Assembly: GCA_965140585.1 (NCBI GenBank)
Contig: OZ223267.1
Span: forward strand, 160,001 to 224,000
DNA: 64,000 bases
Source: Spirochaetia bacterium
Lineage (GTDB): Bacteria; Spirochaetota; Spirochaetia; UBA9216
Reading direction: 5' to 3'
In this document: positions 1 through 64,000 of the stretch, piece by piece
How positions within the stretch are numbered: the stretch's first letter is position 1
How the letters are laid out: every line of letters starts with the position of its first letter
Notes under the pieces: generated by a model
Seen by the model: only the letters and a program-made list of their open reading frames with translations
Databases searched by the model: none
Told to the model about the DNA's origin: nothing
Position numbers and translations under genes: made by a program

Positions 1-1695
1 GCTGTCGACTGATAATGGAAGTTCTTTTATCATTCCCTTTGTAATGATTTCGGGAAGAAGCTGTGCTTCGGTACTTCCTACCGGATACCAGGAGTAGAAT
101 GGGACTCCGGCTCGTCCGTGCATGTTCAGCCAAGCGTCAATTTCCGGATTTCGCTTTGTATAATCTCCGTGAATCAGGATGACGTTATTTTCTTCAAAAA
201 AATCTTCTATTTCTTCTGTGAATATAACAGTGGTTTCATTTGTTCTGCATGTCATGCACCAGCGAGCTGAAAACAGAACAAAAACCGGCTGATTTCCTCC
301 GACAGCATCATTTACAAGTTCCGGAGAAAACTTCAGCCATTCCTCGAAGTGTTCAGTCTCAGCTGAGGTCCCGGATTCTGTATCAGAGAGACTCTGCACT
401 TCAGAACTTCTGACCAGAAATACTGCTCCGACTGAAATCACAGCAACTGCAATCAATGCGGTAATTGTCCTTCCTGCGGTACTGTACTGTTTCGCAGATA
501 TTTTCCCGTACAGCCAGGCTATAACTGCAAGGAAAAGCAGATAGATAAGAGTTAATGTTATTGCTGCCGGACCGCTCTGGTATACAAGCACATCAAAAAG
601 CCATACAGCAGTACCCATAAGCAGAAATGCCATTACCTCTCTGAATATATTCATCCATGCGCCTGGGTTCGGAAGTTTCTTAACCAGCCCTGGGAAGAAT
701 CCTATTAAAAGGAAGGGAAGGGCAAGTCCAAGCCCCACGAAAAAGAAAATAAGAATAATTACGGGTGCTGTGCTTGAGAATGCAAAACCTGCGGCGGTTC
801 CGAGGAAGGGGGCTGTACATGGCGTTGCCAGCAGTACTGCTATAACACCGCTGAAAAAGTGGGCACTTGAGTGTCCCGCTTTCTTTACCGGAGTCCCCGA
901 TTTTATTACCGGTGCCGCAATAGTGAATACTTCAAAAAGCGAAAGTCCGAACACGAATATTACGGTCAGCAGAAAAACGATAAATCCCCTGTTCTGAAAC
1001 TGAAAACCCCATCCTACCTTTGTTCCGGCTGCCTTGATTATAATTACAGCGGCGGCAAGTGCCAGCATCGAGGCTATGACTCCTGCTGTATACAAAAGTG
1101 AGGATGTCAGTATCTGTTTACGGTCATCGCCGCCCTGCTTTACCAGGCTTAGAGCCTTTATAGAAAGAACGGGGAGTACGCAGGGCATTACATTAAGCAA
1201 CAGTCCGCCGGCGAATGCAAGAAGAATGAATAGAAGCAGGCCTGAGCCGGCGGAGGACTGTGTTGTTTCGGTCTGTTCTGTATCGAAGCTTAATGATTCA
1301 GAGGCGGGGAAAAAACATGTTCCGTTTTCATCACAGAGCTGCCAGTGAACATCAATCGATATTGATTCACTTTTTACTCCCGATATTTCTGCGCTCAGTT
1401 CAACGGTTCCGTAATAATTTAAAAGACCATCCTCTGATTTTCCCTTAGGATAGAAAATTTCACCCATCTTAACGCCTTGCGGAGCTGTTATTTCAAAACG
1501 GAAGAAATCCTCTGAAAAGGTCTGATGATAACCTTCCGGAATTACATATGTGACTGTTAATACCCCTGTTCCGTTATTGTCAATGTAAGCCTCTGCAGAA
1601 ACTTCAGCCGGCGGTACTGATATCTGCGCGCTGAGCGTGCTGATTGATACAGCTGCCAAAAAAAGAGATATAATAAAACCGTTTATTTTTTTCAC
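1..1695 (-). CDS. dsbD: Thiol:disulfide interchange protein DsbD (3' end runs off the window; missing from the ORF track)
   Basis: Manual translation from GTG at 1695: signal peptide MKKINGFIISLFL, alpha-domain QLCDENGTCFFP, membrane motifs MPCVLPVLSIKA and TPCTAPF, thioredoxin WCMTC. Confidence 0.9.
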   Translation of the reverse strand, partial: MKKINGFIISLFLAAVSISTLSAQISVPPAEVSAEAYIDNNGTGVLTVTYVIPEGYHQTFSEDFFRFEITAPQGVKMGEIFYPKGKSEDGLLNYYGTVELSAEISGVKSESISIDVHWQLCDENGTCFFPASESLSFDTEQTETTQSSAGSGLLLFILLAFAGGLLLNVMPCVLPVLSIKALSLVKQGGDDRKQILTSSLLYTAGVIASMLALAAAVIIIKAAGTKVGWGFQFQNRGFIVFLLTVIFVFGLSLFEVFTIAAPVIKSGTPVKKAGHSSAHFFSGVIAVLLATPCTAPFLGTAAGFAFSSTAPVIILIFFFVGLGLALPFLLIGFFPGLVKKLPNPGAWMNIFREVMAFLLMGTAVWLFDVLVYQSGPAAITLTLIYLLFLAVIAWLYGKISAKQYSTAGRTITALIAVAVISVGAVFLVRSSEVQSLSDTESGTSAETEHFEEWLKFSPELVNDAVGGNQPVFVLFSARWCMTCRTNETTVIFTEEIEDFFEENNVILIHGDYTKRNPEIDAWLNMHGRAGVPFYSWYPVGSTEAQLLPEIITKGMIKELPLSVDS

Positions 1696-2402
1696 TGCAT
1701 TACCCCCAGCATTGTAATCAGAAGAACAGAAAAGTTATAAAGACCATGTCCGATTGCGACAGTATGTATTGATCCTGTTTTTATAAACATGAAAGTAAGA
1801 AATCCGCCGATTAGCAGAATGGCTCCGGCTGCGTACAATCCTTCGTAGATATGTCCCGAGGCGAAAAGCAGAACGTTAAGTACTGCCGCAGCGGGAAGAC
1901 TGACTCCACGTTTTGTGAGCGAGTTGATAAGATAGGCTCTGAAGAAGATCTCCTCACTGTAGCCTGTCAGTATGCAGGAAACAAAAACCAGCGGCAGAAG
2001 TTCCGGACGGCTGAATACCCATCCATTGCCGTAGATCATGCTGTTGCTGTAATCGGGTTCAATCAGCATTGCCGCTGTGCCGGCTATTGCAAGGCATGAA
2101 AATATCCCGGCAAGAGTGAGCAGTGACAGCGGAATGTCCTTCAGTCTGATTTTTCTAATCCCGAAGTCGCTGAGAGGCTGTCCGGGTTTAAGAATTATAA
2201 GATATATAATGAAAAGGATCTGCGGGAGTGTAGTTATAATGTAGATAAAGTTGAACCATGAGCTTTCAAATACCGCCGGATCGTAATCAGATGTTCCCTG
2301 AGAGAGGTATCCGGGCAGAAAAAACACCGCAAAAAGAAGCAGAGGCTCAAATGCTGTTAAATCTATTTTTTTTCTGTTTCTACTGGAAAAAAACTCATTC
2401 AC
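1692..2402 (-). CDS. CPBP/CAAX (Abi) family intramembrane metalloprotease
   Basis: EEIFFR, FASGH and HGLYN motifs in a hydrophobic protein; start moved to in-frame GTG 2402 to avoid overlap with the divergent gene. Confidence 0.8.
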   Translation of the reverse strand: MNEFFSSRNRKKIDLTAFEPLLLFAVFFLPGYLSQGTSDYDPAVFESSWFNFIYIITTLPQILFIIYLIILKPGQPLSDFGIRKIRLKDIPLSLLTLAGIFSCLAIAGTAAMLIEPDYSNSMIYGNGWVFSRPELLPLVFVSCILTGYSEEIFFRAYLINSLTKRGVSLPAAAVLNVLLFASGHIYEGLYAAGAILLIGGFLTFMFIKTGSIHTVAIGHGLYNFSVLLITMLGVMQ

Positions 2403-2487
2403 CCTGTAGAATATTATCAATATTTTAGTTAATTGCAAGGATAATCGTGAAGTTACAGTTATAAGGTAAGAGATCGATACTAGAGTT

Positions 2488-3522
2488 ATGTTGATTGTAG
2501 TAGCCGTAATATTTTTTCTGCTGATCATACTCATTTCCATCCTCAGGAAAATGGGGGGGGGCAATTTCCCCTGGGCTCAGTTCTATGCAAAGGGCCGTGA
2601 ATCCGGATTTTCACTGAAAGAGATCAATCTCCTTCGAAAGGTGGCAGTTGAAAACAGGCTTGAAAATCCTACTTCACTGTTCTGGTCAATAAAACAGCTT
2701 GATCGCTCTATTCGCGGAACTATTATCAAGTTCCGGAATGAGGGAGTTAGCGGCAATGAAGAGAATATCAACTTTGTTTCAAAGCTTTTTGATTTCAGAA
2801 GCCGTGTTGAGCTTAATCTTCCGAAATTTACACTCGGACTTAAAACCTCCCGTAAAATATCACAGCATCAGAAAATCAAGATAAATCTCCCGGGTGCAGG
2901 AACTTACACCGCCAGTGTTGTAGAGAATCTTAAAAAATACCTTGCTATTTCCTATCCTGAAGGACCGGTTCTGCCTCAGGGCTTTGACTGGAAGGCTCAG
3001 GATATAAATATCTTCTTCTGGCGTGCGGATGATGCCGGATACACTTTTGATTCAATAGTAATAGATGATTTTTCTGATAAAAACTATTCTATACTCCATA
3101 TTGCCCACTCCGATAATCTTCAGAGAAGTCAGAAGCGCTCATCAGTCAGAATTGATGTTAATAAACCGGCGTATCTGTATCTTCTGAAAAGTATTGGTGA
3201 AGCCAATGAACGGGAAGAGAAAACTGCCGGTCTGAGATGCCGCCTGATTGATGTCTCTGAAGGCGGTGCAGCGATAATGATTGGCGGAAAAGCCAGAGTC
3301 GGTATTGCAGTCAAGCTCCAATTCAGTCTGGGCCCTTATAAAATCAGAATGTGTGGTAATGTTAAAGGTGTGAACTTCAATCCGAAACGAAACCAGTCCA
3401 TTCTGCATCTGCAGGCAGTTCCGCTGCATCCTGTGATGAGAAATCAGCTCCTCTCCTATATTTACAATATTTTCGGAGAAAGAGAATCTCTGGGCAGGAA
3501 GAGCAGGGTAACCAATTACTAA
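2488..3522 (+). CDS. Membrane-anchored PilZ-domain (flagellar-brake-like) c-di-GMP receptor
   Basis: N-terminal TM helix; QKRSSVR (RxxxR) and DVSEGG (DxSxxG) PilZ motifs. Confidence 0.8.
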   Translation: MLIVVAVIFFLLIILISILRKMGGGNFPWAQFYAKGRESGFSLKEINLLRKVAVENRLENPTSLFWSIKQLDRSIRGTIIKFRNEGVSGNEENINFVSKLFDFRSRVELNLPKFTLGLKTSRKISQHQKIKINLPGAGTYTASVVENLKKYLAISYPEGPVLPQGFDWKAQDINIFFWRADDAGYTFDSIVIDDFSDKNYSILHIAHSDNLQRSQKRSSVRIDVNKPAYLYLLKSIGEANEREEKTAGLRCRLIDVSEGGAAIMIGGKARVGIAVKLQFSLGPYKIRMCGNVKGVNFNPKRNQSILHLQAVPLHPVMRNQLLSYIYNIFGERESLGRKSRVTNY

Positions 3523-3531
3523 GGGGTATAG

Positions 3532-4731
3532 ATGAAAGCCAGATTAAGGTTTTTTAGCATTTTACTTATATTATCCATTTTATCCTCATTCACAGTCTTT
3601 GCTCAGGAAAGCATAGATGTTGTTGAAGCCTTCCGGAAAAACTTCACCAGAGGCAGTCTTGCCACCAAGGCAAGGGTTCTTCAGGATTCAATAGACTACA
3701 AGAATTCCGATATGTCGGAACTCTATCTGCTCTCTCTCAACTTTGTAATAGATAACTCATGGATGCTGGTGAATGATGCTCAGGGAAGGGAACTCGTTCT
3801 TTTCACTGTCAGACTGCTTGGAACAACAGGCGTCGAATCATCAGCAGGAAAGCTGTGGACTTTCTTCAGCGAAATCGAGGATAATGAAATAAGAGTTGAA
3901 ATCATGAATGCCCTTGGCGATACAGCTTCGGGTGATAAAAATATAATCATCGGCATAAATGAATGGCTCAGACTGCAGAACAGTCAGTACAAGAGCGGTA
4001 AAAGTGTTGATGAAAAGCTAATTTCCGAAACCGTTGCAACACTCGGCCGAATCGGAGACCCTTCCTCCTTTCCTGTTGTTTTTACTACGGGGACGATCGG
4101 ATACTCGGAAGATGTGAATCTGAGTGTTTCCGAGGCATTAAACGGGATAGACGGATATTTTACAGACCATATAATACAAGTTATTAAAAGCTCCACATCA
4201 GAGGAAAAACTTGCTGCACTCAAGGCTGCTTTCAGTCAGAGTAATCTGACAAGGGAGGACAAGGCTTCAATTGCCGAGGTCGCTCTCGATGTAGGCTTGT
4301 ACAGTGATGCAAAATCTCCTGCCGATGAGAAAAATCTCCGTGACCTCCGCTTTGAAGCTGTCAGGGAGCTTACACAGCTTAACTGGAGCGGTGTATCAGA
4401 AGGGCTGATTAAACACTTCGACTATACGGTTTTTGAATTCGAACAGGGCGTAATCAGGAAGGTTAATCTCCTTGAAGCAATAGACGCACTCGGCTCTGCC
4501 GGGACTCATGATGCAGCAGTAAGGCTGACACTGTATCTTGAGGTTTTAAATACATACACTGAAAACGGCCAGCCTGTTGATGAACAGATTATTCTGGGGG
4601 TTATAAGAAACCTCGGTAAACTGGGAGACAGCACGGCTTTCGACTACCTTCTCTACACCGGCTATCTCAATTATTCCGGTACTGTCCAGCGGGCGGCAAG
4701 AGAGGCGTTGAAGAATCTTAAAAGTATGTAA
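3532..4731 (+). CDS. Exported HEAT-repeat protein
   Basis: Signal peptide ending AQE; repeated ALG/LG.LG helical units. Confidence 0.7.
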   Translation: MKARLRFFSILLILSILSSFTVFAQESIDVVEAFRKNFTRGSLATKARVLQDSIDYKNSDMSELYLLSLNFVIDNSWMLVNDAQGRELVLFTVRLLGTTGVESSAGKLWTFFSEIEDNEIRVEIMNALGDTASGDKNIIIGINEWLRLQNSQYKSGKSVDEKLISETVATLGRIGDPSSFPVVFTTGTIGYSEDVNLSVSEALNGIDGYFTDHIIQVIKSSTSEEKLAALKAAFSQSNLTREDKASIAEVALDVGLYSDAKSPADEKNLRDLRFEAVRELTQLNWSGVSEGLIKHFDYTVFEFEQGVIRKVNLLEAIDALGSAGTHDAAVRLTLYLEVLNTYTENGQPVDEQIILGVIRNLGKLGDSTAFDYLLYTGYLNYSGTVQRAAREALKNLKSM

Positions 4732-4807
4732 AAATAAAATTCTGAGTTTCTTCATCTCAAATCCGCTGGTAACCGGCTTTTTTCTCATCATTCTTTTACG
4801 TCTGTGT

Positions 4808-6214
4808 TTGATTGATTACTTTGAACTTAGAACCCGGCTGATAATCAGTGCTGTGCTCACTTCTGCAGTCGTATTCATCCTGAGGCGAGGCAGGTCTGAA
4901 AGCGCAGTGAAGATGAGGATACTGCTTTCCACGCTCGCTGCCGCCCTTATTGTCACTGGGCTGAGTTTTGAGCTGCGTCTGCGAAACTCGGCAGCATTTA
5001 CAGGCATTCCGTATGATTCAGTCATTGAAGTGGAAGCTGTGGCTATATCGGACAGCTATTTAACCGCCTCGGGCAGATATCTTGCCGAAGCCTCGATCAG
5101 GCATGCAGAATCCGGCAACGGAGTTAAAACCACTGCTTCGGGGAAACTCCTTGTTTTCTTTGATGATGATCCGCTTCTTAGTCAGGGGGAGTTTTTCAGT
5201 ATTGGAGGCGGCCTGATAAAATCCGATACCGGTGCCCAAGGCCTTAGTTTTCACAAGCCTGAGATTTTTCTGCTTTTCTCAAAAAAAGCAGGTCCGGTGA
5301 GGATGGGCTGGAAGTCGGGTATATACCGGATACGCTCAGAACTTCTTTCCTCTGCACAGCGCAGACTTATGAGGCTTGAGAAAGGTTCCTGCGGTATTCT
5401 TGTTGCTCTTTTTACCGGCAGCAGGAATATGATGGAGCGTTCCGATACCGAACTGTTCAGAACCGCCGGTGCAGCGCATATTCTGGCTCTTTCGGGAATG
5501 CACCTGGGAATAATGTGCGGTATCCTCTATTTTCTCCTGATTCCCCTGACAGGAAAAAGAACGGCATTTATCATCTGCTCGGTGATTGTTGTGCTCTATC
5601 TTTTTCTCACAGGATTTGGAGAATCACTTGTCAGGGCTGCACTGATGTTCTTTCTGATTGGGCTCAATGAGCAGCTTAACCGGAAATCCACGTTTACAGA
5701 TATCCTGATGCTGAGTTTTGTAATTATGACATTAATCAGCCCTGAGGCGTTTTATACTATATCTTTCAGACTTTCCTTTATGGCCATAGCCGGTATGGTC
5801 TACTTTGGAAGTCTTTTTAACCGGGGACTTCCGAATCAGATTCCCCGCTGGCTGCGTATGTCAGTCAGTGCCTCTGCAGGTGCCCAGACTGCTGTTCTTC
5901 CGATTGTTCTGTCTGTTTTTGGAAAAGTGTATCCGGCCGGACTCATTTCAGGGATAGTCCTAACCCCTCTTGTTACTTTGTTTATATGGACAGGACTGCT
6001 TTTTTTGATTACAGGTTGGGAAATGCTATCAATTTGTATAGAATTCATTTATAAAATAATCAGGACTGCTGCTGAAATATTTTCGGCTCTGCCGTCTTTC
6101 GGAACTGATAAGTTTTTAATTGCCGGTACGCTTGGCTTTTACTCAGTTCTGATAATTACAGTTATTTTTCTGATAATCAGGGAAAGGTATAATGAACTAT
6201 CCGTTAAACTATGA
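4808..6214 (+). CDS. comEC: ComEC/Rec2 competence channel protein (no metallo-beta-lactamase domain)
   Basis: GAAHILALSGMHLG, SLVRAALM and SFRLSF motifs; start uncertain. Confidence 0.85.
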   Translation: MIDYFELRTRLIISAVLTSAVVFILRRGRSESAVKMRILLSTLAAALIVTGLSFELRLRNSAAFTGIPYDSVIEVEAVAISDSYLTASGRYLAEASIRHAESGNGVKTTASGKLLVFFDDDPLLSQGEFFSIGGGLIKSDTGAQGLSFHKPEIFLLFSKKAGPVRMGWKSGIYRIRSELLSSAQRRLMRLEKGSCGILVALFTGSRNMMERSDTELFRTAGAAHILALSGMHLGIMCGILYFLLIPLTGKRTAFIICSVIVVLYLFLTGFGESLVRAALMFFLIGLNEQLNRKSTFTDILMLSFVIMTLISPEAFYTISFRLSFMAIAGMVYFGSLFNRGLPNQIPRWLRMSVSASAGAQTAVLPIVLSVFGKVYPAGLISGIVLTPLVTLFIWTGLLFLITGWEMLSICIEFIYKIIRTAAEIFSALPSFGTDKFLIAGTLGFYSVLIITVIFLIIRERYNELSVKL

Positions 6215-7058
6215 TTCACCTTCGGAACTGCGTGAATTTCTTGAAAATCATGAACTCAGTATGAAAAAACGCTTCGGGCAGAATTTTCTGGTTAACAAAG
6301 GTGCCCGTGAAAAAATTGTAGGTCTTTTAGGCGCCGAAGCAGGCGAGAAGGCCTGGGAGATAGGCCCCGGACTGGGCTCCATGACATGGCACATGCTTGA
6401 AAAAGGATTCGATCTCACTGTTTTTGAAATTGACAATGGTTTTGCAAATCTGCTTAGAGATTTTTATTCAGATCTTCCGAATTTCAGTATTATTCAGGGT
6501 GATTTTCTAAAAACTTTTAAAAATGAAGCTGAAACTGCTGGTATTCCGCCTTTTGTTATAGGAAACCTTCCGTACTCTTCCGGCTCTCCGATGATTGCGA
6601 TGATTATAAAAAATGATCTCAGTCCGCGAACAATGGTGTTTACAGTTCAGAAGGAGGTGGCTCAGCGGATGGCTGCAAAACCGGGAAGCAAAGACTACTC
6701 GGTTTTTTCTCTTATAAGCGGATCGAAATATACAGTAGAACTTTCAGGAGATCTAAAGGCCGGATCTTTCTATCCGAGACCAGCTGTAGTGTCATCAGTT
6801 GTGAAGCTTACAAAGCATAACAGTTTTGATCCAGGTGACCCTGCGGTTTACTATACTCTTATAGATGACATGTTTCTCTCACGAAGGAAGAAAATATCGA
6901 ATAATTTGGCTTCCGGACGTCTTGCTGCAAGATTCGGCCGTGAAAAAGTGCTTGATGCCTTAAATTCTTCCGGGATTTCTGCCGAGAGAAGGGGTGAGAC
7001 CGTATCTGTTGAAGAGGCTCAGCATCTCAGCAGGCTGATCTCAAAAGAGTTTAATTAA
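6192..7058 (+). CDS. rsmA: 16S rRNA dimethyladenosine transferase
   Basis: KKRFGQNFL, EIGPGLG, GNLPY and QKEVAQR motifs. Confidence 0.95.
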   Translation: MNYPLNYDSPSELREFLENHELSMKKRFGQNFLVNKGAREKIVGLLGAEAGEKAWEIGPGLGSMTWHMLEKGFDLTVFEIDNGFANLLRDFYSDLPNFSIIQGDFLKTFKNEAETAGIPPFVIGNLPYSSGSPMIAMIIKNDLSPRTMVFTVQKEVAQRMAAKPGSKDYSVFSLISGSKYTVELSGDLKAGSFYPRPAVVSSVVKLTKHNSFDPGDPAVYYTLIDDMFLSRRKKISNNLASGRLAARFGREKVLDALNSSGISAERRGETVSVEEAQHLSRLISKEFN

Positions 7059-7130
7059 TTTGGACAGTTCTTTTGACTAAAAAGATCTAAAAACATATAA
7101 TTTATTAATAAGATACATGCATAGGAGAAG

Positions 7131-8003
7131 TTGGTAATGAAGAAGTTTGCAATAATCACAGCGGTGATTGCAGCAGTATTTTTTTCAGGGTGTGCGACAA
7201 CAGAGTCTGGATCCACAGAGGAACAGGATGAAAAAACGGTGGAGAAGGCTGCTGAAGTTGAAAAAGAAACTGTGTATGAAACAGTTTACATACCCCATCC
7301 CGTAAAAGAGACATCATATTATAGTGACGGATATATAGAAAGCTATAAGAATTTTACCTACGATGCAGATATGAATCTTCTAAAAGAAGAGCTGCACGAT
7401 TCGTTTGATGAAATTATTGAATCGCTTGAATTTACTGTGGCAGGCGGTAAAACAAACATGAAAACCGTTTACGACAACAGGGGCGGCATTCAGTCTAAAA
7501 GAGCTTTCAGCTATAACGCTGCAGGGTTTCTTTCCCGTGAAGAGATCATGAACCCTGAGGGTGCGCTTCAGAATGTATCTGAGTACGAATATGACTCCCA
7601 GGGAAATAAAACACGATGGATGATCCTGAGCGCGGATGGTGTAATGCTTTCAGACACGGTTTATAAGTATGAAAATGGCCTAAACACAAGAATAGAGATT
7701 TATAATGGTGCAAAGATTCAGGAATATTTTGTTCTTGATTATGAAGACGGCAACCTTATAAGGAAATCTCATTTCGAAGATGATGGGAAACTGGCTGATT
7801 CGGTTGAATACGAATATGTGAATGGAATGCGCAGTGCCGAGAATTATCTCAGGGCAAACGGTTCATTGAGCAGAAAAGTATTGATCGTCAATGATGATAA
7901 AGGTAATCCCGTAAAAAAAGAATTTTTTGACGGAAGTGGAAAGCTTAGAGACTTTGTTGAATATGAATATAAATATACAACAGAGCAGAGAGCTGTTAAC
8001 TGA
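7131..8003 (+). CDS. Lipoprotein with YD/beta-hairpin repeats
   Basis: Lipobox FFSGC; repeated YEYD..GN units. Confidence 0.65.
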   Translation: MVMKKFAIITAVIAAVFFSGCATTESGSTEEQDEKTVEKAAEVEKETVYETVYIPHPVKETSYYSDGYIESYKNFTYDADMNLLKEELHDSFDEIIESLEFTVAGGKTNMKTVYDNRGGIQSKRAFSYNAAGFLSREEIMNPEGALQNVSEYEYDSQGNKTRWMILSADGVMLSDTVYKYENGLNTRIEIYNGAKIQEYFVLDYEDGNLIRKSHFEDDGKLADSVEYEYVNGMRSAENYLRANGSLSRKVLIVNDDKGNPVKKEFFDGSGKLRDFVEYEYKYTTEQRAVN

Positions 8004-8020
8004 TAATTCAGGAGGGGATT

Positions 8021-9202
8021 ATGCGAAACAGATTTTTATTTATTCTGATAATAGCGACGCTCATTGTACCGGTTTCAATGGTTTCGGCTAACGAAACTGC
8101 AGCGGTATGGACAAGAATATACGAGGGAACTCCATCACTTGAGAATAAACTCTCAGTTATGAAGAGTATATGTGAACTGCACGACAGGGATTTAGCTCCG
8201 ATGATCACCGATACGCTTACTGAACTCGTTTATTCCAAATATCAGTATTCAACAACAAGAGATCGTCAGCTTATTTCGGATTTGAAAAGAGTGATGATTA
8301 CAGAACTTGGTAATCTGAAGGCCGTTGATGCAACACCGGTAATGTTCAAAGTTTTTGAGGAAGAGGATAACGATTTTCTTAAAGCAATAGCTATTGCCGG
8401 TATCGGTGCTGCAGGCGGACGCGACTATGCAGATGAAATTGCAGATTATCTTAGATATATCAACCTTGATATTATTCAAATTGATAATAATGAAAAAAGG
8501 GAATCCCTGGTAGGTGCATGTATATACTCACTTGAGAGACTTAAAATGCCGATCGGCTTTGAACCGGTCTTCTATGCTGCGGTAGGCGGCTACAACAGAA
8601 ATACCATAGCAAAGGCCGAACGGGCCCTTGTTAACATAATGGAAGACCCCTCGGATGAGCTGGCCTCAATAATTAGGGCTGATACACCGTATGAAATTCG
8701 TTATGCAGCCTTAAGTGTTGAGGAGCGCAGCAATGCTTCGGCTGAAAGGAAAACCGAAGTTGCTTCTGCCGCTCTGGAGGTTTCTCTTGTGTATAACGCG
8801 GCCACTCCGCGGGAAAGAGAATATCAGTCACGTTCAAAGATAAAAGCAGCTGAAATGATTCGCGATCTCGGTGTTGCTGATGATAATGCGGTTCAGTGGC
8901 TCGGAAGAATGCTCAACAGTTCTACGGATGTCAACGAGCTGGTTACCAGTCTTCAGGCTCTCGGTACCTATACAAGCGATGCTGCTGTAGAAGTGCTGAG
9001 TAAATATCTTAGGGATAACAACCAGAGAAGATCCTCAGGTATTCAGTACAATGATGAAAGAGCCATCAGGGAATGTATAAATGCGCTGGGAAACAGCGGT
9101 AATCCGAATGCCCGAGCTGAACTTACCATGGTTGAGTTTTCAAACTGGAGCAGTCAGACTATAAGAATGGCAAAGAATGCTTTAAAACAGCTTCAGCAGT
9201 AA
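8021..9202 (+). CDS. Exported HEAT-repeat protein (paralogue of 3532-4731)
   Basis: Signal peptide; helical ALG repeats; C-terminus similar to 3532-4731. Confidence 0.7.
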   Translation: MRNRFLFILIIATLIVPVSMVSANETAAVWTRIYEGTPSLENKLSVMKSICELHDRDLAPMITDTLTELVYSKYQYSTTRDRQLISDLKRVMITELGNLKAVDATPVMFKVFEEEDNDFLKAIAIAGIGAAGGRDYADEIADYLRYINLDIIQIDNNEKRESLVGACIYSLERLKMPIGFEPVFYAAVGGYNRNTIAKAERALVNIMEDPSDELASIIRADTPYEIRYAALSVEERSNASAERKTEVASAALEVSLVYNAATPREREYQSRSKIKAAEMIRDLGVADDNAVQWLGRMLNSSTDVNELVTSLQALGTYTSDAAVEVLSKYLRDNNQRRSSGIQYNDERAIRECINALGNSGNPNARAELTMVEFSNWSSQTIRMAKNALKQLQQ

Positions 9203-9274
9203 TCCGGTAAAAATGCCTGGAAGGTATTCCGGGCTTGATATAGACGTTCGGTAAAAACAGATTTGCTGATCGCC

Positions 9275-9312
9275 AAAAAAAGGGGCAGGTACTAATCATA
9301 CTGCCCCTTTTT
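9275..9312. terminator. Bidirectional intrinsic terminator
   Basis: aaaaaaaggggcag...ctgccccttttt between convergent genes. Confidence 0.8.
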
Positions 9313-9333
9313 ATTTGTATTGATTTTAACTGT

Positions 9334-10212
9334 TTAGAGTATACCGGTATCAGCCATGATCTTTTTAAAGGTCTGCTTGTCATCATCTGACATTTCGCAA
9401 AGGGGCAGTCTGTAAACTTCCTCCATCATGCCCTTGAGTGCGCATCCGTATTTAACAGGAACCGGGTTTGAGTCTATAAACAGTCCTTTGAAGAAGGGGA
9501 GCAGATGATAGTGAATTTCTCTGGCTCTTTCAAAATTACCTGCGTTTGCGTTTCTGACAAGTTCTTCCATCTCTTCCGGGATGATGTTGCTTGCTACAGA
9601 AATGATTCCCCTGGCTCCGCAGGCGATCATCGGCAGTCCCAGATTGTCATCTCCTGAGAGAATTGTGAAATCATCAGGTTTGTATAGAGCCAGTTCCATC
9701 ACCTGCGGAATACTTCCGCTTGCTTCTTTTACCGCAACAATATTCGGATGAGCAGCAAGCTTGAGCATTGTGCTGTTTTCTATGTTCTTTCCGGCTCTGC
9801 CTGGAATATTATAAACAACCATAGGTAGTTCTACAGCGTCGGCAATAGCCATAAAGTGACGGTAAAATCCTTCCTGTGAGGGTTTGTTGTAATAAGGAGC
9901 TACCTGCAGACTGTAATCGGCTCCTGCTTCCTTTGCGTGTTTTGTCAATCGGATGGCTTCTTCGGTGGAGTTTGAGCCAGTTCCGGCTATTACGGGAACC
10001 CTTCCGGCAGTTTTTTCAATTACGGCCTCTATAACCTTGTCATGTTCTTCATGGTTAAGGGTTGGGCTTTCTCCTGTTGTTCCAACCGGAACAAGTCCTG
10101 ATATACCCCTATCTATCTGAAACTCAACAAGGTTTTCAAGGCTTGTCTTATCCACTGAGCCGTCTTTGGCGAATGGGGTTACAAGTGCTGTAAATACACC
10201 TTCTAAATTCAT
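9334..10212 (-). CDS. dapA: 4-hydroxy-tetrahydrodipicolinate synthase
   Basis: GTTGESPTL, PYYNKP, YNIPGR and catalytic KEASG. Confidence 0.95.
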   Translation of the reverse strand: MNLEGVFTALVTPFAKDGSVDKTSLENLVEFQIDRGISGLVPVGTTGESPTLNHEEHDKVIEAVIEKTAGRVPVIAGTGSNSTEEAIRLTKHAKEAGADYSLQVAPYYNKPSQEGFYRHFMAIADAVELPMVVYNIPGRAGKNIENSTMLKLAAHPNIVAVKEASGSIPQVMELALYKPDDFTILSGDDNLGLPMIACGARGIISVASNIIPEEMEELVRNANAGNFERAREIHYHLLPFFKGLFIDSNPVPVKYGCALKGMMEEVYRLPLCEMSDDDKQTFKKIMADTGIL

Positions 10213-10976
10213 TTATTCACTCCTGCTTTATTGATTATATCCTGCATATTATATTGTCCCGGAGGACAGTCTGCCAGAAACCTTGCTGCAGCAATTGCTC
10301 CTGTTGCAAATACATTTCTTGAGTTTGCTGAATGCCCGATAGTGATTATTTCATCAGCTCCGGCAAAAAAAACATCATGCTCGCCGACAATTGTTCCTCC
10401 GCGAACTGCATGAATCCCCATTTCATTGGGTTTTCGCTGACAGTCTTTGCCCGATCTGCCGTTCACGTATTCAAGACTGTTGTCAAGTGCTTCATTGATG
10501 GAGTCTGCAAGCATAAAAGCCGTACCGCTCGGGGCATCTTTTTTCATCTTATGATGTTTTTCAACTATCTCGATATCAAATGCGCTTCCAAGCACAGTTG
10601 CGGCTGTTTTAACAAGCTGCTGAAGCAGGTTGATGCCGAGCGACATGTTTGCAGATCTGAAAATGGCTACAGATTCGGATACTATTTCAATCCATTTGAG
10701 ATCTGCATCACTTAAACCGGTGGTTGCAATAACAGCCGGTATCTTTCGTACAGCAGCTTCATCGAGGTAGCCTGCGAGAGTCGCAGGATTTGAAAAATCA
10801 ATGATGACATCCGCTGATTCCCTGCATTCTTTAAGGGTTTTGTAAACCGGAAAAGCACCGTCACTTGCAACAAGATCTATTCCTGCTGCCACTTCCATAT
10901 CGGAGCTTTCATTAATGAATGAGGTAAGAACTTTACCCATTCTTCCGCTGCTTCCTATCAGGATAACTTTAATCAT
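10209..10976 (-). CDS. dapB: 4-hydroxy-tetrahydrodipicolinate reductase
   Basis: GSSGRMG, EKHHKMKKDAPSGTA and RGGTIVGEH motifs. Confidence 0.95.
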   Translation of the reverse strand: MIKVILIGSSGRMGKVLTSFINESSDMEVAAGIDLVASDGAFPVYKTLKECRESADVIIDFSNPATLAGYLDEAAVRKIPAVIATTGLSDADLKWIEIVSESVAIFRSANMSLGINLLQQLVKTAATVLGSAFDIEIVEKHHKMKKDAPSGTAFMLADSINEALDNSLEYVNGRSGKDCQRKPNEMGIHAVRGGTIVGEHDVFFAGADEIITIGHSANSRNVFATGAIAAARFLADCPPGQYNMQDIINKAGVNK

Positions 10977-11050
10977 AAGGCCTCCTCACATAAGCGGTAT
11001 TTTGTTTGAACAAAAAGGAAGGAAAAGAAATTTTTTGACAGTAAATCCAA
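10973..11050 (-). CDS. Putative 25-aa leader ORF (MDLLSKNFFSFLFVQTKYRLCEEAL) coupled to dapB
   Basis: SD AGAGGAG 7 nt before TTG; its stop overlaps the dapB start as ATGA. Confidence 0.45.
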   Translation of the reverse strand: MDLLSKNFFSFLFVQTKYRLCEEAL

Positions 11051-11116
11051 TATTTATCTCCTCTAACCTTGCCCGGATTCAAGAAGATACAGGATTTCCG
11101 TAACTCTGAAAAGTCA

Positions 11117-11293
11117 GGTGACTAGCTCCCCAGCGTACTTAAAGTAGCGCTGACAGTTTTGGAAGTATTAGCTCCCAAGCCCAGAAAACTGTTCTGCGGA
11201 AAACAGCCTCTTCGGCGGCATTACCTTTCGGTCAGCTTCACGGGCGTCCGCGGCCTCAGCTGCCTACTAATTAACTGCCGCACCTCTATCACC
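11117..11293 (-). ncRNA. Lysine riboswitch (L-box) aptamer
   Basis: Minus strand reads GGTGATAGAGGTGC...GAAAGG...GCCGAA...CTGGG...ACTGTC...GGGGAGCTAGTCACC; P1 closes; lies upstream of dapB-dapA. Confidence 0.9.
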
Positions 11294-11313
11294 GGTGCAA
11301 TCAATTTGTACTA

Positions 11314-11342
11314 AACATAACTATTGAAAAATGTATTGTCAA
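11314..11342 (-). promoter_or_regulatory. Sigma70-type promoter of the riboswitch-dapBA transcript
   Basis: TTGACA-17-TATGTT on the minus strand. Confidence 0.6.
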
Positions 11343-11395
11343 GACCCGGTGTTTTAATTCTCAGACCTCGAAAGATTTCTTTATTCAGCCGCTTT

Positions 11396-12052
11396 TTAAT
11401 TCAGCTTCTGCATCAAGGAATTGAAACCGCGTATATTCTGTGCCAATTCCGAATCATAACGGTTTGAAAGTTCGATTATTATTCCGGGAATCCCCCTGTT
11501 ATAGAGGTAACCGGAGGCTGTGCCTGTGAATGGAACGCCTGAAGGCCGGGTACTGCCGACATATATTTTATATCCTGAAGCTTTGGAATATGCTTCCGCC
11601 AGCCGCTTTGCCGGTTCCCATGCATCAGGAAATCTGCATGGCAGAAGCTTATCTCTCTCCAGACGAAGGGCTGATTCATCAAGCAGTGCAGGATCTGCCT
11701 CGCCTGCTATACGGTAAAGGCCATCCGGGTTTAGCACGGGGATTATATATAAAATGATATTTGACGGTATTTCATCGGTGTTTTTGCTGTAATGGTCAAG
11801 CATATCCCTTACGAGTATAACGGAATTCCATTCGTAGCCTCCGTGTATTCCTCCTATCACTATCAGGTTTGATTTATTTTCATTACTGCTGCCAGGTAGA
11901 GAAAGTCCGGTTCCCTGTATTGTATAAGAATAAATAGGCCGGTTCTCTACTGAGCTGCCAATGATATCCTGCGCAGAAATATGACTGCCGAAAGCGAGTA
12001 ATAAAATTGCTGATAAAGATAGTATTCTTTTTATGTTTAAGCTTTTTTTCAT
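11396..12052 (-). pseudogene. M14 zinc carboxypeptidase (MpaA-like) with an apparent in-frame internal deletion
   Basis: Signal peptide, GGIHGGYE, IIPVLNPDG and C-terminal IEL present; the DLNRNF/SEPET/DxH core is absent. Confidence 0.55.
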
Positions 12053-12198
12053 AAATATTAAATCATTATGTTTACTGATAAAGTCAAGTAAAGGGGGCAG
12101 AGATATCTTTAATATTCAGCTTGATTTATACAGAATTGTTATACCGGAAGGTATAAAAAAAGCCGACCGCTTGATTATTCCGGTCAGCTTTTATCAGG

Positions 12199-12232
12199 AA
12201 AGAGGGCGGTTATACCGCTCTCTTTTTTTTTA
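12199..12232. terminator. Terminator hairpin after pta
   Basis: aaagagggcggt-tat-accgctctctttttt. Confidence 0.65.
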
Positions 12233-13225
12233 TCAGGACTGTGCCATGGTAACTGCAGATGTGGTAACAATATCTTCTACGCTGCAGCCTCTTGAAAGGT
12301 CACTGACCGGTTTGGCAAATCCCTGAAGGAAGGGGCCGTAGGCTTCAGCACCAGCAAGTCTCTGTACAAGTTTGTAGCCGATGTTTCCTGACTGAAGATC
12401 CGGAAAAACAAGTACATTTGCCTTTCCCGCTACCTTTGAACCGGGAGCCTTGCTGCTGCCGACGGAAGGTACGATTGCCGCATCAAGCTGCATTTCACCG
12501 TCTATGTTCAGGTCCGGACGCTTTTCCTGTGCCAGTTTTGTTGCTTCAACGACCTTGTCAACATTCTCATGTGATGCAGAGCCCTTGGTTGAGAATGAGA
12601 GCATTGCTGTGCAGGGTTCTGCATCAAGAAACTTTTTACATGATTCTGATGCTGCAATAGCAATTTCTGCAAGCTGTTCAGCGGTCGGGTTGGGGATTGT
12701 CGCACAGTCGCTGAAAATCATATTTCCGTTAACGCCGTATTCTGAGTCCTTCATATACATCACAAAGCAGCTGGATGCTGATTTAACACCAGGAGCAGTT
12801 TTTACTATTGTGAAAGCGGCACGCAGAACATTTCCTGTAGAGTTTTCAGCGCCTGCAACCATAGCGTCAGCATCATCCTTTCTCACCATCATTGCTCCCC
12901 ACTTAAGCGGATCAACCATAGCCTCTTTTGCCTGCTCTTCTGTAACGCCCTTGCTTTTTCTGAGTTCAAAATATTCAGCGGCATATTCATTCATTTTATC
13001 TGAAACTGCCGGATCAATAATTTCAATTCCGTTAATATTTACGCCTGCATCTGCTGCAGCGCTCTCAACATCTGCCTTGACACCTATCAGAAAAATCTTT
13101 GAAGCCAATCCCTCATCAACAAGGATTCTTGCTGCCTTGATAGTCCGTGATTCGGTACCTTCCGGAAGCACAAGTTTTTTCTGTAGTTTTTTGGCCTTTT
13201 CTTTCATGAGTTCTGCGAAAGCCAT
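12233..13225 (-). CDS. pta: Phosphate acetyltransferase
   Basis: VLPEG, SDCA, LSFSTKGS, DGEMQLDAA, GNIGYKL and SDLSRGC; start MAFAEL with GGAG SD. Confidence 0.95.
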   Translation of the reverse strand: MAFAELMKEKAKKLQKKLVLPEGTESRTIKAARILVDEGLASKIFLIGVKADVESAAADAGVNINGIEIIDPAVSDKMNEYAAEYFELRKSKGVTEEQAKEAMVDPLKWGAMMVRKDDADAMVAGAENSTGNVLRAAFTIVKTAPGVKSASSCFVMYMKDSEYGVNGNMIFSDCATIPNPTAEQLAEIAIAASESCKKFLDAEPCTAMLSFSTKGSASHENVDKVVEATKLAQEKRPDLNIDGEMQLDAAIVPSVGSSKAPGSKVAGKANVLVFPDLQSGNIGYKLVQRLAGAEAYGPFLQGFAKPVSDLSRGCSVEDIVTTSAVTMAQS

Positions 13226-13330
13226 ATCTGAATCTCCTTGGATCAATAATCTTTTACTAAATAATAGTACAATATCAATTCTTTGCACAGACTCATTGAG
13301 AAAATATAGCAAAGTGATTATTATTGCCGC

Positions 13331-14047
13331 ATGAAGATAGCAGTATACGGTATGGGCAGATTCGGAGCCTTCTGGGCGTCGCGACTTGCTGAGCATGCCG
13401 GTGTAAGCGGTTTTACAAGAAATCAGGAAAGGGTTTTTCCTGCTGGAGTTAAGAGGATTAGTGAAAGCGAGCTGTCCGGTTTTGATGCCGTATTTTTATG
13501 CTGTGCAATCAGCGCGGTTGAAGAAGTTCTTGAAAGAATAAAACCATATATAAAGCCCGGAACCGTTGTTTTGGACACCTGTTCTGTAAAAATCGAACCG
13601 GCTACTCAGATGCAGAGAATCCTTCCCGAAGATGTGGAAGTCATTGCGACTCATCCGATGTTTGGTCCCGATTCCGGCCGGAACGGAGTTCAGGGCCTCC
13701 CTATAGTTTATTCACCGGTCAGAGCTTCGGAAGAAACTGCTGCTAAATGGTATGATTTTCTTAAAAGCATGGGGCTTCATGTGATAGAGATGACTCCTGA
13801 CGAGCACGATCAGGAGGCCGCCTTTACGCAGGGTGTAACCCACTTTATCGGCCGTGTCCTGGACCAGCTGAAACTTCAGAAGAGTCCCATTGCTACAGTG
13901 GGTTATCAGAAACTTCAGGAAATAGTTGAGCAGACCTGTAACGATCCAATGCAGCTTTTTCTCGACCTTCAGCGCCATAATCCTCATACCAAGGAAATGC
14001 GTGCCAGACTTAAAAAAGCACTGGACGACACCCTCAGCCTGTTCTGA
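13331..14047 (+). CDS. tyrA: Prephenate/arogenate dehydrogenase
   Basis: GMGRFG, DTCSVK, THPMFGP and EHD motifs. Confidence 0.85.
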   Translation: MKIAVYGMGRFGAFWASRLAEHAGVSGFTRNQERVFPAGVKRISESELSGFDAVFLCCAISAVEEVLERIKPYIKPGTVVLDTCSVKIEPATQMQRILPEDVEVIATHPMFGPDSGRNGVQGLPIVYSPVRASEETAAKWYDFLKSMGLHVIEMTPDEHDQEAAFTQGVTHFIGRVLDQLKLQKSPIATVGYQKLQEIVEQTCNDPMQLFLDLQRHNPHTKEMRARLKKALDDTLSLF

Positions 14048-14276
14048 TGTTTTCTTAAACATTTAATTTATTCAGGCGCCATGACAAAATGCTGTAAAAG
14101 CATTTATTGTGCAAATATTAAGCCTGAAAAAATAGCTCAAAGAGCTATCTCTCTATAAACGGATTTATACTTTGAAAAAACAGTTCGCAGAGCTGACATA
14201 TTAATTATGAATGCATTAGATGTTTTCTTAAACATCTAATGCAGAGAATAGACAGTTCAAAGAACTGTCTATTCTC
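14046..14276. repeat. Cluster of about 7 short inverted repeats, including a duplicated gatgttttcttaaacat
   Basis: Perfect 14-bp stem at 14212-14243 and 15-bp stem at 14244-14276; smaller stems at 14046, 14132, 14154 and 14181. Confidence 0.75.
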
Positions 14277-14316
14277 CCTTGACAAGAACCTAAACAGACA
14301 GATACGATGGTGGGAT

Positions 14317-14742
14317 ATGAGTGACATTCAGATACAAAATATAGATGAAGCAGAAATTGATACAATCCTTGAAGATGATATTGAATTCACCGGAGACCTC
14401 GGGTTTGATAAATCCCTTCTTATAAAAGGGAAACTTAAAGGTAACGTAAAAGCCGCCGGGGACCTGTATGTTGCAGAAAGTGCTGTTGTGGATGCACGGG
14501 TTGAAGCACATATTGTTTCGGTCAAAGGCCGTATAAACGGAAATATATACGCCTATGAGAGAGTAGAACTTTTTTCATGCGGAAGAATTGACGGTGATAT
14601 TACGGCGCCCGACATAATTATGGAAAGCGGCTGTACCTTTAACGGAATATGTACAATGCGTTCACCGCGTGATGTTCTAAAATCCGGGCAGAAAGATGAA
14701 CCAATTAACGAAGTTCAGGAGTTAATAATAAATGAAGAATAA
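14317..14742 (+). CDS. Bactofilin (polymer-forming cytoskeletal protein)
   Basis: Beta-helix pattern TILEDDIEFTGDL...IKGKLKGNV...GRINGNI...GCTFNGICTM. Confidence 0.85.
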   Translation: MSDIQIQNIDEAEIDTILEDDIEFTGDLGFDKSLLIKGKLKGNVKAAGDLYVAESAVVDARVEAHIVSVKGRINGNIYAYERVELFSCGRIDGDITAPDIIMESGCTFNGICTMRSPRDVLKSGQKDEPINEVQELIINEE

Positions 14743-15367
14743 AAAGTTAATTACCGTTTTATCAATACTTTTACTGGCTTCAGCTGCTTTTGTTTCAGCA
14801 CAGGACAACCGGGCTGATGCACTTCTCGAATACCGTAATGGTAATTTTGACAGGGCCATCTCAATTTGTCTCGAGGAAATAAGGCAGATGCCCAGAAATA
14901 TGGATTCATATGTTGTATTGGGGTGGAGTTACCTTAAAAAAGGCGATAATGCCGGGGCATTAAAATCGGCCCAGGATGCGCTGAAGATTTCAAGGCATGA
15001 TATCAGGGTTATTGAGATTGCCGGCGAAGCTGATTACTATCTGGGCAATAATCTTGATGCATTAAAATATTTTGAAGAATACACAGTTCTGGCTCCGACC
15101 GGAGACCGTATTGAACTGGTTTATTTTTTTATGGGTGAGATATTCATCAGGCTCGGTGAATACAACAGGGCTGATATCGCCTTCACCACAGCTGTTTATC
15201 ATTCACCGAATACAGCCAGATGGTGGTCCAGACTCGGTTATGCACGCGAGATGGCTGAGGACTGGCAGTATTCTCTTGAAGCCTATGACAAGGCTCTTCA
15301 GCTTAATTCAGCCTACACAGAAGCTATACGCGGAAGAGAACGTGTCAGTAAAAAACTGGGGACATGA
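14732..15367 (+). CDS. Exported TPR protein
   Basis: Signal peptide; several TPR units. Confidence 0.8.
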   Translation: MKNKKLITVLSILLLASAAFVSAQDNRADALLEYRNGNFDRAISICLEEIRQMPRNMDSYVVLGWSYLKKGDNAGALKSAQDALKISRHDIRVIEIAGEADYYLGNNLDALKYFEEYTVLAPTGDRIELVYFFMGEIFIRLGEYNRADIAFTTAVYHSPNTARWWSRLGYAREMAEDWQYSLEAYDKALQLNSAYTEAIRGRERVSKKLGT

Positions 15368-16737
15368 TGAGGGCTTCTTTTTATACTTTAGGCTGCAAGC
15401 TTAATCAGTGTGAGAGCGAAGCCCTGGCTACGTCGTTTGACAGCCAGGGCTTTTTAATTGGCTCATACCGTGATTCCAGTGATATTTATGTAGTAAATAC
15501 ATGTACAGTTACTTCAAAGGCGGAACAGAAGGCAAGGCGGATGATAAGGAAGATGTCGGCAGAACACCCTTTTGCTGTTGTTCTTGTTACAGGATGCTAT
15601 GCCCAACTTAATGCCGAAGATTTGAAACTTGCTCCCAATGTCATTGTTGTTCCCCATGATCAGAAGGCTCGAATTAATGAACTTCCTGCACATCTGGATG
15701 AGTCCGGATCAGGTGAGGAAGGCAATGATCTGATTAATCAAGTCCGCTCTTACTTCGGGATGCTGTCTGATAACGCTGTACGGCCGGAATCAGAAGAGCT
15801 GCCGCAGCGGTTCTGGTATGATTCGGTTAACTTTAATTTTCACACCAGGGCATACCTGAAGATTCAGGACGGATGTGATAACCGCTGTGCATACTGCAGG
15901 GTGCCACTTGCACGGGGAAAAAGCATAAGTCAGGATATCAATTTGCTCTGCGAGCAGTTTAAGGAACTGCAGAATAAGGGTTATCTTGAAGTTATCCTTA
16001 CTGGTGTGAATATTTCATCATATAAGGATAAATCAGGTGCTGATTTTACAGATCTGCTGCAGAGACTATGCAGTATCAGGGATAAGACACGAATACGGCT
16101 CTCATCGATCGAACCTGAATCTATTACTCCGAGACTCGCAGAAGTTTTAAAGGATCCTGGAATTTGTCCTCATTTTCATATTCCTGTTCAGTCAGGAAGT
16201 GATAGCATTCTTGAGGTCATGAAAAGGAAAAACCGGCGGGCTCAGATAATCGAAGCGGTTAGACTGCTTCGTGAGGCCAAGGATGATCCCTTCATAGCAG
16301 CTGATATTATTGCTGGGTTTCCCGGTGAAACAGATGAAGATTACAGGCAGAGCTACAGCCTGCTTGATGACTGTGGTTTCAGCGCTCTTCATGTGTTTCC
16401 ATATTCATCAAGGCCCGGAACTGCCGCCAGTACTATGAAAAATCATGTTCCTGAAAGAATTACATCGCAGAGGACTGCTGAACTGCGTGAGCTTTCTGGT
16501 CGTAAGAACCGTGAATATACCCAAAGATGGATGAATAGAGAGCTTGAAGTTTTAATCGAAGAAAAAAAGGGTAACTGTTCATACGGAATCAGCTCAAATT
16601 ATTTGAAAATCGTTTTTTGTGATATACTTAAGGAAGAGGGAAGTCTTTGTACTGTGAAACCTGAACCGGGACTCTCTTCTGATAAAGCCGCCGGTTCCGA
16701 CGCTATTCCCTGCCGATTTATAAAATGGATAGTTTGA
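15364..16737 (+). CDS. mtaB: tRNA t6A methylthiotransferase (radical SAM)
   Basis: TLGCKLNQCES, NTCTVT, TGCYAQ and KIQDGCDNRCAYC. Confidence 0.9.
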   Translation: MMRASFYTLGCKLNQCESEALATSFDSQGFLIGSYRDSSDIYVVNTCTVTSKAEQKARRMIRKMSAEHPFAVVLVTGCYAQLNAEDLKLAPNVIVVPHDQKARINELPAHLDESGSGEEGNDLINQVRSYFGMLSDNAVRPESEELPQRFWYDSVNFNFHTRAYLKIQDGCDNRCAYCRVPLARGKSISQDINLLCEQFKELQNKGYLEVILTGVNISSYKDKSGADFTDLLQRLCSIRDKTRIRLSSIEPESITPRLAEVLKDPGICPHFHIPVQSGSDSILEVMKRKNRRAQIIEAVRLLREAKDDPFIAADIIAGFPGETDEDYRQSYSLLDDCGFSALHVFPYSSRPGTAASTMKNHVPERITSQRTAELRELSGRKNREYTQRWMNRELEVLIEEKKGNCSYGISSNYLKIVFCDILKEEGSLCTVKPEPGLSSDKAAGSDAIPCRFIKWIV

Positions 16738-16781
16738 TTTTATAAGTTCTTTTGACGATAATTCTGATTAGGAGGGCTGTA

Positions 16782-17393
16782 ATGAAAATAAAACTCATTA
16801 TGGTTGCAGTACTTATATCAGCTGCCCTTATACTTGCTTCCTGCCAGCAGGTTTTTACCAGTAGTGTTTACACTCTTTTAGGTTATTCAACCGATATGTC
16901 CAGTATGACCGATGAGCAGAAGGTCTCATACGCACAGGATTTGCTCAGTTCCGGCAGTGCAGAAGATATGCAGACGGCATATGATGAAATTTTTGCGATG
17001 CTTGGTGATGATCTGAGTGCTGCCGATCCTGAACTGGTACTTCTTGCCGCCGATTTGGCTGTAGGTGCCTCCGGTCTTGGAGATGCTGTTACAGACGGTC
17101 TGGAACTGCTGACTTCCGGTTCAGAGGATGCCGATGCAATGACAAGTCTTATTGAGGGCATAAATACTGATAATCTTGCAGATGCTGTAACTCTAATGGA
17201 AGCTGCTGAAGCCAGCGGTACCGAGATAACCGAAGAACAGTATGCCAATGCTGCCGCAGCCCAGCTGCTTGTAGCTGCAGACGGTGATATAAATAATCTT
17301 GATTTTGAGAGTCCTGATGATGATCTTCAACAGGCCCTGGACTGGGCTGTACTTGGCGGAGTAGATCTGGAATCTCTGTTTGCCGGCGGTTGA
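16782..17393 (+). CDS. Acidic alpha-helical lipoprotein of unknown function
   Basis: GGAGG SD; lipobox LASC; D/E/A-rich. Confidence 0.7.
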   Translation: MKIKLIMVAVLISAALILASCQQVFTSSVYTLLGYSTDMSSMTDEQKVSYAQDLLSSGSAEDMQTAYDEIFAMLGDDLSAADPELVLLAADLAVGASGLGDAVTDGLELLTSGSEDADAMTSLIEGINTDNLADAVTLMEAAEASGTEITEEQYANAAAAQLLVAADGDINNLDFESPDDDLQQALDWAVLGGVDLESLFAGG

Positions 17394-17423
17394 TAGTACA
17401 ATTAAAACAAAACGGAGATTCTG

Positions 17424-18614
17424 ATGCCTAAACGACTGATAATAATTCTTTCAATTACCATTCTGGTATTTACAGTAAGTCCGGCTTTTTCTGCTCCGGA
17501 TTTTTATATGGAGGATATTCGTATTCCTTCAGCTATTGACTCCGGAATGGGAGGCCCATATCCGACAGACAATGAGGGGCTTGAAACAATATTTGCAAAT
17601 CCGGCCTCATTTAAATCTGCAGAAACAGATGTCACCTTTGCGGACTTCAGTCTGCTGCTCAAAGGTCCTATCTTTGATATAACCAGCCTTGTAATAAGCA
17701 GTATTTCGGGAGGAGGGGAACTCACTGATATTCTTTCCTCTTCATCAGCCCAGAGTATTCTGAGCAACATATATACCGGTGTTGAAATGACCGGGCCTAT
17801 ATATTTCGGATATACCGGTGACGGACTTGGATTCGGACTTTTTAATAACACAGATATCACTCTAAGAGAGTCAGGAACACTTGCACTGACTGTTGAGACT
17901 ACCGAGGATATTCTGCTTTGCGGAGGTTATGCATTCAGAATCCCCCTTTCACAGGATCAGACCCATGTTCTTGATGCTGGGGTAATGATGAAAGGCGGTG
18001 TTGAAGGCAGTCTTGAGATAGAGAAGTCGCTTCTTGAACTAACAACGCTGCTCTCTGATTTGAGCCTTGATATAGTTATGGAATCTCCCTTCAGCTTCAG
18101 TACACTAATCGGCCTTGATGCCGGCCTTCTGTATACCTGGGAGGGTCTTCTTTCCGTAGGGCTCACAGCGCAGGATATATATTCGCCTGCAATTAAGTAT
18201 ACATATGATTCCGGTCTTACCGGCTTTATCGACCCTGCTACAGAGGCCCCGACTCCTGAATATGGTTTGATTCCTTTTAAACTTAATGCAGGTGTTGAGC
18301 TTAATCCGGAAATTCCGGCACTTCAGCAGTACATAACAGATTTCCGCTTCCTGGTTGCATATGATGATATTCTTGATTTCTGGCTTTATCCTTCAGAGGC
18401 TGAGAATGCCCTGCTTCATATCAAAACAGGCCTTGAGCTTACTATGCTTGAAATTCTCTCTGTAAGGGTGGGCATGGCAGAAGGATTACTGAATGCAGGA
18501 CTTAGCCTGGATCTGCAGCTGTTTACTTTAAACGCGGCTATGTTCGGAACGGAACTTTCAAGTGTGCCCGGACTGAACCCCGTTTATAACATGATAATCA
18601 GCTTTGTATTATAG
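17424..18614 (+). CDS. Putative outer-membrane beta-barrel (FadL/TraF-like)
   Basis: Signal peptide; GMGG...IFANPA plug motif; amphipathic strands. Confidence 0.6.
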   Translation: MPKRLIIILSITILVFTVSPAFSAPDFYMEDIRIPSAIDSGMGGPYPTDNEGLETIFANPASFKSAETDVTFADFSLLLKGPIFDITSLVISSISGGGELTDILSSSSAQSILSNIYTGVEMTGPIYFGYTGDGLGFGLFNNTDITLRESGTLALTVETTEDILLCGGYAFRIPLSQDQTHVLDAGVMMKGGVEGSLEIEKSLLELTTLLSDLSLDIVMESPFSFSTLIGLDAGLLYTWEGLLSVGLTAQDIYSPAIKYTYDSGLTGFIDPATEAPTPEYGLIPFKLNAGVELNPEIPALQQYITDFRFLVAYDDILDFWLYPSEAENALLHIKTGLELTMLEILSVRVGMAEGLLNAGLSLDLQLFTLNAAMFGTELSSVPGLNPVYNMIISFVL

Positions 18615-18659
18615 CAAAATCAAGCACGAAAAACGTATCGAAATTTCTGCTAATTCGTG

Positions 18660-18688
18660 TTGACATTTTATTTTATAGTTGCTATATT
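18660..18688 (+). promoter_or_regulatory. Promoter of the tRNA pair
   Basis: TTGACA-17-TATATT. Confidence 0.75.
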
Positions 18689-18709
18689 CATCCAGCAAAT
18701 GAGCGATAC

Positions 18710-18782
18710 GGGCCGCTAGCTCAGCTGGTAGAGCAACGCCCTTTTAAGGCGTGGGTCACAGGTTCGAACCCTGTGCGGCTCA
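18710..18782 (+). tRNA. tRNA-Lys(TTT)
   Basis: Cloverleaf; anticodon arm acgcc-ctTTTaa-ggcgt; GGTTCGAAC T-loop. Confidence 0.95.
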
Positions 18783-18811
18783 AAAGCATTCGCCTTGTGA
18801 ATGTTTAAATT

Positions 18812-18886
<75 letters not shown>

Positions 18887-18894
18887 AATAATTA

Positions 18895-18927
18895 GGACTG
18901 TTTCTTTACGGAAACAGTCCTTTTTTT
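18895..18927 (+). terminator. Intrinsic terminator after the tRNAs
   Basis: aggactgtttc-tttacg-gaaacagtcct followed by a T-run. Confidence 0.85.
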
Positions 18928-19174
18928 ATTTAAAAACTGAGCTAAAGAGTATTGAGTTTTATACTGATTAAAAATAGAATATATTCATTACATAAAGAAA
19001 TTGGAAATAAGTAATTTGAAAAAACTGAAAACAAAAAAAATATTCGCATCTCTAATTTATATTCATTACATACCTAATATTCAGCTACAAAACAAGTTTT
19101 CGTTTTAGGTTAAATTTCCAGTCTCAACAATACGGCTGTATAAAAGTCTACAGCTTCAATTTTGAGGAGGAGAA

Positions 19175-20428
19175 ATGAACTCAAAAAAAATAAGCTTTTT
19201 GCTAAATGTTGTATTAATTATCAGTACGCTTATGCTCTCCGGATGTCCCGGTGTTACCGGCGGAAATGAAGATCCGGCTGCTGTTATAAAAATTGCAGCA
19301 ACTACAGCGGATGCTGGAGATGAACTTTTCTTCGATGCGTCTGACAGTTCGGATTCAGACGGAAGTATTTCAGAATACAGCTGGAACTTCGGAGATGGAA
19401 GCAGTCTGGAAACTGATGAATCAGTTTCGCATGCATTCAGTACAGCCGGTTCATATACTGTTGAACTCATAGTGACCGACAATGATGGAGCCGAAGATTC
19501 TGCATCAGTTATAATGACAATTATTTCTCCGGCAGTACTGAATACCGCACCTGTCGCAGACATTCAGACATCTTCTACAACAGTCAAAACTGGTACTTCA
19601 TTAGAGTTTGATGGAAGCGGAAGCTATGATTCAGATGGTTCAATCAGTTCATACAGCTGGGATTTCGGTGATGGAAATACTTCAAGTCTGGGGCCTCTGG
19701 TATCCCATGTTTATTCATCAGCAGGGTCTTATACAGCCGTGCTGACAGTAGAAGATGATGATGGTTATACTGACGATTTCGAAATTGAGATTACTGTAGT
19801 TGATAATCTCCTTCCTTCTGCTTCATTCACGACCTCTGACTGCTCAGTACAGATTGGAGATGCGATTAATTTGGACGCCTCGGCAAGTGAAGATCCAGAC
19901 GGCACAATAGTGTCATATGACTGGGATTTTGGAGATGGAAATTACGATACGGGAGAAACTTTATCGCATACCTATACTGCAGCCGGAGGTTATACGGTAA
20001 TTCTGACAGTAGCTGATGATGCAGGCGGCACGGATATTGAAATGATTTCAATCACAGTAAGTGACGGAACTTATGATCCGCCTTCGGCTAATGCCGGTGA
20101 TGATCAGGATGTTGATCTTGATTCTGTTTCAGAAGTTGTGCTTGATGCTTCCGGAAGCAGTGCATCATCAGGGCATTCAATAAGTTCCTACCTATGGACT
20201 TTTTACTCGAAACCAGATGGCAGTACACTTACAAATTCCGACATCACCGATTCGACCAATGTTATAGCAGGGTTTGATATAGCCGATGAAGAATGTTCAC
20301 ACGATGATAACGGGGACTTTGTTTATATCATGAAGCTTCTGGTGACAGATGATACATCAGTAAGTTCAACTGACTATATGACCGTAACAGCTACAGGAAG
20401 CAGCATTGTTACTGTGATAATTTATTAA
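19175..20428 (+). CDS. PKD-repeat lipoprotein (3 canonical PKD + 1 PKD-like domain + C-terminal strand)
   Basis: Lipobox LSGC; three W(N/D)FGDG motifs; ANAGDDQ domain. Confidence 0.85.
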   Translation: MNSKKISFLLNVVLIISTLMLSGCPGVTGGNEDPAAVIKIAATTADAGDELFFDASDSSDSDGSISEYSWNFGDGSSLETDESVSHAFSTAGSYTVELIVTDNDGAEDSASVIMTIISPAVLNTAPVADIQTSSTTVKTGTSLEFDGSGSYDSDGSISSYSWDFGDGNTSSLGPLVSHVYSSAGSYTAVLTVEDDDGYTDDFEIEITVVDNLLPSASFTTSDCSVQIGDAINLDASASEDPDGTIVSYDWDFGDGNYDTGETLSHTYTAAGGYTVILTVADDAGGTDIEMISITVSDGTYDPPSANAGDDQDVDLDSVSEVVLDASGSSASSGHSISSYLWTFYSKPDGSTLTNSDITDSTNVIAGFDIADEECSHDDNGDFVYIMKLLVTDDTSVSSTDYMTVTATGSSIVTVIIY

Positions 20429-20437
20429 GGTGGAAAT

Positions 20438-22279
20438 ATGAAAAGTAAAATATTAACAATTTTAATTATTATCTGTGCCGGTTTTTTTATCTCCTGTGAT
20501 AATCCATTATCGAGTATTGACTCAAACGATGTAATTATTACCGGAAGCCTGTCTAGTTCAGAGAGTACGATCGGAGAAACCGGTACAGTTTCTTTTTCAT
20601 TTAAAGCGGTGTCCGATGATATAAAGAACCTGACATCTTCTGCTCAGGAGGAAAACTCCAGACTCTTCTTTTTTATCAATACTTACGAAATTAATATCAA
20701 AGATAGTAATGGAGATGTTCTGGGAACATTTAGCGGCAGTTCCTCAAGTATGTTCGGTTCTGCAGTTATTGCAAGTGTTGCAAATATTCCATACGGTTCT
20801 GGATATTCCGCTGAAGTAAAAGTATATAATCCTGATGTATCATCAATAGAGCCGGTTCTTCTCGGCACATCCTCAGACTTTGATCTCGGCCGTGAAAATG
20901 TTTCTGTGTCTGTGTATCTATTTCCTTTCAACGCTGTTTCTTTAACTGATGGATATTCTGAAGACATAGAGCTCGTCACATGCGTGTATGATTATCAGGA
21001 TAGTCATGATTTTGCTTCAACAGGAGGGGAGTACTGGTATTCAGTGACCCCTGAAGCTTTTCCCGTTACTTTCACAATGACTCCGGATTCAGAATCTGCC
21101 CCCTATTTTATCGCATGGGATTCGGATGGTATAAGCAGTGATGGTTCTACAGATGATTATGTTCTAACCGGACAGTATGGTGATCAGGTTGTGGTGACTG
21201 CATTGGGTATGGATATTGGAAAAACCTACTATATTGGGGTTGTATTATTTTCTGAAGTAAAAGAAAGCCATGAACTTCTATTTGAGTTTGACAACGGTAC
21301 TCCTTTTCCCGGTGATGTATATGAGCCCAATAACGGCTATGATGATGCTTACGAAATTACAGCAGGAACCGATTACTTTCCGAATTTTAACTACACCGGA
21401 GATTATGATTATTACAAGATAGATATCAGTGAAGGTTCTACATATATGATTGATCCGGCTCCATATGGAACAGCCAGCAGCAGCCTATATGTATTTTTAC
21501 TAGATGAAGTTGAAGAGTATATAAGCTCTGTTTCCCAATCTGATACAGATGGCGACGGATATCAAGAATCAGGTTATCTCGCCACATATACTGGGGAAAT
21601 GAGAATTGGATTTTATGGTACCTTTGGAGATTATTCGTTTACTGTAATCGAAAATACACACCCCACAGCCAGCTTTACATATACCCCGTCTCCTGCAGAA
21701 ACGGATATGCCTGTTCTTTTTGACGGAACCTCTAGTACTGATGCTGATGATACTATAGTTTCATGGATTTGGGATTTCGGAGATGGGAGCAGTGACAGCG
21801 GAGAGTCCGTATCGCATATTTATACTGAGGTAAGCGAATATCTGGTATCTCTTACCTGCACTGATTCCGCTGGAGCAACAAGTACAACTTTGCAGAAGGT
21901 TGTTGTTAACAGTGTATCGAATTATGCACCCTCTGCGGATGCCGGTCCGGATCAGAATTTAGATACCGATGTTGACGGAACAGTAGTTTACCTTGACGGA
22001 TCCGGAAGTACTGACACTCTGCCCGGCACCATAGCAGGCTATAATTGGATGTTCTATTCATATCCGGAAGGCTGCTGGTCACCTGATTTCAGCCTTTACG
22101 GAAGTAATACTGTATCTGCTTATTTTGATATTGATGACGTAGGTGGAGATCCCGATTTAAACGGTGAATTGGAATATGAACTTTTGCTAATAGTGACCGA
22201 TGACGGGGGTGCCACTTCATTTGATTTTGTCACAATTAATGTGACTGGCAGCGGTTCACTAAACATAATTGTGGAATAA
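20438..22279 (+). CDS. Mosaic lipoprotein: pilin-like N-module, PPC-like, PKD and PKD-like domains
   Basis: Lipobox FISC; DVYEPNN, WDFGDG, ADAGPDQ. Confidence 0.8.
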   Translation: MKSKILTILIIICAGFFISCDNPLSSIDSNDVIITGSLSSSESTIGETGTVSFSFKAVSDDIKNLTSSAQEENSRLFFFINTYEINIKDSNGDVLGTFSGSSSSMFGSAVIASVANIPYGSGYSAEVKVYNPDVSSIEPVLLGTSSDFDLGRENVSVSVYLFPFNAVSLTDGYSEDIELVTCVYDYQDSHDFASTGGEYWYSVTPEAFPVTFTMTPDSESAPYFIAWDSDGISSDGSTDDYVLTGQYGDQVVVTALGMDIGKTYYIGVVLFSEVKESHELLFEFDNGTPFPGDVYEPNNGYDDAYEITAGTDYFPNFNYTGDYDYYKIDISEGSTYMIDPAPYGTASSSLYVFLLDEVEEYISSVSQSDTDGDGYQESGYLATYTGEMRIGFYGTFGDYSFTVIENTHPTASFTYTPSPAETDMPVLFDGTSSTDADDTIVSWIWDFGDGSSDSGESVSHIYTEVSEYLVSLTCTDSAGATSTTLQKVVVNSVSNYAPSADAGPDQNLDTDVDGTVVYLDGSGSTDTLPGTIAGYNWMFYSYPEGCWSPDFSLYGSNTVSAYFDIDDVGGDPDLNGELEYELLLIVTDDGGATSFDFVTINVTGSGSLNIIVE

Positions 22280-22289
22280 AGGTAAGTCT

Positions 22290-23843
22290 ATGAAACATAT
22301 TAATAAAATAATATTAAATATTCTGCTATCAATAGGTATTTTTATAATAATGTCCTGCCCTGAGCCGCTGAGTGTTTCGCAGGAACTATCTGAGAATTCA
22401 GAAGTTGAAATGCTGGCTTCTGAATCCCTGAAACAGTCCGGGTCTTTTGTGATAAAAATCCCGACAGTTTCCTCATATCTTCTCGAGGCCCTGGGAGCTG
22501 CGAAGGACTCTGTACCAGCTGAAAGCAGAGCTCTGATGCTTGCCAGAGAAGTTGAAGTTTTTCTTTATAATTCTGCAGGTACACTTATTGATTCAAGCAC
22601 AGGTTCTAATAATAGTGATGATGGATATTATGCGGTTGGATTCAGCGATATTCCCTACGGAGGCGGTTATGAGGTTGAAGTCAATGTTTACAACAGTGAT
22701 GTTTCAGATACTGCGCCCATTCTGACTGGGGGGGCAAGCAATATTGAAATAGGCGCCGGCATTAATGATCAATATGTATTTCTTATTCCTGCAGATCCTG
22801 AAATTATAAGTATGAGTGATTCAGAGAGTATAAAAAGTATCGAATATGATTTTGATAATGATTTGATCTCTGAGTTCGGTGGCGAGAAATGGTACTCCTT
22901 TTCACCGGCAACGGATTTCGTAGAGATTACAGTAACTCCGGATTCTGTCTCCGGTGTTTATGCTGTCTTATACGACAGCTCGGGAGATTTTATTGAATCA
23001 GCAGTCAGTGAAGGTCTGGAAGACTCCGGAACCTTTGGGAATCCGGCTGTTATAATTGCCGATGTTTCCTGGGACAGTACCTGCTATATCGGAATTGTGT
23101 CAGTTGCATCTGCGGCCGAAACACATAGTTTCGAGATACAGATTGGAGAACCAGATCCTGTATCTTTTGTGGTTAATTTGTCGGATAGTGGCGCCTATGA
23201 AAGCTCAGATGTGTTTTACAGCGTGATGTCATCGTACGATGATGATCCTTTTTCTGATCAGGTAGCATATGCCACTTCTCTCATTTCATCCGGAACAGCT
23301 TTTGCAACCATGCTTGATGTTACTGACGATTCTACCTGGGAAAATCTTGGTACCTGGTATATCTATATTTTAATCGATGCTGATGGTGATGGAAATGAAA
23401 GTCTCGGTGATGCTTATTTGCTTTACAGTTTTTGCCTACCCTTTGATTCGGTCTTAAACCTGAACACATCAGATATTACCTCAATTCTCGGGCCGGACAT
23501 CTATGAGGATGATAATGTTTATACGGATGCAGCAGAAATTTATACAGATACACCCCAGTTTAGAAGTCTACATGAAGAGGGTGATGAGGACTGGGTGTCC
23601 TTCACGCCTGTTTCGGGGACAACATATGTTATTGAAACACTTCTTTCTGATGTAAACGTTGATACATATTTGAATTTATATAACAGCAGTATCGAGTTGA
23701 TTACTTCAGATGATGATGGAGGTGATGATAATTTCTCAAAAATTACATACACTGCCGATTCCTCTGATACCCTTTATATCAAGGTAAGCGGTTATAATCC
23801 TTCTATAACTGGGAATTATATACTGTCAATTACAGAAAATTAA
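22290..23843 (+). CDS. Lipoprotein: pilin-like N-module plus C-terminal PPC-like domain
   Basis: Lipobox IMSC; DIYEDDN...DEDWVSF...DTYLNLY...DDDGG; start moved to ATG 22290. Confidence 0.8.
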   Translation: MKHINKIILNILLSIGIFIIMSCPEPLSVSQELSENSEVEMLASESLKQSGSFVIKIPTVSSYLLEALGAAKDSVPAESRALMLAREVEVFLYNSAGTLIDSSTGSNNSDDGYYAVGFSDIPYGGGYEVEVNVYNSDVSDTAPILTGGASNIEIGAGINDQYVFLIPADPEIISMSDSESIKSIEYDFDNDLISEFGGEKWYSFSPATDFVEITVTPDSVSGVYAVLYDSSGDFIESAVSEGLEDSGTFGNPAVIIADVSWDSTCYIGIVSVASAAETHSFEIQIGEPDPVSFVVNLSDSGAYESSDVFYSVMSSYDDDPFSDQVAYATSLISSGTAFATMLDVTDDSTWENLGTWYIYILIDADGDGNESLGDAYLLYSFCLPFDSVLNLNTSDITSILGPDIYEDDNVYTDAAEIYTDTPQFRSLHEEGDEDWVSFTPVSGTTYVIETLLSDVNVDTYLNLYNSSIELITSDDDGGDDNFSKITYTADSSDTLYIKVSGYNPSITGNYILSITEN

Positions 23844-23854
23844 AAAATTATTCA

Positions 23855-23881
23855 AGGCTGCCGGGGTATTCCCGGCAGCCT
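23855..23881 (+). terminator. Hairpin ending the lipoprotein operon
   Basis: aggctgccggg-gtatt-cccggcagcct. Confidence 0.65.
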
Positions 23882-23960
23882 CAAGTCTTGCATTTGTAAT
23901 TCTCATTTGCTCAAATTGTTCTTGCTTTTCCTGGTTTGGGTAGATTAAAATTATGTTAAG

Positions 23961-26078
23961 GTGAAGTTTAAGAGCAAATTATTTTTTTCATTTTCAACCA
24001 AGCTGATTCTGGTATTTATCCTGCTGTTAAGTATATCAAGCCTCATCACCGGTCTAACCGCTTATCTTGTGGCCAGAAATGAACTCAACAGAAAAGGCGG
24101 CCAGATTCTTAAAAACAGTGTTGTTCAGTCTATCGATCTGATAGAGTCCGAGCACGAGCGGCTTAACTCAGCTCACTACTCACTGGAAACTTTACAGGAG
24201 CATATTAAAGAAGTCCTTATGGGGCCTTTGGACCCGCAGCTTGGAATCCGAACTCTTCATCATCGTATTGACCTTGGAGCAAATGGTTATTTTATAATTT
24301 ATAATTCTGCCGGTGATGAAATCATGCATCCTACACTCGAGGGGCAGAATGTGATTGATGTAACCAGTTTTGATGACGATAAAAGGTTTCTGGTTCAGGA
24401 TCAGATTGATGCCGGAAAATCAGGTGGTGGTTTTACATACTATTCCTGGATGCTTCCGCATTCCACCAAAATAGCCAGAAAAATATCCTACAGTGAATAC
24501 TATGAGCCATGGGACTGGATAGTTGTTGCTACCGCTTACGAAATTGATTTTAACAGGGGGGCATCAGTAATTCTCCTGGCAATTGTTATTACTATGATGC
24601 TTCTGATTATCTCTGTATCATTTCTAATAATTAAATTTGTTCGAGGAGTCACAACTCCGATTTTTAAGATAGTCGAGGGCTTTGGAAAAGTTACCGTTAA
24701 CCAGCTTGTGGAAGTCGAGAACACTTCCCGTCGGGATGAAATAGGGATGCTCATTGATGGTTATAATCATATGATCAGTTCACTTCAGGAAGCGAATGAA
24801 AATATCGCAGAGAAGGATGATTATATTAAATTTCTTGCCTTTCATGATGATCTTACAGGACTTCCTAACCGCCATGGAATTGAGGAGCACATATCCGGAA
24901 GAATAAAAACCGGCTGTAATGCCGCCTACATGGTTCAGGCAGATATCTGGGGGCTGAATATAATTAACTCGGCATTGGGGTATAAACAGGGGGACAGGCT
25001 CCTGCAGGTAATAGGAGAGTATTTTTTAAAGTCAGAGAATAAGGATCTTTACCTTGCAAGAACCAGCAGTAATGAATTTACAATGTGGGTGGAAAACAGG
25101 AGTCACAAGGAAATATCAGAGCTTGTTTATGATTTAAGAAAATCTGTAAAAGATTATATTAATAAGAGTGGTTACGGACGCCTTGTTAATATGCATCTTG
25201 CCATGACAACGTATCCTCTTGACGGCAATACTTTCAGTGAGCTTTATGAAAAGACCTGTATTGCACTTAAAACAGCAAAAGACAGCAATTCTTTAAAACT
25301 CAACGAATATCTTGATGATTTCAAGGAAAATATTGAGAATGAACTATCAATGCGGCAGTATCTTACTAAGGCTCTTGAAGAAGATGAGATACGTGCTTTT
25401 TACCAGGCTCAGGTAGATATAGCTACCGGATTCGTCGCAGGTGTTGAAGCTCTAGCCCGCTGGGAATCTATTGAACTTGGCTATGTTCCTCCGTCAATTT
25501 TCATCCCAGCTATCAGCAGTCAGAACCTGGTAAATGAATTCAGCCTTTATATGATCGATAAGGTCCTTGGTGATTATTCCGCATTGAAGCAGAAATACAA
25601 CGAGGACATCAGTGTTTCAATTAATATTTCTCCATCCTACTTTATGGATAAGAGCTTTCTTGATAATCTTAATACACGACTGAAAAAATATTCAATACCA
25701 GCTGAAAAACTCACACTGGAAATAACAGAGGATGTCTTTATATCGGATATAGATAAGATTAACAGTATAATCAGTCAGCTGCATAACATGGGGGTCAGAA
25801 TATCAATTGATGACTTTGGAACAGGTTATTCGTCATTAAATTATCTGACAAAGATGAATTTTGATGAGATGAAGATAGATAAAAGTTTTATAAATAAGAT
25901 AATAGAGGAACCGAAATCCATGGAGCTTTTTAAAGTTCTGTGCCAGATAGCTGAAATATATGATTATGAAATTGTTGCAGAGGGAGTAGAGACGGAACTT
26001 CAGCTTGAAATGATAAAAACTACCCCGCTTCGAATTGTGCAGGGATACCTTTTTTCTAAGCCGGAACCACTGCAATAA
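23961..26078 (+). CDS. Cache-HAMP-GGDEF(degenerate)-EAL c-di-GMP phosphodiesterase
   Basis: Two TMs around a Cache domain (GYFIIYN...HPTLEG); HAMP DEIG; SSNEF replaces GGDEF; EALARW, DDFGTGYSS, EGVE. Confidence 0.85.
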   Translation: MKFKSKLFFSFSTKLILVFILLLSISSLITGLTAYLVARNELNRKGGQILKNSVVQSIDLIESEHERLNSAHYSLETLQEHIKEVLMGPLDPQLGIRTLHHRIDLGANGYFIIYNSAGDEIMHPTLEGQNVIDVTSFDDDKRFLVQDQIDAGKSGGGFTYYSWMLPHSTKIARKISYSEYYEPWDWIVVATAYEIDFNRGASVILLAIVITMMLLIISVSFLIIKFVRGVTTPIFKIVEGFGKVTVNQLVEVENTSRRDEIGMLIDGYNHMISSLQEANENIAEKDDYIKFLAFHDDLTGLPNRHGIEEHISGRIKTGCNAAYMVQADIWGLNIINSALGYKQGDRLLQVIGEYFLKSENKDLYLARTSSNEFTMWVENRSHKEISELVYDLRKSVKDYINKSGYGRLVNMHLAMTTYPLDGNTFSELYEKTCIALKTAKDSNSLKLNEYLDDFKENIENELSMRQYLTKALEEDEIRAFYQAQVDIATGFVAGVEALARWESIELGYVPPSIFIPAISSQNLVNEFSLYMIDKVLGDYSALKQKYNEDISVSINISPSYFMDKSFLDNLNTRLKKYSIPAEKLTLEITEDVFISDIDKINSIISQLHNMGVRISIDDFGTGYSSLNYLTKMNFDEMKIDKSFINKIIEEPKSMELFKVLCQIAEIYDYEIVAEGVETELQLEMIKTTPLRIVQGYLFSKPEPLQ

Positions 26079-26105
26079 AAAAGCCGGAATCACCCGGCTT
26101 TTTTA
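26077..26105. terminator. Bidirectional terminator
   Basis: aaaaaagccgg-aatcac-ccggctttttt. Confidence 0.8.
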
Positions 26106-26120
26106 TAATGTAAATCCTGT

Positions 26121-26591
26121 TTAGAACCAGAATCTGAATCCAACAGCAGACTGAAGTCCCCAGTTCGGAAAACTGAAATTATCTCCAAGTGTTACGCCGA
26201 CAGCCGGGGCTACTTCAAGAAAAAGTTCCAGAACATCAATGGGGAATATCTGGAGTCCAACAGGTATTCTGGCACCAATCTGAAAGTTGGTAGAATTACC
26301 AAGACCAAGAACTCCGTAACCGCCAAGTCCTGCATACAGATTTAGAATACCTGCAAGATGTTCATGATAGAGCCACCAGTCAGCAGTTAATCCAAGATTG
26401 AATTGATCAGAATTACCTGAAGCACTGATTCCCAGCAGGGGCCAGTCACTGTATTTTAATGACAAAGCGCCTGAATACGGAGAACTTCCAATAGGGTCAA
26501 AACCGAATGCTCCGCCGATACCGATTGCGAAAGAGCTGGCAGCCGTTATTACAAGCAGAATGACTGCAATAGCTATTATTTTCTTTTTCAT
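26121..26591 (-). CDS. Small outer-membrane beta-barrel protein (spirochaete DUF3996-like)
   Basis: Signal peptide; GLTADWW, YAGLGG, GARIPVGL, ELFLEVAP; ends GFRFWF. Confidence 0.7.
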   Translation of the reverse strand: MKKKIIAIAVILLVITAASSFAIGIGGAFGFDPIGSSPYSGALSLKYSDWPLLGISASGNSDQFNLGLTADWWLYHEHLAGILNLYAGLGGYGVLGLGNSTNFQIGARIPVGLQIFPIDVLELFLEVAPAVGVTLGDNFSFPNWGLQSAVGFRFWF

Positions 26592-26714
26592 GTTTCCTCC
26601 AAAAAAGTTGTTGTAAATAATATAAACTCTAAATCTTGATTTTTCACCATATATCCAATGCAATTAATGAAAATTTATTGTAATATCAGTAAAAATACAT
26701 TCTGGAGTGAATAA

Positions 26715-27776
26715 ATGAATAAGGTGATTCTTAAGGCCGCTGATCTGGATGGGTATCTGACAGATTGCGACAAAGAAAATCTGGCTAAGATGGAAGTCTA
26801 TTATAACGAAGCTATGGAGCAGTTTGCTACTATCAGCTCTTCAAATTTTACTGACAAAAGTGAATCAAGTAAAAAGGAACTTATTTCCATCTACAACAAA
26901 ATGGGTGTACTTATGCAGGAGATAACAAACGAGATTCCTGCTATCAAGGTCTATTCTTTTGAGACCCCCAGAGAAAATCACGGTGAAGCTTCCCGGCTGA
27001 TTGCAAAGCTTAGAGATGTAAGAACTGAGCATCATGAATTTCTTTACTACATTCAGCGGGCTTATGAAATGCTGTTTAACCTGGCATATGGCGGAGCAAG
27101 TTCCAAAAAAAATTACCTTATTACAAAAACTCCTGTAAACATGCCTGTTCAGAATTACGCTGTTCACAAGATCCCGGATGCTGATGAGCAGATCGAGAAT
27201 TCAGTTATGTGTGTAATGCTTCGAGGAGCGCTTCTTCCGTCGATGATTATGAGTAAGGAAATACAGGAATATTCTTCAGAGGGCTATGTTACACCCTTTG
27301 CCTTATTTAAGATAAACAGAGATGATTCCAAGAAAGAATTAAACATGGAATATATACTCGATCTTGAAAAATCATACTTTGATCTTGAAAGTCTTGATGG
27401 GAAAGATCTTATCTTTGCTGACCCGATGAATGCTACCGGTGGAAGTCTGGTTACAATAGTGAAATACTTACTTGAAAACGGCGTGAAACCTAAATCCATC
27501 AAATTTTTCAATGTTATTTCTGCACTTAAAGGTTCTTTACGTATAGTCAGAGCTCTGGAAAATGTAACTGTTTATACACTATGGATGGATCCGATTCTTA
27601 ATGAAAAAGCATACATAATGCCGGGTCTTGGAGATGCCGGAGACAGACTTAATGGAAGCGATGCAGAAGAAGCTCCGCGAAACATTATTCAGCTCATTGC
27701 TGATTATGGAGTAAATATCTCTCAGCTGTACCGATCTCAGGTTCGGAAAATCGAAGAAACAGTCCTGGGAGGCTGA
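26715..27776 (+). CDS. upp: Uracil phosphoribosyltransferase, long form
   Basis: [13 protein letters not shown] motif; [12 protein letters not shown] uracil motif. Confidence 0.85.
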
Positions 27777-27782
27777 TGATTA

Positions 27783-28748
27783 ATGTTTTCTCATCCCTCC
27801 GGTAAGGTTTTTATCTTATTTTACAGCTCTCTTTTGGTTGCTGTTACACTTTCCTGCGGTACTGTTGCTAATGTGTCTGTAGAAGAGACGGCGACAGCAT
27901 GGTACAACCTGGGCAATGCCTATACTGAGCTGGGCCGGAATGAAGAAGCAGTTGAAGCCTTTGTGAGGGCGAGAGAGCTGGACCCCTCACTTTTCAGCGC
28001 CGGTTATAATCTTGCCCGGGTTTATATCTATCTTGAAAATTATGATGACAGTATTGATGAACTGCAGGGGCTTCTTGAAGTAGATCCCGAAAACCGGATC
28101 GCTAAGGAAACTCTTGCATGGGTTTATCATCTGCAGGGTGATGATGAAAAAGCCCTTGATGTGTATCTTGAACTGATAAGTCAATCTCAATTCAGCAGAA
28201 ATTCTCTCTACAATGTTGCAGCTATCTATGATGCACAGGGAGAAAAGGAAAAGGCGGTTCAGTATTACGAGACATTGGTTGATAATTTCCCGCAAGAAAC
28301 CACTGTATACAGGAATCTTGCTATTCTGTCCAACGAGGCTCTTGATTATGATAAAGCCTTGTTGTGGTCAGCCAAGTATACAGAATCGGCCGAAGACGAA
28401 TACCAGTCCTGGGAATTAAACGGAGACATCCTGAAAAATCTTAGCAGGTACGATGATGCACTTGATTCCTTTTTAAAGGCAGAACAGCTTGCTGAAAAAA
28501 ACTCAGAGAAGGGAAGGGTTATTTACAAGCAGGCGCGGATATATCTGACAATTATTGATGATTCAGAGAAAGGGCTGGAGCTTCTGAAGAAAGCAGTGGA
28601 AAATGAATGGAAAGATATCGATGCTGCAGAAGATCTATTATCTGATGAAGAACTTCCCTGGTATGAGGATGCTGCTGAAATTTTAAAAACTGTAATTAGT
28701 CAAAAGGAAAAAACTGAAGTAAGCGAGGCTGCGGCTGAAGAAGAATAA
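27783..28748 (+). CDS. TPR lipoprotein
   Basis: Lipobox TLSC; AWYNLGNAY-type TPRs. Confidence 0.8.
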   Translation: MFSHPSGKVFILFYSSLLVAVTLSCGTVANVSVEETATAWYNLGNAYTELGRNEEAVEAFVRARELDPSLFSAGYNLARVYIYLENYDDSIDELQGLLEVDPENRIAKETLAWVYHLQGDDEKALDVYLELISQSQFSRNSLYNVAAIYDAQGEKEKAVQYYETLVDNFPQETTVYRNLAILSNEALDYDKALLWSAKYTESAEDEYQSWELNGDILKNLSRYDDALDSFLKAEQLAEKNSEKGRVIYKQARIYLTIIDDSEKGLELLKKAVENEWKDIDAAEDLLSDEELPWYEDAAEILKTVISQKEKTEVSEAAAEEE

Positions 28749-28756
28749 TTTCCTGC

Positions 28757-28782
28757 TTAGAGCTTCATATTAGAAGCTCTAA
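28757..28782. terminator. Hairpin between convergent genes
   Basis: ttagagcttc-atatta-gaagctctaa. Confidence 0.6.
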
Positions 28783-28783
28783 A

Positions 28784-29413
28784 TCAGGAATTAACAGTTT
28801 TTATTGTATCCTTTAGGACATTTTCAACGCTCTGTGTTCCGTCGATATCAAAAAGACGATTTTTAGACTTATAATAATCTATAAGCGGTGCTGTCTGTTT
28901 TCTATAGACATTTAGTCTGTTCTGAACGGCTTCAGCTGCGTCATCGGCTCTGACATACAGCTCCCCGCCGCATTTATCACAGACGCCATCAACCTTCGGT
29001 TTTATGGTTTTGATGTGATAACCTTCGCCGCAGTTTTTACATAGTCTTCTGCCGCTGAGCCTGTCTACAACCTCTTCATCAGATACAATAAAGTTTATTA
29101 CCTTATCAATAGTACTGAATTCTGCCAGCGCATCAGCCTGTACGATGGTTCTTGGAAAACCATCCAGGATATAGCCTTTTAAAGCATCAGCTTCTGCCAG
29201 TCTTTCCTTTACAAGGGCTACTGTTAAATCATCGGGAACAAGATTTCCAGCTTCAATGATTGCCTGAACTTTGACACCAAGTTCCGTTTTGTTTTTAATT
29301 GCCTTTCTGAATAGATCTCCGGTTGAGATGTGGGGGATTCCCAGGTTTCCGCATGCCCGCGACGCAATTGTCCCTTTTCCGGCACCCGGGGGGCCTAAAA
29401 AAATCAGTTTCAT
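28784..29413 (-). CDS. adk: Adenylate kinase (zinc-lid type)
   Basis: GPPGAGKGT, STGDLFR, LDGFPRT; CKNC/CDKC lid. Confidence 0.95.
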   Translation of the reverse strand: MKLIFLGPPGAGKGTIASRACGNLGIPHISTGDLFRKAIKNKTELGVKVQAIIEAGNLVPDDLTVALVKERLAEADALKGYILDGFPRTIVQADALAEFSTIDKVINFIVSDEEVVDRLSGRRLCKNCGEGYHIKTIKPKVDGVCDKCGGELYVRADDAAEAVQNRLNVYRKQTAPLIDYYKSKNRLFDIDGTQSVENVLKDTIKTVNS

Positions 29414-29665
29414 TCATTCCTCCTTTGATTCTGGCAGAATTATACCGTCTTTGGAGTAAATTGTTCTACACTCAACCGAACAATAATATTTCGTTTCATT
29501 CTCATTTTTGTCAGGTTTAAAGTATTTGCCGCAGTTTATGCATTTTGCATATTCATTTGTGCATTCAGTTGAGCAGTAGAGATTATTGATACTCTGACTG
29601 GCAGGTGTAATTCTTCCGCAGGTTTGGCACCTGATATATTTTATATCCGAATCATCTGATTCCAT
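29414..29665 (-). CDS. Small protein with two CxxC...YCSxEC zinc-finger repeats
   Basis: CQTC...YCSTEC and CINC...YCSVEC; GGAG SD; stop abuts the adk start. Confidence 0.65.
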   Translation of the reverse strand: MESDDSDIKYIRCQTCGRITPASQSINNLYCSTECTNEYAKCINCGKYFKPDKNENETKYYCSVECRTIYSKDGIILPESKEE

Positions 29666-29772
29666 TTGTTTCTCCGTTAGTTTTAAATATATTCAGTCAA
29701 ATTCTTAAATAAAAAGCTTGAATTACAAAAGCACGGGGTCTATTCTATATAGTATTACATGCGGAGGTAAAT

Positions 29773-30099
29773 ATGTCTATTTACGAAAAGCTTCAGGAAG
29801 GATTAAGTGATGGCCTGGCTTATGGTATTGAAACATCAAAAAATCTCCTTTCCAAGGCTAAGGAAACAGCGGTTGAGCTTGAAGAAGAAGGTCTGCTGCG
29901 TCTTGAATTAAGAAAGTTGAATGCAAGAAAGAAGGAATTAATCAGCGAACTTGGAATAAAGGCATATGAAGCCTTTGTTATAAATAATCGAAAGTCTCTC
30001 ACCCTGTCTTCTTCCGGAGTCAACTCAATTCTTTCAGAGATAAATGAGCTTGAAAAAGCCATAGCCGAGAAAGAAGAAGACCTTAGAAAGTCAGAATAG
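29773..30099 (+). CDS. Hypothetical coiled-coil protein
   Basis: GGAGG SD; E/K/L-rich heptads. Confidence 0.65.
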   Translation: MSIYEKLQEGLSDGLAYGIETSKNLLSKAKETAVELEEEGLLRLELRKLNARKKELISELGIKAYEAFVINNRKSLTLSSSGVNSILSEINELEKAIAEKEEDLRKSE

Positions 30100-30335
30100 C
30101 TATATTTTAAATTATTACACTCATCTCCTATAAAAAATGTATATATCATGATAATTATATGGAAATCCTTATAAATCAGTGATAAATTATCTATATAAAA
30201 ATTGTCTATGTGTTCTGGAGGGGGTAGCTAAAAAATATGATGATAATTAATATAAAAATCAAAAACAAATAAAATAACAATCTATTTAATAATATTACTA
30301 AAACTCAATTCTTAATAAATATTTGGAGAAGTAAA

Positions 30336-31331
30336 ATGAAAACTAAACTAATTATCACAAACATTCTAATAGTTTTAATGTTTGTCGTCCTAATCACTGG
30401 CTGTGACATTTTCTCTGCCGCCATTGATGATGTTGTTGTCTTAAGTGCAAGTCTTGATGAAAAATTCGATGAGAATGGTATTGTATACTTAAATATCGTA
30501 CCAATTGATATCAATGGTGCTTTGAGTGATATCCGCTCTATAGATGCAAAAGCCACTTATCTTGACGCATCTTATACTGAAGTGGAAGAAGATTTAGATG
30601 TAGATAAAGAAGATACTGTTGTTGCTGAATCTTCATCGCTTCCCTGGTCTATAGCTATTGATATAGACAGTAGCGGAAGTATGTCTAGTAATGATTCAGA
30701 ATATGTCAGAAAAGATGCATCAAAACTCTTTGTTGAAAACATCCTTTCCTATGATTCTACAAGTGAATTTAATATCTATGATTTTGGTGCCGGTTCTACG
30801 ACGGGATTTTCATATTCAAGACAATTGACAAGTGACTGGACATCAGACGTAACGACAATAGATGCTGCTATTGATGAAGTTGTTGCTTCCGGAGGTACTC
30901 CTTTATTTGAATCAATATATGAAATATTACAGGCATTTGTCGTTGAAAAGGCTGCTTCTTCATACCAAAGAGCTATGTTGGTGCTTTCTGACGGTTCACC
31001 AGATAGTTATACTAATCGGACTACTGTTTATGAGTATGCAGTCTCAAATACTATCCCTATAAACACGGTTTACTTGGGAGATAGTGATTATACAGCAGCT
31101 ACCATGCGTGAGCTTGCTGAAAATACAGGCGGTATATATGCAAGCGCTGACGATGCTGATGCATTGGAAGATGCCTTTGTTGGTCTATCTCTTGGTACAA
31201 ATGAAGGCTACCTTGTGTATACTCTCACCTTCGCAGATCCGGATGAGATTTATGGTTCAACTGTAAGCATTGAACTTGAGATAGTAGCAAAGGATTATTC
31301 AGATGTGAAGGAACTTACGCTGAATCTTTAA
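30336..31331 (+). CDS. vWA-domain lipoprotein
   Basis: Lipobox ITGC; MIDAS DSSGSM, GGTP, LSDG; LAENTGG. Confidence 0.85.
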   Translation: MKTKLIITNILIVLMFVVLITGCDIFSAAIDDVVVLSASLDEKFDENGIVYLNIVPIDINGALSDIRSIDAKATYLDASYTEVEEDLDVDKEDTVVAESSSLPWSIAIDIDSSGSMSSNDSEYVRKDASKLFVENILSYDSTSEFNIYDFGAGSTTGFSYSRQLTSDWTSDVTTIDAAIDEVVASGGTPLFESIYEILQAFVVEKAASSYQRAMLVLSDGSPDSYTNRTTVYEYAVSNTIPINTVYLGDSDYTAATMRELAENTGGIYASADDADALEDAFVGLSLGTNEGYLVYTLTFADPDEIYGSTVSIELEIVAKDYSDVKELTLNL

Positions 31332-31394
31332 GCAACAATTTTTAATCAAAACCTTTACAAGCACCATTTAAATTCCTAAAATTATAAATGGTGC

Positions 31395-31549
31395 TTGACA
31401 TTTTTTCAGCAAATCTGTATAACTACGAAACCTTCTGAAACAGCAAGTAAAACGGCGCTTCAGGACCAACGGTAAGTCGAGTAAGTTCTTAAAATACTTA
31501 AAATTATTTTAACGAACCGGTTGACACAAATCGCTGGGTTTGGTAAAAC
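31395..31549 (+). promoter_or_regulatory. Tandem P1/P2 promoters of rRNA operon 1
   Basis: TTGACA-17-TATAAC (31395-31423) and TTGACA-17-TAAAAC (31521-31549); boxA-like tgttctttaaca near 31604. Confidence 0.75.
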
Positions 31550-31741
31550 TACGGCACGCTTGAAACACAGTGTGTGGGTAGCGAAAGAGACTCAAAAGAG
31601 TCTTGTTCTTTAACAGTAAATAGGGAAGGAAAGAGAGCCTGTGTTAATAGGTTTGATACTGAGCTACTTGAAATATAGTAGATAGTGCGAACCGTCAATT
31701 GTTAGGATTAAAATTGCTAATCTTTATGGTTAGCAAATTAT

Positions 31742-33279
<1,538 letters not shown>

Positions 33280-33550
33280 CAATGTGAAAGGAACGTGACT
33301 AAGTTAGAAAACTTCGGTTTAAAACTTAGCTTAGAGTTTGTTTACAAGCTTTAACGCTTTAATAGTCATGGAAAAACAGCCTGTTAGGCAAAAACAACAC
33401 AGCGAAATATAGCTTGCTATATTTCCGAGATGCAGCTTGCTGCATCTCCGCTCTCTTTCTTCCTTTTTTATATTAAGTGAAGGTCAACTGGTTTTACTCT
33501 TGTGGAGATTTACCATGTAAAGCTCTGGAGGGAGTCTTTGATTTTCTCTC

Positions 33551-33624
33551 GGGGGTATAGCTCAGCTGGCTAGAGCGGTGGCTTTGCAAGCCATAGGTCT
33601 GGGGTTCGAATCCCCATACCTCCA
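33551..33624 (+). tRNA. tRNA-Ala(TGC) in the ITS
   Basis: Anticodon arm gtggc-ttTGCaa-gccat; G3:U70 pair. Confidence 0.95.
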
Positions 33625-33849
33625 ATAGATATTTAACCGGTAACGGTTTGATATAATAAAGTTCTACTTGTAGTGCTTTAAGACATAGTCTCCATAGAGA
33701 GATTTAAGTTTGGCTTTGTCAAACTTAAGAGAATACGAAATATTCTCCGTTCTTTAAAATAGATAAAGACTGTTGAAATAATACAGTTTTGAAAACTTAT
33801 CCATATAACAGGGAGTGGATAAGTATAGGGAAGGGTTAAGAGGTAATAT

Positions 33850-36836
<2,987 letters not shown>

Positions 36837-37020
36837 ATATTTCCCCTTAATCAATTCCCAGAGAATTGAGCCAATAGGCTGCATGGACTATAGAGTCCTG
36901 TGAATAGCAACCTATCGTGCCCAATACTCAATCCCTGTATGATTTTACTTTGTAAAATCATAATGGAGTTTTACTCTGCGAGTAAAACATCCATTTCGAT
37001 AAATTATTTTTGAATAATTA

Positions 37021-37130
<110 letters not shown>

Positions 37131-37262
37131 TTTTTTTTTATTTTCACAGAACTTCTGTTCTGCGAAAATAAAATATAAGACCTAAGAAGAACTTGAAGTT
37201 TGGTAACACCAAACTTCAGAGAAAGTTCTCAAGTAAAATTGAGTGCTTAGAGATAATAGATA

Positions 37263-37344
37263 GTCTGGAAGGATGGCTGAGAATAAATAGTAGCAACGCT
37301 ACTTTCTCCGGTCATTGGAGAAGCCTTCGGCGTCTCTGCCCGGC
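37263..37344 (+). ncRNA. Putative 5S-shaped structured RNA / 5S relic (copy 1)
   Basis: Shares termini with 5S (GTCTGG...GCC[C]GGC followed by T9ATT); folds by hand into a three-way junction. Confidence 0.4.
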
Positions 37345-37403
37345 TTTTTTTTTATTAATTTGAAAAATGTAGCATTACAATTCTTAACCTGTATAAAAAT
37401 CAC

Positions 37404-37475
37404 TCCCGCTAACGCGGGGACTGACGATCCTGTTATACACGAAATAATTTATATAAAACTTAAATGTTAGCGGGA
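37404..37475. repeat. attC-like inverted repeat
   Basis: tcccgctaac...gttagcggga (10-bp IR with AAC/GTT cores). Confidence 0.4.
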
Positions 37476-37750
37476 CTGCGTTTGGCTATGCATTTGTGCC
37501 CGAATAAGCAGCACAGTAGGCGAAGCCGGATGTATAAGTAGGTGGCCGGTTCAGTTTGTTCAAACTGCTGAAGTTCCAGTGGAACTTACAATCGCTTGGC
37601 TTTGTTATTAATTAAAAGCTAGTTAATATCCTTGAATACAGTAAATTAAAAACTAAATAAACTCTGATTATTAAAAATTATGCGTTTGTTGACAGTTTAA
37701 TATTAAAGAAACATAATGAGACGGCAGATTTTAATTTCCTGGAGGATTTA

Positions 37751-37891
37751 TTGTCTACGCTGAAAGCTGTTGCTAAACTTGCCGGTGTATCTGTTACTAC
37801 CGTTTCTCAGGCACTAAATGGAAAATACGTAAAGGACATGACTTTGTACTCCAGAATTCGCATCATGCTCAAACAGCCGGTATTTCCATAA
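37751..37891 (+). pseudogene. Truncated LacI-family regulator (HTH only)
   Basis: GGAGG SD and TTG start: MSTLKAVAKLAGVSVTTVSQALNGK, then runs into ABC-ATPase DNA. Confidence 0.8.
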
Positions 37892-39169
37892 TTTTTCAGG
37901 AATTCAGTTTGATAAATACACTGGATGTAACGGAAAATGTTTTTCTCAATCGGGAACCATTAACCAGGATAGGTCTTTTCGATAAGAAGAAAACTTCGGT
38001 CAGAACTGTCCAGCTTCTGGATTCTATAGGCATTAGACTTGATGTTACTTCGAAAATCAGGGATCTAAGTGTGATAGAACAGCAGACCGTAGAAATTGTA
38101 AAGGCTCTCTCCATTGATGCTGATATTATCATAATGGATGAAACCTCAGCAGCCCTCTCTGATAAAGAGCTGTCAAAGCTCTTTGAAATTATTCATAAAC
38201 TTCGGAATGATGGAAAAACCATAATATATATATACCATATGCTGGAAGAAGTGTTTTCAATTGCTGACAGGGTTACAGTCCTAAAAGACGGAAAGGTTAT
38301 GGCTACAGAAAACACATGCTTTATTGACAGAAATAGGCTGGTCAGCCTTATGGTTGGACGTGAGATAGATGATGTATATCCAGACCTTCCGGAGGAAACA
38401 GGTGAAACTGTTCTATCTGTGGAAGCTTTAAGCGGCGATGGTATTGAGAACATTACACTCACACTCAAAAAAGGTGAAATACTGGGAGTGGCAGGAATTG
38501 CCGGTTCCGGACGTTCTGCTCTTGTTGAAACTATTTTGGGACTGCATCAAGGAATCTCCGGAAATATGGAATTAAACGGTATATCTGTAAAATTCAGAAA
38601 TATACGTGAGGCTATATCATCCGGGTTCTGCTATATTCATTCCGATCATAAGAACAAGGGTATCATTGCTCCAGAATCAATAACGGTAAATACGACAATA
38701 ACAAATCTTGATAAATACAAAAGCCGCTTTTTGTTGAAGAAAAATGCAGAAGAAAAAGTAACCCGTGAATAGGCTGAACTTCTCGGAACCAGGATGGCCG
38801 GGATAAATCAGAAAATTGAAGAACTCTCCGGGGGAAATCAGCAGAAAGTTCTTCTCTCGAGGGCTCTGTTAAAGGAACCGGCAATTTATGTCATAAATGA
38901 ACCTACCCGAGGGATAGACGTCGGAGTTAAACATGAAATTTATAAAATTATGCGGGATTTAACCAGTCAGGGAAAATGTATATTTATGTTTTTTCAGAGC
39001 TTCCGGAGATTATTTGAATGTCTGATCGGATTGCAGTAATGAATTTCGGACGACTTGCAGGGGTATTGGATCAGCATAAAAAAATATACTCGGAAGAAGA
39101 AATTCTGTCTCTTGCAGTAGGTCATGAGTACCAGCTTCCGGCAGGAGGGTGTGATGAAGAAGATATTTA
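37820..39169 (+). pseudogene. RbsA-like sugar ABC ATPase pseudogene
   Basis: No N-terminal Walker A; [25 protein letters not shown]; TAG at 38770-38772; frameshift near 38990; TGA within ELPEII*MSDRI. Confidence 0.85.
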
Positions 39170-40114
39170 AGATTAAAATTACAGATCCCGGTGTGTTTGT
39201 CTGGGTGCTGCTGGCTGCAATAATAATTTTCAGCATGTCAGTCAATCCTGTTTTTCTAAGAATCAGAAACCTGAAAAATGTATTTCTTATTTAGTCGGTA
39301 GGATTAGGGCTTGCCTCTCTGGGGCAGGCTGTAATAATTATTTCAGGCGGGATCGATATGTCGATTGGTGCAGCAGTTTCCCTTCTGACTTCGATTGCCG
39401 GCGGGCTTTATCGTGATTTTCCGCAAATAGGGGTTCTGACTGTTTTTATCATATTAGCCGGTATAGGGCTCTTAATAGGTTTTATTAACGGGCTTCTGGT
39501 TGTAAAGCTGAAGATTGCTCCGTTTATGGCTACGCTTGCAACCTTGTCAGTTATTCAAGGGGGGGATATTTATATATAAAAAAAAACCATAGGCGGTATT
39601 CCAAAGAGTTTCCGTATTATAGCGGAAGGAAGCATTGGCCCTGTACCGGTAAGTTTTATCTATTTTGTCCTGATTTTTTTACTGGTGTATGTTTTGCTAA
39701 ATAAATCAAGATACGGACGCCATCTATATGCCGTTGGGGCGAATGACTGGGTTTCTAAAATCAGCGGGATAGCAGTGGAGAGAGTCCAGCTTTCGGCCTA
39801 TATGCTCGGAGGAATACTGGTTGGACTGGCATCAGTATTTCTTACGGGACTTATGGGGGGGCCCTCTTGTAGGGAAGGGGTATGAACTTGATACTATTAC
39901 CGCAGTTGTGATTGGGGGGATTTCTTTGGCAGGAGGGGAAGTTAATATCACGGGAGCTGTAGGCGGAGTATTGAGCCTCAGTATTTTCAGTAACCGGATG
40001 AATATTCTTGATGTAAATCCTTATATTCAAATGCTTCTAAAGGGTCTCATACTTATAACTGCGGTATTCTTCTATTCTCAGAAAACAAATAAGAGAAAAA
40101 GAATTGCAGCTTGA
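39154..40114 (+). pseudogene. RbsC-like sugar ABC permease pseudogene
   Basis: GGIDMSIG, PFMATL, YGRHLYAVG and ELDTITAVVIGG spread over three segments; TAG at 39292; frameshifts at homopolymer runs near 39560-39585 and 39855. Confidence 0.85.
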
Positions 40115-40197
40115 AGTTTGTCTGTTTTTATCTAACTATGTGTGGACCAGGATTTTAATGAAATCCTATAAAATTATAAGAAATATTGGTATTTCCG

Positions 40198-40226
40198 TTG
40201 ACATGAAAGGCCAATTTCTATATATT
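40198..40226 (+). promoter_or_regulatory. Promoter of rRNA operon 2
   Basis: TTGACA-17-TATATT; boxA-like gttctttaaca at 40380. Confidence 0.75.
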
Positions 40227-40517
40227 CATCATCACACGTTAACGAGACGAATTGCCGATATCTGCTTGAAAGAGTTTGTTTGAAGCACTCGCATCTCAGT
40301 AAAAACATAACGTAGTTGAATATTCAGCCTCCGCTCATAGGGAGCCGTAAAGCTTCTATGTGCGTTTTTGGATGAATAAGTTCTTTAACAGTGAATAGGG
40401 AAGGAAAGAGAGCCTGTGTTAAGTAGGTTTGATACTGAGCTACTTGAAATATAGTAGATAGTGCGAACCGTCAATTGTTAGGATTAAAATTGTTAAACTT
40501 TATGTTTAGCAAATTAT

Positions 40518-42055
<1,538 letters not shown>

Positions 42056-42326
42056 CAATGTGAAAGGAACGTGACTAAGTTAGAAAACTTCGGTTTAAAA
42101 CTTAGCTTAGAGTTTGTTTACAAGCTTTAACGCTTTAATAGTCATGGAAAAACAGCCTGTTAGGCAAAAACAACACAGCGAAATATAGCTTGCTATATTT
42201 CCGAGATGCAGCTTGCTGCATCTCCGCTCTCTTTCTTCCTTTTTTATATTAAGTGAAGGTCAACTGGTTTTACTCTTGTGGAGATTTACCATGTAAAGCT
42301 CTGGAGGGAATCTTTGATTTTCTCTC

Positions 42327-42400
42327 GGGGGTATAGCTCAGCTGGCTAGAGCGGTGGCTTTGCAAGCCATAGGTCTGGGGTTCGAATCCCCATACCTCCA
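42327..42400 (+). tRNA. tRNA-Ala(TGC) in the ITS
   Basis: Same as copy 1. Confidence 0.95.
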
Positions 42401-42625
42401 ATAGATATTTAACCGGTAACGGTTTGATATAATAAAGTTCTACTTGTAGTGCTTTAAGACATAGTCTCCATAGAGAGATTTAAGTTTGGCTTTGTCAAAC
42501 TTAAGAGAATACGAAATATTCTCCGTTCTTTAAAATAGATAAAGACTGTTGAAATAATACAGTTTTGAAAACTTATCCATATAACAGGGAGTGGATAAGT
42601 ATAGGGAAGGGTTAAGAGGTAATAT

Positions 42626-45612
<2,987 letters not shown>

Positions 45613-45796
45613 ATATTTCCCCTTAATCAATTCCCAGAGAATTGAGCCAATAGGCTGCATGGACTATAGAGTCCTGTGAATAGCAACCTATCGTGCCCAA
45701 TACTCAATCCCTGTATGATTTTACTTTGTAAAATCATAATGGAGTTTTACTCTGCGAGTAAAACATCCATTTCGATAAATTATTTTTGAATAATTA

Positions 45797-45906
<110 letters not shown>

Positions 45907-46037
45907 TTTTTTTTATTTTTACAGAACTTCTGTTCTGCGAAAATAAAATATAAGACCTAAGAAGAACTTGAAGTTTGGTAACACCAAACTTCAGAGAAAG
46001 TTCTCAAGTAAAATTGAGTGCTTAGAGATAATAGATA

Positions 46038-46119
46038 GTCTGGAAGGATGGCTGAGAATAAATAGTAGCAACGCTACTTTCTCCGGTCATTGGAGAAGCC
46101 TTCGGCGTCTCTGCCCGGC
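46038..46119 (+). ncRNA. Putative 5S-shaped structured RNA (copy 2)
   Basis: Same as 37263-37344. Confidence 0.4.
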
Positions 46120-46267
46120 TTTTTTTTTATTAATTTGAAAAAATCCCTGTATCTAAAAAATGGACTCTGTTGAAATTGTATGGCTAAATATAATATAGTG
46201 TTTAATAGCCTTTGGAGATGGAGAAAAAATCATCGAAAATTCTGAATATTCTGACGCTAAAAAAGAT

Positions 46268-47017
46268 TTGAAACTGACTAATCTTCAAAAAATGACTTAT
46301 ATTTTAGAAATACTCAACCAGACGCCTTACAAATTTACGGCTCAGGAGATCAGTAACCTGACAGGTATTAACCGTACTACAGTGTATCGAATATTGATGG
46401 TTCTTGTTGAAGAAGATTTTATACTACAGGATGAAGAAACTCGGAAATTTGCTGTGGGTCCTATGCTATACCATATAGGCCTTGGGTATCTTAATAACTT
46501 TCATTTCAAGGATGAAATTTACAAGACGCTTGAAAAATTAGCTGATATTACCTCAGAAGCCATAGGAATAGCTGTAAGAGAAGGCAACAAGATTATTTCC
46601 CTGTATGAAATCGATATTCAGCAGCCTCTTAAAATGAGTTACCCGCCAGGTTCCTATTATCCGATGAACAGGGGCTGTTTCGGAAAACTGCTTATGGCCT
46701 ACCATGACAGAAATACTGTTCGAAAACTGCTGGAGCAAAGCAGTTTTGAAAAGCTATTTCCAAATACATTGACTGAAACTGAAGAAATCATTCGTGAATA
46801 TCAGAATATACGTAATAATGGGTATGTGATTAGTGACGGAGAAGGTTATAGCGTAATCGCAGCAGGAGTAGGAGTCCCGGTTTATAATAAAAGAAATCAG
46901 GTTAAAGCCTGTCTTGCTGTCTCTTTTGTGAAAGATGACGATTTTGAAATGAAAAAAATTGAGCTGCTTAAATTATTAGAGGAATATTCTAAAGAATTAA
47001 CAATTTATATGCCTTAA
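46268..47017 (+). CDS. IclR-family transcriptional regulator
   Basis: HTH EISNLTGINRTTVYRIL; effector domain GKLLMAY...IRNNGY...GVGVPV. Confidence 0.9.
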   Translation: MKLTNLQKMTYILEILNQTPYKFTAQEISNLTGINRTTVYRILMVLVEEDFILQDEETRKFAVGPMLYHIGLGYLNNFHFKDEIYKTLEKLADITSEAIGIAVREGNKIISLYEIDIQQPLKMSYPPGSYYPMNRGCFGKLLMAYHDRNTVRKLLEQSSFEKLFPNTLTETEEIIREYQNIRNNGYVISDGEGYSVIAAGVGVPVYNKRNQVKACLAVSFVKDDDFEMKKIELLKLLEEYSKELTIYMP

Positions 47018-47063
47018 TGATTTGAATTGTGTAATAAATAATCCTGATTTTGCAGTTTAGTGC

Positions 47064-47133
47064 TTGCATATCATGTGGATACTTCGTAAAGTAAACAAAG
47101 TTCATTATATGGACAAGAGTTCATATAATGAAC
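47064..47133 (+). promoter_or_regulatory. Promoter with two tandem IclR-type operator palindromes
   Basis: TTGCAT-17-TAAAGT (47064-47092); GTTCA-N5-TGGAC (47100-47114) and GTTCA-N5-TGAAC (47119-47133). Confidence 0.6.
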
Positions 47134-47156
47134 ATAAGCTATTTCAGGAGCGTCTA

Positions 47157-48368
47157 TTGAATCAGAGCGTTGATTTTCTTTGTGCCTCTGTGAATGAAAG
47201 CAGTCTTACTGAGTTAATATCAGATCTGATTAGAATTCCCAGTTATCAAGGCATTGAAAATCAGGAATATAGAGTTGCGGAATATATTCAGAACTACTTC
47301 CTTGGTTCAGAGATAGACTGTGAAGTTATACCGGTTGATGGTAAACGAAGCAATGTATATGCAAAGATTCCCGGCAATAAACCTGGACCCGTTTTGCTAT
47401 TTAATGGTCATATAGATACTGTACCACCATATGATATGAACAATGCCTGTCTTCCTGTTATAGAGGGCAGACATATTAAAGGGCGTGGAGCATGTGATAT
47501 GAAAGGTGCTGTTGCCTGTATGATGTATGCATTCAAAATTATCATGGAATCAGGAATCAAATTACCTGGAACATTGATTTTTACTGCGGTAATTGATGAG
47601 GAACTGACAAGTAAAGGGACCAGGGCTTTCCTTAAATCCGGGATAAAAGCTGATGCGGCAGTGGTCGGAGAACCAATGGCATACTCGATAGGCCTTGGGC
47701 ATAAAGGCCTGCAATGGTTTCAATTTGATATACAAGGTAAATCCGTTCACGGCGGCGAACAGGAAAAAGGAATCAACGCCATCGGTAATGCTTCGATTCT
47801 GATGAATGCTATTGAAGAAAAATTGGTTCCCAGTCTCAGAAAAAGAATACATCCATTGATAGGTACATCGACTCTTAACTATGGACTGATAAAGGGCGGT
47901 TCACAGCCTAGTACTGTAGCAGGTGAATGCATGATTCAGCTGGACAGAAGGTGGATTCCAGGAGAATCCTACGCCGATGTATGCAGGGAATTTGAAGAGC
48001 TGATTAGTGATTTGGAAAAATCAAATCCTGATTTTAAATGTGATTTCAGCGTAGTTGAAAGCAGCTTAATGGAAGACGGTGTAATACATGAAGTCTGCAT
48101 TACAGATGAATCCGAGGTTATAGTTAAAGCCGCAGAGAAGGCTATGGCTGAATCTATAGGGCATCAGCCTGAGAAAAAGGCGTTTCCTGCTTGGAGCGAC
48201 GGGGGGCTGCTGAATTATTACGGAAAGATTCCTGTCATCGTTATGGGGCCCGGAGAGCTATCCTGCGCACATACGGATAGAGAATATATTGATATTGATC
48301 AAGCCGTTGAGTTTGTAAAAATATATATAAAAACCGCGATGAATTTTCTACATTGGGAGGATACATAA
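47157..48368 (+). CDS. M20 ArgE/DapE-family deacylase
   Basis: NGHIDTV, GRGACDMKG, DEE, VGEP, AH; start moved to TTG 47157 (AGGAG SD). Confidence 0.85.
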   Translation: MNQSVDFLCASVNESSLTELISDLIRIPSYQGIENQEYRVAEYIQNYFLGSEIDCEVIPVDGKRSNVYAKIPGNKPGPVLLFNGHIDTVPPYDMNNACLPVIEGRHIKGRGACDMKGAVACMMYAFKIIMESGIKLPGTLIFTAVIDEELTSKGTRAFLKSGIKADAAVVGEPMAYSIGLGHKGLQWFQFDIQGKSVHGGEQEKGINAIGNASILMNAIEEKLVPSLRKRIHPLIGTSTLNYGLIKGGSQPSTVAGECMIQLDRRWIPGESYADVCREFEELISDLEKSNPDFKCDFSVVESSLMEDGVIHEVCITDESEVIVKAAEKAMAESIGHQPEKKAFPAWSDGGLLNYYGKIPVIVMGPGELSCAHTDREYIDIDQAVEFVKIYIKTAMNFLHWEDT

Positions 48369-49315
48369 TGTTTAAACCGAAACGATTATCAAAGGGAGAT
48401 TCCATTGGCATTATTTCTCCCTCCAGCCCGCCGTTCTATAGAAGTGATATAATCCGTGGAGCTGAAATGCTCGAATCATGGGGTTATAAACCGGTAATGG
48501 GTAAGAATGTTAATAAACGCTACAAATACCTTGCCGGTACTGATGAAGAAAGAGCTTCCGACATAAATGAAATGTTTTCAAGGGACGACATAGATGCAAT
48601 CTTCGTAACCCAGGGCGGCTACGGCGGTGCAAGGACACTCAAGTACCTTGATTTCGATATGATAAAAAGCAATCCGAAAATTTTTACCGGTTACAGTGAT
48701 ATCACCTCACTTCATCTTGCATTTTATAAGATGTCGGGTCTGGTTACCTTTCACGGTCCCGGCAATGACGGGTTGAATTCTGAGGAACTCTCCGATTACA
48801 CAAAGGATTATCTGTTAAAGGCTCTTACAACAAGTGAACCAATAGGTGAGATCCCGATGGCAAGCAATAAGGGGTGGGTTAACAGGATCGGCAGGGGAAA
48901 AGCCCGGGGGGAACTGATCGGAGGAAACCTTACCCTGATCTGCGGAACTCTGGGAACACCATACGAGATTGATGTGAAGGATAAAATTCTTCTTATCGAG
49001 GATGTAGACACTGAACCATGGATATTTGATCACATGCTGTCTCACATGAGTAATGCGGGAAAGCTTCAGGAGGTTGCAGGCATAGTAGTAGGTGTCTGTG
49101 AAAATTGTGTGCCCAGAAAACTTGATCCGGCTTATCACACAACATTCAGCCTTGAGGATGTGCTTGAAGACTGGCTTGCACCTCTTGGTGTACCTGTGAT
49201 TTACGGATTACCGCTGGGGCATGCAAGGGATAAGGCCACTGTACCGTTCGGGGTAACAGCGTTGATAGACGGTGATGAAGGCCGTTTCTTTATTGAAGAG
49301 TCCGGAACCCTTTGA
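48368..49315 (+). CDS. S66 peptidase (LD-carboxypeptidase/MccF family)
   Basis: QGGYG, GYSDITSL (Ser), GGNL, IED (Glu), LGH (His). Confidence 0.9.
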   Translation: MFKPKRLSKGDSIGIISPSSPPFYRSDIIRGAEMLESWGYKPVMGKNVNKRYKYLAGTDEERASDINEMFSRDDIDAIFVTQGGYGGARTLKYLDFDMIKSNPKIFTGYSDITSLHLAFYKMSGLVTFHGPGNDGLNSEELSDYTKDYLLKALTTSEPIGEIPMASNKGWVNRIGRGKARGELIGGNLTLICGTLGTPYEIDVKDKILLIEDVDTEPWIFDHMLSHMSNAGKLQEVAGIVVGVCENCVPRKLDPAYHTTFSLEDVLEDWLAPLGVPVIYGLPLGHARDKATVPFGVTALIDGDEGRFFIEESGTL

Positions 49316-49349
49316 TAATTCAAAGGATAAAAATACTAAGGGGTAGAAA

Positions 49350-50987
49350 ATGCAAAAGAGATCTATGACTTTCAAAAAGATTGCTATAGTAGCAATGATG
49401 GTTCTTTTAGCAGCAGGAGCGGTTTTCGCCGGCGGCCAAAAAGAAGGCAAACAGGTTCCGTCTGTATTAAGAATCGGCTGGGGAAGCGAGGGGGACAGTC
49501 TAAGTCCGTTTATCTGCTATACACAGGCTGGTTCAGAGATTATTCACCTGATCTATGATTCACTGCTTAACTTTGATGAGAATCTTCAGCCTGTTTCAAA
49601 CCTTGCTGAAAGCTGGGAAACCAGCGCAGATAACCTGACATGGACCTTCCATCTGAAAAAGGGAGTGAAGTGGCACGATGGGGTAGAATTTACTTCTGCA
49701 GATGTTAAATACACATATGAAAGACTGCTCGATACAGGTCTTGGCCTTTTTGCTGATTCTCTTGCCGGTATTTCGTCAATTGAATGTCCTGCTGCTGATA
49801 CTGTAATTCTGCGAACTGAAAAGCCGAAGGCTAATATGCTCATGGTAACAACTCCGATTCTTCCTGAACATATCTGGACGGATATTTCGGATGAAGATCT
49901 GGAAATATGGGAAAATGAAAGTCCTGTTGGTACAGGCCCATTCAAATTTGTTGAGTGGCAGCAGGGTGAATACCTTAAGCTTGCAGCAAACAAGGACTAT
50001 TTCGGAAAAGTTCCTGAAATCGATGAACTGGTTTTTGTGCTGTATGCGAATGCCGATACCATGGGTCAGGCAATTAAAACCGGAGAGCTCGGAGCTGCCA
50101 TCTACCTGAATGCGACCCAGATAAAAACTCTTAAGGAAGATAAGAACGTAGATGTAATTTCAGGGACAATGTTCGGATTCACTGAATTGTCTTTCAACTG
50201 TACACCCTATGAAGAATCCCTTGGTAATCCGATTCTGATGGACAAGAAAGTACGCCAGGCTATTGAGTATGCAATGGACAAAAATAATATTATTGATGTT
50301 GCCTATTCAGGCCAGGGAAATCCGGGTACTACAATAATTGTACCAGATGATTTCTGGCATTATGAACCAACTGCTGTAGAAATAAGAAATTATAACCTTG
50401 CAAAGGCAAAAGCCGTACTTGAGGAAGCAGGGTATACCGATAAGGACGGCGACGGTATCAGAGAGAATGCTGCCGGTGATAAGATGAGTTTTACACTTAC
50501 ATGCCGCTCAGACAGTACCGATGAGATCAAGGCCGGACAGATGATAGCCGGAAATCTGAAGGATGCCGGTATTGACATCACCATTGAAACTGTAGATGAC
50601 GGTCTTCTTCTTGATAAAATCTATTCATACGATTTCGATATGTTTATCTGGGGATGGGGTACCGATGTTGACCCGACAATAATTCTCAGAGTCATGAGTA
50701 CTGATCAGATCGGTAATAACAGCGACTGTAACTATTCAAACCCTGTTTATGATCAGATGCTTCTTGATCAGGCAACAATAATTGACAAGGCTGAACGACA
50801 GAAAATGGTATGGGAAATGCAGAAGATTATTTATGAGGATGCACCTTATATCGTTCTTACCTATGATATCAGCATTCAGGCTGTCCGAACTGATATGTTC
50901 ACAGGCTGGAAACAGATTCCCGAGAACGGTCCTTATATTTACAATCTAACATGGTATAACTACCTGAATGTAAAGCCTGTAAGATAA
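49350..50987 (+). CDS. Peptide ABC transporter substrate-binding protein (family 5)
   Basis: LAESWE, KWHDG.EFTSADV, PVGTGPF; spirochaete-type FAGGQKE leader. Confidence 0.9.
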   Translation: MQKRSMTFKKIAIVAMMVLLAAGAVFAGGQKEGKQVPSVLRIGWGSEGDSLSPFICYTQAGSEIIHLIYDSLLNFDENLQPVSNLAESWETSADNLTWTFHLKKGVKWHDGVEFTSADVKYTYERLLDTGLGLFADSLAGISSIECPAADTVILRTEKPKANMLMVTTPILPEHIWTDISDEDLEIWENESPVGTGPFKFVEWQQGEYLKLAANKDYFGKVPEIDELVFVLYANADTMGQAIKTGELGAAIYLNATQIKTLKEDKNVDVISGTMFGFTELSFNCTPYEESLGNPILMDKKVRQAIEYAMDKNNIIDVAYSGQGNPGTTIIVPDDFWHYEPTAVEIRNYNLAKAKAVLEEAGYTDKDGDGIRENAAGDKMSFTLTCRSDSTDEIKAGQMIAGNLKDAGIDITIETVDDGLLLDKIYSYDFDMFIWGWGTDVDPTIILRVMSTDQIGNNSDCNYSNPVYDQMLLDQATIIDKAERQKMVWEMQKIIYEDAPYIVLTYDISIQAVRTDMFTGWKQIPENGPYIYNLTWYNYLNVKPVR

Positions 50988-51064
50988 TCGCAGGCGAAGT
51001 ATTTAATAGGGTTGGAGTAATGCTTTTAGGCTTACTCCGGCCATTATTTTTTATGGAGACAGGA

Positions 51065-52033
51065 ATGAACAAAGGCTACATCCTAAGGAAGATTTTTCAA
51101 TCTCTGATAACCGTACTGGCTGTTCTGATAATAAATTATTTTCTATTCAGGGTAATCCCGGGGGATCCTATGCAGATGGTAATGAGGAATCCCAAGGCTT
51201 CACCTGAATCGATTGCTCATATCAGAAGCCTGTTCGGGCTTGATAAACCATGGTATACCCAGTTCGGAATTTATATCAGTCAGCTGTTTAAAGGGGATAT
51301 GGGTCTTTCCTTTACATTTAAAAAACCCGTTGTGGAAGTGATAGGGGCAAGGGTATTCCCGACTGTTCTTCTTGTTGGTGTTGCAGAAATTATTGCAATC
51401 ATTGTGGGAACTCTGATTGGAATAATATCGGCATGGAAGAGGGGAAAGAAAATAGATGTTATCGCTCTGAGTTTTTCACTTATTACCTATTCAATGCCGA
51501 CATTCTGGCTTGGAATTGTTCTGGTTGTAATTTTCAGTGTTCAGCTTGGTATTTTCCCGACAACCGGAATGGTAACTCCCGGAATGAGTTTCTACAGCTT
51601 TTTTGACAGGTTTTTTAATATAGGCTGGCATTCCGTCCTTCCGGTTCTTACCTTCTCACTGGTGATGATAGGTGAGTATACAATGATAATGCGGAATACT
51701 CTGATGGAAGTTCTTACCGAAGATTATATAACCACGGCGAGGGCTAAGGGATTTAAGGAAAAGTATGTAATTATGAAGCATGCTGTACCTAATGCCCTGC
51801 TGCCTATGACTACAATAATCGCTATAAACCTGGGCCTTGTAATAGGCGGAGCAATTCAGGTTGAAACAATCTTCTCCTGGCCGGGGCTTGGAAGACTCAT
51901 GTATGAGGCCCTGATAAACAGGGATTATCCTCTGCTCCAGGGAATTTTCATGCTGGTAAGCATCGCAGTAATCGGCGCAAACCTCATCGCTGATATTCTC
52001 TACAGTTATCTTGATCCGAGGGTAAAGGGATGA
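51065..52033 (+). CDS. Peptide ABC permease, DppB/OppB-like
   Basis: PGDP, GLDKP, DYITTARAKG, FSWPGLG. Confidence 0.9.
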   Translation: MNKGYILRKIFQSLITVLAVLIINYFLFRVIPGDPMQMVMRNPKASPESIAHIRSLFGLDKPWYTQFGIYISQLFKGDMGLSFTFKKPVVEVIGARVFPTVLLVGVAEIIAIIVGTLIGIISAWKRGKKIDVIALSFSLITYSMPTFWLGIVLVVIFSVQLGIFPTTGMVTPGMSFYSFFDRFFNIGWHSVLPVLTFSLVMIGEYTMIMRNTLMEVLTEDYITTARAKGFKEKYVIMKHAVPNALLPMTTIIAINLGLVIGGAIQVETIFSWPGLGRLMYEALINRDYPLLQGIFMLVSIAVIGANLIADILYSYLDPRVKG

Positions 52034-52926
52034 TGGTTGATACAAATAAGTTAAATGACAGTGGTGTTGGTATTAAAAACAGGAATAAAGACCTTCTTGA
52101 TGCCTTTTTGCAGAACCGGATGGGAATGGCAGGATTTATCATGTTTTCGTTTTTTCTGTTGATTGCTATTTTTGGACCTCTTTTTCTTCCCTACGATCCG
52201 CTTGAGTTCGGCAACGGTACCGATGTTTTTGCCGCTCCGAGTCTTGAGCATCCGCTTGGACTTGATGATATGGGAAGGGATGTAATGAGAGCTCTCATTT
52301 CCGGATCCCGGGTTTCCCTTCTGGTAGGGGTTCTTGCCACGGTTATCTCAATGATGCTCGGTACGGTAATAGGAATTGTTTCCGGATATTTCGGCGGCAA
52401 AACCGACATGCTCCTTATGCGTTTTACCGATATCTTTCTTGTTCTGCCCTGGCTGCCTCTGATGCTTGTAATAGCCGCCATACTGGGCAGTAATATCTGG
52501 AATATTATCTTTGTTATCGGTCTTACAAGCTGGTCGGGAACTGCAAGAGTAGTGCGTGCCCAGACCCTTACCGTAAAGGAGAATCAGTATGTTGAAAGGG
52601 CCAGGGCTATAGGAGCCCGACATCTACATATAATGTTCAAGCATATAATGCCGAATGTTTTCCCGCTTGTATTTGCAAATACAATACTGATTGCAGCAGT
52701 AGCTATTATATCCGAGACAACACTAAGCTTTCTCGGCATGGGAGATACACTTCGCCCAAGCTGGGGAATGATGCTTCATTTTGCGTTTGAGTCAGGGGCT
52801 TCCAGTGCCGGCGCTTTCTGGTTTCTTATTCCACCGGGAATATGCGTAATTCTTGTTGTTCTTTCGTTTACATTCCTCGGATACGCTTTTGATGAAATAC
52901 TGAATCCCAAACTGAGGCGCAGGTAG
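52030..52926 (+). CDS. Peptide ABC permease, DppC/OppC-like
   Basis: HPLGLDDMGRD, YVERARAIGA, LSFLG, SWG. Confidence 0.9.
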   Translation: MMVDTNKLNDSGVGIKNRNKDLLDAFLQNRMGMAGFIMFSFFLLIAIFGPLFLPYDPLEFGNGTDVFAAPSLEHPLGLDDMGRDVMRALISGSRVSLLVGVLATVISMMLGTVIGIVSGYFGGKTDMLLMRFTDIFLVLPWLPLMLVIAAILGSNIWNIIFVIGLTSWSGTARVVRAQTLTVKENQYVERARAIGARHLHIMFKHIMPNVFPLVFANTILIAAVAIISETTLSFLGMGDTLRPSWGMMLHFAFESGASSAGAFWFLIPPGICVILVVLSFTFLGYAFDEILNPKLRRR

Positions 52927-52930
52927 ATAC

Positions 52931-53896
52931 ATGGAATTACTTGAAATAAATAATCTTGTTACAAATTTTACTATAAAGGCCGGCCTGGTTCAGGCTGTAA
53001 ACGGCGTCAGCTTCAGTCTCGGAAAGGGAGAAACCCTTGGCGTAGTCGGAGAATCCGGTTGCGGTAAATCAACACTTGCGCTTTCGATTGCGAGGCTTCT
53101 TCCCAGGGAGGGAGAATCCACCGGAGGCGAGGTGATTCTTGACGGTACAGACCTGCTGAAACTTTCTGAAGAGGAGCTCAGGCAGAGAAGGTGGAAGGAT
53201 TTTTCTATAGTATTTCAGGGTGCGATGAATGCTCTTAATCCGGTAATGAAGGTTGGAGAACAGATAGCCGAGGTTATAATGCTTCATGAAAAATATACTC
53301 CGAAGGCCGCAAAGGAAAAGGTCATTGAGCTTTTTGAACTTGTGGAAATAGACAAGGCAAGGGTTAACAACTATCCGCATGAATTCAGCGGCGGTATGAA
53401 GCAGCGGGTAATGATTGCAATGGCACTCGCATGTTCCCCAAAACTTCTCATTGGTGATGAACCGACCACCGGTCTTGATGTAATTGTCCAGGCGCAGATA
53501 CTCGATCTGCTTCGAAGGCTGTGCAGTTCAAAAGATATGGCTTTGATTCTTATTACACATGATCTTTCTATTCTTTCAGAGATTGCTGACAAGGTTGCCG
53601 TAATGTATGCTGGAAACATCGTTGAAATAGGAAAAACCGAAGATGTTCTGCAGAAGAGCGCTCACCCGTACACCATTAAGCTGGCTGAATCGTTTCCTGA
53701 TGTTAACGGAAAACGGGAAATGGTTTCATCAATACCCGGTACCCCTCCGAATCTTATTAATCCGCCCTCCGGATGCAGGTTTCATCCCAGATGCGATTCT
53801 GCCTGCGATGTTTGCAGATCTGAGGTACCGGAATATCAGGATCTTGGAAACGGCCACTTTGTTGCCTGCCACAGCGGGTCAGGAGTTTTAAAATGA
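52931..53896 (+). CDS. Peptide ABC ATPase, DppD-like
   Basis: GESGCGKS, FSGGMKQR, GCRFHPRC. Confidence 0.9.
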   Translation: MELLEINNLVTNFTIKAGLVQAVNGVSFSLGKGETLGVVGESGCGKSTLALSIARLLPREGESTGGEVILDGTDLLKLSEEELRQRRWKDFSIVFQGAMNALNPVMKVGEQIAEVIMLHEKYTPKAAKEKVIELFELVEIDKARVNNYPHEFSGGMKQRVMIAMALACSPKLLIGDEPTTGLDVIVQAQILDLLRRLCSSKDMALILITHDLSILSEIADKVAVMYAGNIVEIGKTEDVLQKSAHPYTIKLAESFPDVNGKREMVSSIPGTPPNLINPPSGCRFHPRCDSACDVCRSEVPEYQDLGNGHFVACHSGSGVLK

Positions 53897-54897
53897 GTGC
53901 TGTAATTGAAGCTAAGGATCTTAAGATTCATTTTGATATACGGAAGAGTTTTTTCGAAGAAGTTATAAAAAACAATAAAAGCCGGGTGAAAGCGGTAGAC
54001 GGAATCAACCTTGAAATAAAAAAGGGTGAGATTGTCTCGCTGGTAGGTGAGAGCGGAAGCGGTAAAACTACACTTGGAAAGGCCTTGCTTTCGCTGGTTC
54101 CTAAAACAGACGGGACAATCCTTTTTGACGGGAATGAGATTCACGCCAAAAAAGGCCGGGAACTCTCACTTTTTAGACAGAAAGCTCAGATAATCTACCA
54201 GGACCCGTATAAGTCTCTTAACCCGAGGTATCTGATTCAGGATATAGTAGCTGAGCCGCTGGTTGTAAACAGGCTGGTAAAAACGGCTGCTGAACAGCGT
54301 GAAAGGGTTATAGAAGCCCTCACCTGGGCCGGACTCACACCGGCAGAAGATTATCTTCACAGGTTTCCGCATGAACTTAGCGGTGGACAGAGGCAGCGTG
54401 TTGCTATTGCCACCACGCTGATCATGAAACCGGAATTCATTGTTGCTGATGAACCTGTTTCTATGCTGGATGTGTCAATAAGGGCGGATATTCTGAAATT
54501 GATGGTAGGTCTTCGTGACCGCATGGGGATTTCATATCTGTTTATCACGCACGACCTGTCCCTGGCCTGGCTGATATCGGATCGGATTGCAATTATGTAT
54601 CTTGGAAAGATTGTGGAGATAGGTCCGCCAGCACTTATTGTGGGTGATTCGCTTCATCCCTATACAAGGGCACTCATTGATGTAATGCCCCATGTTAAAT
54701 CCTCAGGTAAGAGAAAAAAATCGATCCTGAAAGGTGAAACTCCAAATCCAATAAACCTTCCGTCCGGCTGCAGGTTCCATCCAAGATGCCCGGTTGCACA
54801 GGATATCTGCAGGACTCAGGAACCTGCTCTGCGAAAGATGAAGGATAATCATTTTGTCTCATGCCACCTTGCAGAATCTTTTGCGGCGGAGGGCTGA
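53893..54897 (+). CDS. Peptide ABC ATPase, DppF-like
   Basis: GESGSGKT, LSGGQRQR, DEPVSMLD. Confidence 0.9.
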   Translation: MSAVIEAKDLKIHFDIRKSFFEEVIKNNKSRVKAVDGINLEIKKGEIVSLVGESGSGKTTLGKALLSLVPKTDGTILFDGNEIHAKKGRELSLFRQKAQIIYQDPYKSLNPRYLIQDIVAEPLVVNRLVKTAAEQRERVIEALTWAGLTPAEDYLHRFPHELSGGQRQRVAIATTLIMKPEFIVADEPVSMLDVSIRADILKLMVGLRDRMGISYLFITHDLSLAWLISDRIAIMYLGKIVEIGPPALIVGDSLHPYTRALIDVMPHVKSSGKRKKSILKGETPNPINLPSGCRFHPRCPVAQDICRTQEPALRKMKDNHFVSCHLAESFAAEG

Positions 54898-54898
54898 A

Positions 54899-56071
54899 AT
54901 GGCAGGTTTGAAAGAGATTACAAATGCCGTTGAGAAATACAGGCTGGAACTTGTCGAGATGGCCGGAACCATTCACCATAATCCGGAAATCGGCGGCAAT
55001 GAGTTTATTGCCATGGAGGCAATCTGCGGTTTCCTTGAAAGGCACGGCTTCGATGATGTTCAGCGGGGTGTCGGAGAGCTGAAAACAGCATTCACAGCTG
55101 TATGTAAGGTTAACGGCGGAGGCGGACTGCGGATCGGTTTCTGTGCCGAATATGATGCCCTGCCCGAAATAGGTCATGCCTGCGGGCATAACCTGATAGG
55201 CGGCGCCAGTGTTGCCGCCGCTGTGGCCCTTGCAGAGTGCGGTGCTGATGTTCCGTTTGAGGTTGTTCTGATAGGGACTCCGGATGAAGAGATAAGCGGC
55301 GGTAAGGTCGATTTGATAAAACTTGGTATATTTGATGATATCGATGCCGCCATGATGTTTCATTCCGGCTACGGTACTTCAATTCATACCGAGTCACTTG
55401 CATGCAAAACCTGGCTGTTCGGCTACAGGGGTAGAAACGCACATGCAGCATCCGAGCCGGAAAAGGGCAGAAATGCACTGGACGGTGTAATGCTTACTTT
55501 TACCAACATTAATTACCTGAGGCAGTATCTTAGAGAGGATACGCGCATTCACGGAATAATCAAGGAAGGCGGAAAAGCCAGCAACGTAGTTCCTGATTAC
55601 GCGGTTGCCGAAATATGTATCCGTTCGAAGGACAATGATTACCTTGCATATATTGAAGAGCGCGTCATGGACTGTGCGAAAGCCGGTGCTCTCGCATCGG
55701 GGACAGAGCTTGAAGTGACCCTTTACGGCAATCCATATGATGCAATGGAAAGCAATACCGTTATGGAAGGCCTTTTCAGTGAGAGTCTTGATGAAATTGC
55801 TTATGTTGATATAGCAAGGCATACCGAAAAAACCGGTTCAATAGATATGGGAAATGTGAGCAGGGTAGTGCCTGCGATTCATCCTGTGATTTCGATTTCT
55901 GAGGATGTAGTCATAGGCCATACCCGTGAATATGCGGCTTTATGCGACACACAGAAGGCGTACAATATTATGCTTGAAGTCGGTAAGGCCCTTGCTATGA
56001 CCGGTTATAAAATTATCACAACTCCCGGAATAATTGAGCAGATAAAATCAGAGTTCATCAGCAAGGGCTGA
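54899..56071 (+). CDS. M20D amidohydrolase (PM20D2/AbgB-like)
   Basis: IHHNPE, EYDALPEIGHACGHNLI, TPDEE, GSIDMGNVS. Confidence 0.85.
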   Translation: MAGLKEITNAVEKYRLELVEMAGTIHHNPEIGGNEFIAMEAICGFLERHGFDDVQRGVGELKTAFTAVCKVNGGGGLRIGFCAEYDALPEIGHACGHNLIGGASVAAAVALAECGADVPFEVVLIGTPDEEISGGKVDLIKLGIFDDIDAAMMFHSGYGTSIHTESLACKTWLFGYRGRNAHAASEPEKGRNALDGVMLTFTNINYLRQYLREDTRIHGIIKEGGKASNVVPDYAVAEICIRSKDNDYLAYIEERVMDCAKAGALASGTELEVTLYGNPYDAMESNTVMEGLFSESLDEIAYVDIARHTEKTGSIDMGNVSRVVPAIHPVISISEDVVIGHTREYAALCDTQKAYNIMLEVGKALAMTGYKIITTPGIIEQIKSEFISKG

Positions 56072-56135
56072 GCTTTTTAGCTGAATGCCTAAGCCTTTAT
56101 GAAGATAAAAATCCGGGCATTCCGCCCGGAATATT

Positions 56136-57368
56136 TCAGATAATATCAACAGCCTCCCGGATTACTTTGACAGTATATTCCAGCTCTTCCTGAGTATGCC
56201 GGTAGCAGATGTATCCATGATGGTAAGGCTGCTGGAATACTCCGTTTCTTATCAGATAGGTATAGAAGTCGTTTCTGCGTTTTTTATATGCGGGATCAAT
56301 GTCCTTATTGAATGTGATGAATGACATGGGCGGAATGCCTGAGAGTTCAATGCCCTTTCCGGAATTTTCAAGTATCCGGTTTACCTCATTCATATACCAG
56401 GTACCCTTTTCCCAAATTCTATCGAGGATGCTGTCACGTTCAAGGATCTCGATAGTTTTTAACGCGGCAACATAGCCAAGACTGTTCGGGAAATAAGTGG
56501 AAGAGATAAAAACATCCGATTCCCCCTTTTTCATAATTTCAGATTTGCCGGTAACAGCGGCGATGGAATAGCCGTTTGCCATGGCCTTTCCGAATACAGC
56601 CATATCAGGAGTTACTCCGTAGTATTTCTGGGCTCCTCCTATACTGACTCTGAAGCCAGAGCGAACTTCATCAAAGATAAGAACCGCTCCGTATTTCCGG
56701 GCCAGTTCCTGCACGCCTTCAAGGAAGCCCTCTGCCGGTTCCTCCATATTATGTGCCAGCGGATGCCCCACTGGAGTAACTATTATAGCGGCTGTCTGAT
56801 CTCCTTGAGTTTTCATCAGATCTTCCAGGCCCTGCAGGTCGTTGTAGTGAAACTCAAATACATCCTCGTACAGTTTTGCCGGAATTCCGCCCTTCACCTC
56901 TACACACCAGTCATGCCAGCCGTGGTAACCGCAGCGCATTATCTTGTCTCTGCCGGTATAGCTTCTTGCAAGCCTCACTGCTGTTGTGGTTGCATCGGAA
57001 CCGGTTTTAACGAAGAGGCTCATCTCGGAACATGGAATTATTTCGCTGAGTTTTTCGGCAAGTTCATTCTGGTAGGACTGAGTCAGGGAAAAGCAGAACC
57101 CCTTGTCGCGTATCTGTTTTATTACAGCCTCATCAACCTCCGGTTCTCTGTACCCCAGGATGATAGGGCCGTAGGCGCACAGGTAGTCTATATATTCGTT
57201 TCCGTCGATATCGGTGATTTTACCGCCCTTTCCCTCCTCGATAAAAACAGGATATTCTCCGTCCACGAAGTTATAGGGTCTTCTTATTCCGAGAACTCCT
57301 CCGGGAATCAGTTTTTTTGCTCTTTCAAGTTCTTTGAATGATTGGGTCAGTTTTTTTTCAGGAACCAT
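56136..57368 (-). CDS. kat: 3-aminobutyryl-CoA aminotransferase (class III, HemL-like)
   Basis: PGGVLGIRRPYNFV, YHGWHDW, FDEVRSGFR, FGKAMANG, QPYHHGY resemble Cloacimonas Kat as I recall it; context beside kce/kdd. Confidence 0.8.
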   Translation of the reverse strand: MVPEKKLTQSFKELERAKKLIPGGVLGIRRPYNFVDGEYPVFIEEGKGGKITDIDGNEYIDYLCAYGPIILGYREPEVDEAVIKQIRDKGFCFSLTQSYQNELAEKLSEIIPCSEMSLFVKTGSDATTTAVRLARSYTGRDKIMRCGYHGWHDWCVEVKGGIPAKLYEDVFEFHYNDLQGLEDLMKTQGDQTAAIIVTPVGHPLAHNMEEPAEGFLEGVQELARKYGAVLIFDEVRSGFRVSIGGAQKYYGVTPDMAVFGKAMANGYSIAAVTGKSEIMKKGESDVFISSTYFPNSLGYVAALKTIEILERDSILDRIWEKGTWYMNEVNRILENSGKGIELSGIPPMSFITFNKDIDPAYKKRRNDFYTYLIRNGVFQQPYHHGYICYRHTQEELEYTVKVIREAVDII

Positions 57369-57404
57369 TATTTTTACCTCTGAATTAAATTGTACAAAAA
57401 GGAA

Positions 57405-57420
57405 TGCAGGAACTGTGCCA
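57405..57420 (-). promoter_or_regulatory. Sigma54 -24/-12 promoter of kat
   Basis: TGGCAC-AGTTC-CTGCA on the minus strand. Confidence 0.7.
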
Positions 57421-57535
57421 GAAACAGGGCTGAATTTGACAGGTTCAATCCGGGAAAAGGCTTATTTTTGGTTAAAAAGTTTGATTTTGTCTATAAAAGT
57501 CAATCAGGCTGGGCTTCTGGCAGTAAAAAAAGGGG

Positions 57536-57557
57536 GCTGATTCATTTATGAATCAGC
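57536..57557. promoter_or_regulatory. Palindromic enhancer (UAS) candidate
   Basis: GCTGATTCAT-TT-ATGAATCAGC about 120 bp upstream of the kat sigma54 promoter; half-sites recur at 58996-59036. Confidence 0.55.
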
Positions 57558-58970
57558 TCGTTCGCCGACGCCGTAATACTTCATTTTCCGGACTATAGTA
57601 GACTGGCTTATCTCAAGTGCGGCTGCCATTTTTCTTGTGAACCGGTATTTCTGCCAGGCATTGCTAATAAGCTTTTTTTCTAAGGCTTCAACTGCTTCAG
57701 TCAGCGGCTGTATGTGCACGGATAATCCCTCAGGCTTTATAATAACTTCCTCTTTAATATAATCAGACAGATCCTCCCTGGTTATAAGTTTTCCGGAGGA
57801 GAGAACTGCTATTCTTTCAATTGTATTCTCCAGCTCCCTGGTATTTCCGGGCCAGTCGTAGGATTCAAGCAGAACAAGGGCTTCAGGAGAAAACCGCAGC
57901 TGTTTATTAAATTTGAGATTGAAGACCTCTATGAAATGATTTATCAGCGGGATAATATCATCCCTGCGCTCCCGGAGAGGCGGAATATGAATAGGTACAA
58001 CATTCAGTCTGTAATAGAGATCCTGGCGGAATGTTCCTTCCTGCACCATTTTTTTCAGGTTTTTATTGGTGGCTGATATAATTCGTACATTAATCTTAAT
58101 TGGTTTCCGGCCCCCGATACGGGTAATTTCCTTTTCCTGTATGGCTCTCAGCAGTTTAACCTGCAGGTTCAGACTAATATCACCTATTTCATCGAGAAAG
58201 AGGGTTCCGCCCTCGGCTACCTCAAAAAGTCCCTGCTTTCCGCCGCGATCAGCTCCGGTAAACGAACCTTTTTCGTAGCCGAATAGTTCACTTTCAAGAA
58301 GATTCTCGGGAATAGCGCTGCAGACCGCGGTGATAAGCGGCTTATTCACACTCGTTCCGGCATTATGGATAGCCCGTGAAATTATTTCCTTTCCTACTCC
58401 GGATTCTCCTGTTATGAGGACGGTGGAATCGACTTCACCAAGTCTGAGGGCAAATTTCATAATGTCTTTCATCTGCTGTGATGAAATAATGACGTGCTCC
58501 ATTTTCATCTGCTGAAGCCGGAGATTAAGAACCTCCATACGGTAAAGTTCATTTCTTTTTTCCGTCTGGGCAAGGCGCGTTTCAAGATTTTTAAGATCGG
58601 CCATATCCCGGAGAGTTGTAACAACACGGGTGATATTTCCGCTTTCATCGAAGATAGGCGTACCGGTTAGAATCACTTCCTTCCCGTTGGGGAGGGTTTC
58701 AGCAACGCTTGTAGTTGCTCTGGATTCGAGAACCAGGGTGCTGACTGATTTGTTATACACACCGGTTTCTACAAGCTCATCGACAGTCTTACCGGTAGTT
58801 TCTGATGATTTTATTCCTGTGATGTCTTCGAAGGCTTTATTTGTGCGCAGTGTAATTCCGTTGCCGTCTGTGATATATATGCCGTCTGTCACTGAATCAA
58901 TAATGGTGTCAAGCTCTCTGATAAGCTGCTGCCTGTTGGCAAGTTCAGCTTCAAGTTCTTTGATTTTCAA
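57546..58970 (-). CDS. PAS-AAA+-HTH sigma54 enhancer-binding protein
   Basis: PAS domain; GESGVGKE, ESELFGY..GSFTGA, LFLDEIG, RQDLYYRLNV, WPGN.REL. Confidence 0.92.
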   Translation of the reverse strand: MKIKELEAELANRQQLIRELDTIIDSVTDGIYITDGNGITLRTNKAFEDITGIKSSETTGKTVDELVETGVYNKSVSTLVLESRATTSVAETLPNGKEVILTGTPIFDESGNITRVVTTLRDMADLKNLETRLAQTEKRNELYRMEVLNLRLQQMKMEHVIISSQQMKDIMKFALRLGEVDSTVLITGESGVGKEIISRAIHNAGTSVNKPLITAVCSAIPENLLESELFGYEKGSFTGADRGGKQGLFEVAEGGTLFLDEIGDISLNLQVKLLRAIQEKEITRIGGRKPIKINVRIISATNKNLKKMVQEGTFRQDLYYRLNVVPIHIPPLRERRDDIIPLINHFIEVFNLKFNKQLRFSPEALVLLESYDWPGNTRELENTIERIAVLSSGKLITREDLSDYIKEEVIIKPEGLSVHIQPLTEAVEALEKKLISNAWQKYRFTRKMAAALEISQSTIVRKMKYYGVGERADS

Positions 58971-59095
58971 TTCGGCCTCCGTCTGAATATTAGCACTGAT
59001 TCATAAATAACTCAACTGAACTGAATATGAATCAGCGTTCCTTCTGATTTTGGGTTGAACAACTGAAAAAAGGGTAAATTCAGGCCTTTTTGTGC

Positions 59096-59111
59096 TGGCA
59101 TGCTTCTTGCA
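59096..59111 (+). promoter_or_regulatory. Sigma54 -24/-12 promoter of the kamDE operon
   Basis: TGGCAT-GCTTC-TTGCA. Confidence 0.8.
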
Positions 59112-59156
59112 TTAAAATTTAAAGATAAATAGCAAGTTACCTTCGGAGGTTTCCTT

Positions 59157-60719
59157 TTGGAAGAAAAAATACGAATAGATAAGGATCTACTTGGCAGATG
59201 CAGAGATGCCGCTGTCAGAATTTCCGATAATGTTATGTCGTCCATAACCGGCCGTACCACTACCTCGGTTGAACGAACAATTGCCAGGCTGCTGGGGATA
59301 GACGGTGTGGATGAGCAGGGAATACCGCTGCCCAATGTTCTTGTTGAACAGCTTAAGACGCATGGAAAACTTGATGACGGAATCTTTTACTGGTTAGTAA
59401 ATGCGATGATAGAGACCGGTAAATCACCGCGGGAAATAGCTTTGGCTGTAGGAAAGGGAGAGTATGTAATAACAGACTCAAGGCAATATTCCGACGATGA
59501 AATCCGGCGTACTGCCGGTCCGCTTCTTGAAGAGCGTATTAGTCTTTTTGATGAATCTATTGAGCTGAGGAAAGAGCTTCATTCAAAATATCCTGCAGGG
59601 ATGACGCCTCTTCTGTACGTCATTGTCGCTACTGGCAATATATACGAGGATACAGTGCAGGCTAAAGCCGCCGCAAGGCAGGGGGCTGATATAATTGCAG
59701 TTATCCGTACAACGGCCCAGAGCCTTCTTGATTACGTCCCCTTCGGACCAACAACCGAGGGCTTCGGCGGAACCTATGCTACTCAGGAAAATTTCCGCAT
59801 TATGAGAAAGGCTCTGGATGAGGTCACCGAAGAAACCGGAAGATACATTCACCTTGTTAATTATGCTTCGGGACTCTGCATGCCCGAGATTGCAGTTATG
59901 GGTGCCTTTGAAGGCCTTGATATGATGCTCAACGACGCAATGTATGGAATCCTGTTCCGTGACATCAACATGCAGCGGACATTCATCGATCAGTACTTTT
60001 CAAGGATGATAAATGCCTGCGCAGGGATAATTATAAATACGGGTGAGGACAATTATCTGACTACAGCTGATGCTATTGAAAACGGTCACACTGTTCTTGC
60101 ATCACAGTTTATAAACGAGGAACTTGCCCTGCGCTCGGGGATGCCCAAGCATCTTATAGGACTGGGGCACGCCTTTGAGATTAATCCGGAAAAGGAAGAC
60201 GGCTTTCTGCTTGAAATAGCACAGGCACAGCTTATAAGGCAGATATTTCCGGAATGCCCGATAAAGTATATGCCGCCAACAAAGTATATGACCGGAAATA
60301 TCTTTAAGGGGCATATTATGGACGGGATGTTCAATCTGGCTTCTGTGATGACCGGGCAGAGTATTCAGCTGCTGGGAATGATGACAGAAGCCATTCACAC
60401 TCCCTTTATTCAGGACAGGGCACTCAGTATCCAGAACGCAAAATATATCTTCAACAATGCCAGGCACCTTCATGATGAAATAAGCTACCGTCCCGACGGA
60501 ATTATTCAGTCCAGAGCTGATGAGATTCTCAGACAGACCACCGATATGCTTGAAACAGTTGCGGAGAAGGGGCTGATGAAGGCTATAGAAGATAAAATGT
60601 TTGCCGATATTTCACGGCCCCGTGAAGGCGGTAAGGGTAATGACGGAGTTACAGGCATTAGCGCTAATTACATCAATCCATTTATGGACATCTTCAAAAA
60701 AAGGCTGGGACTGGTATGA
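59157..60719 (+). CDS. kamD: Lysine 5,6-aminomutase alpha subunit
   Basis: YVIVATGNIYED, IRTTAQSLLDYVP, NYASGLCMPEIA, NTGEDNYL, KYMPPTK. Confidence 0.95.
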   Translation: MEEKIRIDKDLLGRCRDAAVRISDNVMSSITGRTTTSVERTIARLLGIDGVDEQGIPLPNVLVEQLKTHGKLDDGIFYWLVNAMIETGKSPREIALAVGKGEYVITDSRQYSDDEIRRTAGPLLEERISLFDESIELRKELHSKYPAGMTPLLYVIVATGNIYEDTVQAKAAARQGADIIAVIRTTAQSLLDYVPFGPTTEGFGGTYATQENFRIMRKALDEVTEETGRYIHLVNYASGLCMPEIAVMGAFEGLDMMLNDAMYGILFRDINMQRTFIDQYFSRMINACAGIIINTGEDNYLTTADAIENGHTVLASQFINEELALRSGMPKHLIGLGHAFEINPEKEDGFLLEIAQAQLIRQIFPECPIKYMPPTKYMTGNIFKGHIMDGMFNLASVMTGQSIQLLGMMTEAIHTPFIQDRALSIQNAKYIFNNARHLHDEISYRPDGIIQSRADEILRQTTDMLETVAEKGLMKAIEDKMFADISRPREGGKGNDGVTGISANYINPFMDIFKKRLGLV

Positions 60720-61471
60720 GCGTAAATTCAGAAATAAGACCCTACGGAGATACTCTTAACGACGGAATGGTGCAGATAAGTTTTTCCATCCCCATGCAGG
60801 CGGGACCGGAAGCTTCTGAAGCAGCTAAACAGCTTGCTGAGCAGATGGGGCTTCAAAATGTGAGCAATGTATCAAGTCAGGATTTAAGCGAGGGATTCAG
60901 CTTTCACATTCTCTACGGTAAGTGCAGTGCTTCTGTGGACGTATCGGAAATCAGCATTCCAAAGGTCGAAACTCCGGTTCTCAGTTTCTATGAAATTAAC
61001 GATCTTATAAAAGAGAAAATCGGAAGAAAGATTAATGTTGTCGGGGCCTGCACCGGTTTTGACGCTCATACAGTAGGCCTGGATGCAATAATGAATATGA
61101 AAGGCTATGCCGGCGAATACGGTCTTGAGCGTTATCCCGAAATAAACACCTGGAATCTCGGAAGCCAGGTTCCCAATGAAGATTTGATAAAAAAGGCAGT
61201 TGAGGTGAAAGCCGATGCTATCCTCGTCTCACAGGTGGTAACTCAGAAGGATATCCATATCAAAAATCTGACGAATCTGGTTGAACTGCTTGAGGCGGAA
61301 AATATAAGAGACCGCTTTATTCTGATAGCCGGGGGCCCCCGTATAAGTCATGAGCTTGCCCTGGAACTCGGGTTCGATGCCGGCTTCGGTCCCGGCTCAC
61401 TGCCTCCAGATGTTGCATCATTTATTGCACAGCTTCTGGAGAAAAGACTGCCGGAACAGCAGGGGGTGTAG
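60716..61471 (+). CDS. kamE: Lysine 5,6-aminomutase beta subunit (B12-binding)
   Basis: PYGDTLNDG, DAHTVG (DxHxxG), SQVVTQK. Confidence 0.95.
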   Translation: MSVNSEIRPYGDTLNDGMVQISFSIPMQAGPEASEAAKQLAEQMGLQNVSNVSSQDLSEGFSFHILYGKCSASVDVSEISIPKVETPVLSFYEINDLIKEKIGRKINVVGACTGFDAHTVGLDAIMNMKGYAGEYGLERYPEINTWNLGSQVPNEDLIKKAVEVKADAILVSQVVTQKDIHIKNLTNLVELLEAENIRDRFILIAGGPRISHELALELGFDAGFGPGSLPPDVASFIAQLLEKRLPEQQGV

Positions 61472-61472
61472 A

Positions 61473-62297
61473 TTGGAAAAGCTGATAATCACCGCCGCGA
61501 TCTGCGGTGCGGAAGTTACAAAAGATGATAATCCCAATCTTCCGGTTACGGCAGCGGAGCTTGCGTCTACGGCGCTTGAAGCAGAACTTGCAGGTGCCTC
61601 GGTTATTCACCTTCATGTAAGGGATGAGCAAGGACTGCCGACCCAGAGGATACAGTACTTTAGGGCGGCAGTTGAAGCAATGAAGCAGGCCGGGGTCAGC
61701 GCGATAATTCAGCCCTCCACCGGAGGCGCCGCGGGGATGTCCGCCGCTGAACGTATAGAGGTTCTTGATCTGATTCCGGAAATGGCCACACTTGACTGCG
61801 GTACTATAAACTTCGGGGACGAGGTTTTTACCAATGATCTGCCTCTGATGAGAAATATTGCGCAGAGAATGAAGGCTGATAATATTATTCCCGAGTTTGA
61901 ATGCTTTGAAACGGGCCATATTTACAACGCCCTACGGCTTGGCAAGGATGGTCTTCTTCCGGAACATCTGCATTTCAACCTTGTTCTCGGCGTTCCGGGA
62001 GCTATGCCTGCTTCGGTAAAAAACCTGCTCTTTCTTGTTGAGCAGCTTCCACAAGGTGCTACATGGACAGCTTCCGGAATCGGATCGCATCAGCTGCCTG
62101 TTGCCCTGCATACGATGATGCTCGGAGGTCATGTCAGGGTTGGATTTGAGGACAATATTTATTACTCAAAGGGCAGGCTTGCCAAAAGCAATGCCGAACT
62201 CGTTGCTAGAATTACAAGAATTGCGGAAGAAGCCGGACGGGAGATTGCCTCCCCGGCGGAGGCCAGAGCTATACTTAATATCAGGGAGAAGAAATAA
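61473..62297 (+). CDS. kce: 3-keto-5-aminohexanoate cleavage enzyme
   Basis: LIITAAICGAE, HLHVR, STGG, HVRVGFEDN; TTG start at 61473. Confidence 0.9.
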   Translation: MEKLIITAAICGAEVTKDDNPNLPVTAAELASTALEAELAGASVIHLHVRDEQGLPTQRIQYFRAAVEAMKQAGVSAIIQPSTGGAAGMSAAERIEVLDLIPEMATLDCGTINFGDEVFTNDLPLMRNIAQRMKADNIIPEFECFETGHIYNALRLGKDGLLPEHLHFNLVLGVPGAMPASVKNLLFLVEQLPQGATWTASGIGSHQLPVALHTMMLGGHVRVGFEDNIYYSKGRLAKSNAELVARITRIAEEAGREIASPAEARAILNIREKK

Positions 62298-63332
62298 ATG
62301 AAGAAGGGAAATATTTTCGGCCTGCACAGGGTTATTGAGCCGGAAGGGGTACTGCCTCAGCCGGCTCTCAAGATAGATAATTCAATGGATATCTATGATA
62401 ACGAGATACTTATAGATGTTGATACACTTAACATAGATTCCGCAAGTTTTACACAGATAGAAAAAGCCTGCGGTGGTGATGAGAAAAAAATCGGTGAGAT
62501 GATTCTCTCTATAGTAAACGAGCGGGGCAAGATGCAGAATCCGGTTACCGGCTCAGGTGGAATGCTGATAGGGACTATTGCCGGTATCGGCGAAAAGCTG
62601 AAAGATCGTGATTTGACCGTGGGTGAAAAAATCATCAGCCTCGTATCGCTATCTCTTACGCCACTTAAGATTGAAAAGATCATCGAGGTGAAATCAGATA
62701 TCGACCAGGTGCGGGTAAAGGCTCAGGCTGTTCTGTTTGAATCGGGAATTTACGCCAAACTTCCGGAGGGGATGGAAGAATCGCTTGCCCTGGCTGTCCT
62801 TGATGTAGCCGGAGCCCCCGCACAGACGGCGAAGCTTGTTCATCCCGGTGATACAGTTCTGATAATCGGAGCCGGAGGAAAATCAGGACTGCTCTGTCTG
62901 CATGAGGCAAAAAAACGTGCGGGTGTCAGCGGAAGGGTAATAGGCCTGTCCCACAGCAAAGGCGGGGTTGAGCGTATTATTAAAACAGGCCTGGCCGATA
63001 TTGTCCTTCAGGCTGATGCATCGAAACCCGTTGAACTTTATGAAATGATCATGAAAGCGACAGACGGCAGGCTTGCCGATATCGTTATAAACAATGTCAA
63101 CGTTCCCGATACCGAGATGGGCTCAATTCTATGTACAAAAGATGAGGGCACCCTGTATTTCTTCAGCATGGCTACAAGCTTTACAAAGGCCGCTTTGGGC
63201 GCTGAGGGAGTAGGAAAGGATATCAACATGATAATCGGAAACGGATACACCAAGGACCACGCGGAAATTACACTGCAGGTTCTTAAGGAAAATCCTGTAC
63301 TCAGGAAAATGTTTGAGGAACTTTATACCTGA
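62298..63332 (+). CDS. kdd: L-erythro-3,5-diaminohexanoate dehydrogenase
   Basis: GLHRVIEP.GVLPQPA, LNIDSASF, NPVTGSGGM, LDVAGAPAQ, FFSMAT.F. Confidence 0.95.
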   Translation: MKKGNIFGLHRVIEPEGVLPQPALKIDNSMDIYDNEILIDVDTLNIDSASFTQIEKACGGDEKKIGEMILSIVNERGKMQNPVTGSGGMLIGTIAGIGEKLKDRDLTVGEKIISLVSLSLTPLKIEKIIEVKSDIDQVRVKAQAVLFESGIYAKLPEGMEESLALAVLDVAGAPAQTAKLVHPGDTVLIIGAGGKSGLLCLHEAKKRAGVSGRVIGLSHSKGGVERIIKTGLADIVLQADASKPVELYEMIMKATDGRLADIVINNVNVPDTEMGSILCTKDEGTLYFFSMATSFTKAALGAEGVGKDINMIIGNGYTKDHAEITLQVLKENPVLRKMFEELYT

Positions 63333-64000
63333 TGATACCGCAGGCAGCTGTTGAAAAATACATAAATTATAAAAGCGTAACCGGTCTTCTCTCGGAACTC
63401 GCCGGTATACACAGCCCTTATTTCAGGGAAGCCGGGATTGTAGATTTTGTTTACAGCTGGCTTGCGGACAGACATCTGCCGGCGGAGTTTCACAGTTTTT
63501 CCGAAACAAAGATTACCGGAGTAAGCGGCAGGAATGTCGTCGGCGAGCTGCGCGGAAGCAGCGGCGGTCCGAAACTTCTTATAAACGGTCATCTTGATAC
63601 AGTGGATATATGCGAGGGGTGGACAAGAAATCCTCTTGCCGCTGAAATTGCCGACGGCAGACTCTATGGTCTGGGTGCTTTGGATATGAAAGGCGGGGTT
63701 GCCGCTGCAATGCTTGCTATAGAGGCCTTCAGCATGATTAAACCGGAGTTCCGGGGATGTTTGCAGTATACATTCGTAAGCGGTGAGGAGGGACCCTACG
63801 GACTTGGAACTGATGCCCTGATTAATGACGGAATAATCAGCAGGGCCGATATCGCACTTGTTCCGGAGCCCAGCGCCGCCTTCTGCGGGGTTGCGTTTCC
63901 CTGCCTCTGCCTCGGGGCCAGGGGTGGGTGGCATTTTACTGTGAAGTTTACCGGACGCAGCGCCCATGCCGCGGCTCCTGAGGATGGGCTGAATGCGGTC
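63332..64000 (+). CDS. M20 ArgE/DapE-family deacylase (partial; missing from the ORF track)
   Basis: ATG overlaps the kdd stop (TGATG); manual translation gives NGHLDTV, GRLYGLGALDMKGG, SGEEG, VPEP, GRSAHAA. Confidence 0.85.
   Translation, partial: MIPQAAVEKYINYKSVTGLLSELAGIHSPYFREAGIVDFVYSWLADRHLPAEFHSFSETKITGVSGRNVVGELRGSSGGPKLLINGHLDTVDICEGWTRNPLAAEIADGRLYGLGALDMKGGVAAAMLAIEAFSMIKPEFRGCLQYTFVSGEEGPYGLGTDALINDGIISRADIALVPEPSAAFCGVAFPCLCLGARGGWHFTVKFTGRSAHAAAPEDGLNAV

Follow-up and report, generated by a model that had tools for sequence, protein, structure and literature searches.

Our analysis of three adjacent lipoprotein genes, P1, P2 and P3, in a spirochaete genome leads us to favour, on balance, the reading that they encode a self-assembling surface fibre, in which lipoproteins are joined by strand complementation. 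We hold with good confidence that a short C-terminal strand (the tail) and an N-terminal domain of the following protein (D1) form a functional plug-and-socket pair. An initial annotation of this DNA had assigned P1 as donor only, P2 as acceptor plus donor and P3 as acceptor only; this donor/acceptor logic is upheld by gene order, strand mimicry and a predicted complex, while homology to FimA/Mfa pilins is not supported.

An operon of three lipoprotein genes

All three open reading frames described previously are present in the ORF list. In the window (the whole stretch of 64,000 nucleotides that was analysed), they are co-oriented on the plus strand at 19175-23843, separated by gaps of 9-10 nt, and the terminator scan places terminators on both sides of the operon.

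18710-18782, plus strand: tRNA gene at the upstream boundary (Rfam match)
18812-18883, plus strand: tRNA gene at the upstream boundary (Rfam match)
18894-18921, plus strand: terminator hairpin at the upstream boundary (terminator scan)
19175-20428, plus strand: P1, ORF of 417 aa, lipobox LSGC with Cys24
20393-20425, plus strand: P1 C-terminal tail TGSSIVTVIIY, residues 407-417, proposed donor strand (model, matrix)
20438-22279, plus strand: P2, ORF of 613 aa, lipobox FISC with Cys20
20570-20935, plus strand: P2 D1 acceptor domain, residues 45-166 (D1 profile, E 1.3e-31)
20579-20605, plus strand: P2 N-terminal anchor strand TGTVSFSFK, residues 48-56 (E29-37 in the N-module model)
20657-20662, plus strand: P2 Ser74-Arg75, proposed cleavage site, Leu next (family column)
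20924-21301, plus strand: P2 D2, PPC / collagen-binding-like β-sandwich, residues 163-288 (fold match)
22244-22276, plus strand: P2 C-terminal tail TGSGSLNIIVE, residues 603-613 (past the end of the K319L profile, matrix)
22290-23843 (ATG) or 22269-23843 (TTG), plus strand: P3, ORF of 517 or 524 aa, lipobox IMSC
22434-22799, plus strand: P3 D1 acceptor domain (D1 profile, E 3.3e-35; homology to P2)
22437-22463, plus strand: P3 D1 N-strand SGSFVIKIP (P3 D1 sequence)
22524-22532, plus strand: P3 D1 Ser-Arg-Ala (P3 D1 sequence)
23852-23884, strand not assigned: G+C-rich hairpin of 14 pairs closing the operon (terminator scan)

The lipoboxes reported for all three proteins can be read from the translations (LSGC in P1, FISC in P2 and IMSC in P3), predicting their lipidation, and every motif quoted by the initial annotation was found in the sequences of P1-P3. 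The homologues of the two upstream tRNA genes in a genome of the same genus (G001) are tRNA-Lys and tRNA-Glu. The scan assigned the closing hairpin, together with a T-run, to the minus strand, and the same stem lies 3′ of the P3 stop codon on the plus strand. Locus scans for loci related to the operon returned no relative. The genome of the organism also contains three FlaA genes; FlaA is specific to spirochaetes, and these genes support the assignment of the DNA to this group.

P1, preceded by the ribosome-binding site GAGGAGG at 19164-19170, contains three PKD_4 domains (Pfam E 1.9e-73, 243 bits) and one K319L-like PKD domain (E 4e-33), with no D1 socket and no cleavage motif, and we propose it as the lipid-anchored base and donor. 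In its AF2 model (pLDDT 85.6) the tail comes after the final domain strand (E397-407) and contains a short strand (E413-416, block pLDDT 66), which may, according to this model, fold back onto its own domain.

P2 comprises, in order, D1, the PPC-like D2, a second PPC-like domain, PKD_4, a K319L-like PKD domain and the tail, and is proposed as acceptor plus donor, that is, a link or shaft. Its N-module was modelled with a pLDDT of 85 and a pTM of 0.84; Ser74-Arg75 sits in a loop with a block pLDDT of 78, compared with ~95 in the core, and the Arg is followed by Leu, where most relatives have Ala. D2 aligns with 3jqw_A (VIA-align Z 9.5, rmsd 2.4, 103 aligned) and 5iku_A (Z 9.3), and the second PPC-like domain (residues ~293-400) was recognised by eye and through a 47-residue BLASTP match to the PPC region of P3 (E 3e-05). 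Pfam places PKD_4 at 406-484 (71 bits) and the K319L PKD domain at 503-602. The tail had been described as an extra strand, and indeed the K319L-like PKD profile is matched in full (2-84 of 84) and ends at residue 602, leaving 11 residues; judged from its sequence, we propose that this tail donates its strand to P3 or to a further P2. The DxDGDG motif pointed out earlier possibly binds Ca. A word-index search with the whole of P2 yielded nothing but PKD-domain matches, none of them spanning more than 40% of the query.

P3 runs from D1 and D2 through a middle region to a PPC domain at 439-508 (Pfam E 0.018, 16.4 bits, under the cut-off of 25.9), with the tail absent, and is proposed as an acceptor-only tip. 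The ATG at 22290, with aaggtaag 5′ of it, is the likelier start over the TTG at 22269; the family representative P0125, which bears on this choice, begins MKHINK. Arrays of PKD and PPC domains are common in adhesins and proteases.

The D1 family and gene order across the class

The N-module that the initial annotation had noticed in both P2 and P3 (30% identity over ~300 residues, E 1e-25, BLASTP) starts with D1, which consists of an anchor strand, a loop bearing the conserved motif [RK]-A, and then a β-sandwich. The Ser-Arg site singled out previously turned out to be part of this family-wide motif, as the corresponding column in 109 representatives holds R or K in 97 (R in 70, K in 27) and the next column holds A in 93; the remaining 12 relatives are without R or K, 8 of these having Q. 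The N-strand follows the consensus G, [TS], [VIL], x, [IVL], x, [IV], P, with the G present in 84 and the P in 83 of the 109. Rather than marking a cut, this basic residue might serve to bind the terminal carboxylate of the tail.

An exhaustive profile search retrieved 201 proteins related to D1 at E ≤ 1e-3, 60 of them at E ≤ 1e-10. Of the 150 matches listed, nearly all have D1 at the N-terminus, with a few multi-stretch rows matching further along, and nearly all family representatives have a lipobox. D1 proteins carry adhesin-like cargo (LRR, PPC, CBM_4_9, propellers), and in one relative (P0228) D1 is fused to a clostripain-family peptidase (E 1.3e-55). Clostripain is Arg-specific, and the genome of our organism encodes one clostripain-family (C11) lipoprotein; for a maturation protease, the fusion and this lipoprotein are no more than leads. 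Within this genome, the D1 profile clearly matches P2 and P3 only, with weak matches elsewhere (e.g. C5:169859-170773, E 3.5e-4). Cluster look-up of 10 D1 relatives gave no name past 'hypothetical protein', a word-index search with the relative P0255 returned 2 proteins, and the N-module had no match in NCBIfam. Foldseek against the PDB returned generic two-sandwich matches only (TM ~0.2), PDB profile searches returned PPC domains of collagenases or else spurious WD40 repeats, and the ESM Atlas gave unnamed clusters only, with DUF4493 at 0.81 as no more than a lead.

The long alignment A2, when used to scan the phylum, caught mostly PPC domains and was therefore replaced by the D1-only alignment A5, which detected D1 in 3 of 401 genomes of the phylum sample (G000 among them, and one a weak partial match at E 8.6e-4) and in 3 of 11 genomes of the order. 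Across the class, D1 occurs in 25 of 401 genomes and 21 of 156 genera. We examined gene order around 28 D1 genes at 25 loci in 23 genomes of the class, and for 21 of the 28 the adjacent or overlapping upstream gene on the same strand ends in G-x-[ILV]-x-[VI]-x-[ILV]-polar; the tail-then-D1 order is conserved in these cases. With an objective matrix, the upstream tail lies at or above the 95th percentile of the genome null for 17 of the 28 D1 genes, and at or above the 99th for 14. Seven D1 genes have no upstream tail gene, two of which are first genes that themselves bear a tail for the next D1 gene. A clear lipobox is found in 18 of 20 donor genes. Most loci are pairs of one donor and one tail-less acceptor; L083 and L084 are two-gene operons of a tail-only lipoprotein and a D1 protein with a tail, with no further D1 gene, and L089 is a solitary gene for a D1 protein with a tail, arrangements that fit self-polymerisation. 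Gene order differs at L078. Across 23 loci no recurrent neighbour family was detected besides donor and acceptor, and no conserved protease gene or other assembly helper was found beside these loci.

The C-module shared by P1 and P2, also recognised earlier, shows 39% identity over 239 residues (E 2e-38) in an alignment that spans the terminal strand. Among 150 family representatives, 46 match a regular expression for the tail, and none of 119 other PKD proteins does; in the genome of the organism, 10 of the 4687 ORFs with 150 aa or more match it (a background of ~0.2%). Donor tails follow unrelated types of domain (K319L PKD, PKD_4, Bact_surface_Ig-like, Big_9, FecR-like); most of them end in E or Q, and some in Tyr. 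To compare tails with the strand that they were suggested to resemble, we built a position matrix from acceptor N-strands, using the C-termini of the organism's genome as the null. This resemblance was borne out by the scores of both the P1 tail (6.1, top 0.9% of genome C-termini) and the P2 tail (9.9, top 0.17%), and the median of donor tails (6.55) exceeds the 99th percentile of the null (5.65). Likeness specific to a given pair was not significant, with tails scoring 10.3 against their own acceptor and 9.0 against others (permutation p 0.098).

Predicted complex, proposed assembly and its rivals

The initial annotation had put forward a complex prediction as a check. We modelled P2 residues 76-292, from which the N-strand had been removed, with the last 118 residues of P1, and the P1 tail is predicted to enter D1 as a strand, an insertion that is favoured by the deletion of the N-strand. 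Three runs gave ipSAE values of 0.76, 0.79 and 0.78, compared with 0.00 for the best of 3 controls; they share at least 97% of contacts, with a partner pLDDT of at least 88 and a partner alignment of 2 rows. The modelling tool's mark, which 58 of 80 solved complexes and 2 of 110 mismatched pairs attained, applies here only roughly because custom alignments were used. In the model, the tail (residues 108-118 of the P1 fragment) lies between strands 90-102 and 131-142, and the D1 interface in model numbering (90-102, 104-108 and 131-142) corresponds to P2 residues 109-121, 123-127 and 150-161.

Together, these data suggest the following assembly. P1, P2 and P3 would all be exported as lipoproteins, with P1 remaining lipid-anchored as a four-PKD stalk that presents its 11-residue C-terminal tail. 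The D1 socket that opens P2 and P3 would initially be closed by an anchor strand tethered to the lipidated Cys and followed by the Ser-Arg loop; a cut in this loop would free the anchor strand, and the tail of the preceding protein would take its place in the D1 sheet. P1 would then hold P2, and the P2 tail would hold P3 or another P2, resulting in a chain anchored in the outer membrane and showing PPC and PKD binding modules. The computed results are the architecture, the gene-order rule, the mimicry and a confident complex model; we infer that proteolysis takes place and that the tail replaces the N-strand in the very groove it occupied, as well as how long the polymer is and that it is exposed at the surface. 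The individual steps differ in strength: whether assembly requires proteolytic removal of the anchor strand, in the manner of type V pili, is evenly poised, and that P2 builds long homopolymers we regard as rather doubtful.

The arrangement could also be a fixed heteromeric complex, formed 1:1:1 at the surface or in the periplasm without proteolysis or polymerisation, in which all partners stay lipid-anchored and each tail docks on the next D1 by β-strand augmentation or a swap with the uncleaved N-strand. The gene-order rule and the complex model fit such a complex equally well, most loci are simple donor and acceptor pairs, no protease gene is conserved nearby, and R or K is absent from 12 of 109 relatives. 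On the other hand, the tail matches the N-strand in both sequence and register, a likeness suggesting that the two compete for one site, and [RK]-A is highly conserved, though in a loop of lower confidence; D1 proteins with tails and no downstream acceptor (L083, L084, L089) and the fusion of D1 to clostripain (P0228) also speak against it. We consider a fixed complex unlikely.

We find it quite improbable that the three proteins are independent surface adhesin lipoproteins, with the terminal strand capping the last Ig-like domain and modules shuffled within the operon. The frequency of PKD/PPC arrays in adhesins and proteases, the generic fold matches of D1 and the P1 monomer model, in which the tail forms a short strand beside the last domain, agree with this reading, but the tail is found after domains of at least five unrelated types, is missing from all 119 other PKD proteins and, with a regex background of ~0.2% in the genome, lies ahead of the D1 gene in 21 of 28 cases; the complex controls scored 0.00. 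A tail that serves as a C-terminal sorting or export signal for an outer-membrane machine, with D1 unrelated, would account for a strand that is strictly C-terminal and amphipathic and in some cases ends in Tyr, features resembling a β-signal; this seems very improbable, as the tail tracks the neighbouring D1 gene and not a machine gene, most tails end in E or Q, and the tip proteins, which are likely surface-exposed, have no tail.

Returning to strand complementation within a surface fibre, we tentatively extend it, at somewhat less than even likelihood, to an unrecognised chaperone-free plug-and-socket pilus of Spirochaetia and uncultured bacteria, in which a tail of 10 residues on any Ig-like stalk would fit a DUF4493-like socket once its lipidated anchor strand had been removed by a cut at [RK]-A, perhaps made by a clostripain-like lipoprotein, proteins with both D1 and tail would form shafts, and tail-less D1 proteins with LRR, PPC or CBM cargo would serve as interchangeable tips. 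If this model holds, it would provide a rule for interpreting pairs of hypothetical lipoproteins (tail on gene n, socket on gene n+1), assign ~200 uncharacterised proteins as assembly sockets, imply a modular display of adhesin domains by spirochaetes, and offer a minimal peptide-plus-domain pair directly testable in vitro.

Comparison with known strand-exchange systems

Neither a chaperone-usher pilus nor a sortase-type pilus was retained: no conserved neighbour gene supports either at the 23 loci, and the donor is C-terminal, contrary to the former. Chaperone-usher pili use an N-terminal donor extension inserted antiparallel, and need a periplasmic chaperone and an outer-membrane usher. The operon resembles them, by model, in that a neighbour's strand completes an incomplete Ig-like fold, as described for these pili in the accessible text of PMC13655056; it differs in its C-terminal donor, its lipoprotein subunits and the lack of a conserved accessory gene nearby. 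Archaeal donor-strand filaments (threads, cannulae, Tat-fimbriae), as far as the available descriptions go, are similar in self-assembling without a dedicated chaperone, but their subunits are unrelated, are not lipoproteins and belong to another domain of life. A literature search for strand-exchange surface fibres in spirochaetes found none.

The uncharacterised family DUF4493 (PF14900) is matched by 21 of 148 D1 relatives at E ≤ 1e-3 (best 1.5e-10), over profile positions ~12-110, which correspond to D1. Some relatives pass its gathering score of 27 bits (e.g. P0255 at 30.9 bits) and P2 and P3 have no match at E 0.1, so the two are linked to DUF4493 by transitivity. Among 14 control genomes the family appeared only in Bacteroides thetaiotaomicron, below the cut-off, and our search found no paper mentioning it.

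The type V-like character suggested by the initial annotation is not supported at the level of pilin homology: no Pfam or PDB sequence match was obtained and the fold match concerns D1 only. P1-P3 have no match at E ≤ 0.1 to the pilin Pfam families, which we take to be P_gingi_FimA, Mfa_like and Mfa2, nor do their relatives, and PDB profile searches gave no pilins at E ≤ 10. D1 aligns with the N-terminal domains of type V pilins at VIA-align Z 6.6-7.3, and equally high with unrelated domains (ExsB, Z 8.3; GH2 Ig-like domains, 7.5). Given the missing sequence match and a fold match that is no better than middling, we place the D1 system outside the FimA/Mfa family and read D1 as working like a type V pilus.

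In the accessible text of PMC13655056, type V pilins have a lipidated anchor strand with Arg cleavage in the following loop, C-terminal donor strands take the place of the anchor strand, tips are without donors and anchors without a cleavage site. Set against this partial account of FimA/Mfa1 stalks, FimB/Mfa2 anchors and tip pilins, the operon likewise encodes lipoprotein precursors; D1 proteins start, past the predicted lipidated Cys, with an anchor strand and have a conserved Arg/Lys in the loop after it (here a motif alone); C-terminal donor strands are found on the proposed base and stalk subunits, P1 and P2; the proposed tip (P3) has no donor, the proposed anchor (P1) no cleavage motif, and chaperone or usher genes are absent from both. 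There are also differences: the second domain has a PPC fold (Z 9.5) in place of the transthyretin-like C-terminal domain of pilins, the donor is a single strand of ~8-10 residues that can follow any Ig-like domain, an array of PKD or other Ig domains stands in for the pilin as anchor, analogous in role only, and most loci are two-gene pairs. The host, too, is a spirochaete. As the same text describes type V pili as unique to class Bacteroidia and protease-mediated lipoprotein strand exchange as a speciality of that class (PMC13655056), the spirochaete system would be a new variant, and, if the pilus reading is true, the type V assembly principle would have been convergently reinvented outside Bacteroidia, or be deeply ancestral.

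Layout and genomic setting of the operon

The interval 19175–23843 of the window is filled by three open reading frames in the same direction, whose products we call P1 (proposed anchor and donor), P2 (acceptor and donor) and P3 (acceptor-only tip).

19175–20428, + strand: P1, 417 aa
20438–22279, + strand: P2, 613 aa
22269–23843, + strand: P3, 524 aa from a TTG start; 517 aa from the ATG at 22290, which is more likely

GAGGAGG is found upstream of P1, and P2 and P3 begin 9 and 10 nt after the preceding stop codon, each behind a purine-rich site. The operon is bounded on its 5′ side by two tRNA genes and then a terminator (18894–18921), and on its 3′ side by a G+C-rich hairpin of 14 pairs (23852–23884). 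The signal peptide of each product terminates in a lipobox (LSGC in P1, FISC in P2 and IMSC in P3), in agreement with the initial annotation of three lipoproteins; every motif quoted there was found in the translations, with DxDGDG reading DTDGDG in P2 (~21500–21560) and DADGDG in P3 (~23350–23400).

Pfam assigns three PKD_4 domains and one K319L-like PKD domain to P1. In P2, an N-module of ~270 residues without a Pfam match is followed by a PPC-like stretch, a PKD_4 domain (residues 406–484) and a K319L-like PKD domain (503–602), whose profile aligns to its final position and leaves 11 residues beyond it, TGSGSLNIIVE. P3 comprises an N-module, a middle part without assignment and a weak PPC match. 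The modules proposed to be shared are indeed homologous, with BLASTP aligning the N-modules of P2 and P3 at E 1e-25 and the C-modules of P1 and P2 at E 2e-38, through to their last residues. This P1-P2-P3 architecture is real and far beyond chance. Hereafter, D1 denotes the first domain of the N-module, the proposed socket, D2 its second domain, and the tail the 11-residue C-terminal strand of P1 and P2, the proposed donor strand; tail-bearing genes are termed donors and D1 genes acceptors.

The operon is accessory. In G001, a genome of the same genus, both flanks are 90–92% identical but the segment 18930–23912 is absent, and a D1 profile search of that genome returned no D1 gene. In G001, the equivalent tRNA-Glu site (locus L099, G001:C4:2146600–2160300) harbours a 13-kb island delimited by a repeat of the 3′ end of the tRNA. 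It includes a tyrosine-type integrase and, judged by eye, genes that appear QueC-, transglycosylase-, nucleotidyltransferase- and NTPase-like. Directly 5′ of the tRNAs in the window, two genes occupy 16752–18614, one encoding an acidic lipoprotein of 213 aa and the other a 396-aa protein with a signal peptide, possibly an outer-membrane barrel, that shows weak similarity to the PorV family (E 0.009) and to TraF_2 (E 0.003). The window also holds a near-identical pair of tandem rRNA operons (16S, tRNA, 23S, 5S; 31742–37130 and 40518–45906, within 15 kb) and a lysine riboswitch (11114–11296, minus strand, 99.9 bits). The genome of this organism (G000) has three genes for FlaA, a spirochaete-specific protein.

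The N-module family and a predicted plug-and-socket complex

We searched 1.84 billion representatives exhaustively with a profile of the N-module and obtained 201 relatives at E ≤ 1e-3, 60 of them at E ≤ 1e-10. The module lies at about residues 30–300 in nearly all of the best 150 of these 201, with a few multi-stretch matches further along, and nearly all of these proteins have a lipobox. Ten relatives whose annotation was looked up are named only 'hypothetical protein'. The N-module represents a genuine, uncharacterised family. Its C-terminal cargo is varied and adhesin-like (Pfam, 148 relatives), comprising PPC (15), LRR_4 (11) and CBM_4_9 (4) domains and, in several proteins, propellers and Ig-like domains. 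Pfam DUF4493 is matched by 21 of the 148 D1 relatives (best E 1.5e-10); among 14 control genomes it was detected in Bacteroides thetaiotaomicron only, with a score below the cut-off, and the literature searched yielded no mention of it.

An AF2 model of the P2 N-module (pLDDT 85, pTM 0.84) shows two β-sandwiches. D2 has a PPC/collagen-binding fold (3jqw_A, Z 9.5, rmsd 2.4, 103 aligned residues), while D1 is predicted to run from the strand TGTVSFSFK through a short helix and a lower-confidence loop with Ser-Arg into the remaining sandwich. Across 109 relatives, the first strand follows the consensus G-[TS]-[VIL]-x-[IVL]-x-[IV]-P, the loop contains a basic column (R in 70, K in 27, Q in 8), and this column is followed by Ala in 93.

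The initial annotation had anticipated that the P1 C-terminus would complete a P2 module truncated after Ser-Arg. We modelled the P2 N-module cut after Arg75 (residues 57–273 of the first alignment row) with the last 118 residues of P1, the N-strand of P2 thus being removed by design, and obtained ipSAE values of 0.76, 0.79 and 0.78, compared with 0.00 for the best of three controls. Of 80 solved complexes, 58 reach the mark used for such models, as against 2 of 110 mismatched pairs; both counts are only rough here because our own alignments were supplied. The runs share at least 97% of contacts, with a partner pLDDT of at least 88, and the confident contacts are those of the P1 tail (fragment residues 108–118), which is placed antiparallel to strand 91–99 and parallel to strand 136–142 of the P2 chain, also touching 64–68 and 104–108 (all in model numbering). 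In P2 numbering, the two strands that flank the tail in the model are 109–121 and 150–161. The model supports binding of the P1 tail to a P2 D1 domain that lacks its N-strand. Modelled as a monomer, P1 forms a short strand at its tail (block pLDDT 66), and so a fold-back resting state of the tail is possible; a self-complementing state of this kind is described for type V pilins in PMC13655056.

Tail mimicry and gene order

A simple regular expression for the tail, G-x-G-t-[ILV]-[ND]-[VI]-x-[IVL]-[EQ], matches the C-terminus of 46 of the best 150 of the 201 family members, a few of these 46 resembling PPC-domain ends. It matches no C-terminus among 119 other PKD proteins retrieved through the P2 PKD domains. 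In G000, where 4687 ORFs have a length of 150 aa or more, it matches 10, P1 and P2 among them. On a position matrix derived solely from acceptor N-strands, with the C-termini of G000 as the null, donor tails score a median of 6.55 vs a null 99th percentile of 5.65, and the P1 and P2 tails score 6.1 (top 0.9% of genome C-termini) and 9.9 (top 0.17%), indicating that the tail mimics the acceptor's own first strand. Placed side by side, tails and acceptor N-strands run in the same direction and register. The domains preceding donor tails are mutually unrelated (K319L PKD, PKD_4, Bact_surface_Ig-like, Big_9, FecR-like), which is evidence against the tail belonging to a single type of domain. A glycine-rich lipoprotein at G000:C5:59019–60524 (minus strand) ends in a tail-like ...GDGSVIITLQ, with no D1 gene downstream.

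A D1-only profile was run against 401 genomes of the class and detected D1 in 25 of them, spread over 21 of 156 genera. It was also positive for 3 of the 11 genomes from the order and for 3 of 401 in a phylum-wide sample; G000 is among these last three, and one of the three is a weak partial match. We extended 25 loci from 23 genomes, leaving out the weak partial matches of G550 and G561. A co-occurrence of D1 and tail genes, which the initial annotation had suggested checking, was seen for most D1 genes at these loci: the adjacent or overlapping same-strand gene directly upstream ends in a tail for 21 of 28 D1 genes. Applied objectively to the automatically picked nearest upstream ORF, the N-strand matrix placed 17 of 28 at or above the 95th percentile and 14 at or above the 99th. 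The seven exceptions are two genes that come first and carry a tail themselves, ahead of the following D1 gene (L077_30, L078_6), a lone D1+tail gene (L089), two genes without an upstream tail gene (L086, L090) and two at contig ends (L091, L092). A clear lipobox is present in 18 of 20 donors; in the other two, the start is uncertain (L080) or the signal peptide is a plain one (L093). The anchor is not always first, since L078:6100–13860 (G518) encodes in order a D1+tail protein (777 aa), a D1 protein without a tail (1083 aa) and a lipoprotein ending in a tail-like ...EEDVQITVQ.

Comparison of the loci revealed no further gene family recurring beside donor/acceptor pairs. Homologous multi-pass membrane proteins lie just upstream in 3 of 23 loci (L014:9710–10645, L076:3448–4425, L078:5015–5953); by eye, their C-terminus resembles a winged-helix regulator.

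G000 may possess a second, remote pair at C6:224777–227004 (minus strand), where the gene for a FecR-like secreted protein ending in ...SYGSLEIIIE stands immediately before one for a lipoprotein. On visual inspection the N-terminus of this lipoprotein resembles D1, without a D1 profile match. The FecR-like protein is 46% identical to the L093 donor (E 9e-43), and the lipoprotein is similar to two of the weak D1 hits, L092_10 (E 1.3e-8) and L093_26 (E 1.9e-5). A weak D1-profile match also lies at G000:C5:169859–170773 (E 3.5e-4).

Proposed polymerisation and maturation, and comparison with type V pili

The plug-and-socket reading of the tail and D1 is well supported in silico. The two-gene operons at L083 and L084 encode a tail-only lipoprotein and then a D1+tail protein and contain no other D1 gene, an arrangement that fits a base and a self-polymerising shaft; the lone D1+tail gene of L089 fits self-polymerisation too. 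In the window, it is equally conceivable that P2 acts as one adaptor linking P1 to P3. Proteolytic cleavage, the length of the polymer and exposure at the cell surface are inferred properties. A metagenomic relative, P0228, fuses D1 to a clostripain-family (Peptidase_C11) domain (E 1.3e-55), and clostripain is Arg-specific. The single C11 gene of G000, on C6 and away from the operon (G000:C6:361314–362936; L094:1165–2787), encodes a lipoprotein (AMFSINSC), which we speculatively propose as a candidate maturation protease.

According to PMC13655056, type V pilins are lipoproteins whose anchor strand bears the lipidated Cys and which are cleaved at Arg46 or Arg49 in the loop after that strand; C-terminal donor strands end up replacing the acceptor's anchor strand, tips lack donor strands and the anchor lacks a cleavage site. 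The same source describes type V pili as confined to the class Bacteroidia, and we found no description of a strand-exchange surface fibre in spirochaetes in the literature searched. No Pfam pilin family matched P1–P3 or the D1 relatives, and profile searches of the PDB returned no pilins. Structurally, D1 aligns to pilin N-terminal domains starting at their first strand:

5nf4_B, Mfa3: Z 7.3
3gf8_A, DUF1812 family: Z 6.9 (19% identity)
5nfi_B, Mfa2: Z 6.9
4qdg_B, BT2657: Z 6.9
3up6_B, BACOVA_04078: Z 6.6

Unrelated sandwiches score equally high (ExsB, Z 8.3; GH2 Ig-like domains, Z 7.5), so D1 may or may not be a homologue of the pilin domains. The proposed type V likeness stands for the logic and not for membership: D2 adopts a PPC fold here, and the anchor consists of an array of PKD domains. 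Each logical feature listed for type V pili has a proposed counterpart in P1-P2-P3, as judged from sequence and models. The operon would work in the manner of a type V pilus, although its membership of that family is not demonstrable.
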